Shown piece by piece: positions 1 to 64,000 of a DNA stretch of 64,000 nt. Position 1 is the stretch's first letter, and each line of letters starts with the position of its first letter. The notes under the pieces were generated by a model that was not told where the DNA came from, did not search any database, and was given only the letters and a program-made list of their open reading frames with translations. A program made the translations under genes and the position numbers. The DNA lies in assembly GCF_044704955.1 (NCBI RefSeq), contig NC_091985.1:202368001-202432000 (forward strand), written 5' to 3'. The stretch is from Pristiophorus japonicus. Its lineage: Eukaryota.

Positions 1-1090
1 TACACTTGATCCCTTCCTCCAAGTCATTAATATAAATTGTAAATAGTTGGGGTCACAGCACTGATCCCTGCGGCACCCCACTAGTTACTGGTTGCCAACC
101 AGAGAATGAACAATTTATCCTGACTCTGTTCTGTTAGTTAGCCAATCCTCTATCCATGCTAATATATTACACCCAACACCGTGAACTTTTATCTTGACAC
201 TTTTACGTGACACCTTGTCAAATGCCTTCTGGAAGTCCAAATACACCACATCCACTGGTTCCCCTTTATCCACCCTGTTCCTTACATCCTCAAAGAACTC
301 CAGCAAATTTGTCACACATGACTTCCCCTTCATAAATCCATGCTGATTCTGCCTGACCAATTTTGCTCATCCAAATGAACTGCTACTGCTTCTTTAATAA
401 TGGACTCCAACATTTTCCCAACCACAGATGTTAGGCTAACTGGTCTATAGTTTCCTGCTTTTTGTCTGCCTCCTTTTTCAAATAGGGGTGTTACATTTGC
501 AGTTTTTCAATCTGCTGGGACCTCCCCAGAATCCAGGGAATTTTGATAAATTACAACCAATGCATCCACAATCCCTGCCGCTACTTCTCTTAAGACCCAC
601 AGATGCAAGCCTTCAGGTCCAGGGGATTTATCTGCCTTTAGTCCCATTATCTTACTGAGTACCACCTTCTTAGTGATTGTGATTGTGTTAAGTTCCTCCC
701 CCCATATAGCCCCTTGACTATCTACTGTTGGAATATTGTTAGTGTCCTCTATCGTAAAGACTGATAGAAAATATCTGTTCAGAGTTTCTGCCATCTCCAT
801 GTTCCCCATTACTAATTCCCCGGTCTCGTCCTCTAAGGCACCAACATTTACTTTCGCCACTCTTTTCCTTTTTATATACCAATAGAGACTGTTTTTATAG
901 TTTGTGCTAGTTTACTTTCATAGTCTATCTTCCCTTTCTTAATCATTTTTTTAGTCATTCTTTGCTGACTTTTAAAAGCTTCCCAGTCTTCTGTCCTCCC
1001 ACTAGTTTCAGTTACTTTGTATGCCCTTGTTTTTAATTGAATACCATCCTTTATTTCTTTAGTTAGCCACGGATGGCTATTTTCTTTTAC
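1..1090 (-). mobile_element. CR1-clade LINE, ORF2 (RT N-terminal region) fragment, degenerate
   Basis: Minus-strand ORFs give QHGFMKGKSC.TNLLEFFE, VDVVYLDFQKAFDKV and KSPGP.GLH motifs typical of CR1 ORF2; interrupted by stops and frameshifts. Confidence 0.92.
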
Positions 1091-1574
1091 ACTTGCTATT
1101 GAGGGAGTGCAGCGAAGGTTCACCAGACTGATTACCGGGACTGTATCGACTAGGCTTATATTCACTGGAATTTAGAAGAATGAGAGGGGATCTCATTGAA
1201 GCAAATACAATTCTGACGATTGGATAGGTTAGATGCAGGAAGAATGTTCCCGATGTTGGGGAAGTCCAGAACCAGGGGTCACAGTCTTAAGGATAAGGGG
1301 TAAGCCATTTAGGACCGAGATGAGGCGAAACTTCTTCACTCAGAGAGTTGTTAACCTGTGGAATTCCCGACCGCAAAGAGTTGTTGATTCCAGTTCATTG
1401 GATATGTTCAAGAGGGAGTTAGATATGGCCCTTACGGCTAAAGGGATCAAGGGGTATGGAGAGAAAGCAGGAAAGGGGTACTGAGGGAATGATCAGCCAT
1501 GATCTTATTGAATGGTGGTGCAGGCTCGAAGGGCCGAATGGTCTACTCCTGCACCTATTTTCTATGTTTCTGTG
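1091..1574 (+). mobile_element. CR1 LINE 3' fragment (family A, TTTCTATG tail)
   Basis: RRNFFTQRVVNLWNS C-terminal motif followed by 3' UTR GGCTCGAAGGGCCGAATGG..CTACTCCTGCACCTATTTTCTATGTTTCTG. Confidence 0.92.
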
Positions 1575-1701
1575 TCACTTATCAGCCCCAGCCTGAATGT
1601 TGTCCAGGTCTTGCTGTAAGCGGGCATGGACTGCTCCATTATCTGAGGAGTTGCGAATGAAACTGAATACTGTGCAGTCATCAGCGAACATCCCTAGTTC
1701 T
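1575..1701 (-). mobile_element. Short RT fragment of a second LINE family (MFADDC motif)
   Basis: Near-identical to 13186-13310; encodes GMFADDCTVF...LQQDLDNIQ. Confidence 0.8.
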
Positions 1702-4570
1702 GCTTTCATAGCTTTGCAGTCGCCTTTATTTAGAATCAGGACACTGGTTTGAGATCTGACTTTCTCACTCTCCAACTGAATTTGAAATTCAACCATGTTA
1801 TGTTCACTTTTTCCCAGAGGATCCTTTACTATGAGATCATTTATTAATCTTGTCTCATTACACAATACCAGATCTAAGATAGCCTGCTCCCTGGTTGGTT
1901 CTGCAACGTACTGTTCAAGGAGACCATCCCAGATACAGGGCCCAAGTTTCCACACGATAAAAAACGGGCGCCTCTCCGAGCTGGGCGCCCGTTTTTCGTG
2001 CCTAAAACGGCGCCTAAAAAAAAAAATTGCGATTCTGGAGCGCTTTGCAGCTCCTTGTCTGTTTGGCGCGGCGCCCAGGGGGGCGGAGCCTACACTCGCG
2101 CCGATTTTGTAAGTGGGAGGGGGCGGGTACTATTTAAATTAGTTCTTTTCCTGCCAGCAACGCTGCTCATGCGCGTTGGAGCGTTCGCGCACGCGTAGTG
2201 TGAAAAAAACATTGGCACTCGGCCATTTTTGTAGTTCTTTGTAGCTGTTTAATTTTTGAAATTTTTTTTAATAAAAGCACATTGCCATCAGCACTTGCAG
2301 CCTTCTCACTGTCCCCCCCCCCCCCCCCCCCCCCGGCGGGAAAGAACGGGCGCCTCCTCTCTCCCTCTCCTCCCCCCCCGCCCCCCGAACGGGAGCCTCC
2401 TCCTCCCCCCCGCCACGGGAAGAACAGGCGCCTCAGGCTGACTGCAGCATTCTCCAGAAGCACTTTCACATAGGTAGGAAGATGGTTTATTTAATCTTTT
2501 CTTTGCTTATTGCTTATAAATGTTTATTCAGGTTGGATTGATTTGTATAATTGTTGAAGTATAAATAAGGATTTATTGTAGAATTTAATGACTTCGCTTC
2601 CTCCCCCCCCCCCCCACCTCGTTCTGGACGCCTAATTTGTAACCTGCGCCTGATTTTTTAATGTGTAGAACAGGTTTTTTCAGTTCTACAAAAATCTTCA
2701 CTTGCTCCATTCTAACTTAGTTTGGAGTACGTTTTCACTGTGGAAACTTTGAAATCAGGCGTCAGTGGCCGGACACGCCCCCTTTTGCAGAAAAAATTCT
2801 GTTCCAAAGTAGAACTGTTCTACCTGACTAGAACTGCAGAAAAAAAAATGTGGAGAATTGCGATTTCTAAGATAGTCCTTTCTCCACCAGTTGCTCCTAA
2901 AAATCAGGTGCAAATCATGTGGAAACTTGGGCCAACACTCTTATAAACTCTTCCTCAAGTCTACCTTGGCCAATTTGATTTGTCTAATCAATATGAAGCT
3001 TAAAATCGCCCATGATTATTGCCGTACCTTTCTTACAAGCCTCCATTGTTTCTTGATTTATACTCCATCCAACAGTGTAGCTACTGTTAGGGAGCCTATA
3101 GACTACGCCCACCAGTGACTTCTTCCCCTTATTATTTATTATCTATACCCAAATTGATTCTACATCTTGATCTTCTGAACCCAAATAATTTCTCACCACT
3201 GCACTGATCCCATCGTTTATTAACAGAACTACCCCACCTTTTCCTTTCTGTCTTATCCTTCTGAATTGTTAAATACCCCTGAATATTTAGTTCCCAGCCT
3301 TGGTCACCTTGCAACCACGTCTCTGTAATGGCTATCAGATCATACCCATTTGTATCTATTTGTGCCGTCAACTCATCTATCTTGTTACGAATGCTGCGTG
3401 CATTCAGATAAAGAACTTTTAATTTTGACTTTTTACCATTTTTCTCTGCTTTGACCCTACTTTCTGTTACACTCTTATTTTTATACATTCTGTCTTTTCC
3501 TGTCACAGTCTGATTCTCATTTCCCACAGTGCTACCCTGCTCCTATTGCCTTCTCCTTGCTCTTTGACTTTTTAAATTTCCTTTCACCTGAACCCTCCCC
3601 CCCCCCCCCCCCACATCCACCGCTCCCCCCCCCCACCCCCGACCTATTTAGTTTAAAGCCCTCTTTACAGCCCTAGTTATTCGCTTCGCCAGGACATTAG
3701 CACCAGCCTGGTTCAAGTGAAGCCCATCCCAACGGAACAGCTCCCTCTTGCCCTGGATACTGGTGCCAGTGCCCCATGATTCGAAACTAATTTCTCCCAC
3801 ACCAGTCTTTGAGCCACGTGTTCATCTCTCTGATCTTATTTACCCTATGCACATTTGCACGTGGTTCAGGTAGTAATCCAGAGATTATTGCCTTCATGGT
3901 TCTGCTTTTTAATTTAGCCCCTAGCTACTCAAACTCCCTCAGCAAAACCTCTTTCTTTGTTCTACCTATGTCATTAGTACCTATGTGGCCCACGACAACT
4001 GGATCTTCCCCCTCCCACTCCAAGTTCCTCTCCAGCCCAGAGGCGATGTCCTGAACCTTGGCACATCGCAGGCATCACAGCCTTCGGGACTCACGCTCTC
4101 GGCTGCAGAGAACAGTATCTATCTCCGAAACTATACTCTTTCCTATCACGACAACATTTCTTTTTACTCCCCCCACTTGAATGTCCTCCTCTACCACGGC
4201 GCTGTGGTCAGTTTGCTCATCCTCCCTGCAGTCCCTGCCCTCGTCCAAGCAGGGAGCACGAATTTCGTACCTGTTGGACAATTGCAAGAGCTGAAGCTCC
4301 TCCATCACTACCTCCAGGGTCCCCACAGCTGCCTCGCTCATAGTCACACCCTCCTGTCCCTAACCATGGACCAAATTTGAATTAATTAATCTAAGGGGTG
4401 TGACTGCCTCCTGGAACACAGCGTCCAGGTAACTCTCCCCCTCCCTGATGTGTCTGCAGCTCGGACTCCAGCTCATCAACACGGAGCTGAAGTTCCTCGA
4501 GAAACCAACATTTACTGCAGATGTGGTCACCGTGGACCTCAATGGGGTCAACCAGCTCCCTGCAGCAGCA
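1702..4570 (-). mobile_element. CR1 LINE 5' half: ORF1 (SGNH esterase-like) plus APE endonuclease, split by a MITE
   Basis: YLNARSIRNK / IAITETWL / LDLVLCN / SEHNMV endonuclease motifs; upstream ORF1 remnant with VVVIGKSIV (GDS-like); sequence resumes after the 1938-2934 insert. Confidence 0.88.
1938..2934. mobile_element. Non-autonomous DNA transposon (MITE-like, possibly PIF/Harbinger)
   Basis: Terminal inverted repeats GGCCCAAGTTTCCACACGAT (1939) / ATCATGTGGAAACTTGGGCC (ends 2933); ACA on both flanks; interrupts colinear CR1 sequence; no transposase ORF. Confidence 0.85.
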
Positions 4571-4574
4571 TTAA

Positions 4575-6343
4575 CACAGTCAGATTCGGGTGAATTTATA
4601 ATGGGGCACAAAGAAATGGCAGACCAATTGAACAAGTACTTTGGTTCTGTCTTCACAAAGGAAGACACAAATAACCTTCCGGATGTACTCGGGTCCGAAG
4701 GTCTAGTGAGAAGGAGGAACTGAAGGATATCCTTATTAGGTGGGAAATTGTGATCGGGAAATTGATGGGATTGAAGGCCGATAAATCCCCAGGGCCTGAT
4801 AGTCTGCATCCCAGAGTATTTAAGGAAGTGGCCCTAGAAATAGTGGATGCATTTGTGATCATTTTCCAACAGTCTATCGACTCTGGATCAGTTCCTATGG
4901 ACTGGAGGGTTGCTAATGTAACACCACTTTTTAAAAAAGGAGGGAGAGAGAAAACGGGTAATTATAGACCAGTTAGCCTGACATCAGTAGTGGGGAAAAT
5001 GTTGGAATCAATCATTAAGGATGAAATAGCAGCACATTTGGAAAGCAGTGATAGGATTGGTCCAAGTCAGCATGGATTTATGAAAGGGAAATCATGCTTG
5101 ACAAATCTTCTGGAATTTTTTGAGGATGTAACTCGTAGAGTGGACAGGGGAGAACCAGTGGAAGTGGTGTATTTGGACTTTCAAAAGGCTTTTGACAAGG
5201 TCCCACACAAGAGATTGGTGTGCAAAATCAAAGCACATGGTATTGGGGGTAATGTACTGACGTGGATAGAGAACTGGTTGGCAGACAGGAAGCAGAGAGT
5301 CGGGATTAACGGGTCCTTTTCAGAATGGCAGGCAGTGACTAGTGGAGTGCCGCAGGGCTCAGTGCTGGGACCCCAGCTCTTTACAATATATATTAATGAT
5401 TTGGATGATGGAATTGAGTATAATATCTCCAAGTTTGCAGATGGCGGTGTGAGCTGTGAAGAGGATGCTAAGAGGCTGCAGGGTGATTTAGACAGGTTAG
5501 GCGAGTGGGCAAATACATGGCAGATGCAATATAATGTGGATAAATGTGAGGTTATCCACTTTGGGGGTAAAAACACGAAGGCAGAATATTATCTGAATGG
5601 CGGAAGATTAGGAAAAGGGGAGGTGCAGCGAGACCTGGGTGTCATGATTCATCAGTCATTGAAGGTTGGCATGCAGGTACAGCAGGCGGTGAAGAAGGCA
5701 AATGGTATGTTGGCCTTCAGAGCTCGGGGATTTGAGTATAGGAGCAGGGAAGTCTTACTGCAGTTGTACAGGTCTTTGGTGAGGCCCCACCTGGAATATT
5801 GTGTTCAGTTTTGGTCTCCTAATCTGAGGAAGGACATTCTTGCTATTGAGGGAGTGCAGCGAAGGTTCACCAGACTGATTCCTGGGATGGCAGGACTGAC
5901 ACATGAGGAGAGACTGGATCGACTGGGCCTGTATTCACTGGAGTTTAGAAGAATGAGAGGGGATCTCATAGAAACATAAAATTCTGACGGGACTGGACAG
6001 GTTAGATGCAGGAAGAATGTTCCTGATGTTGGTGAAGTCCAGAACCAGGGGTCACAGTCTTAAGGATAAGGGGTAAGCCATTTAGGACTGAGATGAGGAG
6101 GAACTTCTTCACTCAGAGAATTGTTAACCTATGGAATTTCTTACCGCAGAGAGTTGTTGATGTCAGTTCATTGGATATATTCAAGAGGGAGTTAGATATG
6201 GCCCTTGCATCTAAAGGGATCAAGGGGTATGGAGAGAAAGCAGGAACGGGGTACTGAAGGAATGATCAGCCATGATCTTATTGAATGGTGGTGCAGGCTC
6301 GAAGGGCCGATTGGCCTACTCCAGCACCTATTTTCTATGTTTA
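4575..6343 (+). mobile_element. CR1 LINE family A, 5'-truncated, with 409-aa RT ORF remnant (4750-5979)
   Basis: RT motifs [22 protein letters not shown]; catalytic FADDT damaged (KFADGG, deletion); TTTCTATG tail. Confidence 0.95.
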
Positions 6344-7545
6344 TACATCGCTTGCCCTGACATCTCTAATGTATTTCATTAATTTTTCACATTTTAAAAG
6401 TTTAGATTTTTAATCCCAGCTCTTAATTTAAACCAATGCCCAAGAAAAGAGAGAAACCTTGCCGGCGACGCCCACATCCCGTGAATGAATTTTTTTGAAA
6501 CAGTTCTAAACTTGGCCAGGATAGAATGTGAATGTTTGAGGAGAGGGGTCATTGGCGTTACCTAGCTACTTACAGCCAGGGCAGCTTGTAACCATAGTTC
6601 CTGAACAGAATTGTGCCATGTGTGATCTGTGTCAAATGTTAATGCTTGCGTGGCACTTACTCTGAGCTAAAGAACTGTTTGGCTCTCTTTCCCCCCCCCC
6701 TCCACCCTGCCAGTTGGAAGTAATGCTTTGAATGTGCCCAATTGAGCAATGCCAGGTAAGAGATTTAAGGTTTGTCACTGTGTCGACCTAAGGGTCCTTG
6801 ATGACCCAGTCAGTGCCATACTGACATATTTGTCTTTACTACTAACCTTTGATGGAACTGGAGAGATGTCGACTGTGACGCCAACAGTTTTGGCAACAGA
6901 CTGTTTAGAGGAGCCGATCCCAAAAACTGCCCCAAAGTTAATACAGCCCCTTTGATCTGCTGGAGTATTTTCCCATGAATTGTTCTCATGTTGATTACCA
7001 AAGCAATTGGTGACATAGCCTGACAAGTCTTTGAACGGTGGGGGGGGGGGCAATTTTATCCTGAGCCGTCCTACCCCCGTGGGGAACTGCCGGGATGGAA
7101 GGATGGGGGGCCAGCGCTGACTTTACAGCCTGGAGTCAGTATCGGGAGTGGGGTAATACTTGCGTCCCATCCCATTCTGTGGTGATTCCTGCCCGGCGAG
7201 TTTGGTAAAAGTGATAACCCCCACTCCCGGGTCTCTGTGTGGCAGCCTCTTCAGGGGTTTTAATTTCTCCAGCCTCCCTGCGCACGGTTTCAGCGGGTCC
7301 CCCAAGTCAAGGCAGTGCTTACGGTCTTGTATGCATTGTCGCCATCGGGTTAATCAAGATCTGGTCAGTTACAAGCGATCTGTAAAGATACAATGGGTTT
7401 TCCTGAATTTGTTAAGGCCCCTAGTTAATACGCAGTGAGGTTGTTACCATTCATCTGGACTTGGTTGGCTGTGAGGACGAGTGTACCCACTGTAGCCGAA
7501 CTCCCTCCTCCTGCTCCAGACCAAGCAATGGAAGATACGTTCAGG

Positions 7546-7647
7546 AAAGGGGTACTGAGGGAATGATCAGCCATGATCTTATTGAATGGCGGTGCAGGCT
7601 CGAAGGGCCATATGGCCTACTCCTGCACCTATTTTCTATGTTTCTAT
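7546..7647 (+). mobile_element. CR1 family A 3'-terminal fragment
   Basis: Matches the tails at 1468-1570 and 6241-6343. Confidence 0.9.
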
Positions 7648-7815
7648 AACACAATCACTTCCCTGCTTTCCTGTGACATCACATTTTGAATCTTTTTACT
7701 TCTTATCCTCCCAGGTCACGTGGTGCTGTTTCGGCTGTCTGCTCGGCTGACTCACGCCCTTTGTAGGCTTGCCGCTGCTCCCGCTCTCGTGCCCTTTCCG
7801 AAGGGATGGGCGCAA

Positions 7816-8415
7816 GTAGGTTTTCCCCCTCGCGTTGCTTCTCTCACCACCTGCTGCAGGCCCAGTCTGGCAGCTATGTCCTTCAGGACTTTGCCAGATC
7901 GATTAGTAGTGGTGCTACCGAGCCAGTCTTGATGGACATTGAAGTCCCCCACACAAAGTACATTCTGTGCACCTTGCTACTCTCAGTGCTTCTTCCAAGT
8001 GGTGTTCAACATGGAGGAGTACTGATTCATCAGCTGAGTGAGGACGGTAGGTGGTAATCAGCAGGAGGTTTCCTTGCCCATGCTTGACCTGAAGCCAGGG
8101 GACTTCATGGGGTCCGGAGTCAGTGTTGAGAACTCCCAGGGCCACACCCTCCCGAATGTATACTACTGTATCGCCACCGGTGGGACAGGACATACCCAGG
8201 GATGGTGATGGAGGAGTCTGGGACATTGGCTGAAAGGTATGATTCTGTGAGTATGACTATGTCAGGCTGTTGCTTGACTAGTCTGGGCCATCTCTTCGAA
8301 TTTTGGCACCAGTCCCCAGATGTTGGTGAGAAAGACTGGGCTGGGTGGGCCGTTGTCGGGTCCGTAGCCGGTGCGGAGGTCGATGCCGGGTGGTCCGTCC
8401 GGTTTTATTCTTGTT
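7816..8415 (-). mobile_element. LINE endonuclease fragment (CR1/L2 group, probably the second family)
   Basis: GDFNVH, LITTYRP and VYIREG motifs of an APE endonuclease on the minus strand. Confidence 0.75.
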
Positions 8416-8444
8416 ATTGTTTTTCGTAGCGGTGGATCAATTGA

Positions 8445-8780
8445 TGAATCAATATGATCTTATTGAATGGCGGAGCAGGCTCGAGGGGCCAAATGGCCTA
8501 CTCCTGCTTCTAATTCTTGTGTGCTTATTCCCTAGCCCAGATCCTGTCTCTATATTAAAAGCAATGGTCCCAACACTGACCCTGGGGACACCACTGTTTC
8601 CATCCCTCCAGTCTGAAGAACATCCATTTACCACTACTCTCTGTTTTCTGCCCTTTATCCAACTTCCTCTCCACGCGGCCCCACTCCCTTTAATACTGTG
8701 AGCCTTAATTTGATCAACAAGCCTCCTGTCCGGCACCTTATCAAACACCTTTTGACAATCCATCTACACAACATCCATTG
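8445..8780. mobile_element. CR1 3' tail (+, 8445-8525) abutting a degenerate CR1 RT fragment (-, 8540-8780)
   Basis: GGCTCGAGGGGCCAAATGGCCTACTCCTG tail; DCQKVFDKVP and RKQRVVVNG...SGVP motifs. Confidence 0.8.
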
Positions 8781-9703
8781 CATTTCCTTTCTCACTGCAC
8801 TGTGTTATTTCCTGCAATAATCCCTGCTGTCTGTCCTGACTTAATCATTTCACTACCAAATGTTGCAACGTTTACTTCTGTAGTTAGAATCCCCCGCGCA
8901 GGGGTAAAGTGCTCTATCAATGACACCAGGAGCCCAGACACGGGACCAGGCTGTGCTCTGAGCAGGCGCAGTGCCAGTGGTGGAGGTGGTCTGAGGCGGA
9001 AGAGACATTCCGCGAGTCAGTAGGAGCTTGTGAGTTCAGCAGAGGAATTGGATCCCTGGGTGGGCTGGGCAGCTTCATAAACACCTGCTGTAGGCCTCAG
9101 GCCCCGAATATGAGCCCGCAGGCTCCATGTTTGACCTGCGATGATAGACCCGACCGCTCGGGGTAACGAGCTGAATTCTTGGACAGGATCAGGGTGCCTG
9201 CGCGGCCATCTTGGTACAGGAGCAGAGGGTGGGTGGGGTTTAGGGTCCCAGTGACCAGGAGAGAAAATAATTTCCTTGTTTCTTCTCAGTCTGCGCACGA
9301 GGGATGTAGAACTGAACCCAGCCAGAGAAGAGGGAGTGAGAAAATTGCAGATGGAGGAAAGAAATGATGGAGGTGGTGCGATGAGTTTGGATTTCAGCAC
9401 AGGGTGGAGGGAGAGTGTGTGGGATGGGAATTTACAGCTTTGGGGAACAAGAGAGGAAAGAATGTTCCATAGAAACTAGGATTGTCTGTCCTCAGTGCTG
9501 ACTTTTGTAAACTCCTTTTACAGGATATTAGAAAAGGAGGATTTACAGATGGAAAACTCGAACCAATCACAGTCACTCGATTCACCTGTATATCATCAGT
9601 CTTTGAATGTGGAAGGAGAAACATTTGTCTGTTCTGTCTGTGAGAAAAGATATTAAACATTAGTGTGACTGGTAAATCACCGAGACACACACACCCGAGT
9701 GAG

Positions 9704-9826
9704 ATGTTCCAGTGCACTGACTGTGGAAAGAGCTTTAACCAGTTACACAGCCTGAAAAAACATCGCACCATTCACAGCGGGGAGAAACCGTTCACATACT
9801 GTGTATGTGGACGAAGCATCAATTGA
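9704..9826 (+). other. Upstream in-frame ORF encoding one intact and one broken C2H2 finger, ending at TGA
   Basis: ATG 9704: MFQCTDCGKSFNQLHSLKKHRTIHSGEKPFTYCVCGRSIN*; same frame as the ATG at 9863. Confidence 0.75.
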
Positions 9827-9862
9827 TCATCCAACCTGGAGAGACACAAGGACACCCCCACC

Positions 9863-10789
9863 ATGGAGAAACCGTGGGAATGTGGAGACTGTGGGAAGGG
9901 ATTCAATTGCCCCTCTGCGCTGGAAACTCATCGACGGCATCATAACGGAGAGAGGCCATTCACCTGCCCCGTGTGTGGGAAGGGATTCACTCAGTCATCC
10001 AACTTGCTGGTACACAAGCGAATTCACACTGGGGAGAGGCCATTCACCTGCTCCATGTGTGAGAAGGGATTCACTCGTTCATCCGACCTCACTGAACACC
10101 AGCGTGTTCACACTGCGGAAAGGCCGTTTACCTGCCCAGTGTGTGGGAAGGGATTCACTCAGTCATCCAACCTGCGGATACACAAGCGAATTCACACTGG
10201 GGAGAGACCGTTCACCTGCCCCGTGTGTGGGAAGGGATTCACTCAGTCATCCAACCTGCTGGTACACAAGCGAATTCACACTGGGGAGAGGCCATTCACC
10301 TGCTCCATGTGTGAGAAGGGATTCACTCGTTCATCCGAGCTCACTGAACACCAGCGTGTTCACACTGGGGAGAGGCCGTTTACCTGTCCCGTGTGTGGGA
10401 AAGGATTCACTCGATCATTTGACCTGTTGACACACCAACACATTCACACTGGGGAGAGGCCATTCATCTGCTCTGAATGTGGGAAGGGTTTCACTCGATC
10501 ATCCCACCTGCTGACACACCAACGCATTCATACTGGGGAGAGGCCGTTCATCTGCTCTGAGTGTGGGAAGGCTTTCACTCGATCATCTTACCTGCTAGCA
10601 CACCAGCGAGTTCACACTGGGGAGAGGCTATTCACCTGCTCCGAATGTGAGAAGCATTTCACTCGATCATCCAACCTGCTGAGACACCAGCGAGTTCACA
10701 CTGGGGAGAGGCCATTCACCTGCTCTGAGTGTGGGAAGGGATTCACTCAGTCATCCAACCTGCTGACACACCAGCGAGTTCACAAGTGA
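9863..10789 (+). CDS. Tandem C2H2 zinc-finger protein, 11 fingers (308 aa), no KRAB/SCAN domain visible
   Basis: Eleven C-x2-C-x12-H-x3-H units with TGERPF linkers; ACCATGG start context; candidate splice acceptor (CCTTTTACAG) near 9522. Confidence 0.88.
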
Positions 10790-10904
10790 CTGCAGGGGTT
10801 GGACTCTGCTGTTATTGTTGCCGTTAATCACATCCAGGACTGAAACATGTTGCCGCTGGTGTAATTAATCCCTATATCTGGGCTGGAGTTTAATTTTCTG
10901 GATA

Positions 10905-12150
10905 TCATAGAATGGTCACAGCACAGTAGGAGGCCTTTTGGACCATCGAACCCATGCCGGCTCTCTGCAAGAGCACTTCAGCTAGTCATTAGAACATAAG
11001 AAATAGGAGCAGGAGTAGGCCACACCACCCCTCGAGTCTGCTCCGCCATTCAATAAGATCATGGCTGGTCTGATCATGGACTCAGCTCCACTTCCCTGCC
11101 CACTCTCCATAACCCTTTATCGTTTAAGAAACTGTCTATTTCTGTCTTAAATTTATTCAATGTCCCAGCTTCCACATCTCTCTGAGGCAGCGAAGTCCAC
11201 AGATTTACAACCCTCTGAGAGAAGAAATTTCTCCTCATCTCTGTTTTAAATGGGCGGCCTCTAGTTCTAGTCTCCCGCATCAGTGGAAACATCCTCTCTG
11301 CATCCACCTTGTCAAGCCCCCTCATATATGTTTTGATAAGATCACGTCTCATTCTTCTGAATTCCAATGAGTAGAGACCCAACCTACTCAACCTTTCCTC
11401 ATAAGTCAACCCCCTCATCTCCGGAATCAACCTAGTGAAACTTCTCTGAACTGCCTCCAAAGTACCCACAGGTCCTGCTGTACTGCAGCACTTTGCAATC
11501 TTTCTCCATTTAAATAATAACTTGCTCTTTGATTTTTTTCTACCAAAGTGCATGACCTCAGACTTTCCAACATTACACTCCATCTGCCAAATTTTTGCCC
11601 ACTCACTTAGCCTGTCTATTCCTTTTGCAAATTTTTTGTGTCCTCCTCACACATTGCTTTTCTTCTCATCTTTGTATCATCAGCAAACTTGGCTACATTA
11701 CACTCAGTCCCTTCTTCCAAGTCGTTAATATAGATTGTAAATAGTCCCACTCCCTGCCCTTTCCCCGTGGCCCTGCAAATGTTTTATTTCATGTACTTAT
11801 CAATTCCCTTTTTGAAAGCCACGATTGAATCTGCCTCCACCAGCCTTTCAGGCCGTGCATTCCAGATCCTAACCACTCGCTGCTTAAAGAAAAGTTTTTT
11901 CTCATGTCGCCTTTGGTTCTTCTGCCAATCACCTTGAATCTGTGTCCTCTGGTTCTCAACCCTTCCGCCAATGGGAATATTTTCTCTCTACTCTGTCCAG
12001 ACTCCTCATGATTTTAGAGCACCTCTATCAAATCTCCTTTCAACCTTCTCTGTTCTAAGAAGAACAACCCTAGCTTCACCAGTCTATCCATGTAACTGAA
12101 GTCCCTCATCCCTGGAATCATTCTTGTAAATCTTTTCTGCACCCTCTGTC
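10905..12150 (-). mobile_element. CR1-type LINE 3' fragment containing a nested CR1 family B insertion (about 10990-11741)
   Basis: RTRGHRFKVIG motif at 11789-11971; nested copy begins with AGAACATAAG tail and encodes RRNFFSQRVVNLW; host resumes at TAGTCCCACTCC. Confidence 0.85.
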
Positions 12151-12396
12151 AAACAACTGTCAAATAAATCAGCTTTGTTTCCTACATACAGTGAGTCGAT
12201 TCCTTGATTTTTTCAAGAGGAGGCTAATTGATGTCCTGTTACCGACTGTCCCATTTTTGAGCCTTTTCACGGCTTCTGTTTTAGTGATGTTGGTTGAGGG
12301 ATAAATGTTAGCCAGGACACCGGAGATCTCTCTTTTCTTCGAAATAATGTCATGGAATCTTTAACGCCGACTTGAGAGGTCAGATGGTTCTGATTC

Positions 12397-14065
12397 TTTT
12401 TTTTATTCGTTCACGGGATGTGGGCGTCGCTGGTAAGGCCAGCATTTATTGTCCATCCTTAATTGCCCTTGAGAAGATGGGGGGGAGCCATCTTCTTGAA
12501 CTGCTGCAGTGCGTGTGGTGAAGGTACTCCCACAGTACTGTTAGGGAGGGAGTTCCAGGATTTTGACCCAGCGATAATGAAGGAATGGCGATATGCTTTC
12601 AAATCAGGATGGTGTGTGACTTGGAAGGAAACGTGGAGATGGTGGTGTTCCCATGCGCCTGCTGCCCTTGTCCTTCTAGTTGGTAGAGGTCGTGGGTTTG
12701 TGAGGTACTGCCGAAGAAGCCTTGGCGAGTTGATGCAGTGTATCTTGTACATGGTAAACACTGCAGCCACGGTACATCGATGATGGAGGGAGTGGATATT
12801 TAAGGTGGTGGATGGGTGCCAATAAAGCGGGCTGCTTTGTCATGGATGTAGTCAAGCTTCTTGAGTGTTGTCGCAGTTGCATTCATCCAAGCAAGTGGAG
12901 AGTATTCCATCACACTCCTGACTTGTACCTTGTAGATGGTGGAAAGGCTCTGGGGAGTCAGGAGGCGAGACACTCACCATAGAATACCCAGCCTCTGACT
13001 TGCTCTTGTTGCCACAGTATTTATGTGGCTGTTCCAGTTAAGTTTCTGGTCAATGGTAACCCCAAGGATGTTGATGGTAGGGGATTCGGCTATGGTAATG
13101 CCATTGAATGTTATGGGGTGGTGGTTAGACTCTTGCTTGTTGGAGATAGTCATTGCCTGGCACTTGTGTCGTGACTGTTACTTGCCACTTATCAGCCCAA
13201 GCCTGAATGTTGTCCAGGTCTTGCTGTACGCAGGCATGGACTGCTCCATTATCTGAGGAGTTGCGAATGGAACTGAACACTGCAGTCATCAGCGAACATT
13301 CCCACTTCTGACCTTATAATGGAAGGAAGGTCATTGATGAAGCAACTGAAGGTGGTTGAGCCTAGGACACTGCCCTGAGGAACGCCTGCAACGATGTCCT
13401 GGGGCTGTGATGATTGACCTCCAACTACCACAACTATCTTCCTTTGTGCTAGGTATGACTCCAGCCAGTGTAGAGTTTTCCCCCAGATTCCCATTGACTT
13501 CAGTTTTACTACAGCTCCTTGATGCCGCACTCGGTCAAATGCTGCCCTGATGTCGAGGGCAGTCACTCTCACTTTGCCTCTGGAATTCAGCTCTTTTGAC
13601 CATGTTTGGACCAAGGCTGTGATGAGGTCTGGAGCCAAGTGGTCCTGGCGGAACCCAAATTGGGTATCGGTGAGCAAGTTATTGGTGAGTAAGTGCCGCT
13701 TGATACCACTGTTGGTGACAACTTCCATCACTTTGCTAATGATTGAGAATAGACTGATGGGGCAGTAATTGACCAGATTGGATTTGTCCTGCTTTTTGTG
13801 GCAGTTTTCCACATTGTCGCATCGATGCCAGTGTTGTAACTGTACTCGAACAACTTGGCTGGAGGTGCGGCTAGTTCTGGAGCACAAGTCTTCAGCACAA
13901 CAGCCGGTGTATTGTCGGAACCCATAGCCTTTGCTGTATCCAATGCATTCAGCTGTTTTTGATATCACGTGGAGTGAATCGAATTGGCTGAAGACTGGCT
14001 TCCTTCGGAGGAGGCCGATATGGATCATCCTCTCGGCACATCTGGCTGAAGATGGTTGTAAACAC
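12397..14065 (-). mobile_element. LINE, second family (CR1/L2 group), RT and 3' end
   Basis: [32 protein letters not shown] motifs; 3' end GCGACGCCCACATCCCGTGAA.GAATAAAAAA, also seen as a stub at 6458-6497 (+). Confidence 0.88.
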
Positions 14066-14079
14066 CAGCCTTTTCTTCT

Positions 14080-17000
14080 CAGAAGATCAAGATGTAGAAC
14101 CAGTTTGTGTCAAGATAAGAAATAATAAGGGAAAGAAATCACTGGTAGGAGTAGTCTATAGGCCCCCTAACAGTAGCTACACTGCAGGACAGCATATAAA
14201 TCAACAACACATGGAGGCTTGTAAGAAATACTGCAATAATCATGGGCGATTTTAATCTTTTTGATTGGACAAATCAAATTGGCAAAGGTAGCCTTAAGGA
14301 AGAGTTCATAGAGTGTATTCGGGATGTTCTTAGAACAATACGATGTAGAGCCAACCAGGGAGCAGACTATTTTAGATCTGGTAATGTGTAATTAATGATC
14401 TCATAGTAAAGGATCCTCTTGGGAAGAGTGATCATAACATGGTATAATTTCAAATTCAGTTTGAGGCTGAGAAACTTGGGTCTCGTACTCGTGCCCTGAA
14501 CTTAAATAAAGACAATTGCAAAGAAAGGGTAAGATGGTAGATAAGCAGTGATAGACATTTAAGGAGATATTTTATAACTCTCAGCAAAGATATATTCCAG
14601 TGAGAAAGAAAGATTCTTAAGAAGAACCAGCCATGGTTAACTAAGAATTTTTTGAGGATGTAACTGGTAGAGTGGACAAGGGAGAACCAGTGGATGTGGT
14701 GTATTTGGACTTTCAAAAGGCTTTTGACAATGTCCCACACAAGAGATTGGTGTGCAAAATTAAAGCACATGGTATTGGGGGTAATATACTGACGTGGATA
14801 GAGAACGTTGGCAGATAGGAAGCACAGAGTCGGGATAAATGGGTCCTTTGCAGAATGGCAGTGACTAGTGGGGTGCCGCAGGGCTCAGTACTGGGACTCC
14901 AGCTATTTACAGTATAAATTAATGATTTGGATGAGGGAATTAAGTGTAATATCTCCAAGTTTGCAGATGACACTAAGCTGGGTGGCAGTGTGAGCTGTGA
15001 GGAGGACGCTAAAAGGCTGCAGGGTGATTTGGACAGGTTAGGTGAGTGGGCAAACACGTGGCAGATGCAGTATAATGTGGATAAATGTGAGGTTATCCAC
15101 TTTGGTGGCAAAAACACGAAGGCAGAATATTATCTGAATGGTGGCAGATTAAGAAAAGGGGAGGTGCAACGAGACCTGGATGTCATGGTACATCAGTCAT
15201 TGAAAGTTGGCATGCAGGTACAGCAGGTGCTGAAGAAGGCAAATGGTATGTTGGCCTTCATAGCTAGGGGATTTGAGTATAGGAGCAGGGAGATCTTACT
15301 GCAGTTGTACAGGGCCTTAGTGAGGCCTCACCTGGAATATTGTGTTCAGTTTTGGTCTCCGATTCTGAGGAAGTACGTTCTTGCTATTGAGAGAGTGCAG
15401 CGAAGATTAACCAGACTGATTCCCGGGATAGCTGGACTGACATATGAGGAGAGACTGGATTGACTGGGCCTGTATTGACTGGAGTTTAGAAGGATGAGAG
15501 AGGATCTCATAGAAACATATAAAAATCTGATGGGACTGGACAGGTTAGATGAAGGAAGAATGTTTACGATGTTGGGGAAGTCCAGGACCAGGGGACATAG
15601 TCTACGGATAAGGGGTAAGCCATTTAGGACTGAGATAAGGAGAAACTTCTTCACTCAGAGAGTTGTTAACCTGTGGAATTCCCTACCGCAGAGAGTTGTT
15701 GATGCCAGTTCATTGGATATATTCAAGAGGGAGTTAGATATGGCCCTTACGGCTAAAGGGATCAAGGGGTATGGAGAGAAAGCAGGACAAGGGTACTGAG
15801 GTGAATGATCAGCCATGATCTTATCGAATGGTGGTGCAGGCTCGAAGGGCCGAATGGCCTACTCCTGCACCTATTTTCTATGTTTCTAAGAAGTAATGGA
15901 TGGCATCAAATTGAAAACAAAAGCATACAATGTTGCGAAGATTAGTGGAAGGCCAGAAGATTGGGAACTTTTTAGAAAAGAGCAAAAGACGACTAAAAAA
16001 GAAAAAAGGGAAAGGAGATAGATTGAGAGTAAACTAGCAAGAAATATAAAAAGAGACAGTAAGAGATTCCATAGGTATATAAAAAGGAAGAGAGTAGCTA
16101 AGTTGGTCCCTTAGAGGATGAGACTAGGGAATTAATAATGGAAAACAGAAGTGGCAGAGAATTTGAACAAATATTTTGTATCGGTCTTCACTGTAGAAGA
16201 CACTAAGAGCATCCCAGTAATGGATAATCAAGGGGCTATGGGGAGGGGACAAGATGGACAAGTCCCCTGGACCTAATGGCCTGCATCCTATGGTATTAAA
16301 AGAAGTGGCTACAGAGATGGTGGCTACATTGGTTGTAATCTGCCAAAAATCCCTGGATCCTGGATTTTTGATTGGAAAACAGCAAATGTAATTCCCTTAT
16401 TTAAGAAAGGAGGGAGACAGAAAGCAGGAAACTGTTAGCCTAACATCAGTCATTGGGAAAATGCTGGAGTCCATTATTGATGAAGTAGCAGCAGGACATT
16501 TAGAAGATCATGGTACAGTCAAGCAGAGTCAGCATGGTTTTATGAAAGGGAAATCATGCTTGACAAATTTATTGGTGTTCTTTGAGGATGTAATGAGCAG
16601 GGTGGATAAAGGGGAACCAGTAGGTGTCATGTATTTGGATTTCTAGAAGGCATTCGATAAGGTGCCACATAAAAGGTTACTGCACAAGATAAGAGCTCAT
16701 GGAATTGGGAGTAATATATTGACATGGATAGAGGATTGGCTAACGAACAGAAAACAGAATTGGGATAAATAGGTCATTTTCAGGTTGGCAAACTAACTAG
16801 TGGGGTGCCACAGGGATCAGTGCTGGGAACTCAACTATTTACAATCTATATTAATGACTTGGATGAAGGGACCAAGAGTAATTTAGTTTAATTTGCTGAT
16901 GATACAAAGATAGGTGGAAAAGCAATTTGTGAGGACGACGCAAAGAATCTACAAAGGGATATGGATAAGCTAAGTGAGTGAGCAAAAATTTGGGAGATGG

Positions 17001-17415
17001 AGTATAATGTGGGAAAATGTGAGGTTATCCACTTTGGTATGAAAAATATAAAAGCAAATTATTTAAATGGGGAAAGATTAGAAAATGCTGCAGTACAGAG
17101 GGATCTGCGGGTCCTTGTACATGAAACACAAAAAGTTAGCATGCAGGTACAGCAAGTAATTAAGAAGGCAAATGGAATGTTGGCCTCTTTTGCAAGGGGG
17201 ATGGAGTATAAAAGTAGGGAAGACCTGCTACAACTGTACAGGTTGTTGGTGACACCACACCTGGAGTACTTTATACAGTTTTGGTCTCTTTGGATTGGAG
17301 GCAGTTCAGAGAAGGTTCACGAGGTTGATTCGTGAGATGAGGGGGTTATGAAGAAAGGTTGAGCAGTTTAGGCCTATATTCATTGGAGTTTAGAAGAATG
17401 TGAGGTGATCTTATT
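14080..17415 (+). mobile_element. Degenerate CR1 (endonuclease to RT) interrupted by a nested family A copy
   Basis: SLVGVVYRPP endonuclease motif; RT motifs at 16461-17335; colinear across the 14646-15885 insert. Confidence 0.85.
14646..15885 (+). mobile_element. CR1 family A 3' portion nested in older CR1
   Basis: KFADDTKL RT core, TTTCTATG tail, CTAAG on both flanks. Confidence 0.9.
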
Positions 17416-18206
17416 GAGCACAGGTGAGCACAACAGTGGCAAATGGAATTCCATCCAGAGAAGTGTGAGGTAATACATTTGGGGAGGGCTAACAAGGAAA
17501 GGGAATACACATTAAATGGTAGGTCACTGAAAAGTGTAGAAGAACAAAGCAAGTGCATGTCCACAAATCCCTGAAGCTGGCAGGCCAGGTAGATAAGGTG
17601 GATAAGAAGGCATACGGAATGCTTGTTTTTATTAGCTGAGGCATAGAATACAAGAGCAGGGGTGATTATGCTTGAACTGTATAAAATACTAGTTAGGCTA
17701 CAGTTAGAGTACTGCATGAGTTCTGGTCACCGCATTACAGGAAGGATGTGATTGCACTGGAGAGGGTACAGAGGAGATTTACGAGGATGTTGCCAGGAGT
17801 GGAGAATCTTAGCTATGAGGACAGATTGGATAGGCTGGGTTTGTTTTCCTTGAAACAGAGGAGACTGAGGTGTATAAAATTATGAGGGCCCTAGATATAG
17901 TGAATAGAAAGGGCCTATTTCCGAGCAGAGGGGTCAACAACTAGGTGCATAAATTTAAAGTAATTGGTAGAAGGTTTAGAGGTGATTTGAGGGGAGATTT
18001 CTCCACCCAGACGGTGTTGGGGGTCTGGAGCTCACTGCCTGAAAGGGTGGCTGAGGCAGAAACCCTCACCACGTTTTTAAAAAGCACTTGAGGCGCTGTA
18101 ACCTGCGGACCTAGAGCTGGGAAGTGGGATTAGGTCGGATAGCCTCCTGTTGGCTGGCATGGACATGGCCTCCTTCCGTGCTGTAAATTTCCATGATTCT
18201 ATGATT
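17416..18206 (+). mobile_element. CR1 family C 3' portion (ATTCTATG tail)
   Basis: Degenerate RT C-terminus; ends CATGATTCTATGATT, like the classical CR1 (ATTCTRTG)n tail. Confidence 0.8.
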
Positions 18207-18264
18207 GTCAATCTGGTGAGAAAATGATCAGAAAAATAGTCAAACTGCCCCAGGGTCATGTTGT

Positions 18265-18576
18265 TCAGCCGCCGAATCCATAGAGAGTGCGGCTCTGCCG
18301 CTTCAGAGCGTACACCATATCCATGGCTGTGACCATTTTGCGTTTGGTGTGTTCAGTGTAGGTGACCACATCCCTGATCACATTCTCCAGGAAAACCTTC
18401 AGCACCCCGCGGGTCTCCTCGTAGATCAGGCCCGAGATCCACTTGACACCGCCACAGCGATCCAGGTGGCAGATGGCAGGTTTGGTGATACCCTGGATGT
18501 TATCACTGAGCACTTTACGGTGGCATTTGGCTCCGCCTTTACCAAGTCCTTTGCCTCCTTTACCTCGGCCAGACAT
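18265..18576 (-). pseudogene. H4: Histone H4 pseudogene or highly divergent copy (open frame, 12 substitutions)
   Basis: 103-codon H4 frame with R17C,R23S,R35C,R36H,A38D,R40C,R45W,A69V,A76T,T80M,V86M,G94S; no 3' stem-loop; upstream region homologous to that of intact H4. Confidence 0.88.
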
Positions 18577-18804
18577 CATAATTCTTCACAGGAACATAAA
18601 TTGAATGATAAACTCTCGCCATCCAGATGTGTTTATGAAGCCAGCCCAGACCTGGTTGAGGAAGGCGAGTGTGAGAGAGGCAAGGAGGAACCAGAATCAG
18701 GGTGACAGGTTGAGCAGAGACAGTGGCCTCTGAGCTTCCAGATCCGCCTCCAGACTTCATGCTCCAGCATTGAAATACTTGCCTGCTCCTTCCCGGCACC
18801 CTCT

Positions 18805-19575
18805 CCCCGCCCAGTGTTTAACCCGACGGGAAGGGCCCTTGTGACCTCCCCTCCCCCAGCGGCTGCCGTTTCCTCTGTGCTTGGCTGATGATCGTTGAAC
18901 ACATCAGGGAGCGGAGATATCCCGGGCCCAAGTAAGGGAGCAAACAGCAGCCTCCTTCCAGCAGCTCATCACATTGAGACTGTGTCCGTAAATGGGCTTT
19001 GTGTCGGGGTATCGGGGGCTGTTTGTAAGAGGCAGAGTAGAGCAGGAAGTAGTTTGGGAACATGGAGTGAGTGGGGGAAGGGAGCGGAGATATCCCGGGT
19101 TGTGTGTGTACAGTGTAAGGCAACAGAGAAAGTTAATCACCGCACTCTTTCAAGTCATTGTTGCATTCTTTCACCAAATCAGTAGTAAATGTTCCTGATT
19201 CCCAATCTCACCATGTCTGCTCTTCTTGGACATTGAACAGTGGAAACACAGCTTGACAGTGAGGATGTGAGAAGTGTCACAAAGTGCATCTATTGCAGGC
19301 ACCAGGACAGAAAGTGTGAAAGTGAACATTCCGTTTTGTTTCAGTGCGTTGAGTTCTCCAGAACCATGTTGAAGGTGATCGAGAGATACATTGTCGCTCC
19401 CTAAGATACATTCTGTTGACTGCACAGGCCCTTAACTTGGTTCTAATAGACTGAGAACAATTGTGGTACAGCCCAGGTACCTGTAGTTATAATCCAGAAA
19501 GTGATTCAGAATTTTACAGGTAGTCCTATGGGAGAGGAAGTTATAAATCTCGACTGTATCAATCGGGTGATCCCA
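18805..19575 (+). repeat. Dispersed promoter/first-exon-like module, copy 1
   Basis: Colinear with 63185-64000 and, more distantly, 49140-49690; GTAAGG donor-like sites at 18932 and 19115. Confidence 0.8.
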
Positions 19576-19687
19576 TTCATGAACCAGTGCCGGATTTGTA
19601 TTGTGTCTGGATGCTGATAACTTTCTATAAAACCATCCTACACACCTGGTGTGGAAAATCTGAGTGCCGCTGTACTGCAGTGAGGTC

Positions 19688-22228
19688 AGAAACATAGACA
19701 ATAGGTGCAGGAGTACGCCATACGGTCCTTCGAGCCTGCACCGCCATTCAATATGATCAAGTCTGATCATGTAACTTCAGTACCCCATTCCTACTTTCTC
19801 TCCATACCCCTTGATCCCTTCAGCCGTAAGGGCCGCATCTAACTCCCTTTTGAATATATCTAACGAACTGGTCTCAACAACTTTCTGTGGTAGAGAATTC
19901 CACAGGTTCACAATTCTGAGTGAAGAAGTTCTCTTCTCGGTCCTAAATGCCTTACCCCTTATCCTGAGACTGTGACCCCTGGTTCTGCACTTCCCCAACA
20001 TCAAAAACATTCTTCCTGCATCTAACCTGTCCAATCCTCTCAGAATTTTATATGTTTCTATGAGATCCCCTCTCATTCTCCTAAATTCCAGTGAATGCCT
20101 AGTCGGTCCAGTCTTTCTTCATATGTCAGTCCCGCCATCCCGGGAATCAGTTTGGTGCACCTTCGCTGCACTCCCTCAATAGCAAGAATGTCCTTCCTCA
20201 AGTTAGGAGACTAAAACTGTACACAATACACCAGGTGTGGCCTCACCAAGGCCCTGTACAATTGTAGCAACACCTCCCTGCCCCTGTACTCAAATCCCCT
20301 CGCTATGAAGGCCAACATGCCATTTGCTTTCTTAACCGCCTGCTGTACCTGCATGCCAACCTTCAATGACTGATGTACCATGACACCCAGGTCTCGTTGC
20401 ACCTCCCCTTTTCCTAATCTGTCACCATTCAGATAATAGTCTGTCTCTCAGGTTATCCACTTTGGTGGTAAAAACAAACATTTATCCACATTATACTTCA
20501 TCTGCCATGCATTTGCCCACTCACCTAACCTATCCAAGTCACTCTGCAGCCTCATAGCATCTTCCTCGCAGCTCACACTGCCACCCAACTTAGTGTCATC
20601 CGCAAATTTGGAGATACTACATTTAATCCCCTCGTCCAAATCATTAATGTACAATGTAAACAGCTGGGGCCCCAGCACAGAATCTTGCGGTACCCCACTA
20701 GTCACTGCCTGCCATTCTGAAAAGTACCCATTTACTCCTACTCTTTGCTTCCTGTCTGCCAATCAGTTCTCATTCCACGTCAACATACTACTCCCAATCC
20801 CATGTGCTTTAACTTTGCACATTAATCTCTTGTGTGGGACCTTGTCGAAAGCCTTCTGAAAGTCCAAATACACCACATCAACTGGTTCTCCCTTGTCCAC
20901 TCTACTGGAAACATCCTCAAAAAATTCCAGAAGATTTGTCAAGCATGATTTCCCTTTCACAAATCCATGTTGACTTGGGCCTATCATGTCACCTCTTTCC
21001 AAATGCGCTGCTATGACATCCTTAATAATTGATTCCATCATTTTACCCACTACCGATGTCAGGCTGACCGGTCTATAAATCTCTGTTTTCTCTCTCCCTC
21101 CTTTTTTAAAAAGTGGGGTTACATTGGCTACCCTCCACTCCATCGGAACTGATCCAGACTCTATGGAATGCTGGAAAATGACTGTCAATGCATCCGCTAT
21201 TTCCAAGGCCACCTCCTTAAGTACTCTGGGGTGCAGACCATCAGGCCCTGGGGATTTATCGACCTTCAATCCCATCAATTTCCCCAACCAAATTTCCCGA
21301 CTAATAAGGATTTCCCTCAGTTCCTCCTTCTTACTAGACCCTCTGACCCCTTTTATATCCGGAAGGTTGTTTGTGTCCTGCTTGGTGAATACCGAACCAA
21401 AGTACTTGTTCAATTGGTCTGCCATTTCTTTGTTCCCCGTTATGACTTCCCCCGATTCTGACAGCAGGGGACCTACGTTTGTCTTTACTAACCTTTTTCT
21501 CTTTACATATCGATAGAAGCTTTTGCAATCCGTTTTAATGTTCCCTGCAAGCTTCTTCTCGTACTCTATTTTCCCTGCCCTAATCAAACCCTTTGTCCTC
21601 CTCTGCTGAGTTCTAAATTTCTGCCAGTCCCCGGATTCGTTGCTATTTCTGGCCAATTTGTATGCCACTTCCTTGGCTTTAATACTATCCCTGATTTCCC
21701 TTGATAGCCACGGTTGATCCACCTTCCCTTTTTTATTTTTACGCCAGACAGGGATGTACAATTGTTGTAGTTCATCCATGCGGTCTCTAAATGTCTGCCA
21801 TTGCCGATCCACTGTCAACTTCTTAAGTATCATTCGCCAATCTATCCTATACAATTCACGCCTCATACCTTCAAAGTTACCCTCCTTTAAGTTCTGGACC
21901 ATGGTCTCTGAATTAACTGTTTCATTCTCCATCCTAATGTAGAATTCCACCATATTATGGTCACTCTTCCCCAAGGGGCCTCGCACAACGAGATTGCTAA
22001 TTAATCCTCTCTCATTGCACAACACCCAGTCTAAGATGGCCTCCCCCCGAGTTGGTTCCTCGACATATTGGTCTAGAAGACCAACCCTTATGCACTCCAG
22101 GAAATCTTCCTCCATCGTATTGCTTCCAGTTTGGTTAGCCCAATCTATATGCATATTAAAGTCACCCATAATAACTGCTACACCTTTATTGCATGCAGCC
22201 CTAATTTCCTGTTTGATGCCCTCCCCAA
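19688..22228 (-). mobile_element. CR1 family A-type, endonuclease C-terminal half to 3' tail
   Basis: MGDFNMH, SDHNMV, YLDFQKAFDKV, KFADDTKL; CR1 tail at 19688-19740. Confidence 0.93.
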
Positions 22229-23895
22229 GGTGTGGCCTCACCAAGGCCCTGTACAACTGCAGTAAGACCTCCCTGCTCCTATACTCAAATCCTCTCGCTA
22301 TGAAGGCTAACATGCCATTTGCCTTCTTCACCGTCTGCTGTACCTGCATGCCAACTTTCAATGACTGATGCACCATGACACTCGGGTCTCGTTGCACCTC
22401 CCCTTTTCCTAATCTGTCACCATTCAAATAATATTCTGCCTTCCTGTTTTGGCCACCAAAGTGGATAACTTCATATTTTTCTACATTATACTGCATTTGC
22501 CATGCATTTGCCCACTCACCTAACCTGTCCAAGTCACCCTGCAGCCTCTTAGCTTCCTCCTCACAGCTCACACTGCCACCCAGCTTAGTGTCATCTGGAA
22601 ACTTGGAGATATTACATTCAATTCCTTTGTCCAAATCATTAATGTATATTGTAAATAGCTGGGGTCCCAGCACTGTCACTGCCTGCCATTCTGAAAAGGA
22701 CCCATTCATTCTGACTCTTTGCTTCCTGTCTGCAAACCAGTTCTCTATCATGTCAATATATTAGCCCCAATACGATGTGCTTTAATTTTGCACACTAATC
22801 TCTTGTATGGGACCTTGTCAAAAGCCTTTTGAAAGTCCAAATATACCATATCCACTGGTTCTCCCTTGTCCACTCTACTCGTTACATCCTCAAAAAATTC
22901 TAGAAGATTTGTCAAGCATGATTTCCCTTTCATAAATCCATGCTGTCTTGGACCGATCCTGTCACTGCTTTCCAAATGCGCTGCTATTACGTCTTTAATA
23001 ATTGATTCCAACATTTTCCCCACTACCGATGTCAGGCTAACCGGTCTATAATTCCGTGTTTTCTCTCCCTCCTTCTTTAAAAATTGGGCTTACATTAGCT
23101 ACCCTCCAATCCATAGGAACTGATTGAGAGTCTATAGAATGTTGGAAAATGACCACCAATGTATCCACTATTTCTAGGGCCACTTCCTTCAGTACTCTGG
23201 GATGCAGACTGTTAGGCCCTGGGGATTTATCGGCCTTCAATCCCATCAATTTCCCTAACACAATTTCCTGACTAATAAGGATTTACTTCAGTTCCTCTTT
23301 CTTGCTAGACCCTCGGTCCCCTAGTATTTCCGAAAGGTTATTTGTGTCTTCCTTAGTGAAGACAGAAACAAAGTATTTGTTCAATTGTTCTGCTATTTCT
23401 TTGTTCCCCATTATAAATTCACCTGATTCTGACTGCAAGGGACTTACATTTGTCTTCATTAATCTTTTTCCCTTCACATATCTATAGAAGCTTTTTCAGT
23501 CACTTTTTATGTTCCCAGCAAGCTTACTCTCATACTCTATTTTACCCCTCCTAATTAAACCCTTTATCCTCCTCTGCTGAATTCTAAATTTTTCCCAGTC
23601 CTCAGGTTTGCTGCTTTTTCTGGCCAATTTATATGCCTCTTCCTTGGTTTTAAAACTATCCCTAATTTCCCTTGTTAGCCACGGTTGAGCCACCTTCCCC
23701 GTTTTATCTTTACACTAGACAGGGATATACAATTGTTGAAAGTCATCCATGTGATCTTTAAGTGTCTGCCATTGCCTATCCACCGTCAACCCTTAAAGTA
23801 TCATTTGCCAGTCTATCCTAGCCAATTCACGTCTCATACCATCGAAGTTACCTTTCTTTAAGTTCAGGACCCTAGTTTCTTGAGTTAACTGTGAC
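22229..23895 (-). mobile_element. Second CR1 copy (RT region, lacking 3' end) fused in frame to the adjacent copy
   Basis: Repeats the RT segment; junction ALVRPHL|GEGIKQEI in ORF 20763-22751. Confidence 0.9.
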
Positions 23896-24309
23896 AAGGA
23901 CACTGTTTGTATCATGGTTTCCTCTCTCCAGATACTTTACTTTATTATAAACATTTCCATTCATTACAACTTTATTTTATATTCTCTGCCTCAGTTGTCC
24001 ATATCATAACTAATATTTTTCTGGTATTATTATTCTCAAAGCAAAATAGTTCATTGAGCCAGTATAAATCTGATATTTCCTTCACCTAGAATACAGGGGA
24101 AAGTGCAAGCAGCTCCTTCTCACAGTGAGTGCATTATCACTCACAGAGCGCAGAGACACAGAACCGGCCTCAATCCTATTATCACAGGCAGCAGAAGCTG
24201 TCACTCCAACAGTGGTCCGAAGTGGCTGAGTTACATTGTGAATCTTACGGCCACTGGAGCGGTAGGATCCAATGCTGTTTCACCATTGAAACAGATCAGA
24301 TTCATATAC

Positions 24310-26026
24310 GAGATACTGAAATATACAGAATAAAACCCACACTTGCACACCAGAAACTGATAGGTACAGATTAAAACCCACACTCACAGACCAGAAACTG
24401 TCAGGTACAGATTAAACCACACACTTTTTAGCAGAAACTGATGGTTACATATTAAACCCACACTCATATACCAGACACTGACAGCTGTGGGATAAAACCA
24501 ACACTCCAATACCAGAAACTGACAGGTACAGATTAATCCCACATTTATTTTTACCAGAAACTGACAGATACAGAATAAAACCCACACTCATACAGAAATG
24601 ACAGGTACAGATTAAACCCACACTCGTAAACCAGAAACTGACAGGTACAGGTTAGACCCACACTCATATACCAGAAACTGACAGGTACAGATTAAACACA
24701 CACTCATTTACCAAAAACTGACAGGCACAATTTAAACACACACTCATATACCAGAAACTGACAGGTACAGGTTAAACCCACACTCATATACCAGAAACTG
24801 ACAGATACAGATTAAACACACACTCATTTACCAAAAACTGACAGGCACAATTTAAACACACATTCATATATCAGAAACTGACAGGTACAGAATATCATGC
24901 ACACTCACATACTAGAAACTGCCAGGTACAGATTAAACCTCACGCTCATATCAGAAACTGACAGGTACAGATTAATCAGCACACTCATTTTTCAGAAACT
25001 GACAGGTATCGAATAAAATACACATACATATTCCAGAAACTGACAGGTCCAAATTAAAACACACACTCACATACCAGAAACTGACAGGTATCGGTTAAAC
25101 ACACACTCACATCCCAGAGATAGGCAGGTAATAAAATACACACTCATATACCAGAAACTGACAGGTACAGAATAAAATATACACTCGCATACCAGAAACT
25201 GGTAGGTACAGCTTAAACCCCGCACTCGCATACCAGAGATTGAAATGTCTAGAATAAAATGCACACTCACATATCATAAACTGACAGTTACAGAAAAAAA
25301 GAACACACTCACATACCAGAGACTGACAGGTACAGAATAAAATACACATTAATATATCAGAAACTGACAGGTACAGAATAAACACGCACTCATATACCAG
25401 AAACTGACGGGTACAGAATAGTAACCCACACTCATAGCAGATACTGACAGGTACAGATTGCACCCTACACTCATATATCAGAAACTGACAGGTACAGATT
25501 AAAATACCCACTCGCATATTAGAATCTGATATGTACAGATTACACCCCACACTCACATACCAGACACTGACAGGTACAGGATAAAACCTACGCTCACACA
25601 TCAGATACCGACAGGTACAGATTAAACCCACACACATATGGCAGAAACTGACAGTTGCAGAATAGAAACCCACACTCACATACCAGAAACTGACAGTTCC
25701 AGATTAACCCCACAGTCATACATCAGAAATTGACAGGTACAGAATAAAATACACAGTCACATAACAGAAACTGACAGTTACAGAATAAAGCCCACAGTCA
25801 TATACCAGAAATTGACAGGTACAGATTAAAGACCACACTCACACACCAGAAACTGATACGTATAGAATTAAACCTCACATTCACATACCAAAAACTGACA
25901 GTTAGATATTAAACCCACATTCATATAGCAGAACCAAGAGGAACAGAATAAAATCCACACTCACAAAGCAGCTGACAGGTGCAGATTAACCCCACAGCCA
26001 TACCAGAAACTAACAGGTACAGAATA
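24310..26026. repeat. 40-41 bp satellite, about 40 units
   Basis: Tandem consensus CCAGAAACTGACAGGTACAG(A/AA)T(T/A)AAACCCACACTCA(T/C)ATA. Confidence 0.95.
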
Positions 26027-27671
26027 TTTATTCAGAGGCAGTCCCTCGGAATCGAAGAAGACTTGCTTCCACTCTAAAAATGTGTCCTTAGGTGACTGAA
26101 CAATACAATACGAGAACCACAGTCCCTGTCACAGGTGGGACAGATAGTCATTGTGGGAAAGGATGGATGGGACTGGTTTGCCGCACGCTCTTTCCGCTGC
26201 CTGCGCTTGATTTCTGCATGCTCTCGGCGATGAGACTCGAGGTGCTCCACTTAGGGCCATCTTTGGCCAGGGACTCCCAGGTGTCAGTGGGGATGTTGCA
26301 CTTTATCAGGGAGGCTTTGAGGGTGTCCTTGTAACGTTCCCTTTGCCCGCCTTTGGCTCGTTTGCCATGAAGACGTTCTGAGTAGAGCGCTTGCTTTGGG
26401 AATCTTGTGTCTGGCATGCGAACAATGTGGCCTGCCCAGCGGAGCTGATAAAGTGTGGTCAGTGCTTCAATGCTGGGGATATTGGCCCGGTCAAGGACAT
26501 TAACGTTGGTGAGTCTGTCCTCCCGGGGACCTGCAGGATCTTGTGGCGACATAGTTGGTGATATTTCTCCAGCGACTTGAGGTGTCTACTGTACATGGTC
26601 CATGTCTCTGAGCCATACAGGAGGGCGGGTATTACTACAGCCCTGTAGACCATGAGCTTTGTGGCAGATTTGAGGGCCTGGTCTTTGAACACTCTTCTTC
26701 AGACGGCCGAAGGCTGCACGGGTGCACTGGAGGCGGTGTTGAATCTCATCGTCAATGTCTGCTCTTGTTGATATGAGGCTTCCGAGGTATGGGAAATGGT
26801 CCATGTTGTCCAGGGTCGTGCCGTGGATCTTGATGACTGAGGGGCAGTGCTGTACGGTGGGGACAGGTTGGTGGACCTTTGTCTTACGGATGTTTAGTGT
26901 AAGGCCCATGCTTTCGTACTCCTCAGTGAATACGTCGACTATGTCCTGGAGTTCAGCCTCTGTATGTATGCAGATGCAGGCGTTGTCTGCGTACTGTAGC
27001 TTGATGACAGAGGTTGGGGTGATCTTAGATTCGCATGCCAGACACAGAATTCCACAGATTCACAACCCTCTGGGAGAAGGAATTTCTTCTCCCAGAGGGT
27101 TGTGAATCTGTGGAATTCTCTGCCCAAGGAAGCAGTTGAGGCTGGCTCATTGAATGTATTCAAATCACAGATCGATACATTTTTAAACAATAAGGGAATT
27201 AAGGGTTACGGGGAGCGGACGGGTAAGTGGAGCTGAGTCCACGGCCAGATCAGCCATGATCTTGTTGAATGGCGGAGCAGGCTCGAGGGGCTAGATGGCC
27301 TACTCCTGTTCCTAATTCTTATGTTCTTATGTTGGACCTGGCCTGGAGTCGACGAAGGTTGAACAGGTTCCCACTGGTTCTGTAGTTTAGTTCCACTCTA
27401 GTGGTAAGCTTATTGACTGTGAGGTGGAGCATGGCAGCGAGAAAGATTGAGAAGAGGGTTGGGCTGAAGTCGCAGCCCTGTTTGACCCCAGTTTGGACAT
27501 GGATTGGCTCTGTAATGGATCCGTTGCTAAGGATCACGGCCTGCATCTCGTCGTGGGGCAGACGGAGGATGGTGACTAACTTTTGGGGGCATCCGAAACA
27601 AAGGAGGACGCTCCATAGACGCTCGTGGTTGATAGTGTCAAAGGCTTTTGTAAGGTCGAAGAAGGCCATGT
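26027..27671 (-). mobile_element. RTE-clade LINE, 5'-truncated, inserted in the satellite
   Basis: MAFFDLTKAFD, TGVKQGC, FPYLGS, LLYGSETW, LRWAGHIVRM motifs; homologous to 47562-48985; AGGTACAGAATA on both flanks. Confidence 0.9.
27027..27331 (+). mobile_element. CR1 family B 3' fragment with inverted 5' segment, nested in RTE
   Basis: TTCTTATG tail; 34-bp perfect inverted repeat at 27046-27119; RTE resumes at TTGGACCTGG. Confidence 0.88.
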
Positions 27672-27875
27672 ACAAGGTACAGAATAAACACCACACTCAC
27701 ATACTAGAGAGTGACAGGTACCGATTAAAACTCACAATCACATAACCGAAACTGAGAGGTACAGAATAACCCCCACAATCATATACCAGTAACTGACGGG
27801 TACAGATTAAACGCCACACTCATATACCAGAGATCGACAGGTACAGAATAAAATACACACTCACATACTAGAATC
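27672..27875. repeat. Continuation of the 40-41 bp satellite
   Basis: About five further units of the same consensus. Confidence 0.9.
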
Positions 27876-27879
27876 GAAC

Positions 27880-27996
27880 ACCATCAGTTCCCGGGAGATC
27901 CAGACCGCCGTGCGCCTGCTGCTGCCCGGGGAGCTGGCCAAGCACACCGTGTCGGAAGGGACAAAGGTGGTGACCAAGTACGCCAGCTCCAAGTAA
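27880..27996 (+). pseudogene. H2B: Histone H2B 3' fragment
   Basis: [38 protein letters not shown]; damaged stem-loop GGCTCTTTTAATAGCC (28037-28052) and AAAGAGCTG downstream element. Confidence 0.92.
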
Positions 27997-28917
27997 AACT
28001 CCACGCTGTCCTGACAGAACAAACCCCAAACATATCGGCTCTTTTAATAGCCACCCTCAACCTCTCTGAAAGAGCTGCACAAGCGCATCACCCTTTAGAC
28101 TCAATTTACTGTAATTATTTCCTGAACATGTGTGTTTAAGAACCTTTGCAGTTCCAGCTGTGGATTTAGTCTTGATTTCTCATAAGCAGCTTCACTGTCC
28201 GGTTCGACGTTCGGCTGCTGTTGATATTCAAGCTACAAACACGGTTCCTTGTCGCTCGTTCCCATTTACAGCGCCTGTCGAGGAATTAGGAGCTTGTTTA
28301 GGGGATGAGACTCACATTTCAGTCACCTCATTCTCTCGCAAGCCCTTTTCGAGTTTATTTTTCAATTCCTGTTGCGGGTCAATCCGTTTATTAACCCGGG
28401 ACTCCCCGCAGTGTAAAAACCGAGAATGGGAGTTCGTACAGAGACCAGAACGGGAGCAGTGTGAACACTGTCCCTCTTCCCTTTTCACAGAAGGACTTCC
28501 AGTTCTGGTCTCACTTTCCCCTGTGCGGAGGATCGATCCATGATCTGTGATTCCCAACTTTTACACAGTTTGAGCTGGAATGTGTCCCGTTACAGAGTCA
28601 GTGGGGATTGATTGCCGTCCGTTACAGACAGATTGACAGTGAATGCGAATTTAATCCTGATTGGAACGGCTTGGAATTTGTAAGGGAAATATGGAATAAA
28701 ATAAAAGGAAGTAAAACCTGTTTGTAAACTTTTGGCTAATGGTGAATTTATTAACATAATCCGCACTTTAAAAAATTATTGGCGGTGCTTTTGAAATTAA
28801 AAATCGTTCGAGGTCTGACTTGACAGGAATTTCCGCCCTCGTTTCATTGGTGGTCTCAACAGACAATGGGTAAGGCGAGAGATTAACATTCAGCGGCGAT
28901 TTGAGTAAAGAATCACC

Positions 28918-29139
28918 ATGACTGGATGAGGAGGCAAAGGACTGGGTAAAGGCAGAGTCAAGCGAATCTCGGGCCTGATCTACGAGAAGACCTGCGGGAT
29001 ACTGAAGGTTTTCCTGGAGAATGTGATCTGGGATGCGGTCACCTACACTGAGCACGCCAAGCACAAGACGGTCACTGCCATGGATGTGGTCTACGCTCTG
29101 AAACAGCAGGGCCGCACTCTCTATGGGTTCGGCGGCTGA
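28918..29139 (+). pseudogene. H4: Histone H4 pseudogene (early stop and internal deletion)
   Basis: [22 protein letters not shown]...YGFGG*; about 28 codons missing; stem-loop GGCTCTTCTCAGAGCC at 29173-29188. Confidence 0.92.
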
Positions 29140-29411
29140 ACAACGCGACCTTTCCCCCAAGCACAACACAAAGGCTCTTCTCAGAGCCACCCACCGCCTC
29201 ACAGAGAGAGCAGTGGCCCGGGGAACGGGGGCGAGATAGTTGATTTACATTTTGTTCTGCATAGATATGTTTTTTGCCAAGATCTATATTGTGGTGTTAG
29301 GTGTTTTAAATCAGCATCTACCGATGGACAGAACGTCCTTTTAGTTTTCGAATCATAGACATTTACGGGGCATTGCAGATGAAGGTAATACTGAAACAAC
29401 TAATGTCGTTA

Positions 29412-30714
29412 GAACATAAGAACATAAAAACATAAGAAATAGGAGCAGGTGTAGGCCATACGGCTCCTCGAGCCTGCTCCGCCATTTAATACGATCATGG
29501 ACTCAGGTCTACTTCCCTGCCCCATAAACCCTTATTCCCTTATCGTTTAAGAAACTGTCTGTTTCTGTCTTAAGTTTATTCAATGTTCCACCTTCCACAG
29601 CTCTCTGAGGCAGCGAATTCCACAGATTCACAACCCTCAGAGAAGAAATTTCTCCTCATCTTAGTTTTAAATGGGCGGCCTCTTATTCTAAGATTAAGCC
29701 CTCTAGTTCTAGTCTCCCCCAGCAGTGGGAACATCCTCTCTGCGTTCACCTTGTCAAGCCCCCTCATAATCTTATATGTTTCGATAAGATCACCTCTCAA
29801 TCTTCTGAATTCCAATGAGTCGAGGCCCAACCTACTCAACCTTTCCTCATAAGTCAACTCCCTCATTCTGGAATCAACCTTGTGAACCTTCTCTGAACTG
29901 CCTCCAAAGCAAGTATATCCTTTTGTAAATATGGAAACCAAAACTGCACTCAGTATTCCAGGTGTAGCCTCACCAATACCCTGTACAACTGTAGCAAGAC
30001 TTCCCTGCTTTTATACTCCATCCCATTTGCAATAAAAGCCAAGATTCCATTGGCCTTCCTGATCACTTGCTGTAGCTGCACACTGACCTTTTGTGTTTCA
30101 TGCACAAGTACCCCCAGGTCCCGCTGCACTGCAGCACTTTGCAATCTTTCGCCATTGAAATAATAACTTGCTCTTGGATTTTTTTCTGCCAAAGTGCATG
30201 ACCTCACACTTTCCAATATTATACTCCATCTGCCAAATTCTTGCTCACTCACTTCGCCTGTCTATGTCCTTTTGCAGAATGTTTGTGTCCTCACACATTG
30301 CTTTTCCTCCCATCTATGTATCGTCAGCAAACTTGGCAATGTTACACTCGGTCCCTTCTTCCAAGTCATTAATATAGATCATAAATAGTTGGGGTCCCAG
30401 CACTGATCCCCCTGTGGCATCCCATTGGGTACTGATTGCCAACGTGAGAATGAACCATTTATCCCGACTCTCTGGTTTCTGGTTCGTTAGCCAATCCTCT
30501 ATCCATGCTAATATATTACCCCCAACCCCATGAACTTTTATCTTGTGCAGTAAGTAACCTTTTATGTGGCACCTTGTCAAATGCCTTCTGGAAGTCCAAA
30601 TACACCACATCCACTGCTTCCCGTTTATCCACACAGTTCGTTACATCCTCAAAGAATTCCAGCAAATTTGTCAAACATGACTTCCCCTTCATAAATTCGT
30701 GCTGTTACATCCAT
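29412..30714 (-). mobile_element. CR1 family B RT/3' portion inserted into histone spacer
   Basis: RT motifs; AGAACATAAG tail; GTTA on both flanks; the empty site is visible in the paralogous spacer near 34110. Confidence 0.92.
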
Positions 30715-31277
30715 GTTACAGCAGTGACAGATAAGAAAGGTGTTGAATTAAACGATGGGAGGAAGGCAGCATCAGGGCGGAAAGACAGTGAGGGCCCCTT
30801 GCCCTCATAGAAGGACGCCCAAGTCCTAATCAGAAGTGACCCTCAGGCAATCTCGGTTACAAACCGGTCAATGTCTCGAACATGTAAAAATCTAGATCGA
30901 CAAACACAGCAACGAGTTTGCTGTTCAGATATATATATAGGAAAAAACGTGAAGCTCATAAGTCCGGCCGTCATTAACCATTTTTACCTGAGAGCAGAAT
31001 AGAAACATAAAGAACAGAGTACAAATCGGGAGGGGATGCAATTGATGACCTCATTCAAGAATTTGAGATTGTGGCGAGCAATAAATCTGATTGGATGTTT
31101 AAAGAGACCAATCAGAGAGATACAGAACAATGGAAATTGACAATGCAGCCAATGAACCAATCACAGTCATTGCCTTCACCAATCCGTCATTAGCATAGGG
31201 CTGTGGGCGGAGTGTGGGGCTGCCTATATAATGCTAGCCTGGAGAAGAATTTGCTTCATATCTGTGCCTGACTGAAC

Positions 31278-31636
31278 AATCGGTCCGAGGAAAAGAAACC
31301 AGCTTCGAAAAAGGGTGCCAAGAAAGTTAGCAAGAAAACACCACCGAAGGCCGGCAAGAAGCGCCGAAAGTCGAGGAAGGAGAGTTACTCTATCTACATC
31401 TACAAAGTGATGAAGCAGGTTCACCCCGACACCGGGATCTCCTCCAAGGCCATGGGCATCATGAACTCGTTTGTAAACGATATTTTCGAGCGCATCGCGG
31501 GTGAGGCTTCCCGCCTGGCCCATTACAACAAGCGCCGCACCAGCAGCTCCCGGGAGATCCAGACCGCCGTGCGCCTGCTGCTGCCCGGGGAGCTGGCCAA
31601 GCACGCCGTGTCGGAAGGGACAAAGGCTCCAAGTAA
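31278..31636 (+). pseudogene. H2B: Histone H2B pseudogene (start codon lost, 19-bp frameshifting deletion near 3' end)
   Basis: H2B frame [14 protein letters not shown]...HAVSEGTKA without initiator ATG; [12 protein letters not shown] tail collapsed; intact stem-loop at 31675-31690; TATA and CCAAT boxes upstream. Confidence 0.88.
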
Positions 31637-32576
31637 AACTACACGCTATCCTAACAACAAACCCCAAACACAATGGCTCTTTTAAGAGCCACCCACAACA
31701 TCATTGAAAGAGCTGCACAAACACATCTCCCTTTAGACTGAATTTACTGTAATTATTTCCCGAACAAGTGTGTGTGAGAACCTTTGCAGTTCCAGCTGTA
31801 GATTTAGTTTTGAATTCTCATAAGCAGCTTCACTGACGGGTTCGACCTTTGCATTGCTGGAATTTCCTGCAGAGTCAACTACAAACACGGTCCCTGGTCG
31901 CTTTCCCTTTGCTCTCAAACCCATTCATTCACAGCGCCTGCCGACGAATTTATTTTGGGGGGCGGGGAAACTCCGATTTCAGTCACATTCTCACTCAAGC
32001 CCTTTTCACGTTTTGTTTTATTCCGTTGCGGCTCAGTCCGTTTATTAACCCGAGACTCCCCGCAGTGTAACAACCCAGAATGGGAGTTCTTAGAGACTAG
32101 AACAGGAGCAGTTTGAACACTCTGTCCCTCTTCTCTTTTCACAGAAGGACTCTCCGTTCTGGTCTCACTCCCACAGCAGCTCCTGTGAAAACAAGTTCAC
32201 TTTTACAAAGCTGGAGCTGGAATGTGTCCCGTTACAGAATCAGTGGGAACTGAGTCCCGCCCGTTGCAGACAGTTTGAAGCTGAAGCCAAATTTAATCCT
32301 GATTGTAACAGGCTGGAATTTGCAAGGGGAACATGGAATAAGACAAAAAGAAACAAAAAGTGTTTTGAAGTATTTGGCTAATGGTGATGTTACTAACATA
32401 ATCCGCAATTTTAACAATTATTGGCGGGATTTTTGAATTTTAAAAATCGTTAGGTTCTGGCTATTGGGAACCAGTAATTTCCGCCCTCCTTTCATTGGTG
32501 GACTAGACAGACTGTGAAATCCACGACAGAGTGACCAATCACAAGTTCGCTCCCTGCATCCCTCCAGAAGGTATAA

Positions 32577-33020
<444 letters not shown>

Positions 33021-33050
33021 AGCGGATAAGATTTAAACTAATAACCCAAA

Positions 33051-33066
33051 GGCTCTTTTCAGAGCC
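33051..33066 (+). promoter_or_regulatory. Histone 3' stem-loop (SLBP site)
   Basis: GGCTCTTTTCAGAGCC followed by a purine-rich downstream element. Confidence 0.93.
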
Positions 33067-33456
33067 ACTCACAGTATCTGTGAAAGGCTGCTTACTGTAT
33101 TAATGGAGACCTTGTGTTCAGGTACCAATAAATTGGTCTATTTCAGACCTGTATGCGGGAGTTTTCAGTTCCTGGTATCTGCATTATGGTTTTCTGCTCA
33201 CACAAACTGTTCTAGTTAGCAACTAATAATTAAACTACAGTTGTCAGAGACTCAAAAATTGTATAAATACCGCAACCAGTTCCCTAAATATTATTTAATC
33301 TATCAATGAAAGCTGTATGAAGAAAGTCGGCGGTTATTAAAAGGGCTTAGTTTAATTCTGGTCTGGTTTGAGAGTTTGAATGCTGGTTCTGTTCCCGGGA
33401 TCTCCGGTCGTTCCGGGCTGTGTATTTCTCTCCTAAGCCGGTCAGTTTAGGCCGAC

Positions 33457-33590
33457 ACTGAGCAGCCAAGTGCAAGACAGTCACTGTCATGGATGTGCTG
33501 TACACTCTGAAACGGCAGGGCCGCACTTTCTATGGATTCAACGCGACCCTCTCCCCCAAGCACAAAGCAAAGGCTCGTCTAAGTGCCACC
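33457..33590 (+). pseudogene. H4: Histone H4 3' fragment
   Basis: Degenerate [24 protein letters not shown]; decayed stem-loop GGCTCGTCTAAGTGCC (33572-33587). Confidence 0.85.
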
Positions 33591-33759
33591 CACCGCCTCA
33601 CGGGGGGAGGGAAGGGGAGGGGATGCAGGGAGGAAGATATAGTTGATTAACATTTTGTTCGGTATAGATATATATTTTTCGCCAAGGCCTATATGTTTTA
33701 AATCAGCATATGCACGATGGACGGAATATCCTTTTAGTTTCAGAATTATAGACATTTAT

Positions 33760-34050
33760 CATAGAAGCTTACAACACGGAATGATGCCACTTCGGCCCAT
33801 CGTGCCCGTGCTGGCCAACAAAAGGCTATCCAGCCGAATCCCACTTTCCAGCTCTAGGTCTGTAACCCTGCAGGTTACGGCACTTCAAGTGCACGTCCAA
33901 GTAGTTTTAAATGTGGTGAGGGTTTCTGCCTCTACCTCCCTTTCAGGCAGTGAGTTTCAGACCGCAGCCATCCTCTGCGTGAAGATATTTCCCCTCTAAA
34001 TCCTCTACCAATTACTTTAAATTTCTGCCTCCTTTGCTAAAGGAAATGGG
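33760..34050 (-). mobile_element. CR1-type 3' fragment (family C-like) in histone spacer
   Basis: Reverse complement resembles 18000-18206; absent from the paralogous spacer near 29360. Confidence 0.7.
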
Positions 34051-34561
34051 CCCTTTACGGCACAGAAGGTACGGTATATTCCAGGTGAAGGTAACACTGA
34101 AACAACTAATGTAGTTATAGCAGTGACAGATAAGAAAGGTGCTGAATTAAACGGTGGGAGGAAGGCAGCATCAGGGCGGAAGGATAGTGAGGGCCTTTTG
34201 CCCTCATAGAAGGACTCCCAAGTCCTGACCAGAAGTGACCCTCAGGCAATCTCGGTTACAAACCGGTCAATGTCTGTCGAACATGCAGACATCTAGATCG
34301 ATAAAGAACAGAATATGGCTCGGGAGGGGATGTAACTGATGACATAATTCAATAATTTGAGATTGTGGCGAGCAGTAAATCTGATTGGATATTGAAAGAG
34401 ACCAATCAGAGAAATTGACAACGCAGCGAGTGAACCAATCACAATCGTTGCCTTCACCCATCCCTCATTAGCACAGGGCTGTGGGCGGAGTGTGGGGCTG
34501 CCTATATAATGCGAGCTCCGAGCTAAGTTTACGTCAGGTCTTGGTCGGATTGAACAAGACG

Positions 34562-34939
34562 ATGCCTGAAGAGAAGAAATCAGTTACTGCCAAGAAAGGC
34601 GCCAAGAAAGTGATCAAGAAAACACCACCGAAGAGCGGTAAGAAGCGCAGGAAGTCGAGGAAGGAGAGTTACTCCATCTACATCTACAAAGTGATGAAGC
34701 AGGTTCACCCCGACACCGGCATCTCCTCCAAGGCCATGGGCATCATGAACTCTTTTGTGAACGATATTTTTGAGCGCATCGCGAGTGAGGCTTCCCGCCT
34801 GGCCCATTACAACAAGCGATCCACCATTAGCTCCCGGGAGATCCAGACCGCCGTGCGCCTGCTGCTTCCCGGGGAGCTGGCCAAGCACGCCGTGTCGGAA
34901 GGGACAAAGGCGGTGACCAAGTACACCAGTTCCAAGTAA
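34562..34939 (+). CDS. H2B: Histone H2B, replication-dependent (125 aa)
   Basis: [12 protein letters not shown]...[26 protein letters not shown]...KYTSSK; TATATAA at 34503; CCAAT boxes; stem-loop. Confidence 0.95.
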
Positions 34940-34979
34940 AACTCCACGCTGTCCTGACAGAACAAACCAGAAACAAAAC

Positions 34980-34995
34980 GGCTCTTTTAAGAGCC
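34980..34995 (+). promoter_or_regulatory. Histone 3' stem-loop
   Basis: GGCTCTTTTAAGAGCC-ACCCA, then AAAGAGCTG (U7-binding HDE) at about 35012. Confidence 0.95.
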
Positions 34996-35867
34996 ACCCA
35001 CAACGTCTCTGAAAGAGCTGCACAAACACATCACCCTTTAAACTCAATTTACTGTAGTTATTTCCTGAGCAAGTGTTTGACAACATTTAGATTTGAATTC
35101 TCAGATAAGCGGTTTTACTGTCCGGTTCAACCTTAGCTTCTCTGATGAATTTCCCTCCCAGTAAACTGCACACACTGTCCCTGGCCGCCTGCCAATGAAT
35201 TATGATCTTGTTTTAGGAGGTGAGTCACCTCATTCTCTCTCAAGACCTTTACAATATAAAAAAAATTCTAGTTCGGGTCAACCCGCTTATTAATCCGAGA
35301 TTCCGAGTGCAACAGCCCAGACTGGGAGTTCTTACAGAGACCAGAACAGGGAGTTTGAACCCTGTGTCCCTCTTCTCTTTTCACAGAAGAACTCCCAGTT
35401 CTGGTCTCACTCCCGCCTGTGCGGAGGATCGATCCATGATCTGTGATTACCAAATTGTACAAAGATTGAGCTGGAATGTGTCCCGTTACAGAACGTATGA
35501 AACTGAACCCGAATTTAAACCTGATTGTAACATCCTGGAATTTGGAAGGTAATATGGAATACGGCAAAAGGAAATAAAAAGTGTTTGGAAATCTTTGGCT
35601 AATGGTGAATTTATTAACATAATCCGCATTGTAAAAATTATTGGCGGGGTTTTTGAAATTGAAGATTCGTTGGAAGTCGAACAGTAATTTTCGCCCTCTT
35701 TGCATTGGCGGGCGAAACAGACGGTGATTGGTCAGCGGAAAAGACCAATGAAATCCACCGCAGAGCGACCAATCACAAGTTCGCTCCCTGCATCCCTCCA
35801 GAAGCTATAAGAAGGGCAGATGTGGGAGGAGTTTCTCATTCTTTGTCTGAACTTGTCGATCGTGGAA

Positions 35868-36254
35868 ATGTCTGGAAGAGGAAAAACCGGCGGTAAAGCT
35901 CGCGCCAAGGCCAAGTCTCGTTCCCCCCGGGCCGGACTGCAGTTCCCTGTGGGCCGTGTTCACAGGCTCCTGCGAAAGGGGAACTACGCTCAGCGTGTGG
36001 GTGTCGGAGTCCCGGTCTACATGGCTGCTGTGCTCGAGTATCTGACCGCTGAAATCCTGGAGCTGGCCGGCAACGCGGCCCGCGACAACAAGAAGACCCG
36101 CATCATCCCTAGACACCTGCAGCTGGCCATCCGCAACGACGAGGAACTCAACAAGCTGCTGGGAAAGGTGACCATCGCTCAGGGTGGGGTGCTGCCGAAT
36201 ATCCATGCTGTGCTGCTGCCAAAGAAAACCACCACTTCGTCCAAGAACAAGTAA
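35868..36254 (+). CDS. H2A: Histone H2A second copy, open but with S19P, A45V, A47V, Q112H (possibly decaying)
   Basis: Full 128-aa frame; stem-loop carries a mismatch (GGCTCTTTTCAGATCC, 36283-36298). Confidence 0.78.
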
Positions 36255-36390
36255 AGCGGACAAGATTTAATCTAAACCCAAAGGCTCTTTTCAGATCCAC
36301 CCACAGTATCTGTGAAAGGGCTGCTTACTGTTTTAATGGAGTCAGAGCCCTTTAATTCATGTACCGATAGATTGGCCTGTTTTAGACCTG

Positions 36391-36660
36391 GAAACATAGA
36401 AAATACGTGCAGGAGTAGGCCATTCGGCCCTTCGAGCCTGCACCACCATTCGATAAGATCATGGCTGATTATTCCCTCAGTAGCCCTTTCCTGCTTTCTC
36501 TCCATATCCCTTTAGCCATAAGGGCCACATCTAACTCCTCTTGAATATATCTAACGAACTGGCATCAACAACTCTCTGCGGTAGGGAATTCCACAGGTTA
36601 ACAACTCTTGAGTGAATAAGTTTCTCCTCATCTCAGTCCTAAATGGCTTACCCCTTATCC
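36391..36660 (-). mobile_element. CR1 family A 3' fragment in H2A downstream spacer
   Basis: GAAACATAGAAA tail; the empty site is visible at about 33150 (CAGACCTG|TATGCGGG). Confidence 0.9.
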
Positions 36661-37306
36661 GTACGCGGGCGTTTTCAGTTCCCGGTCTCTGCATTACGGT
36701 TCTCTGCTCACACATACACTCTTCCCGTTAACAGCGAATAATTGAACTACAGTTTTCACTCAACAATTGTATAAATACTGCCACCGGTTCTTTAAATATT
36801 CTTTAATCTGTCTGAAAACGAGAGTCGGCAATGATGAATTAATGTAGTAATAAAAGGGCCTAGTTTAATTCTGGTCTGGTTTGAGAGTTTGAATGCTGGT
36901 ATTGTTTTCGGGAGCTCTGGCCATACCTGGGCTCTGTGTTTCTCTGCTAAGCCGGTCAGTTTAGACCGCACTGGAGCAGCGAGCGAGGTACACATGGGCA
37001 GGACCCAGGTCCATTGCAGTGCTTCCCAGATCTACCTGCCCCCATTCTCCGGCAACACCGAATGGGGAAATCTGTGCTCTGCCCCGGGGAACTCGAGGTC
37101 AGAGCGACGCAAAGTCGATGTCAGTTTCTGAAAATATTAAAGGGTTCATTAGTTAATCGTCAATAATGCCCATGTGAACCGAGCTGGTATATGAACACAT
37201 GATCAGTAATCAGTCCCACACCCACTGCCCGTCCCTACAGTGGGTTAATGAACAACACGAAGCTCTGGTTACAGGAGATCGCAACTCTTTCCTTTGCTGA
37301 TTTGGT

Positions 37307-37322
37307 GGCTCTGAAAAGAGCC
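37307..37322 (-). promoter_or_regulatory. Histone 3' stem-loop of H3
   Basis: GGCTCTTTTCAGAGCC on minus strand, then AAAGAGTTG HDE. Confidence 0.95.
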
Positions 37323-37367
37323 GTTGTTGCACTTGGTGCTGAAGCTTCGAGGCGAAGCAGGGGAAAT

Positions 37368-37988
<621 letters not shown>

Positions 37989-38494
37989 TCAATTTCAAAA
38001 AGCCCGCCAATTTCAGAATAAATAAAATCTAATTTCCCGCCAGCAATTTAAGAATCCCGCTCTTTATAACGGCGATTGTGCCCCATTATAAGTAACCAAT
38101 CCCATTCTGTCACATTCCGGTTTGAATTCTGTCCCATTCCCTGATCCGTCTGTACCGGGCGTGAATAAATCCCGGTCACTGCTTCCTGTAAACATAAAGA
38201 TCCCGCCAGTGCCATCCCATTTAACCGATTCTCACACAGAAACCTCACATGACAGGAATTATCTGTGAGGGGAGACTGTAATGTGTAAACGGGACTGTGT
38301 AACCTGCCCAGTAATTGTGACTGTCAGCCGGAGTTTCTGATCTCTCATATTTACAATAGTTGTAAAATATTTAATAATTCCCATATTCCTAGAGACTACA
38401 CTCCAAAAGTACTTAATTGGTCTTGTTCATTGGATGTGGTCCTTGCGGCTGGGGTCGGGGAGTGTGGAGGGGGCGTGGGGGGAGGTGCTGGGGT

Positions 38495-38630
38495 GGGTGA
38501 TCAGCTGTGATCCTGTTGAATGGCGGTGCAGGCTCGAAGGGCCGAATGGCCTACTCCTGCACCTATTTTCTATGTCTTGAGGCGTTCGGAGGTCGTGAAA
38601 GGCGCTATATAAATCCAAACCTTTCTTTTC
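38495..38630 (+). mobile_element. CR1 3' tail plus a probable L2/SINE-type 3' stub
   Basis: GGCTCGAAGGGCCGAATGGCCTACTCCTGCACCTATTTTCTATG then AAGGCGCTATATAAATCCAA. Confidence 0.7.
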
Positions 38631-38716
38631 ATTAATTAAACAGCCGAAACCATTTCCCAACCAAACTGTCCGCGCTCCGATCCCATGGTCGCTGCTCTCT
38701 CTGTGAACCGGTGGGT

Positions 38717-38732
38717 GGCTCTTAGAAGAGCC
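38717..38732 (-). promoter_or_regulatory. Histone 3' stem-loop of H4
   Basis: GGCTCTTCTAAGAGCC-ACCCA on minus strand, AGAGAGCAG downstream. Confidence 0.93.
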
Positions 38733-38767
38733 TTTGTGTTGTGTTTGGGTAAAAAGGGTCGAGTTAT

Positions 38768-39091
<324 letters not shown>

Positions 39092-39820
39092 TCACTTAAA
39101 CTGCCGCTGAATGAGAAGTGAACTGCTGCCGGCTCCTTTTTATAGAGCCGGAGCCGACCTGACTGAGAAAGCGCAGAGTGAGAGAGGCGGGAAGGGGAGG
39201 AGACAAGATTGACAGACAGAGCAGAGAGCGGCCTCTGATCTTCCAGCTTCGCCTCCAGCTTTCTGCAGCCGCTAATTTCAAACCGTTTTCCGACAATAGA
39301 ACCGAAACAGACTCGGAATTTATATTCAAAGCTTCCAGGAACCTGAAGCTTTTAAATAAGGTCCCGTTACAATTAACAATCGCGAATATTCCCGCCTATA
39401 TACAGCCCCTTCCCTGTCAATCTCAGACCTTGTTCCATCTCCCCACACTTCCTCTCACAGACGGGTTCAGCATTTTACAAACACCTTATTCCAGTTGATT
39501 TGGAGAATGTGGTGTTTGGGGTTTGAGTTGTGAGGCGGGGTATCTCCGCCAGTATCACCGTCTCACAGGCTCTCCCCCTGAATCTGTGAAATGACAATGA
39601 CCAGGAACTGAGACTGGAGTTACAGTGAGGCCCGGGCCGGACGTCCCATTCTCTTGTGTGTTTTATTGCAGACACTGGGGGAGGGGTGAGTGCAGCCAAT
39701 GTCAGCGAGTCACCAGGGATCCTGGCTTCATGTTCAGTGATTTCTGTCTGCAATCTGAGCCCAGCCCCGAGACAGGGATCATTTGATTCGGGGATCAACT
39801 CTTTTCTGAGAGGCGTGGGT

Positions 39821-39836
39821 GGCTCTGAGAAGAGCC
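39821..39836 (-). promoter_or_regulatory. Histone 3' stem-loop of H1
   Basis: GGCTCTTCTCAGAGCC-ACCCA on minus strand, AAAAGAGTTG HDE. Confidence 0.93.
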
Positions 39837-39871
39837 TTTGGGTTCAGATGTTTACAAGTTGCACTTTTTAT

Positions 39872-40522
39872 TTACTTTTTGTGTGCTGCTTTCTTGGGTT
39901 TTGCTGATTTGGCCTTGGCCCTCGGTTTTCCCACCTTTTTGGCCGCCTTCACCTTTGCGCCCGAGGCCTTCTTGGGGCTCTTGGGCTTCGCCGCTGCCGC
40001 CTTCTTCCCAGCCGCCGCTTTCGCTGTCTTTTTTACTGTTAGCGCCTTCTTGGTGCTCGTTTTCTTGGCTGGAGATTTCTTGGTTGCTGGTTTCTTGGCC
40101 GGAGATTTCTTGGTTGCTAGTTTCTTGGCCGGAGATTTCTTGGCTGGAGATTTCTTGGCTGCTGGTTTCTTCACCTTCCTTCCCACTTTCCCCTGGTTTT
40201 CCTTCTTCGCGACTTTGAAGGAGCCCGAGGCGCCCGTGCCCTTGGTCTGCACCAGGAAGCCATTTGTCACATTCCTCTTGATACTGAACCTGATCTGGGA
40301 CCCGCGCTTCTCCACATCCACGCCTTTGGCCGCCAGAGCCTTCTTTATCGCGGCCAGGGACATCCCCTTGCGATCGCTGCCATCGGCCACAGCCTTTAGG
40401 ATCTGTTCGCCCAACGTGGGACCGGCTGGCTTGGAGCGGGGAGCCGCCTTCTTCTTGCTGGGAGCCTTGGGTTGTGTGGCGGCGGCAGGAGGGGCCGTTT
40501 CGGCGGCTGCAGTGTCAGTCAT
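39872..40522 (-). CDS. H1: Linker histone H1 (216 aa)
   Basis: Globular domain RKGMSLAAIKKALAA...LVQTKGTGASGSFK; K/A/P-rich tail with SPAK repeats; stem-loop. Confidence 0.93.
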   Translation of the reverse strand: MTDTAAAETAPPAAATQPKAPSKKKAAPRSKPAGPTLGEQILKAVADGSDRKGMSLAAIKKALAAKGVDVEKRGSQIRFSIKRNVTNGFLVQTKGTGASGSFKVAKKENQGKVGRKVKKPAAKKSPAKKSPAKKLATKKSPAKKPATKKSPAKKTSTKKALTVKKTAKAAAGKKAAAAKPKSPKKASGAKVKAAKKVGKPRAKAKSAKPKKAAHKK

Positions 40523-41468
40523 GTCGGCGACTCTGTGGAAAATCTCTCTGACAGTCAGAGCTCGGTCAGGAATGAAACGGGAGGCGGCGGCACAGAGCAA
40601 CTTAAAGGCAGCGAGCGGACGGGGCGGAGACATCCTGCTGTCAGCTCCCCGCCCCTCCAGCCTCTCTGTATTTCTCTCTTCTCATTAACTGTCCGATTCC
40701 AATTCAACCCGGGCCCTCCAGATTCCCAGACTGGCCTCTTTCTGTCCCGAAGACCGGGATGTTTGCTGTCGAGAAAGTTTCATCCGAATTGAAGGCAGCA
40801 ATTTGGATTTAAACCCGTTTCATTGCTGCACTGATCGCGCTCTCTCACCCGATCGCGGACATTTTCTCTGTTTTTTGATTGAAATTTGAAATCACATCAA
40901 ACTTGACGTTTAATTCCCACTTTAGACCTGAGCAGGGCAGCAGGGCGATCCTGTGACAGGGAAATATTTGAATTTTACACAAGAGGGACTCTGGAATCCG
41001 GCGATGAGACGGACACACAAACACAGTGACATTAGTCTCACCCGACCGCCCCTTTAACACACTCTCGCTCACACAATGTTCACATCTGCACATTCACAGC
41101 ACAAACTATCCCAGATTTACAGCTCCCAGCACAGGGTTTCCTCTCCGCTCGGCCTGTGCTGCCGATTCTCGGGGTTAGTTGTAGTTTCCCAGCTCACTAA
41201 GTGTTAAACACTCCGAGGCCGGCGCTCCTCACAATGTCTGTTCCCCAGATTCAGGGGCAGGAGCCAATCACAGCAGTGGCTGGCTTAACCCATATCTGCT
41301 GTTAAGTTGTTATATTGTTCGAATGCAGAAACATGTTTGATTAACATGAAAATATAAATTATATGTTCACCGTCCCTCCAGCATTTCTTTGTCTCTCTCA
41401 CCTCCTAAGCTGAGGGACATTTAACAGTAACTCGTGTCCTATCCATCCCATGCTCATCACCCAGAGAC

Positions 41469-41700
41469 GTGTCTCCATATTACGCTCAATACTAGTGTCA
41501 GACATTCATGTACCGCACTACGAAAGATAGAGAGAGACACACACACTTTATCAGTCTTACACTTCGTATAAGTGTCTCCATATTACGCTCAGACACAGTG
41601 CCACACCATCATGTACATACAGCACTAGAGAGAGAAACAGAAACAGTATCAGGATTGTACTTCCAATAGTGTTTCCACATCATGCTCAATAGCGTTATCC
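41469..41700. repeat. Degenerate ~100-bp tandem repeat (about 2.3 copies)
   Basis: GTGTCTCCATATTACGCTCA at 41469 and 41572, variant at 41669. Confidence 0.65.
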
Positions 41701-42199
41701 CGCCTTCACAGACAGTACAAGAGAAAGAGGATTGTAACAGAGTCAGAGATGGGGGGAGAGTGCTGAGCGAGAGACAGCAAAGATCGAGGTCAGGCAGTGA
41801 GACACAGAAACATGCACAGTATCAGTTCCAGACTGACCTGTGAGGTCCGGTTTTATCCTGAAAGTCCCCATTGGAGAGACAGAGATGCAGTCCCCTCTCT
41901 CACTGATATTGTACCACAGAGGGAGACATTATTAATTCCACACTGTGGGACAGTGTCAGAGAGTGAGAGAAACAATGCCCCGCATTTAACCCTCGCTTCC
42001 CTGTTGTAGTCTCTGTAACTTTGAAGCTCAGGGCTTTTCGATATTATTCTCAGTGACCGAGTGTTTCACTCCAATTAAATTAACCTGGGACTTTTACTGT
42101 CAGATATTAACTCCTGCACAGTCCCAGCAAACACTCCTGCTCCCTCGTCCCTCCGATGTTTCTGCAGGATTGCTTTGTGAAGACGGGCTCACGAAGAGA

Positions 42200-43119
42200 A
42201 AAACACCCTGCATGGCATGATCCAAAATTGAGCATCTCAAAGGGACAAGGTCCCCAGCTTTAAACATTCTCTGTCCTCCAGGCCTCCATAACCAGTGCCT
42301 GCCAAGAGATACTTGGTCACTCAACCAGAAAACACCAGGACTGGTTTGATGAGAATGATCAGGAGATCCAAGAACTAATAGATCGCAAGCACAGAGCATG
42401 TCTGAGCCTCAAGCAAAAACACAACTCGGGAGCAGCAAAGCAACATTACAGGCGGCTCAAGGCTGAGGTCCAACAAAAAACCTGGGACCTAACAAACAGC
42501 TGGTGGATGGAGAAAGCACAGGAGATACAACAACTGGCCAACAGCCATGATGTGTGAGGATTCTTCATCGCAGTCAAGGCCACCTATGATCCAAACTCTC
42601 AAGGCCCCACCCCACTGCTGGCCAAGAACGGGGAAACCGTCAAGGACACCGAGGCTGTCAGGGTCCGCTGGAAGGAGGACTTCGAAGATCTCCTCAATCG
42701 AGACTCTGCCTTTGAGTCCAGTGTTCTCAATTCCATCCCGCAGCATCTGACCCGCCACCACCTCAGTGAAACCCCAACGGTGCATGAGGTAGGAAAAGCC
42801 ATAAGACAGCTCAAGAACAACAAGGCTAAGGGAGCGGATGGTAGCTCTGCTGAGGCACTAAAGTATGGCGGAGAGGCGCTGTTGATGCAGATACATGACC
42901 TCATCTGGAGGGAGGAGAGTATGCCGGGAGATCTCAGAGATGCAGTGATCGTAACCATCTTTAAAAAAGGGGACAAGTCCAACTGCGGCAATTACTTGGA
43001 AATCTCCCTGCTATCAACCACTGGGAAGGTTGTCGCTAGAGTCCTCCTCAACCACCTTCACCCTGTGGCTGAGGAGAACCTCCCAGAATCACAGTGCGGA
43101 TTTCGTCCCCTACGGTGCA
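42200..43119 (+). mobile_element. RTE-clade LINE, 5' part (split by CR1)
   Basis: DWFDEND, KAIRQLKNNKA.GADG, IFKKGDKSNCGNY, PESQCGFRPLR. Confidence 0.9.
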
Positions 43120-46100
43120 TAGAAACATAGGAACATAGAAAATAGGTGCAGGAGTAGGCCATTCGGCTCCTCGAGCCTGCACCACCATTCAATAAGATCA
43201 TGGCTGATCATTCAATTCAGTATCCCTTTCCTGCTTTCTCTCCATACCCCTTGATCCCTTTAGCCGTAAGGGCCATATCTAACTCCCTCTTGAATATATC
43301 CAATCAACTGGCATCAACAACTCTCTGCGGTGGGGAATTCCACAGGTTAACAACTCTCTGAGTGAAGAAGTTTCTTCTCAACTCAGTCCTAAATGGCTTA
43401 TTCCTTATCATTAGACTGTGACCCCTGGTTCTAGACTTCCCCAACATCGGGAACATTCTTCCTACATCTAACCTGTCCAGTCCCGTCAGAATTTTATATG
43501 TTTCTGTGAGATCCCCTCTCATCCTTCTAAACTCCAGTGAATACAGGCCCAGTCAATCTAGTCTCTCCTCCTATGTCAGTCCAGCCAACCCGGGAATCAG
43601 TCTGGTGAACCTTCGCTGCACTCCCTTAATAGCAAGAACGTCCTTCCTCAGATTAGGAGACCCAAACTGAGCACAATATTCAAGGTGAGGCCTCACCAAG
43701 GCCCTGTACAACTGCAGTAAGACTTCCCTGCTCCTGTACTCAAATCCCCTAGCTATGAAGGCCAACATACCATTTGCCTTCTTCACCACCTGCTGTACCT
43801 GAATGCCAACTTTCAATGACTGATGTACCATGACACCCAGGTCTCGTTGCACCTCCCCTTTTCCTAATCTGCCGCCATTCAGGTAATATTCTGCCTTCGT
43901 GTTTTTGCCCCCAAAGTGGATAACCTCACATTTATCCACATTATACTGCATCTGCCATGCATTTGTCCACTCACCTAACCTGTCCAGGTCACCCTGCAGC
44001 CTCTTAGCGTTCTCCTCACAGCTCACTTCATCACCCAGTTTAGTGTCATCTGCAAACTTGGAGATATTACACTCAATTTCTTCATCCAAATCATTGATGT
44101 ATATTGTAAATAGCTGGGGTCCCAGCACTGAGCCCTGCGGCACCCCAGTAGTCACTGCCTGCCATTCTGAAAAGGACCCGTTAATCCCGACTCCCTGCTT
44201 CCTGTCTGGCAACCAGTTCTCTATCCACGTCAGTACATTACCCCCAATAACATGTGCTTTAATTTTGCACACCAATCTCTTGTGTGGGACCTTGTCAAAA
44301 GGGCAAATACATCAGCTCCACTGGTTCTCCCCTGTCCACTCTACTAATTACATCCTCAAAAAATTCCAGAACATTTGTCAAGCATGATTTCCCTTTCATG
44401 ATTTCCCATGTTGACTTGTCACTGTCACTGCTTTCCAAATGCGCTGTTATTTCATCTTTAATAATTGATTCCAACTTTTTCCCCACTACTGATGTCAGGC
44501 TAACCTGTCTATAATTACCCATTTTCTCTCTCCCTCCTTTTTTAAAAAGTGGTGTTACGTTAGCTATCCTCCATTTCATAGGAATTGATCCAGAGTCGAT
44601 AGACTGTTGGAAAATGATCACAAATGCATCCACTATTTCTAGGGCCACTTCCTTAAGTATTCTGGGATGCAGACTATCAGGCCCCGGGGAATTATCGGCC
44701 TTTAATCCGATCAATTTCCCGAACACAATTTCCTGCCTAATAAGGATATCCTTCAGTTCCTCCTTCTCACAAGACCCTCGGTCCCCTAGTACTTCCAGAA
44801 GGTTATTTGTGTCTTCCTTTATGAAGATAGAACCAAAGTATTTGTTCAATTGGTCTGCCATTTCTTTGTTCCCCATTATAAATTCACCTGAATCTGATTG
44901 CAAGGGACCTACGTTTGTCTTCACTAATCTTTTTCTCTTCACATATCTATCAAAGCTTTTGCAGTCAGTTTTTATGTTCCTGGCAAGCTTCCTTCACACT
45001 CTATTTTCCCCCTCCAAATTAAACCCTTTTTCCTCCTCTGCTGAATTCTAAATTTCTCCCAGTCCTCTGGTTTGCTGCTTTTTCTGGCCAATTTATATGC
45101 CTCTTCCTTGGATTTAACACTATCCTTAATTTCCCTTGTTAGCCACGGTTGAACCACCTTCCCCGTTTTATTTTTACTCCAAACAGGGATGCACAATTGT
45201 TGAAGTTCATCCATGTGATCTTTAAATGCTTGCTATTGTCTATCTACCATCAACCCTTTAAGGATCATTTGCCAGTCTATTCTAACCAATTTTACATATC
45301 ATACCATCGAAGTTACATTTCCTCAAGTTCAGGACCCTAGTCTCTGAAGGAACTGTGGCACTATCCATCTTAATAAAGAATTTTACCATATTATGATCAC
45401 TCTTCTCCAAGGGGCCTCGCACAACAAAATTGCTAATTAGTCCTTTCTCATTACACATCACCCAGTCTAGGATGGCCCGCCCTCTAATTGGTTCCTCGAC
45501 ATATTGGTCCAGAAAACCATCCTTAACACTTTCCAGGAAATCCTCCTCCACCATATTGCTACCAGTTTGGTTATCACAATCTATATGTAGATTAAAGTCG
45601 CCCATGATAACTGCTGTACCTTCATTGCATGCATCCCTAATTTCTTGTTTGATGCTGTCCCCAATCTCACTACTAGTGTTTGGTGGTCTGTACAGAACTC
45701 CCACTAGCGTTTTCTGCCCTTTGGTATTCCGCAGCTCCACCCATACAGATTCCACATCATGCAAACTAATGTCCTTCCTTACTATTGCGTTAATTTCCTC
45801 GTTAACCAGCAACACTACCCCACATCCTTTTCCTTTCTGTCTATCCTTCCTGAATGATGAATACCCCTGGATGTTGAGTTCCCAGTCTTGGTCACCCTGG
45901 AGCCATGTCTCCGTGATGCCAATTATATCATATTCATTCATTGCTGCCTGTGCAATTAATTCTTCCACCATGTTATGAATACTCTTTGCATTGAGGCAGA
46001 GAGCCTTCAGACTTGTCTTTTTAACACACTTTGCCCTTTTAGAATTTTGCTGCAATGTGGCCCTTTTGGATTTTTGCCTTGGGTTTCTCTGCCCTCCACT

Positions 46101-47561
46101 TTTACTTTTCTTCTTTCAATCGTTTGCTTCTGTCCCCATTCTACTTCCCTCTGTCTCCCTGCATAGGTTCCCATCCCCTTGCCATATTAGTTTAACCCCT
46201 CCCCAACAGCACTAGCAAACACTCCCCCTAGGACATTGGTTCCGTTCCTGCCCAGGTGCAGACCGTCCGGTTTGTACTGGTCCCACCTCCCCCAGAACCG
46301 GTTCCAATGTCCCAGGAATTTGAATCCCTCCCTTCTACACCACTCCTCAAGCCACGTATTCACCTGAGCTATCCTGCAATTCCTACTCTGACTAGCACGT
46401 GACACTGGTAGCAATCCTGAGATTACTACCTTTGAGATCCTACTTTTTAATTTAGCTCCTAGCTCCCTAAATTCAGCTTGTAGGACCTCATCCCATTTCT
46501 TTACCTATATCTTTGGTACCTATATGCAGCACAACAACTGGCTGTTCACCCTCCCCCTTCAAAATGTCCTGCAACCGCTCAGTGACATCCTTGAACCTTG
46601 ACCTGGAAAGCAACATACCATCCCGGAGTCTCGATTGCGGCCACAGAAACGTCTATCTATTCCGATTACAATAGAATCCCCTACCACTATTGCTCTCCCA
46701 CTCTTTTTCCTTCCCTCCTGTGCAGCAGAGCCACCCACAATGCCATGAACTTGGCTGCTGCTGCCCTGCCCTATGAGTCATCCCCCCGAACAATACCCAA
46801 AGCGGTGTATCTCTTTTGGAGAGGGATGACCGCAGGAGACCTCTGCACTGCTCTTCCTGTTGGCCATCCATTCCCCATCTGTCTGTGTAACCCTTACCTG
46901 CGGTAAGACCAATTCACTAAACGTGCTATTCATGGCATCCTCAGCATCATGCATGCTCCAGAGTGAATCCACCCACAGCTCCAGTACCGCAATGCGGTCT
47001 GTCAGAAGCTGCAGCAGAGTACACTTCCTGCATATGTAGTCGTCAGGGACACTGGAAATGTCCCTGAGTTCCCACATAATACAGGAGGAGCATGACACCT
47101 GTCTGAGCTCTCCTACCATGAGTTAACCCTTAGATCTACTTAATTTGGCAACAACAATGATAAAGGTTACCTACTGATAGGGAAAAGAAAAAGAAAAACT
47201 ACTCACCAATCACTAGCCAATCACTTACCCCCTTGGCTGTGACATCACCTTGTGATTTCTTTTTACTTCTTTGTTTACCTTCTGCCCCTGCACCTGCACC
47301 AGCTGGCCTCTCCGACTGTTGGGCCTTTTATAGGCCTCTCCAATTATGCCCCAGACTCCCGCTGCTCGAACTCCCGCCTCTCCGACTGTTGGGCCTTTTA
47401 TAGGCCTCTCCAATTATGCCCCAGACTCCCGCTGCTCGAACTCCCACCTCTCCGACTGTTGGGCCTTTTATAGGCCTCTCCGATGCTGCCCCAGACTCCC
47501 ACTGCTCGAATTCCCACCTCTCCGACTGTTGGGCCTTTTATAGGCCTCTCTGACGCTGCCC
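43120..47561 (-). mobile_element. Full-length (decayed) CR1 family A: 5' tandem repeats, ORF1, ORF2 (APE+RT), 3' tail
   Basis: ORF1 remnant 47119-46187 (CxxC..CxxC, DGLHL esterase motif); ORF2 remnant about 46055-43240; flanks CGGTGCA / CGGGGCA; host RTE frame GFRPLR|GTMDMIF rejoins across it. Confidence 0.93.
47307..47561 (-). repeat. 70-bp tandem monomers (about 3.6 copies) at the CR1 5' end, each with a TATA box
   Basis: TCCGACTGTT at 47311, 47381, 47451, 47521; minus strand GGCCTATAAAAGGCC in every unit. Confidence 0.92.
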
Positions 47562-48985
47562 CGGGGCACAATGGACATGATATTTGCAGCGCGACAGCTG
47601 CAGGAAAAATGCAGGGAGCAGCACCAGCCCTTATACATGGCCTTTTTCGACCTTACAAAGGCCTTTGACAATGTCAACCACGAGGGTCTATGGAACTTCC
47701 TCCTCCATTTCAGATGCTCCCAAAAGTTTGTCAACATCTTTCGCCTGCTCCACGACGACATGCAGGCCATGATCCTTACCAATAGATCCATTACAGACCC
47801 AATCCACGTCCGGACCGGGGTCACACAGGGCTGTGTCATTGCTCCAACCCTCTTCTCAATCGTCCTTGCTGCCATGCTCCACCTCACAGTCAACAAGCTC
47901 CCCGCTGCAGTGGAACTAAATTACAGAACCAGTGGGAAGTTGTTTAACCTTCGCTGCCTCTAGGCCAGGTCCACGATCACCCCAACCTCTGTTGTTGAGC
48001 TACAGCACGCGGATGACACCTGCGTCTGCACACATTCTGAGGCTGGACTCCAGGATATAGTCGATGTATTTACTGAGGCATACGAAAGTATGGGCCTGAG
48101 GCTAAACATCTGAAAGACAAAGGTCCTCCACCAGCCTGTCCTCGATCCATGGTGCAGCCCTCGACAATGTGGACCATTTCCCATACCTCGGGAGCCTTGT
48201 ATCAACAAAAGCAGACATTGATGAGGAGATTCAACACCATCTGCAGTGTGTCAGTGCAGCCTTCGGCCACCTGAGGAAAAGAGTGTTCGAAGACCAGGCC
48301 CTCAGGTCTACCACCAAGCTCGTGGTCTACAGGACCGTTGTAATACCTGCCCTCCTGTATGGCTCAGAGACATGGACCATGTACAGCAGACACCTCAAGT
48401 TGCTTGAGAAATATCACCAACGATATCTCCGCAAGATCGTACAAATCCCCTGGGAGGACAGGTGTACCAATATCAGCGTCCTCATACAGGCTAATATCCC
48501 TAGCATTGAAGCACTGACTACACTCGATCAGCACCGCTGGGCAGGCCACATAGTTCACATGCCAGACACGAGACTCCCAAAGCAAGTGCTCTATGCGGAG
48601 CTCCTTCATGGCAAATGAGCCAAAGGTGGGCAATGGAAACATTACAAGGACACCCTCAAAGCCTCCCTGATAAAGTGCGACATCCCCACTGACACCTGGG
48701 AGTCCCTGGCCAAAGACGGCCCTAAGTAGAGGAAGTGCATCCGAGAGGGCGCTGAGCACTTCAAGTCTCATCGCTCAGAGCATGCAGAAATCAAGCGCAG
48801 GCAGCAGAAAGAGCGTGCGGCAAACCAGTCCCACGCACCCCTTCCCTCAACGACTGTCTGTCCCACCTGCGACACAGTCTGTGGCTCTCGTATTGGACTG
48901 TTCAGCCACCAAAGAACTCACTTCAGGAGTGGAAGCAAGTCTTCCTCGATTCCGAGGGACTGCCTATGATGATGATAATGATAAA
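47562..48985 (+). mobile_element. RTE-clade LINE, 3' part with (ATG)n-like tail
   Basis: MDMIFAARQLQEKCREQ, FFDLTKAFD, HADD, FPYLGS, C-terminal CPTC...H..TH; ends GAGGGACTGCCTATGATGATGA. Confidence 0.93.
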
Positions 48986-49089
48986 CGTTCTCTGTCCTTG
49001 CCCCCCAGGCCCAGTTCCTTTGCTCAGATTCTGCTAAAAGTAAATTGGGAAAAGTTCACTTTGATTTTTAAAGGCTGAATTATTGCAGA

Positions 49090-49690
49090 GAGCTGCGCAT
49101 GCGGGGATAAGCTCCGCCCCCTGTGTCGATTTTCAGTGAGCAGAAGAGCGCATGCGCCCTCCCCTCCCCCAGCCTGTGAGCGCCATTCAGTCAGTGAGCG
49201 GAAGAAGATGGTTTAAACAGCCGGGAATGGAGACACTGCGGCCCCGGGGTAAGGCAGCGAGCAGCAGCCTCCTTACAGCAGCACATCGCTTTGGGAGCGT
49301 GTCCGCAGATGGGCTCAGAGATCGGCACTGAGTCCGGGGGAAGTTCAGGGGGAATCGGGGTCTGTGTGTAACAGGCGGAGTGGAGCAAGAACTGGTCTCA
49401 GTGCGTGGAGTGAGTGGGGGAAGGGAGAGGCCATTCTCGGGCTGTGTGTGGACAGCGTGTGTCCCGGGTAAGGGAGACAGAATGGGAAGGATCTGCTGTT
49501 TACAATCATTGCTGCTTTCTTCCTGCAAACCAGTAGTGAACGTTCCTGCTTTAGTTCCAGACTCACCGTGTTTGTTGTCATTGGACAGCGAGCAGTGGAA
49601 GCAGAGCCGGACACTGAGGATTTATACAAGGAGTATCTATTGCAGGCACCGGGTGAGAAATGTGAAGGACACATTTTTAAACAGCGACTC
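49090..49690 (+). promoter_or_regulatory. CpG-containing promoter/first-exon-like module, copy 2 (best-preserved motifs)
   Basis: GCGCATGCG motifs at 49094 and 49148 (NRF1-type), GC box at 49112, CGGAAG (ETS) at 49198, GTAAGG donors at 49249 and 49468, acceptor-like TTGGACAG at 49581. Confidence 0.6.
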
Positions 49691-50137
49691 TTTGTTTTTG
49701 GTTGAACGGTTAGTGCCCTGGGAGAGGTGAGCAGCAATCTGAGCTGTGTAAAAGTCCGTGCTCCATCGGGTAGTCCCATTCCTGAAGCAGGGCAGGGGTT
49801 GGGTTGTGTCTGGATGTCAGTAAATTGCTGTAAATCTGCCCAACACACTTGGTGTGCAGAAACTGAGTGCTGCAGTACTGCAGTGGAGTCAGACACTGAC
49901 ACTGTTTGTATCGCTGGCTTCCCTTTGTGAATGTTCATAATGAATATTAAGTGAACGATTACATTCATCACTTTAGTCTTTTCTACCTCTCCTGCTCTTG
50001 AATGATCAGAGATACATTTTCTTCCTACAGGCAAGGAATTGAAGGAACCGGAAATGTGAAGTTTCTTCCACCTGAGACATTTGGAACAGTGTAACCAGCT
50101 GCTTGTAAACACAGTAGGTACGGTACCTATCACAGTG

Positions 50138-50436
50138 TCATCATCACAGCAGTCCCTTGAACGAGGGTAACTTGCTTCCACATGAGTTCACAGATGTTTA
50201 AATGAAGGACCCGATATTCCAGTCCTGAACTCCAATTGAAGGGTGGAAGATGCCTGTGCCTGGTTTGTTTTAACGTGTGGTGACCGTTGCACATCAGCCA
50301 CCACACGGGCTTGACCGAGCTCGGCCTTTATCCAGTGGCAAGGGTTAACCAAGATGACTGGAGACCTGCTCTGCTGCACGGATCTAATGCGCACACATAT
50401 CACAGTGTGGGCTGGCCCATTCTGCCCTGGGCCTCT
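50138..50436 (-). mobile_element. Short non-autonomous element with RTE 3' tail
   Basis: Ends GTGGAAGCAAG..CCTCG..AGGGACTGC.(T/G)TGATGATGA like the RTE tails at 48930-48980 and 26030-26075; upstream sequence does not match the RTE 3' region. Confidence 0.7.
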
Positions 50437-50479
50437 AGTGTGCAGGTACACAGACAGGTTATCCAAATTAAACATGTTT

Positions 50480-52208
50480 GTGGTGCTGAATGGCCTCCTC
50501 CTATTCCTGTGTAATTGGCCTGAGGGGGTTAATAACCACCTCCTGTTCCTAATTTAACAGACTGGAGATACTGAGTGGTCTTCTCATGTTCCTAATGTAA
50601 TAAACACGAGGGTTATAATGGCTTCCTCCTGTTCATAGGTAACAAGGTCTAGGGGCAGAATGACCTCCCCCTGTACCTATGTATCAGGCTAGAATGGGAT
50701 GAATGGCCTCCTTTAGTTCTTATGTAACAGATTCCAGGGGCTGAATAGCCACTTCTATTCCTGTGTAACAGACTCCAGGGGCTAAATAGTCTCCTCCAGT
50801 TCCTATGTAACAAGCTCGAGGGGCTGAATGCCCTCCTCCTGTTCCCCTGAAACAGTCCCGCAGGGATGAATGCCCTTGTCCTATTCCTAATGTAACAGAC
50901 CCGAGGGGCAGAATTGCTTCCTCCTACTGCTTTCTAACTCCAATTGCTGAATGGCCCTCTCCAGTTCCTAATGTAATCGGCTCGAGTTGCTGTATGGCCT
51001 CCTCCAGTCCCTATATGACATCCTCGAAGGGTTGAACGGCCTTCTCCTGTTCCCATGTCACAGGGTCAAAGGGCTGAATGGCCTGCTTGTGATCTTAATT
51101 TAACATGCTTGAGGGGATGAATATCCTCCCCCAGTTCCTATATAACATGTGCGAGGGGCTGAAAGACCTCCTCCAATTCCTCTAACAGGCTGGAGGTGCT
51201 GAATGGGCACCTCCTGTTCCTGGTTAACAATTCCGAGGGGTGGAATTGGCCTACTCCTGTTCCTATGTAACAGACCCAAGGGACTGAGGGTCTTCTCCTG
51301 TTCCTAATGTAAGAAGCACGAGGGGATGAAAAACTTCCTGCTGTTCCCATGTCACAGAATCAAAGGCTGCGTTGTCTGCTTGTGTTTCTAATGTTAGAGA
51401 GGCTGAATTTCCTCTTCCCATATAACAGAATGGAAGGGCTGAATGGCATCCTCCTGATCCAATGTAACAGGCTCGAGGGGAAGAATAGCCTCATCCTGTT
51501 CCTGTCTAACAACATTCAGTGCTGAACAGCCACCTCCTGTTCCTGTGTAATAAGTTAAATGGGATGAGTGGCCTCTTCCAGTTCCTATAACATTCTCAGG
51601 GGCTGAATGGCCTCCTCCAGTTCCTACACAACATGCTTGAGAGTCTGAATGGCCTCCTCCTGTTCAGATGTGAAAGGCTCCAGAGGATGGATGGCCTCCT
51701 CTATTCCTGTGTAACGGTATCCAGTCGATGCATCGCCTCCACCAATTCCTTTATAGCAAGGCTGTGGTTCTGAATGCCCACCTCCTGTTTCTATGCAACA
51801 AACTTGAGGGTCTGAATGGCCTCCTATTATTCATTTGTAACAGGTTTGAGGGGCTGAATGGTGTCCATCTATTCCTGTAAAGCAAACTCCAGGGCTAAAA
51901 GGCCCACTCCAGTTCCTAATGTAACAGAGTCGAAGGGCAGAATGGCTTACTGTTCCTGTGTAACAGGATCCAAGGACTGAATGGGCCTCCTCCACTTCTA
52001 ATGAATGGCCTCCCCCTGTTCCAAATGTAACAGACTCGAGGAATTGAATGGGCCTCCTCCAGTTCCAATGTAACAGGCTCGAGGGACTGAATGGTCTCCT
52101 CCTGTTCCTTGTGTAACAGACTCGAGGGACTGAATGGCCTCCTCCTGTTCCAATGTAACAGACTCGAGGGACTGAATGGTCTCCCCCTGTTCCTTATATA
52201 ACAGGCTC
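50480..52208 (+). repeat. 42-43 bp minisatellite resembling the CR1 3'-terminal sequence, left block
   Basis: Consensus TAACAGGCTCGAGGG(A/G)CTGAATGGCCTCCTCCTGTTCC(T)(T/A)ATG; degenerate at left, homogeneous at right. Confidence 0.92.
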
Positions 52209-55189
52209 ATAAGAACATAAGAATTAGGAACAGGAGTAGGCCATCTAGCCCCGCGAGCCTGCTCCGCCACTCAACAAGAACATGGCTGATCTGGCCGTGG
52301 ACTCAGCTCCACTGACCCGCCCGCTCCCCATAACCCTTAATTCCCTTATTGGTTAAAAATCTATCTATCTGTAATTTGAATACATTCAATGAGCTAGCCT
52401 CAACTGCTTCCCTGGGCAGAGAATTCCACAGATTCACAACCCTCTGGGAGAAGAAATTCCTTCTCAACTCGGTTTTAAATTGGCTCCCCCGTATTTTGAG
52501 GCTGTGCCCCCAAGTTCTAGTCTCCCCGACCAGTGGAAACAACCTCTCTGCCTCTATCTTGTCTATCCCTTTCATTATTTTAAATATTTCTATAAGATCA
52601 CCACTCATCCTTCTGAACTCCAACGAGTAAAGACCCAGTCTACTCAATCTATCATCATAAGGTAACCCCCTCATCTCCAGAATCAGCCTAGTGAATCATC
52701 TCTGTACTCCTCCAAAGCTAGTATATCCTTCCTTAAGTAAGGTGACCAAAAGTGCACGCAGTACTCCAGGTGCGGCCTCACCAATACCCTGTACAGTTGC
52801 AGCAAGACCTCCCTGCTTTTGTACTCCATCCCTCTTGCAATGAAGGCCAATATTCCATTCGCCTTCCTGATTACCTGCAAACCTGCAAACTAACTTTTTG
52901 GGATTCATGCACAAGGACCCCCAGGTCCCTCTGCACCGCAGCATGTTGTAATTTCTCCCCATTCAAATAATATTCCCTTTTACTGTTTTTTTTTTCCCAA
53001 GGTGGATGACCTCACATTTTCCGACATTGTATTCCATCTGCCAAACCTTAGCCCATTCGCTTAACCTATCTAAATCTCTTTGCAACCTCTGTGTCCTCTA
53101 CACAACCCGCTTTCCCACTAATCTTTGTTTCATCTGCAAATCTTGTTACACTACACTCCGTCCCCTCTTCCAGGTCATCTATGTATATTGTAAACAGTTG
53201 TGGTCCCAGCACCGATCCCTGTGGCACACCACTAACCACCGATTTCCAACCTGAAAAGGACCCATTTATCCCGACTCTCTGCTTTCTGTTAGCCAGCCAA
53301 TTCTCTATCCATGCTAATACATTTCCTCTGGCTCCGCGTACCTTTATCTTCTGCAGTAAATTTTTGTGTGGCACCTTTTCGAATGCCTATTGGAAATCTA
53401 AATACACCACATCCATCGGTACACCTCTATCCACTATGCTCGTTATATCCTCAAAGAATTCCAGTAAATTAGTTAAACATGATTTCCCCTTCATGAATCC
53501 ATGTTGCGTCTGCTTGATTGCACTATTCCTATCTAGATGTCCCGCTATTTCTTCCTTAATGATAGTTTCAAGCATTTTCCCCACTACAGATGTTAAACTA
53601 ACCAGCCTATAGTTACCTGCCTTTTGTCTGCCCCCTTTTTTAAACAAAGGCACGACATTAGCTGCTTTCCAATCTGCTGGTACCTCCCCAGAGTCCAGAG
53701 AATTTTGGTAGATTATAACGAATGAATCTGCTATAACTTCCGTCTCTTTTAATACCCTGGGATGCATTTCATCAGGACCAGGGGACTTGTCGACCTTGAG
53801 ATCCATCAGCCTGTCCAGCACTACCCCCCTAGTGATAGTGATTGTCTCAAGATCCTCCCTTCCCACATTCCCGTGACCAGCAATTTTTGGCATGGTTTTT
53901 GTGTCTTCCACTGTGAAGACCGAAGCAAAATAATTGTTTAAGGTCTCAGCCATTTCTACATTTCCCATTATTAAATCCCCTTTCTCATCTTCTAAGGGAC
54001 CAACATTTACTTAAGTCACTCTTTTCCGTTTTATCTATCGGTAAAAGCTTTTACTATCTGTTTCTATGTTTTGCGCAAGTTTACTTTCGTAATCTATCTT
54101 TCCTTTCTTTATTGCTTTCTTAGTCATTCTTTGCTGTCGTTTAAAATTTTCTCAATCTTCTAGTTTCCCACTAACCTTGGCCACCTTATACGCATTGGTT
54201 TTGAACTTGATACTCTCCTTTATTTCCTTAGTTATCCATGGCTGGTTATCCCTTCTCTTACCGCCCTTCTTTTTCACTGGAATATATTTTTGTTGAGCAC
54301 TATGAAAGAGCTCCTTAAAAGTCCTCCACTGTTCCTCAATTGTGCCACCATTTAGTCTGTGTTTCCAGTCTACTTTAGCCAACTCTGTCCTCATCCCACT
54401 GTAGTCCCCTTTGTTTAAACATAGTACGCTCATTTCTGACACAACTTCCTCACCCTCAATCTGGATTACAAATTCAACTATACTGTGATCACTCATTCCG
54501 AGAGGATCTTTTACTAGGAGATCGTTTATTACTCCTGTCTCATTACACAGGACCAGATCTAAGATAGCTTGCTCCCTTGTAGGTTCTGTAACATACTGTT
54601 CTAAGAAACAATCCCGTATGTATTCTATGAATTCTTCCTCAAGGCTACCCCGTGCAATTTGATTTGACCAATCGATATGTAGGTTAAAATCGCCCATGAT
54701 TACTGCTGTTCCTTTTTCACATGCCTCCATTATTCCCTTGATTATTATCTGCCCCACAGTGAAGTTATCATTTGGGGGCCTATAAACTACGCCCACCAGT
54801 GACTTTTTCCCCTTACTATCTCTAATCTCCACCCACAATGATTCAACATTTTGTTCATTAGAGCCAATATTGTCTCTCACAACTGCCCTAATATCATCCT
54901 TGATTAACAGAGCTACCCCACCTCCTTTCCCTTCTTGTCTATCTTTCCAAATTGTCAGATACCCCTGTATGTTTAATTCCCAGTCTTGGCCACCCTGCAA
55001 CCACGTTTCTGTAATGGCCACCAAATCATACCCATTTGTAATGATTTGTGCCGTCAACTCATTTACTTTGTTTTGAATGCTGCATGTGTTTAGGTAAAGT
55101 GTTTTAATACTAGTTTTGAAACCATGATTTTTAGTTCTGACCCCTCCTGCAGCCCCTTTATATTCATACATATTGTCCCTTCCTATCAC
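52209..55189 (-). mobile_element. CR1 family B, near-complete ORF2 (APE+RT) with 3' tail, inserted in the minisatellite
   Basis: 345-aa endonuclease ORF 54152-55189 (ITETWL, MGDFNLH, SDH), RT fragments, TTCTTATG tail; CAGGCTC on both flanks. Confidence 0.94.
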
Positions 55190-55560
55190 CAGGCTCGAGG
55201 GACTGAATGGCCTCCTCCTGTTCCAATGTAACAGGCTCGAGGGACTGAATGGCCTCCCCCTGTTCCTTATGTAACAGGCTCAAGGGACTGAATGGCCTCC
55301 TCCTGTTCCTTATGTAACAGGCTCAAGATACTGAATGGCCTCCTACTGTTCCTTATGTAACAGACTCGAAGGACTGAATGGCCTCCTCCTGTTCCAATAT
55401 AACAGACTCGAGGGACTGAATGGCCACCTCCTGTTCCTTATGTAACAGACTCGAGGGACTGAATGCCTCCCCCTGTTCCTTATGTAACAGACTCGAGGGA
55501 CTGAATGGCCTCCTCCTGTTCCTTATGTAACAGGCTCGAAGGGATGATTTGCCTGCAGGT
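55190..55560 (+). repeat. 42-43 bp minisatellite, right block
   Basis: About eight highly similar units (GACTGAATGG at 55201, 55243, 55286...). Confidence 0.94.
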
Positions 55561-55927
55561 TCCATGTGCTGAAAGGCCTCCTCAAGTTCCAAGATCCAGG
55601 GACTGTTCTTCCCCGTTGTTTTGGAAATAGCATCGGGCAGTAAACAGGAGCTCAATGCTTCTTGCCCGCCAGCTCTCTGATCAGGCTCCTCGCGCTGATT
55701 ATGTTTTCTCATCTCACTCAAACGTCCCCAAATGTTGCTTTCTTTTCCATCGCCTCTCGGGTTATTAGCCAAGTTTGCATCGAGCAAATCGTGATCTCAC
55801 CAGTAACAGCACTTTCCCGACGGTTATCCACGAGGCTGCTTCTGATATTTTCTTCTGCGTAAATGCTAACCACCGTAAGTAACTGAAAAGTTTCATTTCT
55901 ACAGCAACAACAAACACTTGCATTTAT

Positions 55928-56108
55928 GACATACAGAATGAATCCCACACTCACTCACTGTACCACAGACTGACAGATACAGTGTGAATCCCACACTCAC
56001 TCACTGTACCCCTAACTGTCAGATACAGAATGAATCCCACACTCACTCACTGTACCCCTAACTGTCAGATACAGAATGAATTGCGCACTCACTCACTGTA
56101 CCCCTGAC
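55928..56108. repeat. 46-bp variant of the 40-41 bp satellite (about 4 units)
   Basis: ATACAG(A/T)(A/G)TGAATCCCACACTCACTCACTGTACC...CTG(A/T)CAG with 46-bp period. Confidence 0.85.
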
Positions 56109-56234
56109 AGCTATGGTTTATATCATGTACTAATAGCTCGTCTCTACTCCAAATATTTCTGATTCTCATTCATCCAATATAATGTGAAAAACTATTGTCT
56201 GTTGGGCTAGTCTCTGATCTGTAAATTTCTCAGA

Positions 56235-57317
56235 TGTAGGATAAAACAACTCGCATACCAGGAACTGACAGGTACAGAGGAAACACCGACTCACTTACCC
56301 CAGAATGAGCGATACAGAATAAAACCCACACTCACATACCAGAAACTGACAGGTACAGAATAAAACCCATACTCACATACCAGAAACTGACAGGTACAGA
56401 ATAAAACCCACACTCACATACCGGAAACTAACAGGTACAGAAGAAACACACACTCACTTATCCCAGAATGAGAGATACAGAATAAAACCCACACTCACAT
56501 ACCCGAAACTGACAGGTACAGAATAAAACCCACACTCACATACCAGAAACTGACAGGTACAGAATAAAACCCATACTCACATACCAGAAACTGACAGGTA
56601 CAGAATAAAACCCACACTCACATACCAGAAACTGACAGGTACAGAATAAATCCCGCACTCACTTACCCCAGAATGAGAGATACAGAATGAATCCCACATT
56701 CACATTGCACAAACTGACATATAAAGGTAAATATCCACACTTGGATACCAGAAACTGACACCCCGCACATCTATCTCAAACTGACAGGTACAAAAAAAAC
56801 ACAATCACATCCCAGAAACTGACAGGTACATATTAATTCCTACACTCACACAGCAGGAACTGACAAGTACAGAATAAAACCCACATTCACATAGCAAAAA
56901 CTGATGGGTACAGAATACAATCAACACCCAGATTCCAGAAACTGACAGGTACAGAATGCAATCCACACTTAGATACCAGAAAGCGACCAGTGCAGATTAA
57001 AACCACAGTCACATATCAGAAACTGACAGGTACCAATTAAACCCGAAACTCCCATGTCAGAATCTGATAGGTACAGAATGCAATCCACACTCTGATCCAA
57101 AAAACTGACACATACTGGTCAATATCCACATTCACATGCCAGAAGCTGACGATATAGGTTAACGTACACACTCATCTATCAGAAACTGACCAGTACATGA
57201 TAAATCACACACTGACATAACAGAAACTGACAGATACAGATAAAGACCACACTCAGATACCAGAAACTGACAGATACAGAATAAAACCCACACACACATA
57301 CCAGAAACTGACCAACT
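56235..57317. repeat. 40-41 bp satellite block
   Basis: Same consensus as 24310-26026. Confidence 0.95.
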
Positions 57318-60300
57318 GACAGAAATAAAGGACAGTATCCAACTGAAAACAAGGGCGTACAAAGTGGCCAAAACTAGTGGGAGGACAGAAGACTGGGAAG
57401 TTTTTAAAAGCCAGCGAAGAATGACTAAAAAAATGATTAAGAAAGGGAAGATAGACTATGAAAGTAAACTAGCACAAAATATAAAAACAGACAGCAAGAG
57501 TTTCTATAGGTATTTAAAAGGAAAAGAGTGGCTAAGGTAAATGTTGGTCCCTTAGAGGACGAGACCAGGGAATTAGTAATGGGGCACATGGAGATGGCAG
57601 AAACTCTGAACAAATATTTTGTATCAGTCTTTATGGTAGAGGACACTAACAATATTCCAACAGTGGATAGTCAAGTGGCTATAGGGGGGAGGAGATGGTA
57701 CTCAGTAAGGTAATGGGATTAAAGGCAGATAAATCCCCTGGACCTAATGGCTTGCATCCGAGGGTCTGAAGAGAAGTAGCGGCAGGGATAATGGATGCAT
57801 TGGTTGTAATTTACCAAAATTCCCTGGATTCTGCGGAGGTCCCAGCAGATTGGAAAACTGAAAATGTAACGCCCCTATTTCAAAAAGGAAGCAGACAAAA
57901 AGCAAGAAACAATGGACCAGTTAGCCTAATATCTGTGGTTGGGAAAATGTTGGAGTCCATTATTAAAGAAGCAGTAGCAGGACATTTGGATAAGCAAAAT
58001 TCGGTCAGGCAGAGTCAGCATGGAATAATGAAGGGGAAGTCATAGAAACATAGAAAATAGGTGCAGGAGTAGGCCATTCGGCCCTTCGAGCCTGCACCAC
58101 CATTCAATAAGATCATGGCTGATCATTCACCTCAGTACCCCTTTCCTGCTTTCTCTCTATACCCCTTGATCCCTTTAGCCGTAAGGGCCTTATCTAACTC
58201 TCTCTTGAATATATCCAATGAACTGGCATCAACAACTCTCTGCGGTAGGGAATTCCACAGATTAACAACTCTCTGAGTGAAGAAGTTTCTGCTCATCTCA
58301 GTCCTAAATGGCTTAGCCCTTCTCCTTAGACTATGTCCCCTGGTTCTGGACTTCCCCAACATCGGGAACATTCTTCCTGGTATCTAACCTGTCCAGTCCC
58401 GTCAGAATTTAAAATGTTCTACGAGATCCCCTCTCATCCTTCTAAATTCCAGTGAATACAGTCTGAGTCGATCCAGTCCCCCCTCATATGTCAGTCCTGC
58501 CATCCCGGGAAGCAGTCTGGTGAATCGTCGCTGCACTTCCTCAATAGCAAAAACGTCCTTCCTCAGATTAGGAGACCAAAACTGTACACAATATTCCAGG
58601 TGAGGCCTCGCTAAGGCTCTGTACAACTGCAGTAAGACCTCCCTGCTCCTATACTCAAATCCCCTAGCTATGAAGGCCAACATACCATTTGCCTTCTTCA
58701 CCACCTGCTGTACCTGCATGCCAAATTTCAATGACTGATGTACCATGACACCCAGGTCTCGCTGCACCTCCCCTTTTCCTAATCTGCCGCCATTCAGATA
58801 ATATTCTGCCTTTGTGTTTTTGCCACCAAAGTGGATAACCTCACATTTATCCACATTATACTGCATCTGCCACGTGTTTGCCCACTCACTGAACCTGTCC
58901 AAGTCACCCTGCAGCCTTTTAGCGTCCTCCTCACAGCTCACACTGCCACCCAGCTTAGTGTCATCTGCAAACTTGGCGATATTACACTCAATTCCCTCAT
59001 CCAAATCATTAATGTATATTGTAAATAGCTGGGGTCCCAGCACTGAGCCCTGCAGTATCCCACTAGTCACTGCCTGCCATTCTGAAAAGGACCCATTTAT
59101 TCCGACTCTCTGCTTCCTGTCTGCCAACCAGTTCTCTATCCACGTCAGTACATTACCCCCAATACCATGTGCTTTAATTTTGCACACCAATCTCTTGTGT
59201 GGGACCTTGTCAAAAGCCTTTTGAAAGTCCAAATACACCACATCCACTAGTTCTCCCTTGTCCACTCTACCAGTTAAATCCTAAAAAAATTCTAGAAGAT
59301 TTGTCGAGCATGATTTCCCTTTCATAAATTCCTGCTGACTTGGGCTGATCCCAAAACTGCTTTCCAAATGTGCTGCTATTTCATCTTTAATAATTTATTC
59401 CAACATTTTCCCCGCTACTGATGTCAGGCTAACCGGTCTATAATTATCCATTTTCTCTCCCTTTTTTAAAAAGTGGTGTTACATTAGCTACCCTCCAGTT
59501 CATAGGAACTGATCCAGAGTCGATAGACTGTTGGAAAATGATCACCAATGCATCCACTATTTCTAGGGCTACTTCCTTAAGTACTCTGGGATGAAGACTA
59601 TCAGGGCCCAGGGATTTATCGGCCTTCAATCCCATCAATTTCCCTAACACCATTTCCCGCCTAATAAGGATTTCCTTCAGTTCCTCCTTCTCACTAGACC
59701 CTCGGTCCCCTAGTATTTCCGGAAGGTTATTTGTGTCTTCCTTCGTGAAGACAGAACCAAAGTACTTGTTTAACTAGTCCGCCATTTCTTTGTTCCCCAT
59801 TATAAATTGACCCGAATCTGACTGCAAGGGACCTACGTTTGTTTTCACTAATCTTTTTCTTTTCACATATCTATAGAAGCTTTTGCGGTCAGTTTTCACG
59901 TTCCCAGCAAGCTTCCTCTCATACTCTCTTTTTCCCATCCTAATTAAACCCTTTGTCCTCCTCTGCTGTATTACAAAATTCTCCCAGTCCTCAGTTTGCT
60001 GCTTTTTCTGGCCAATTTATATGCCTCTTTCTTGGATTCAACACTATCCTTAATTTCCCTTGTTAGCCACAGTTGAGCCACCTTCCCCATTTTATTTTTA
60101 CTCCAGACAGGGATGTACAATTGTTGAAGTTCATCCATGTGATCTTTAAATGTTTGCCATTGCCTATCCACCGTCAACCCTTTAAGTATCACTTGCCAGT
60201 CTATTCTAGCCAATTCATGTCTCATACCATCAAAGTTACCTTTCCTTAAGTTCAGGACCCTAATCTCTGAATTAACTGTGTCACTCTCCATCTTAATAAA

Positions 60301-62660
60301 GAATTCTACCATATTATAGTCACTCTTCCCCAAGGGGCCTCGCACAACAAGATTGCTAATTAGTCCCTTCTCATTACACATCACCCAGTCTAGGATGGCC
60401 AGCCCTCTAGTTGGTTTCTCGACATATTGGTCTAGAAAACCATCCCTAATACACTCCAGGAAATCCTCCTCCACCGCATTGCTACCAGTTTGGTTAGCCC
60501 AATCAATATGTAGATTAAAGTCGCTCATGATAACTGCTGTATCTTTATTGCATGCATCCCTAATTTCTTGTTTGATGCTGTCCCCAATCTCACTACTACT
60601 GTTTGATGGTCTGTACACAACTCACACTAGTGTTTTCTGCCCATTGGTATTCCGCAGCTCCACCCATAGCGATTCCACATCATCCAGGCTAATGTCCTTC
60701 CTTACTATTGCATTAATTTCCTCTTTAACCAGCAATGCCACCCCACCTCCTTTTCCTTTCTGTCTATCCTTCCTAAATGTTGAATACCCTTGGATGTTGA
60801 GTTCCCAGCCCTGGTCACCCTGAAGCCATGTCTCCGTGATGCCAATTACATCATATCCGTTAACTGCTATCTGCGCAGTTAATTCGTCCACCTTATTCCG
60901 AATACTCCTCGCATTGTGGCACAGAGCCTTCAGGCTTGTCTTTTTAACACTCTTTGTCCCTTTAGAATTTTACTGTAATTTGGCCCTTTTTGCTTTTTGC
61001 CTTGGGTTTCTCTGCCCTCCACTTTTACTTTTGCTTCTGTCCCCATTCTACTTCCCTCCATCTCCCTGCATAGGTTCCCATCCTGCTGCCATATTAGTTT
61101 AACTCTTCCCCAACAGCACTAGCAAGCACTCCCCCTGGGACATTGGTTCAGATCCTGCCCAGGTGCAGACCGTCCGGTTTGTACTGGTTCCACCTCCCCC
61201 AGAACCGGTTTCAAAGTCCCAGGAATTTGAATCCCTCCCTTCTGCACCACTCCTCAAGCCACGTATTCATCTGAGCTATCCTACGATTCCTACTTTGACT
61301 TGCACGTGGCACTGGTAGCAAACCTGAGATTAATACTTTTGAGGTCCTACTTTTAATTTAGCTCCTAGCTCCCTAAATTCGTCTTGTAGGACCTCATCCC
61401 GTTTTTTGACAAATTTGCTGGAGTTCTTTGAGGATGTAACGAACAGGGTGGATAAAGGGGAAACAGTGGATGTGGTGTATTTGGACTCTCAGAAGGCATT
61501 TCACAAGGTGCCACATTAAAAGTTATTGCACAAGATAAAAGTTCACGGGGTTGGGGGTAATATATTAGCATGGATAGAGGATTAGCTAACTAACAGAGAA
61601 CAGAGAATCGGGATAAATGGTTCATTCTCTGGTTTGCAACCAGTAACTAGTGGGGTGCCACAGGGCTCAGTGCTGGGACCCTAACTATTTACAATCTATA
61701 CTAATGACTTGGAAGAAGGGACTGAGTGTAACGTAGCCAAGTTTGCTGATGATACAAAGATGGGAGGAAAAGCAATGTGTGAGGAGGATACAAAAAATCT
61801 GCAAAAGGACAGACAGGCTAAGTAAGTGGGCAAAAATTTGGCAGATGGAGTATAATGTTGGAAAGTGTGAGGTTATACACTTTGGCAGAAAAAATCAAAG
61901 AGAAAGTTATTATTTAAATGGAGAAAGATTGCAAAGTGCCACAGTACAGCGGGACCTGGGAGTACTTGTGCATGAAACACAAAAGGATAGTATGCAGGTG
62001 CAGCAAGTGATCAGGAAGGCCAATGGTATCTTGGCCTTTATTACAAAGGGGATGGAGTATAAAAGCAGGGAAGTCTTGCTACAGCTATACAAGGTTTTGG
62101 TGAGGCCACACCTGGAATACTGTGTGCAGTTTTGGTTTCCATATTTACAAAAGGATATATTTGCTTTAGAGGCAGTTCAGAGAAGGTTCACTAGGTTGAT
62201 TCCGGGGATAAGAGGGTTGACTTATGAGGAAAGGTTGAGTAGGTTGGGCCTCTACTCATTGGAGTTCAGAAGAATGAGAGGTGATCTTATCGAAACGTAT
62301 AAGATTATGAGGGGGCTTGACAAGGTGGATGCAGAGAGGATGTTTCCACTGATGGGGGAGACTAGAGCTAGAGGGCATGATCTTACAATAAGGGGCCGCC
62401 CATTTAAAACTGAGATGAGGAGAATTTCTTCTCTCAGGGTTGTAAATCTGTGGAATTCGCTGCCTCAGAGAGCTGTGGAAACTTGGACATTGAATAAGTT
62501 TAAGACAGAAATAGACAGTTTCTTAAATGATAAGGGGTTATGGGGAGCGGGCGGGGAAGTGGAGCTGAGCCCATGATCAGATCAGCCATGATCTTATTGA
62601 ATGGCGGAGCAGGCTCGAGGGGCCGTATCGCCTACTCCTGTTTCTATTTCTTATGTTGTT
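57318..62660 (+). mobile_element. CR1 family B (RT to 3' tail) inserted in satellite and split by a family A copy
   Basis: QHGIMKGKS ends at 58043 and LTNLLEFFE resumes at about 61406; TTCTTATG tail at about 62650. Confidence 0.92.
58041..61405 (-). mobile_element. CR1 family A (ORF1 3' part, APE, RT, tail), nested
   Basis: 287-aa RT ORF 58402-59265 with KFADDTKL; endonuclease 59971-60891; ORF1 end matches 46187-46500. Confidence 0.94.
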
Positions 62661-62664
62661 AAGA

Positions 62665-62980
62665 TGCAGAATAAAACCCATACTCGCATGTCAAAACTTG
62701 ACAGGTACACAATAAGTTCCAACTTGCGTAGCAGAGACTGACAGGTACAGAATAAATCTCACAATCACTTCACAAAAACTGACGGGTACAGAATAAAACA
62801 CACACTCAAATACCAGAAACAGAGAGTTACAGAATAAATCCCACATTCACATAGCAGAAACTGACAGGTACAGTATGAAATCCACATCCATGTATCTGAA
62901 CAATAATATGCAAGTAAAACCCATACCTGCCTATTAGAAACTGACAGCGAAACACACACACACCAGAGACTGACAGAACA
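62665..62980. repeat. 40-41 bp satellite, resumed after the CR1 insertion
   Basis: CAGAAACTGACAGGTACAGAATAAA units. Confidence 0.88.
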
Positions 62981-63184
62981 AGTAAAACAGTTTAGGCACT
63001 CTTACCCCAGTGTCAGGCTCACACAATCGTTTTTTCAGTAATTCGGATGATAACTAACATGCTCTCAATGTGGCCCATTTAATTAGTGATTAAAGCAACT
63101 TGTGAAACAATCCCATTTTTGTTAATTTAATTTGAGACAAAAAGATGATCTGAGCATGTGCTAAATACATGCTGCTCCTCCCCT

Positions 63185-64000
63185 CCCTACGCAGTGTTTA
63201 AACCGACGGGAAGGGCCCATGCGAGCTCCCCTCCCCCAGCTCTGTCAGCGGCTGCCGTTTCCTCTGTGCTGGGCTGATGATCGTTGAACACATCAGGGAG
63301 CAGAGATATCCCAGGCCCGAGTAAGGGAGCAAACAGCAGCCTCCTTACAGCAGCTCATCACATTGGGACTGTGTCCACAGATGGGCTTTGAGTCGGGGTA
63401 AGTTCAGCGGCAGTCGGGGGCTGTCTGTAAGAGGCAGAGTGGAGCAGGAACTAGTTCCGGAACATGGAGTGAGTGGGGGAAGGGAGAGGCCATTCTCGGG
63501 CTGTGTGTGTACGGTGTAAGGTAACAGAGAAAGTAAATCACCTCGCTCTTTCAAATCAGTGCTACTTTCTTTCTCCAAATCAGTAATGAATATTTCTGAT
63601 TCAGTTCCAATCTCAGTGTCTTTTGTTTTTGGACAGTGAACAGTGAAAACACAGCCTGAGAGTGGGGATGTGAGGAGTGTCACAAAGTGCATCTATTGCA
63701 GGCACCAGGAGAGGAGTGTGAAAGGAGACACTTCAAAAATGGGTTATTTTGCGTTGAATTCTCAGAACCGTGTTGCTGGTGATCGAGAGATACATTGTCG
63801 CTCCCTCAGATACATCAGGATCCGGCCACTGGGACATTCTGTTAATGACACAGGTCCAAAACTCGGTTCCAATAGACTGAGAACAATTGTTGTACAGCCC
63901 AGGTACCTGTGGTTATATTCCAGGAAGCAATTCAGAATTTTACAGGTAGTTCCATGGGAGTGGGAGATATAAACATGGACAGTGCCAATCGGGTGTTCCC
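63185..64000 (+). repeat. Dispersed promoter/first-exon-like module, copy 3 (runs off window end)
   Basis: Colinear with 18805-19575; GTAAGG at 63321 and 63516; acceptor-like TTTTGTTTTTGGACAG ending 63636. Confidence 0.8.

What the first reader, a model, noticed from the sequence alone, without database searches (positions are those of the whole stretch)
50480..55560. Minisatellite made of the CR1 3'-terminal signal, with a CR1 inserted into it
Seen: unit CAGGCTCGAGGG(A/G)CTGAATGGCCTCCTCCTGTTCC..ATG closely matches the CR1 tail CAGGCTCGA(A/G)GGGCCGAATGGCCTACTCCTG..CCT...TATG found throughout the window; roughly 50 units over about 2.1 kb with divergence falling left to right; a 3-kb CR1 sits in the homogeneous part flanked by CAGGCTC. 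Known: CR1/L2 RTs recognise a 3' stem-loop plus short repeat. Inference: an amplified RT-recognition signal, which could arise by repeated template re-priming, be mobilised in trans, or act as an RNA decoy or small-RNA source. It lies downstream of the promoter-like module at 49090 in sense orientation.
Basis: partly seen in the sequence, partly recalled or inferred. Interest (0 to 1): 0.7.

Follow-up and report, generated by a model that had tools for sequence, protein, structure and literature searches.

The report
Minisatellite that colonises dead LINE tails
A 42-base tandem repeat derived from the tail end of a common jumping gene (CR1) sits inside old, dead CR1 tails at over a hundred mapped places, mostly near chromosome ends, and is much younger than those tails, so it likely spreads by copying itself into them through DNA recombination rather than by the jumping gene's own enzyme.

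Summary
In detail: 52 units of 42-43 bp match the CR1 3' stem-loop (0 of 1000 shuffles reach the score), interrupted by a 2,981-bp CR1 with a 7-bp target duplication. That CR1 is antisense to the array, is shared by 8 of 20 paralogous cassettes, and looks ordinary. Divergence is a step (old block, young 3' block), not a gradient. The array lies in spliced-out intron 2 of a duplicated C2H2 zinc-finger gene cassette. The larger finding is genome-wide: 16,256 exact junction matches; 20 of 28 arrays sampled without regard to flanks start at an old CR1 3' end (background 11 of 2000); hosts are polyphyletic (AU p 1e-12) and about 11% diverged, while their units are 2.6% from one genome-wide consensus (29 of 29); loci cluster near contig ends. 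This argues against RT re-priming at insertion and against trans-mobilisation, and favours later transfer into dead tails by ectopic recombination (about 0.6). No empty-site orthologue could be tested. Closest known: squamate SINE-derived satellites; Drosophila Rsp-like spread into 1.688. The scan noted a similar but different SINE minisatellite in this genome, not this repeat.

The parts
50473..52030 (+). Old block of the minisatellite, 38 degenerate units of 33-43 bp
   Evidence: 19.6% mean divergence from own consensus, which equals the genome-wide unit apart from one known variable site
52031..52208 (+). Young block, 4 units left of the CR1; ends in the left target-site copy CAGGCTC (52202-52208)
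52209..55189 (-). 5'-truncated, frame-broken CR1-clade LINE (APE and RT remnants, 3' tail at 52209-52270), antisense to the array
   Evidence: same insertion in 8 of 20 paralogous cassettes
55190..55530 (+). Young block, 8 units right of the CR1; starts with the right target-site copy CAGGCTC (55190-55196); a local unit variant confined to this gene cluster
   Evidence: (73 of 79 exact matches on C9:201-229 Mb)
55531..55599 (+). Two degenerate terminal units; the AG at the start may serve as a minor splice acceptor
   Evidence: weak hint from contigs of run X3
49090..49248 (+). Promoter-like module and non-coding exon 1 of a C2H2 zinc-finger gene cassette (cover rises at about 49150)
   Evidence: GT..AG joint to 50031 in contigs of X1 and X3
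50031..50117 (+). Exon 2; its donor opens the intron that holds the array
55760..55874 (+). Exon 3; the acceptor reads CG in this copy and AG in 11 of 13 paralogs where the site was matched
   Evidence: (loose ends join exon 2 to 55761 in X1-X3)

Best explanation
The array is one member of a genome-wide, CR1-tail-derived minisatellite family that likely spreads by being copied, through ectopic homologous recombination, into the stem-loop of old dead CR1 tails near chromosome ends, and then likely grows and shrinks locally as an ordinary VNTR. Steps: (1) shown: the unit is the stem-loop part of an old CR1 tail type joined head to tail by one derived junction; (2) inferred: that junction arose once, among many one-off tail duplications, and the variant amplified, including blocks of tens of kb or more; (3) inferred: a break in a dead tail is repaired from an array (conversion, or integration of an excised circle) using about 38 bp of shared sequence, leaving host 5' body, then n donor units, then host tail end, without a target duplication; (4) shown in paralogs: local copy-number change concentrated at the 3' end. 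In this window the array is an old member carried along in about 150 duplicated zinc-finger cassettes, is spliced out with intron 2, and later received an ordinary antisense CR1 insertion.
For: Family size: 16,256 exact junction matches, reversed control 0; rough estimate 67,000 units, 2.8 Mb. Anatomy: 102 loci where a CR1 3' UTR runs straight into the array; among arrays found by internal units only, 20 of 28 with a visible 5' end start at a CR1 3' body (19 inside the tail, 1 directly behind a complete tail) against 11 of 2000 random stretches; hosts carry CR1 ORF2 C-terminal remnants (45 of 65 array hosts, 19 of 30 solo tails). Hosts are polyphyletic: a 100/100 split holds array and solo copies on both sides, one clade rejected at AU p 1.4e-12 (50 of 95 hosts long enough); one array (L185) has both ends from a different retroposon family. 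Age gap: host divergence median 0.11, unit divergence 0.026, host greater in 29 of 29; array consensus equals the genome consensus in 11 of 11 flank-blind arrays against 0.1 expected from local amplification; even 2-4-unit arrays are 4.5% diverged (26 of 582). Last units carry tail-type letters (20 of 38 against 115 of 768 internal, five of the 38 selected for it; 8 of 38 against 9 of 768 at a second site). Location: 43 of 65 within 10 Mb of a contig end against 16 of 65 solo tails, p 3e-6; array hosts show a GC-biased substitution pattern (W>S 0.076 vs 0.050, S>W 0.082 vs 0.123, p 1e-7), as expected of high recombination. Other tail duplications have private junctions and stay single.
Against: No empty orthologous or allelic site was seen: no related genome is held and hosts had no paralogs among my loci. 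Direct traces of transfer are weak: shared two-mutation haplotypes 97 vs null 87 (31 of 200 nulls as high), three-mutation 3 vs 0.8 (12 of 200); only a modest, non-independent proximity effect. The window's own array shows no CR1 host remnant upstream (no HMM hit in 5 copies) and its old block is twice as diverged as the hosts studied, so the family predates them. All probes were exact matches and so select young, consensus-like arrays. The control that solo tails decay as fast as bodies rests on 8 unselected old-type tails read by eye (identity 0.73-0.95). About 38 bp is short homology for recombination (own knowledge). Contig ends are taken as chromosome ends without a telomere check.
Confidence: 0.6

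Rival explanations
1. Arrays are as old as their hosts (born at or soon after insertion) and were later homogenised between loci by concerted evolution, so units only look young.
For: Old arrays exist (window old block, 19.6%). Between-locus homogeneity of sSats is explained this way in PMC10702118. Nearby loci share mutations slightly more.
Against: Needs the same derived junction to have arisen or been inherited in at least two CR1 subfamilies and another family while most copies of those subfamilies are solo (1,149 exact solo matches against 102). Two- to four-unit arrays, which should homogenise poorly, are also young. It still requires ectopic exchange.
Confidence: 0.17
2. RNA-templated homing: array transcripts are bound by CR1 ORF2p through the stem-loop, reverse transcribed, and the cDNA integrates at homologous dead tails.
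For: Each unit keeps part of the hairpin; arrays lie in transcribed introns; the in-register anatomy is equally compatible with cDNA-mediated conversion; stringent LINEs recognise a 3' stem-loop and can slip on 3' repeats (PMC3747384, passages).
Against: CR1 copies of the same families are spread along chromosomes but arrays are not; free insertions with target duplications, expected as by-products, were not seen (0 clear of 12); the outer stem is shortened and window units fold no better than shuffles.
Confidence: 0.12
3. Independent local duplication of each tail with the same breakpoints, followed by selective amplification of only perfect units (for example because a protein or a DNA structure needs them).
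For: Solo tails with a T variant in the 5' arm give short microhomology for this junction and do occur; the junction itself is a small inverted repeat; arrays are fixed for C at a site where solo tails vary (300 of 305 against 9 of 30).
Against: Most hosts lack that T at their own 5' arm; the T variant is not more common than other changes; L185 units cannot be made from its host tail; independent duplications found each have a private junction.
Confidence: 0.07
4. One reading: repeated re-priming by the CR1 reverse transcriptase during insertion, or a master CR1 carrying the array or a doubled tail.
For: Arrays sit exactly at the 3' end of CR1 copies in sense orientation.
Against: Predicts unit age equal to host age and, for a master, monophyletic hosts spread along chromosomes; observed 0.026 vs 0.11, AU p 1.4e-12, end-of-contig bias.
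Confidence: 0.04

Closest known systems
SINE-derived satellites (sSat1-3) of squamates, especially snake sSat3 (Vassetzky et al. 2023, PMC10702118; parts 1-4 of 5 of the text read, supplements not seen)
   Same: Tandem units cut from a retroposon, thousands of loci, terminal unit running on into the parent element, units more alike (89%) than parent copies (64%), subtelomeric bias.
   Different: Here the parent is a LINE 3' stem-loop and the unit is 42-43 bp (theirs about 67-290 nt); both host termini are commonly kept (a minor form there); hosts are shown to be polyphyletic and older than their units, which the parts I read do not test; they invoke unequal recombination and concerted evolution.
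[quoted passage not shown] 2020, PMC7403614; passages read)
   Same: A satellite colonises new loci only where a homologous landing repeat already exists; shared junctions; interlocus conversion or eccDNA proposed; first and last partial units that together make one monomer.
   Different: There the landing pad is an unrelated satellite reached through microhomology; here it is the dead tails of the LINE from which the unit itself came, on all large chromosomes.
TE-derived minisatellites: mouse B1-derived VNTR family (Bois et al. 1998, seen only as a reference and table row in PMC9659126 and PMC6947457), Alu-derived minisatellites, LINE 3'-end satellites (cetacean L1, chicken CR1 HinfI; passages in PMC9659126)
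   Same: Tandem repeat born from part of a retroposon, including 3' ends.
   Different: Those passages describe local expansion or single satellite blocks, not later transfer into old copies.
CR1/L2 stringent 3' recognition signal; shark HE1 SINE / HER1 LINE pair (PMC3747384, passages and table)
   Same: The unit contains the tail hairpin region of a CR1-clade LINE.
   Different: Outer stem shortened, terminal repeat reduced to one copy, no tRNA head; identity of the hosts with HER1 was not tested.

Membership tests
Retroposon-derived dispersed satellite (sSat-type) | Tandem unit homologous to part of a retroposon | tested here: met
   (0 of 1000 shuffles, 9 tails)
Retroposon-derived dispersed satellite (sSat-type) | [quoted passage not shown] | tested here: met
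Retroposon-derived dispersed satellite (sSat-type) | Units more homogeneous within and between loci than parent copies | tested here: met
Retroposon-derived dispersed satellite (sSat-type) | Subtelomeric bias | tested here: met
   (contig ends as proxy)
Retroposon-derived dispersed satellite (sSat-type) | Parent is a tRNA-derived SINE (Squam1-3) | tested here: not met
   hosts carry CR1 ORF2 C-termini; so it works like an sSat but is not one
Non-autonomous retroposon mobilised in trans by CR1 | Target-site duplications around the whole array at unrelated sites | tested here: not met
   longest shared words 4-7 bp in 12 arrays, same as cross-locus null; old TSDs could have decayed
Non-autonomous retroposon mobilised in trans by CR1 | RNA bound and primed by ORF2p | not testable with these tools
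   needs a binding or retrotransposition assay
Composite retroposon with internal VNTR (SVA-like master element) | Array-bearing copies descend from one master | tested here: not met
   AU p 1.4e-12
CR1-clade LINE (the inserted element) | APE endonuclease plus RT, 5' truncation, 3' stem-loop with short repeat, short TSD | tested here: met
   clade name rests on tail and ORF2 likeness recalled from own knowledge, no RT tree against named clades was built
Known structured RNA family | Rfam match | tested here: not met
   0 matches in 48500-57000

The most novel reading that the evidence does not exclude
A protein-free selfish repeat made only of the LINE's recognition hairpin retrohomes: its intronic transcripts hijack CR1 reverse transcriptase and the copies land specifically in dead CR1 tails, turning about a thousand retrotransposon corpses into unstable minisatellites.
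Probability: 0.12. Interest if true: 0.85.

Novelty: new variant of a known kind. Interest (0 to 1): 0.55.

Why it matters
How one minisatellite sequence comes to occupy hundreds of unlinked loci is usually left to 'concerted evolution'. Here each array sits in a datable, classifiable host (a dead CR1 tail), so seeding of new loci can be separated from local growth and tested directly with empty sites in related genomes. If the reading holds, dead LINE tails act as a genome-wide grid of landing pads for a repeat born from them, adding megabases of unstable DNA at chromosome ends and inside a large zinc-finger gene cluster. The single locus in the window is by itself ordinary.

Tried and rejected
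CR1 inserted in sense into a pre-existing array as the cause of the host-plus-array anatomy: rejected, only 2 of 62 host-anchored arrays had further units upstream within the DNA seen (median 1.5 kb). Excess of array-type T in solo tails as a trace of conversion: not seen in the 100 of 121 matches listed; T variants were not clearly nearer ends (6 of 15 within 10 Mb). Shared rare haplotypes between loci: not significant (one search was an empty run from a script fault). Host remnant upstream of the window's array: none. Empty paralogous sites: none among my loci; a search with the downstream flank returned only 95-100% copies (40 of 152 candidates scored). CR1 insertion enrichment in arrays: by my count, 4 distinct insertions in about 1.9 kb of array against 2 in about 1.8 kb of flank across 20 paralogs, too few for a test; the three whose orientation I read were antisense. 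Rfam: no match. Literature: ten searches found no description of this repeat; passages of two elasmobranch genome papers (10.1101/2025.06.08.657570, PMC10620051) mention simple repeats at chromosome ends but not this family; Repbase, Dfam and most subscription journals were not searchable, so it may already be catalogued. Ideas about G-quadruplex or PRDM9-type drive are recalled analogies and were not tested.
Full report
What is in the window. The sequence and TRF show a 42-43-bp array from 50473 to 52208 and from 55190 to about 55599. Segmentation gives 52 units: 38 old ones (19.6% from their consensus, no trend inside the block), 12 young ones (5.4%), and 2 degenerate end units. A young unit matches all 9 CR1 tails tested in the window far above shuffles (0 of 1000 each). 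The interrupting element, 52209-55189, lies on the minus strand, has APE and RT remnants and a 7-bp target duplication. The tails fold into an 8-bp outer stem and an inner hairpin; the window's young units keep a shortened form and fold no better than shuffles. The names CR1 and shark-like rest on recalled tail and ORF2 motifs and on earlier scan notes, not on a call that names them.

Gene context. The window's unit variant is confined to distal C9 (73 of 79 matches at 201-229 Mb of a 230-Mb contig). Twenty paralogous regions show one cassette: promoter module, exon, array, downstream flank, at 90-98% identity; 152 candidates were found for the flank. The window's CR1 insertion is shared by 8 of 20, and 8 of 20 have uninterrupted arrays of 23-48 units. 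In 12 paralogs classified, young units lie at the 3' end and number 2-22, also in copies without the CR1 (17 and 14). Contigs of three coded runs (not on record as RNA, mostly 90-99% alike, so they speak for the cassette family) show GT..AG joints into exon 2 and loose ends joining exon 2 to 55761, then to a further exon 247 bp past the window; a C2H2 exon follows about 6 kb past the window. The array is therefore in intron 2 of a zinc-finger gene's leader and is spliced out. A contig of a second coded organism (X4) spans the last unit and the flank at 96%.

The family. A 34-nt junction pattern has 16,256 exact matches, roughly 67,000 units. The nearest parent is an older CR1 tail type, 1,149 exact solo matches, spread along chromosomes. 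At 102 loci a CR1 3' UTR runs directly into the array. For a flank-blind sample I used internal-unit probes: of 32 array rows, 4 were dropped (two cut by the fetch, one second half of an interrupted array, one probe source); 20 of the remaining 28 start at a CR1 3' body scoring 20 bits or more, against 11 of 2000 random stretches. Two of those 20 match the strict pattern, which suggests about 1,000 host-anchored arrays, a rough figure. Hosts are 5'-truncated LINEs with ORF2 C-terminal remnants.

How it spreads. On 240 bp of body (50 of 95 hosts long enough), array and solo copies fall on both sides of a 100/100 split and array monophyly is rejected (AU p 1.4e-12); a first tree on 130 bp was poorly resolved but also mixed. 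One array has both ends from another retroposon family, and one has a CR1 5' end with that other family's 3' end. In 29 of 29 arrays with five or more units, units are closer to one genome-wide consensus (median 0.026) than hosts are to their subfamily (0.11); local amplification of a decayed tail would give 0.1 perfect array consensuses among 11 flank-blind arrays, and 11 were seen. Under neutral turnover within an array the distance to the founder still grows at the mutation rate (established theory), so the units must be younger than the hosts or exchanged between loci. Short arrays are young too. Last units revert to tail-type letters. Arrays concentrate near contig ends (43 of 65 against 16 of 65 within 10 Mb, on the 19 contigs of known length; on C1 16 of 16 against 16 of 62 within 20 Mb, four of the 16 being copies of one locus and one mid-contig hit dropped because it proved a solo tail), and their hosts show GC-biased substitution. 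Other tail duplications have private junctions and low copy number, apart from one separate 29-bp satellite. Together this fits: one junction variant, amplified, then copied into old tails by ectopic recombination or circle integration.

What speaks against or is missing. No empty site was observed. Shared multi-mutation haplotypes between loci are not in significant excess. Probes select young arrays. The window's own array has no visible host and its old block is older than the hosts studied, so for this locus the homing origin is inferred from the family, not shown. An RNA-templated version gives the same anatomy and is not excluded, though the end-of-chromosome bias and the lack of free insertions with target duplications count against it.

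Comparison with what is known. The pattern closely parallels squamate SINE-derived satellites (PMC10702118, parts 1-4 of 5; its supplements on terminal units were not seen and may bear on how new the two-termini anatomy is) and the proposed mechanism parallels Rsp-like spread into 1.688 (PMC7403614, passages). TE-derived minisatellites are reviewed in PMC9659126 and PMC6947457 (passages), 3'-end recognition in PMC3747384 (passages). Ten searches found no account of this repeat; repeat databases were not searchable. Earlier scan notes describe a different 33-bp SINE minisatellite in this genome; none of four answered look-ups returned this repeat.

Verdict. The family-level result, a young minisatellite inside old polyphyletic LINE tails, is a new variant of a known kind with a clear test. 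Interest 0.55.

Noticed in passing
G000:C9:171.47-171.72 Mb (L231-L240): A separate 29-bp satellite built from the inner part of the same CR1 tail, spanning at least 250 kb.
   Followed up: no
G000:C16:1.91-2.0 Mb, C2:4.92-4.96 Mb, C245, C3739 (L127-L170): Large, nearly pure blocks of the 42-bp repeat (96-100% cover in 12 of 13 3-kb samples); candidate donor reservoirs.
   Followed up: partly
window 55758-55759: The exon-3 splice acceptor reads CG in this copy and in L108 and L113, AG in 11 other paralogs; this copy may skip the exon or use another acceptor.
   Followed up: partly
window 50473-55544: Each sense unit ends in a pyrimidine run plus AACAG, so the intron holds about 50 acceptor-like sites; contigs of run X3 hint at use of the last one.
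   Followed up: partly
window 24302-26023, 27675-27873, 55931-57312, 62694-62887: A second, A/C-rich 41-46-bp minisatellite family in the same zinc-finger introns.
   Followed up: no
window 9827-10789 (+): C2H2 zinc-finger exon of an upstream gene, about ten fingers.
   Followed up: partly
L185:2729-3694 and L077: Arrays ending in the tail of a second retroposon family whose tail also contains TGTAA, the end of the unit; a possible source of the junction.
   Followed up: no
G000 C11:16.9-18.3 Mb, C15:103.7-104.8 Mb, C17:31.7-32.5 Mb, C21:35.9 Mb, C9:192.2-192.4 Mb: Interstitial clusters of arrays that might mark former chromosome ends or scaffold joins.
   Followed up: no
L005/L006 (G000:C1:3.38 Mb): An array with an inverted arm at its 5' end.
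   Followed up: no
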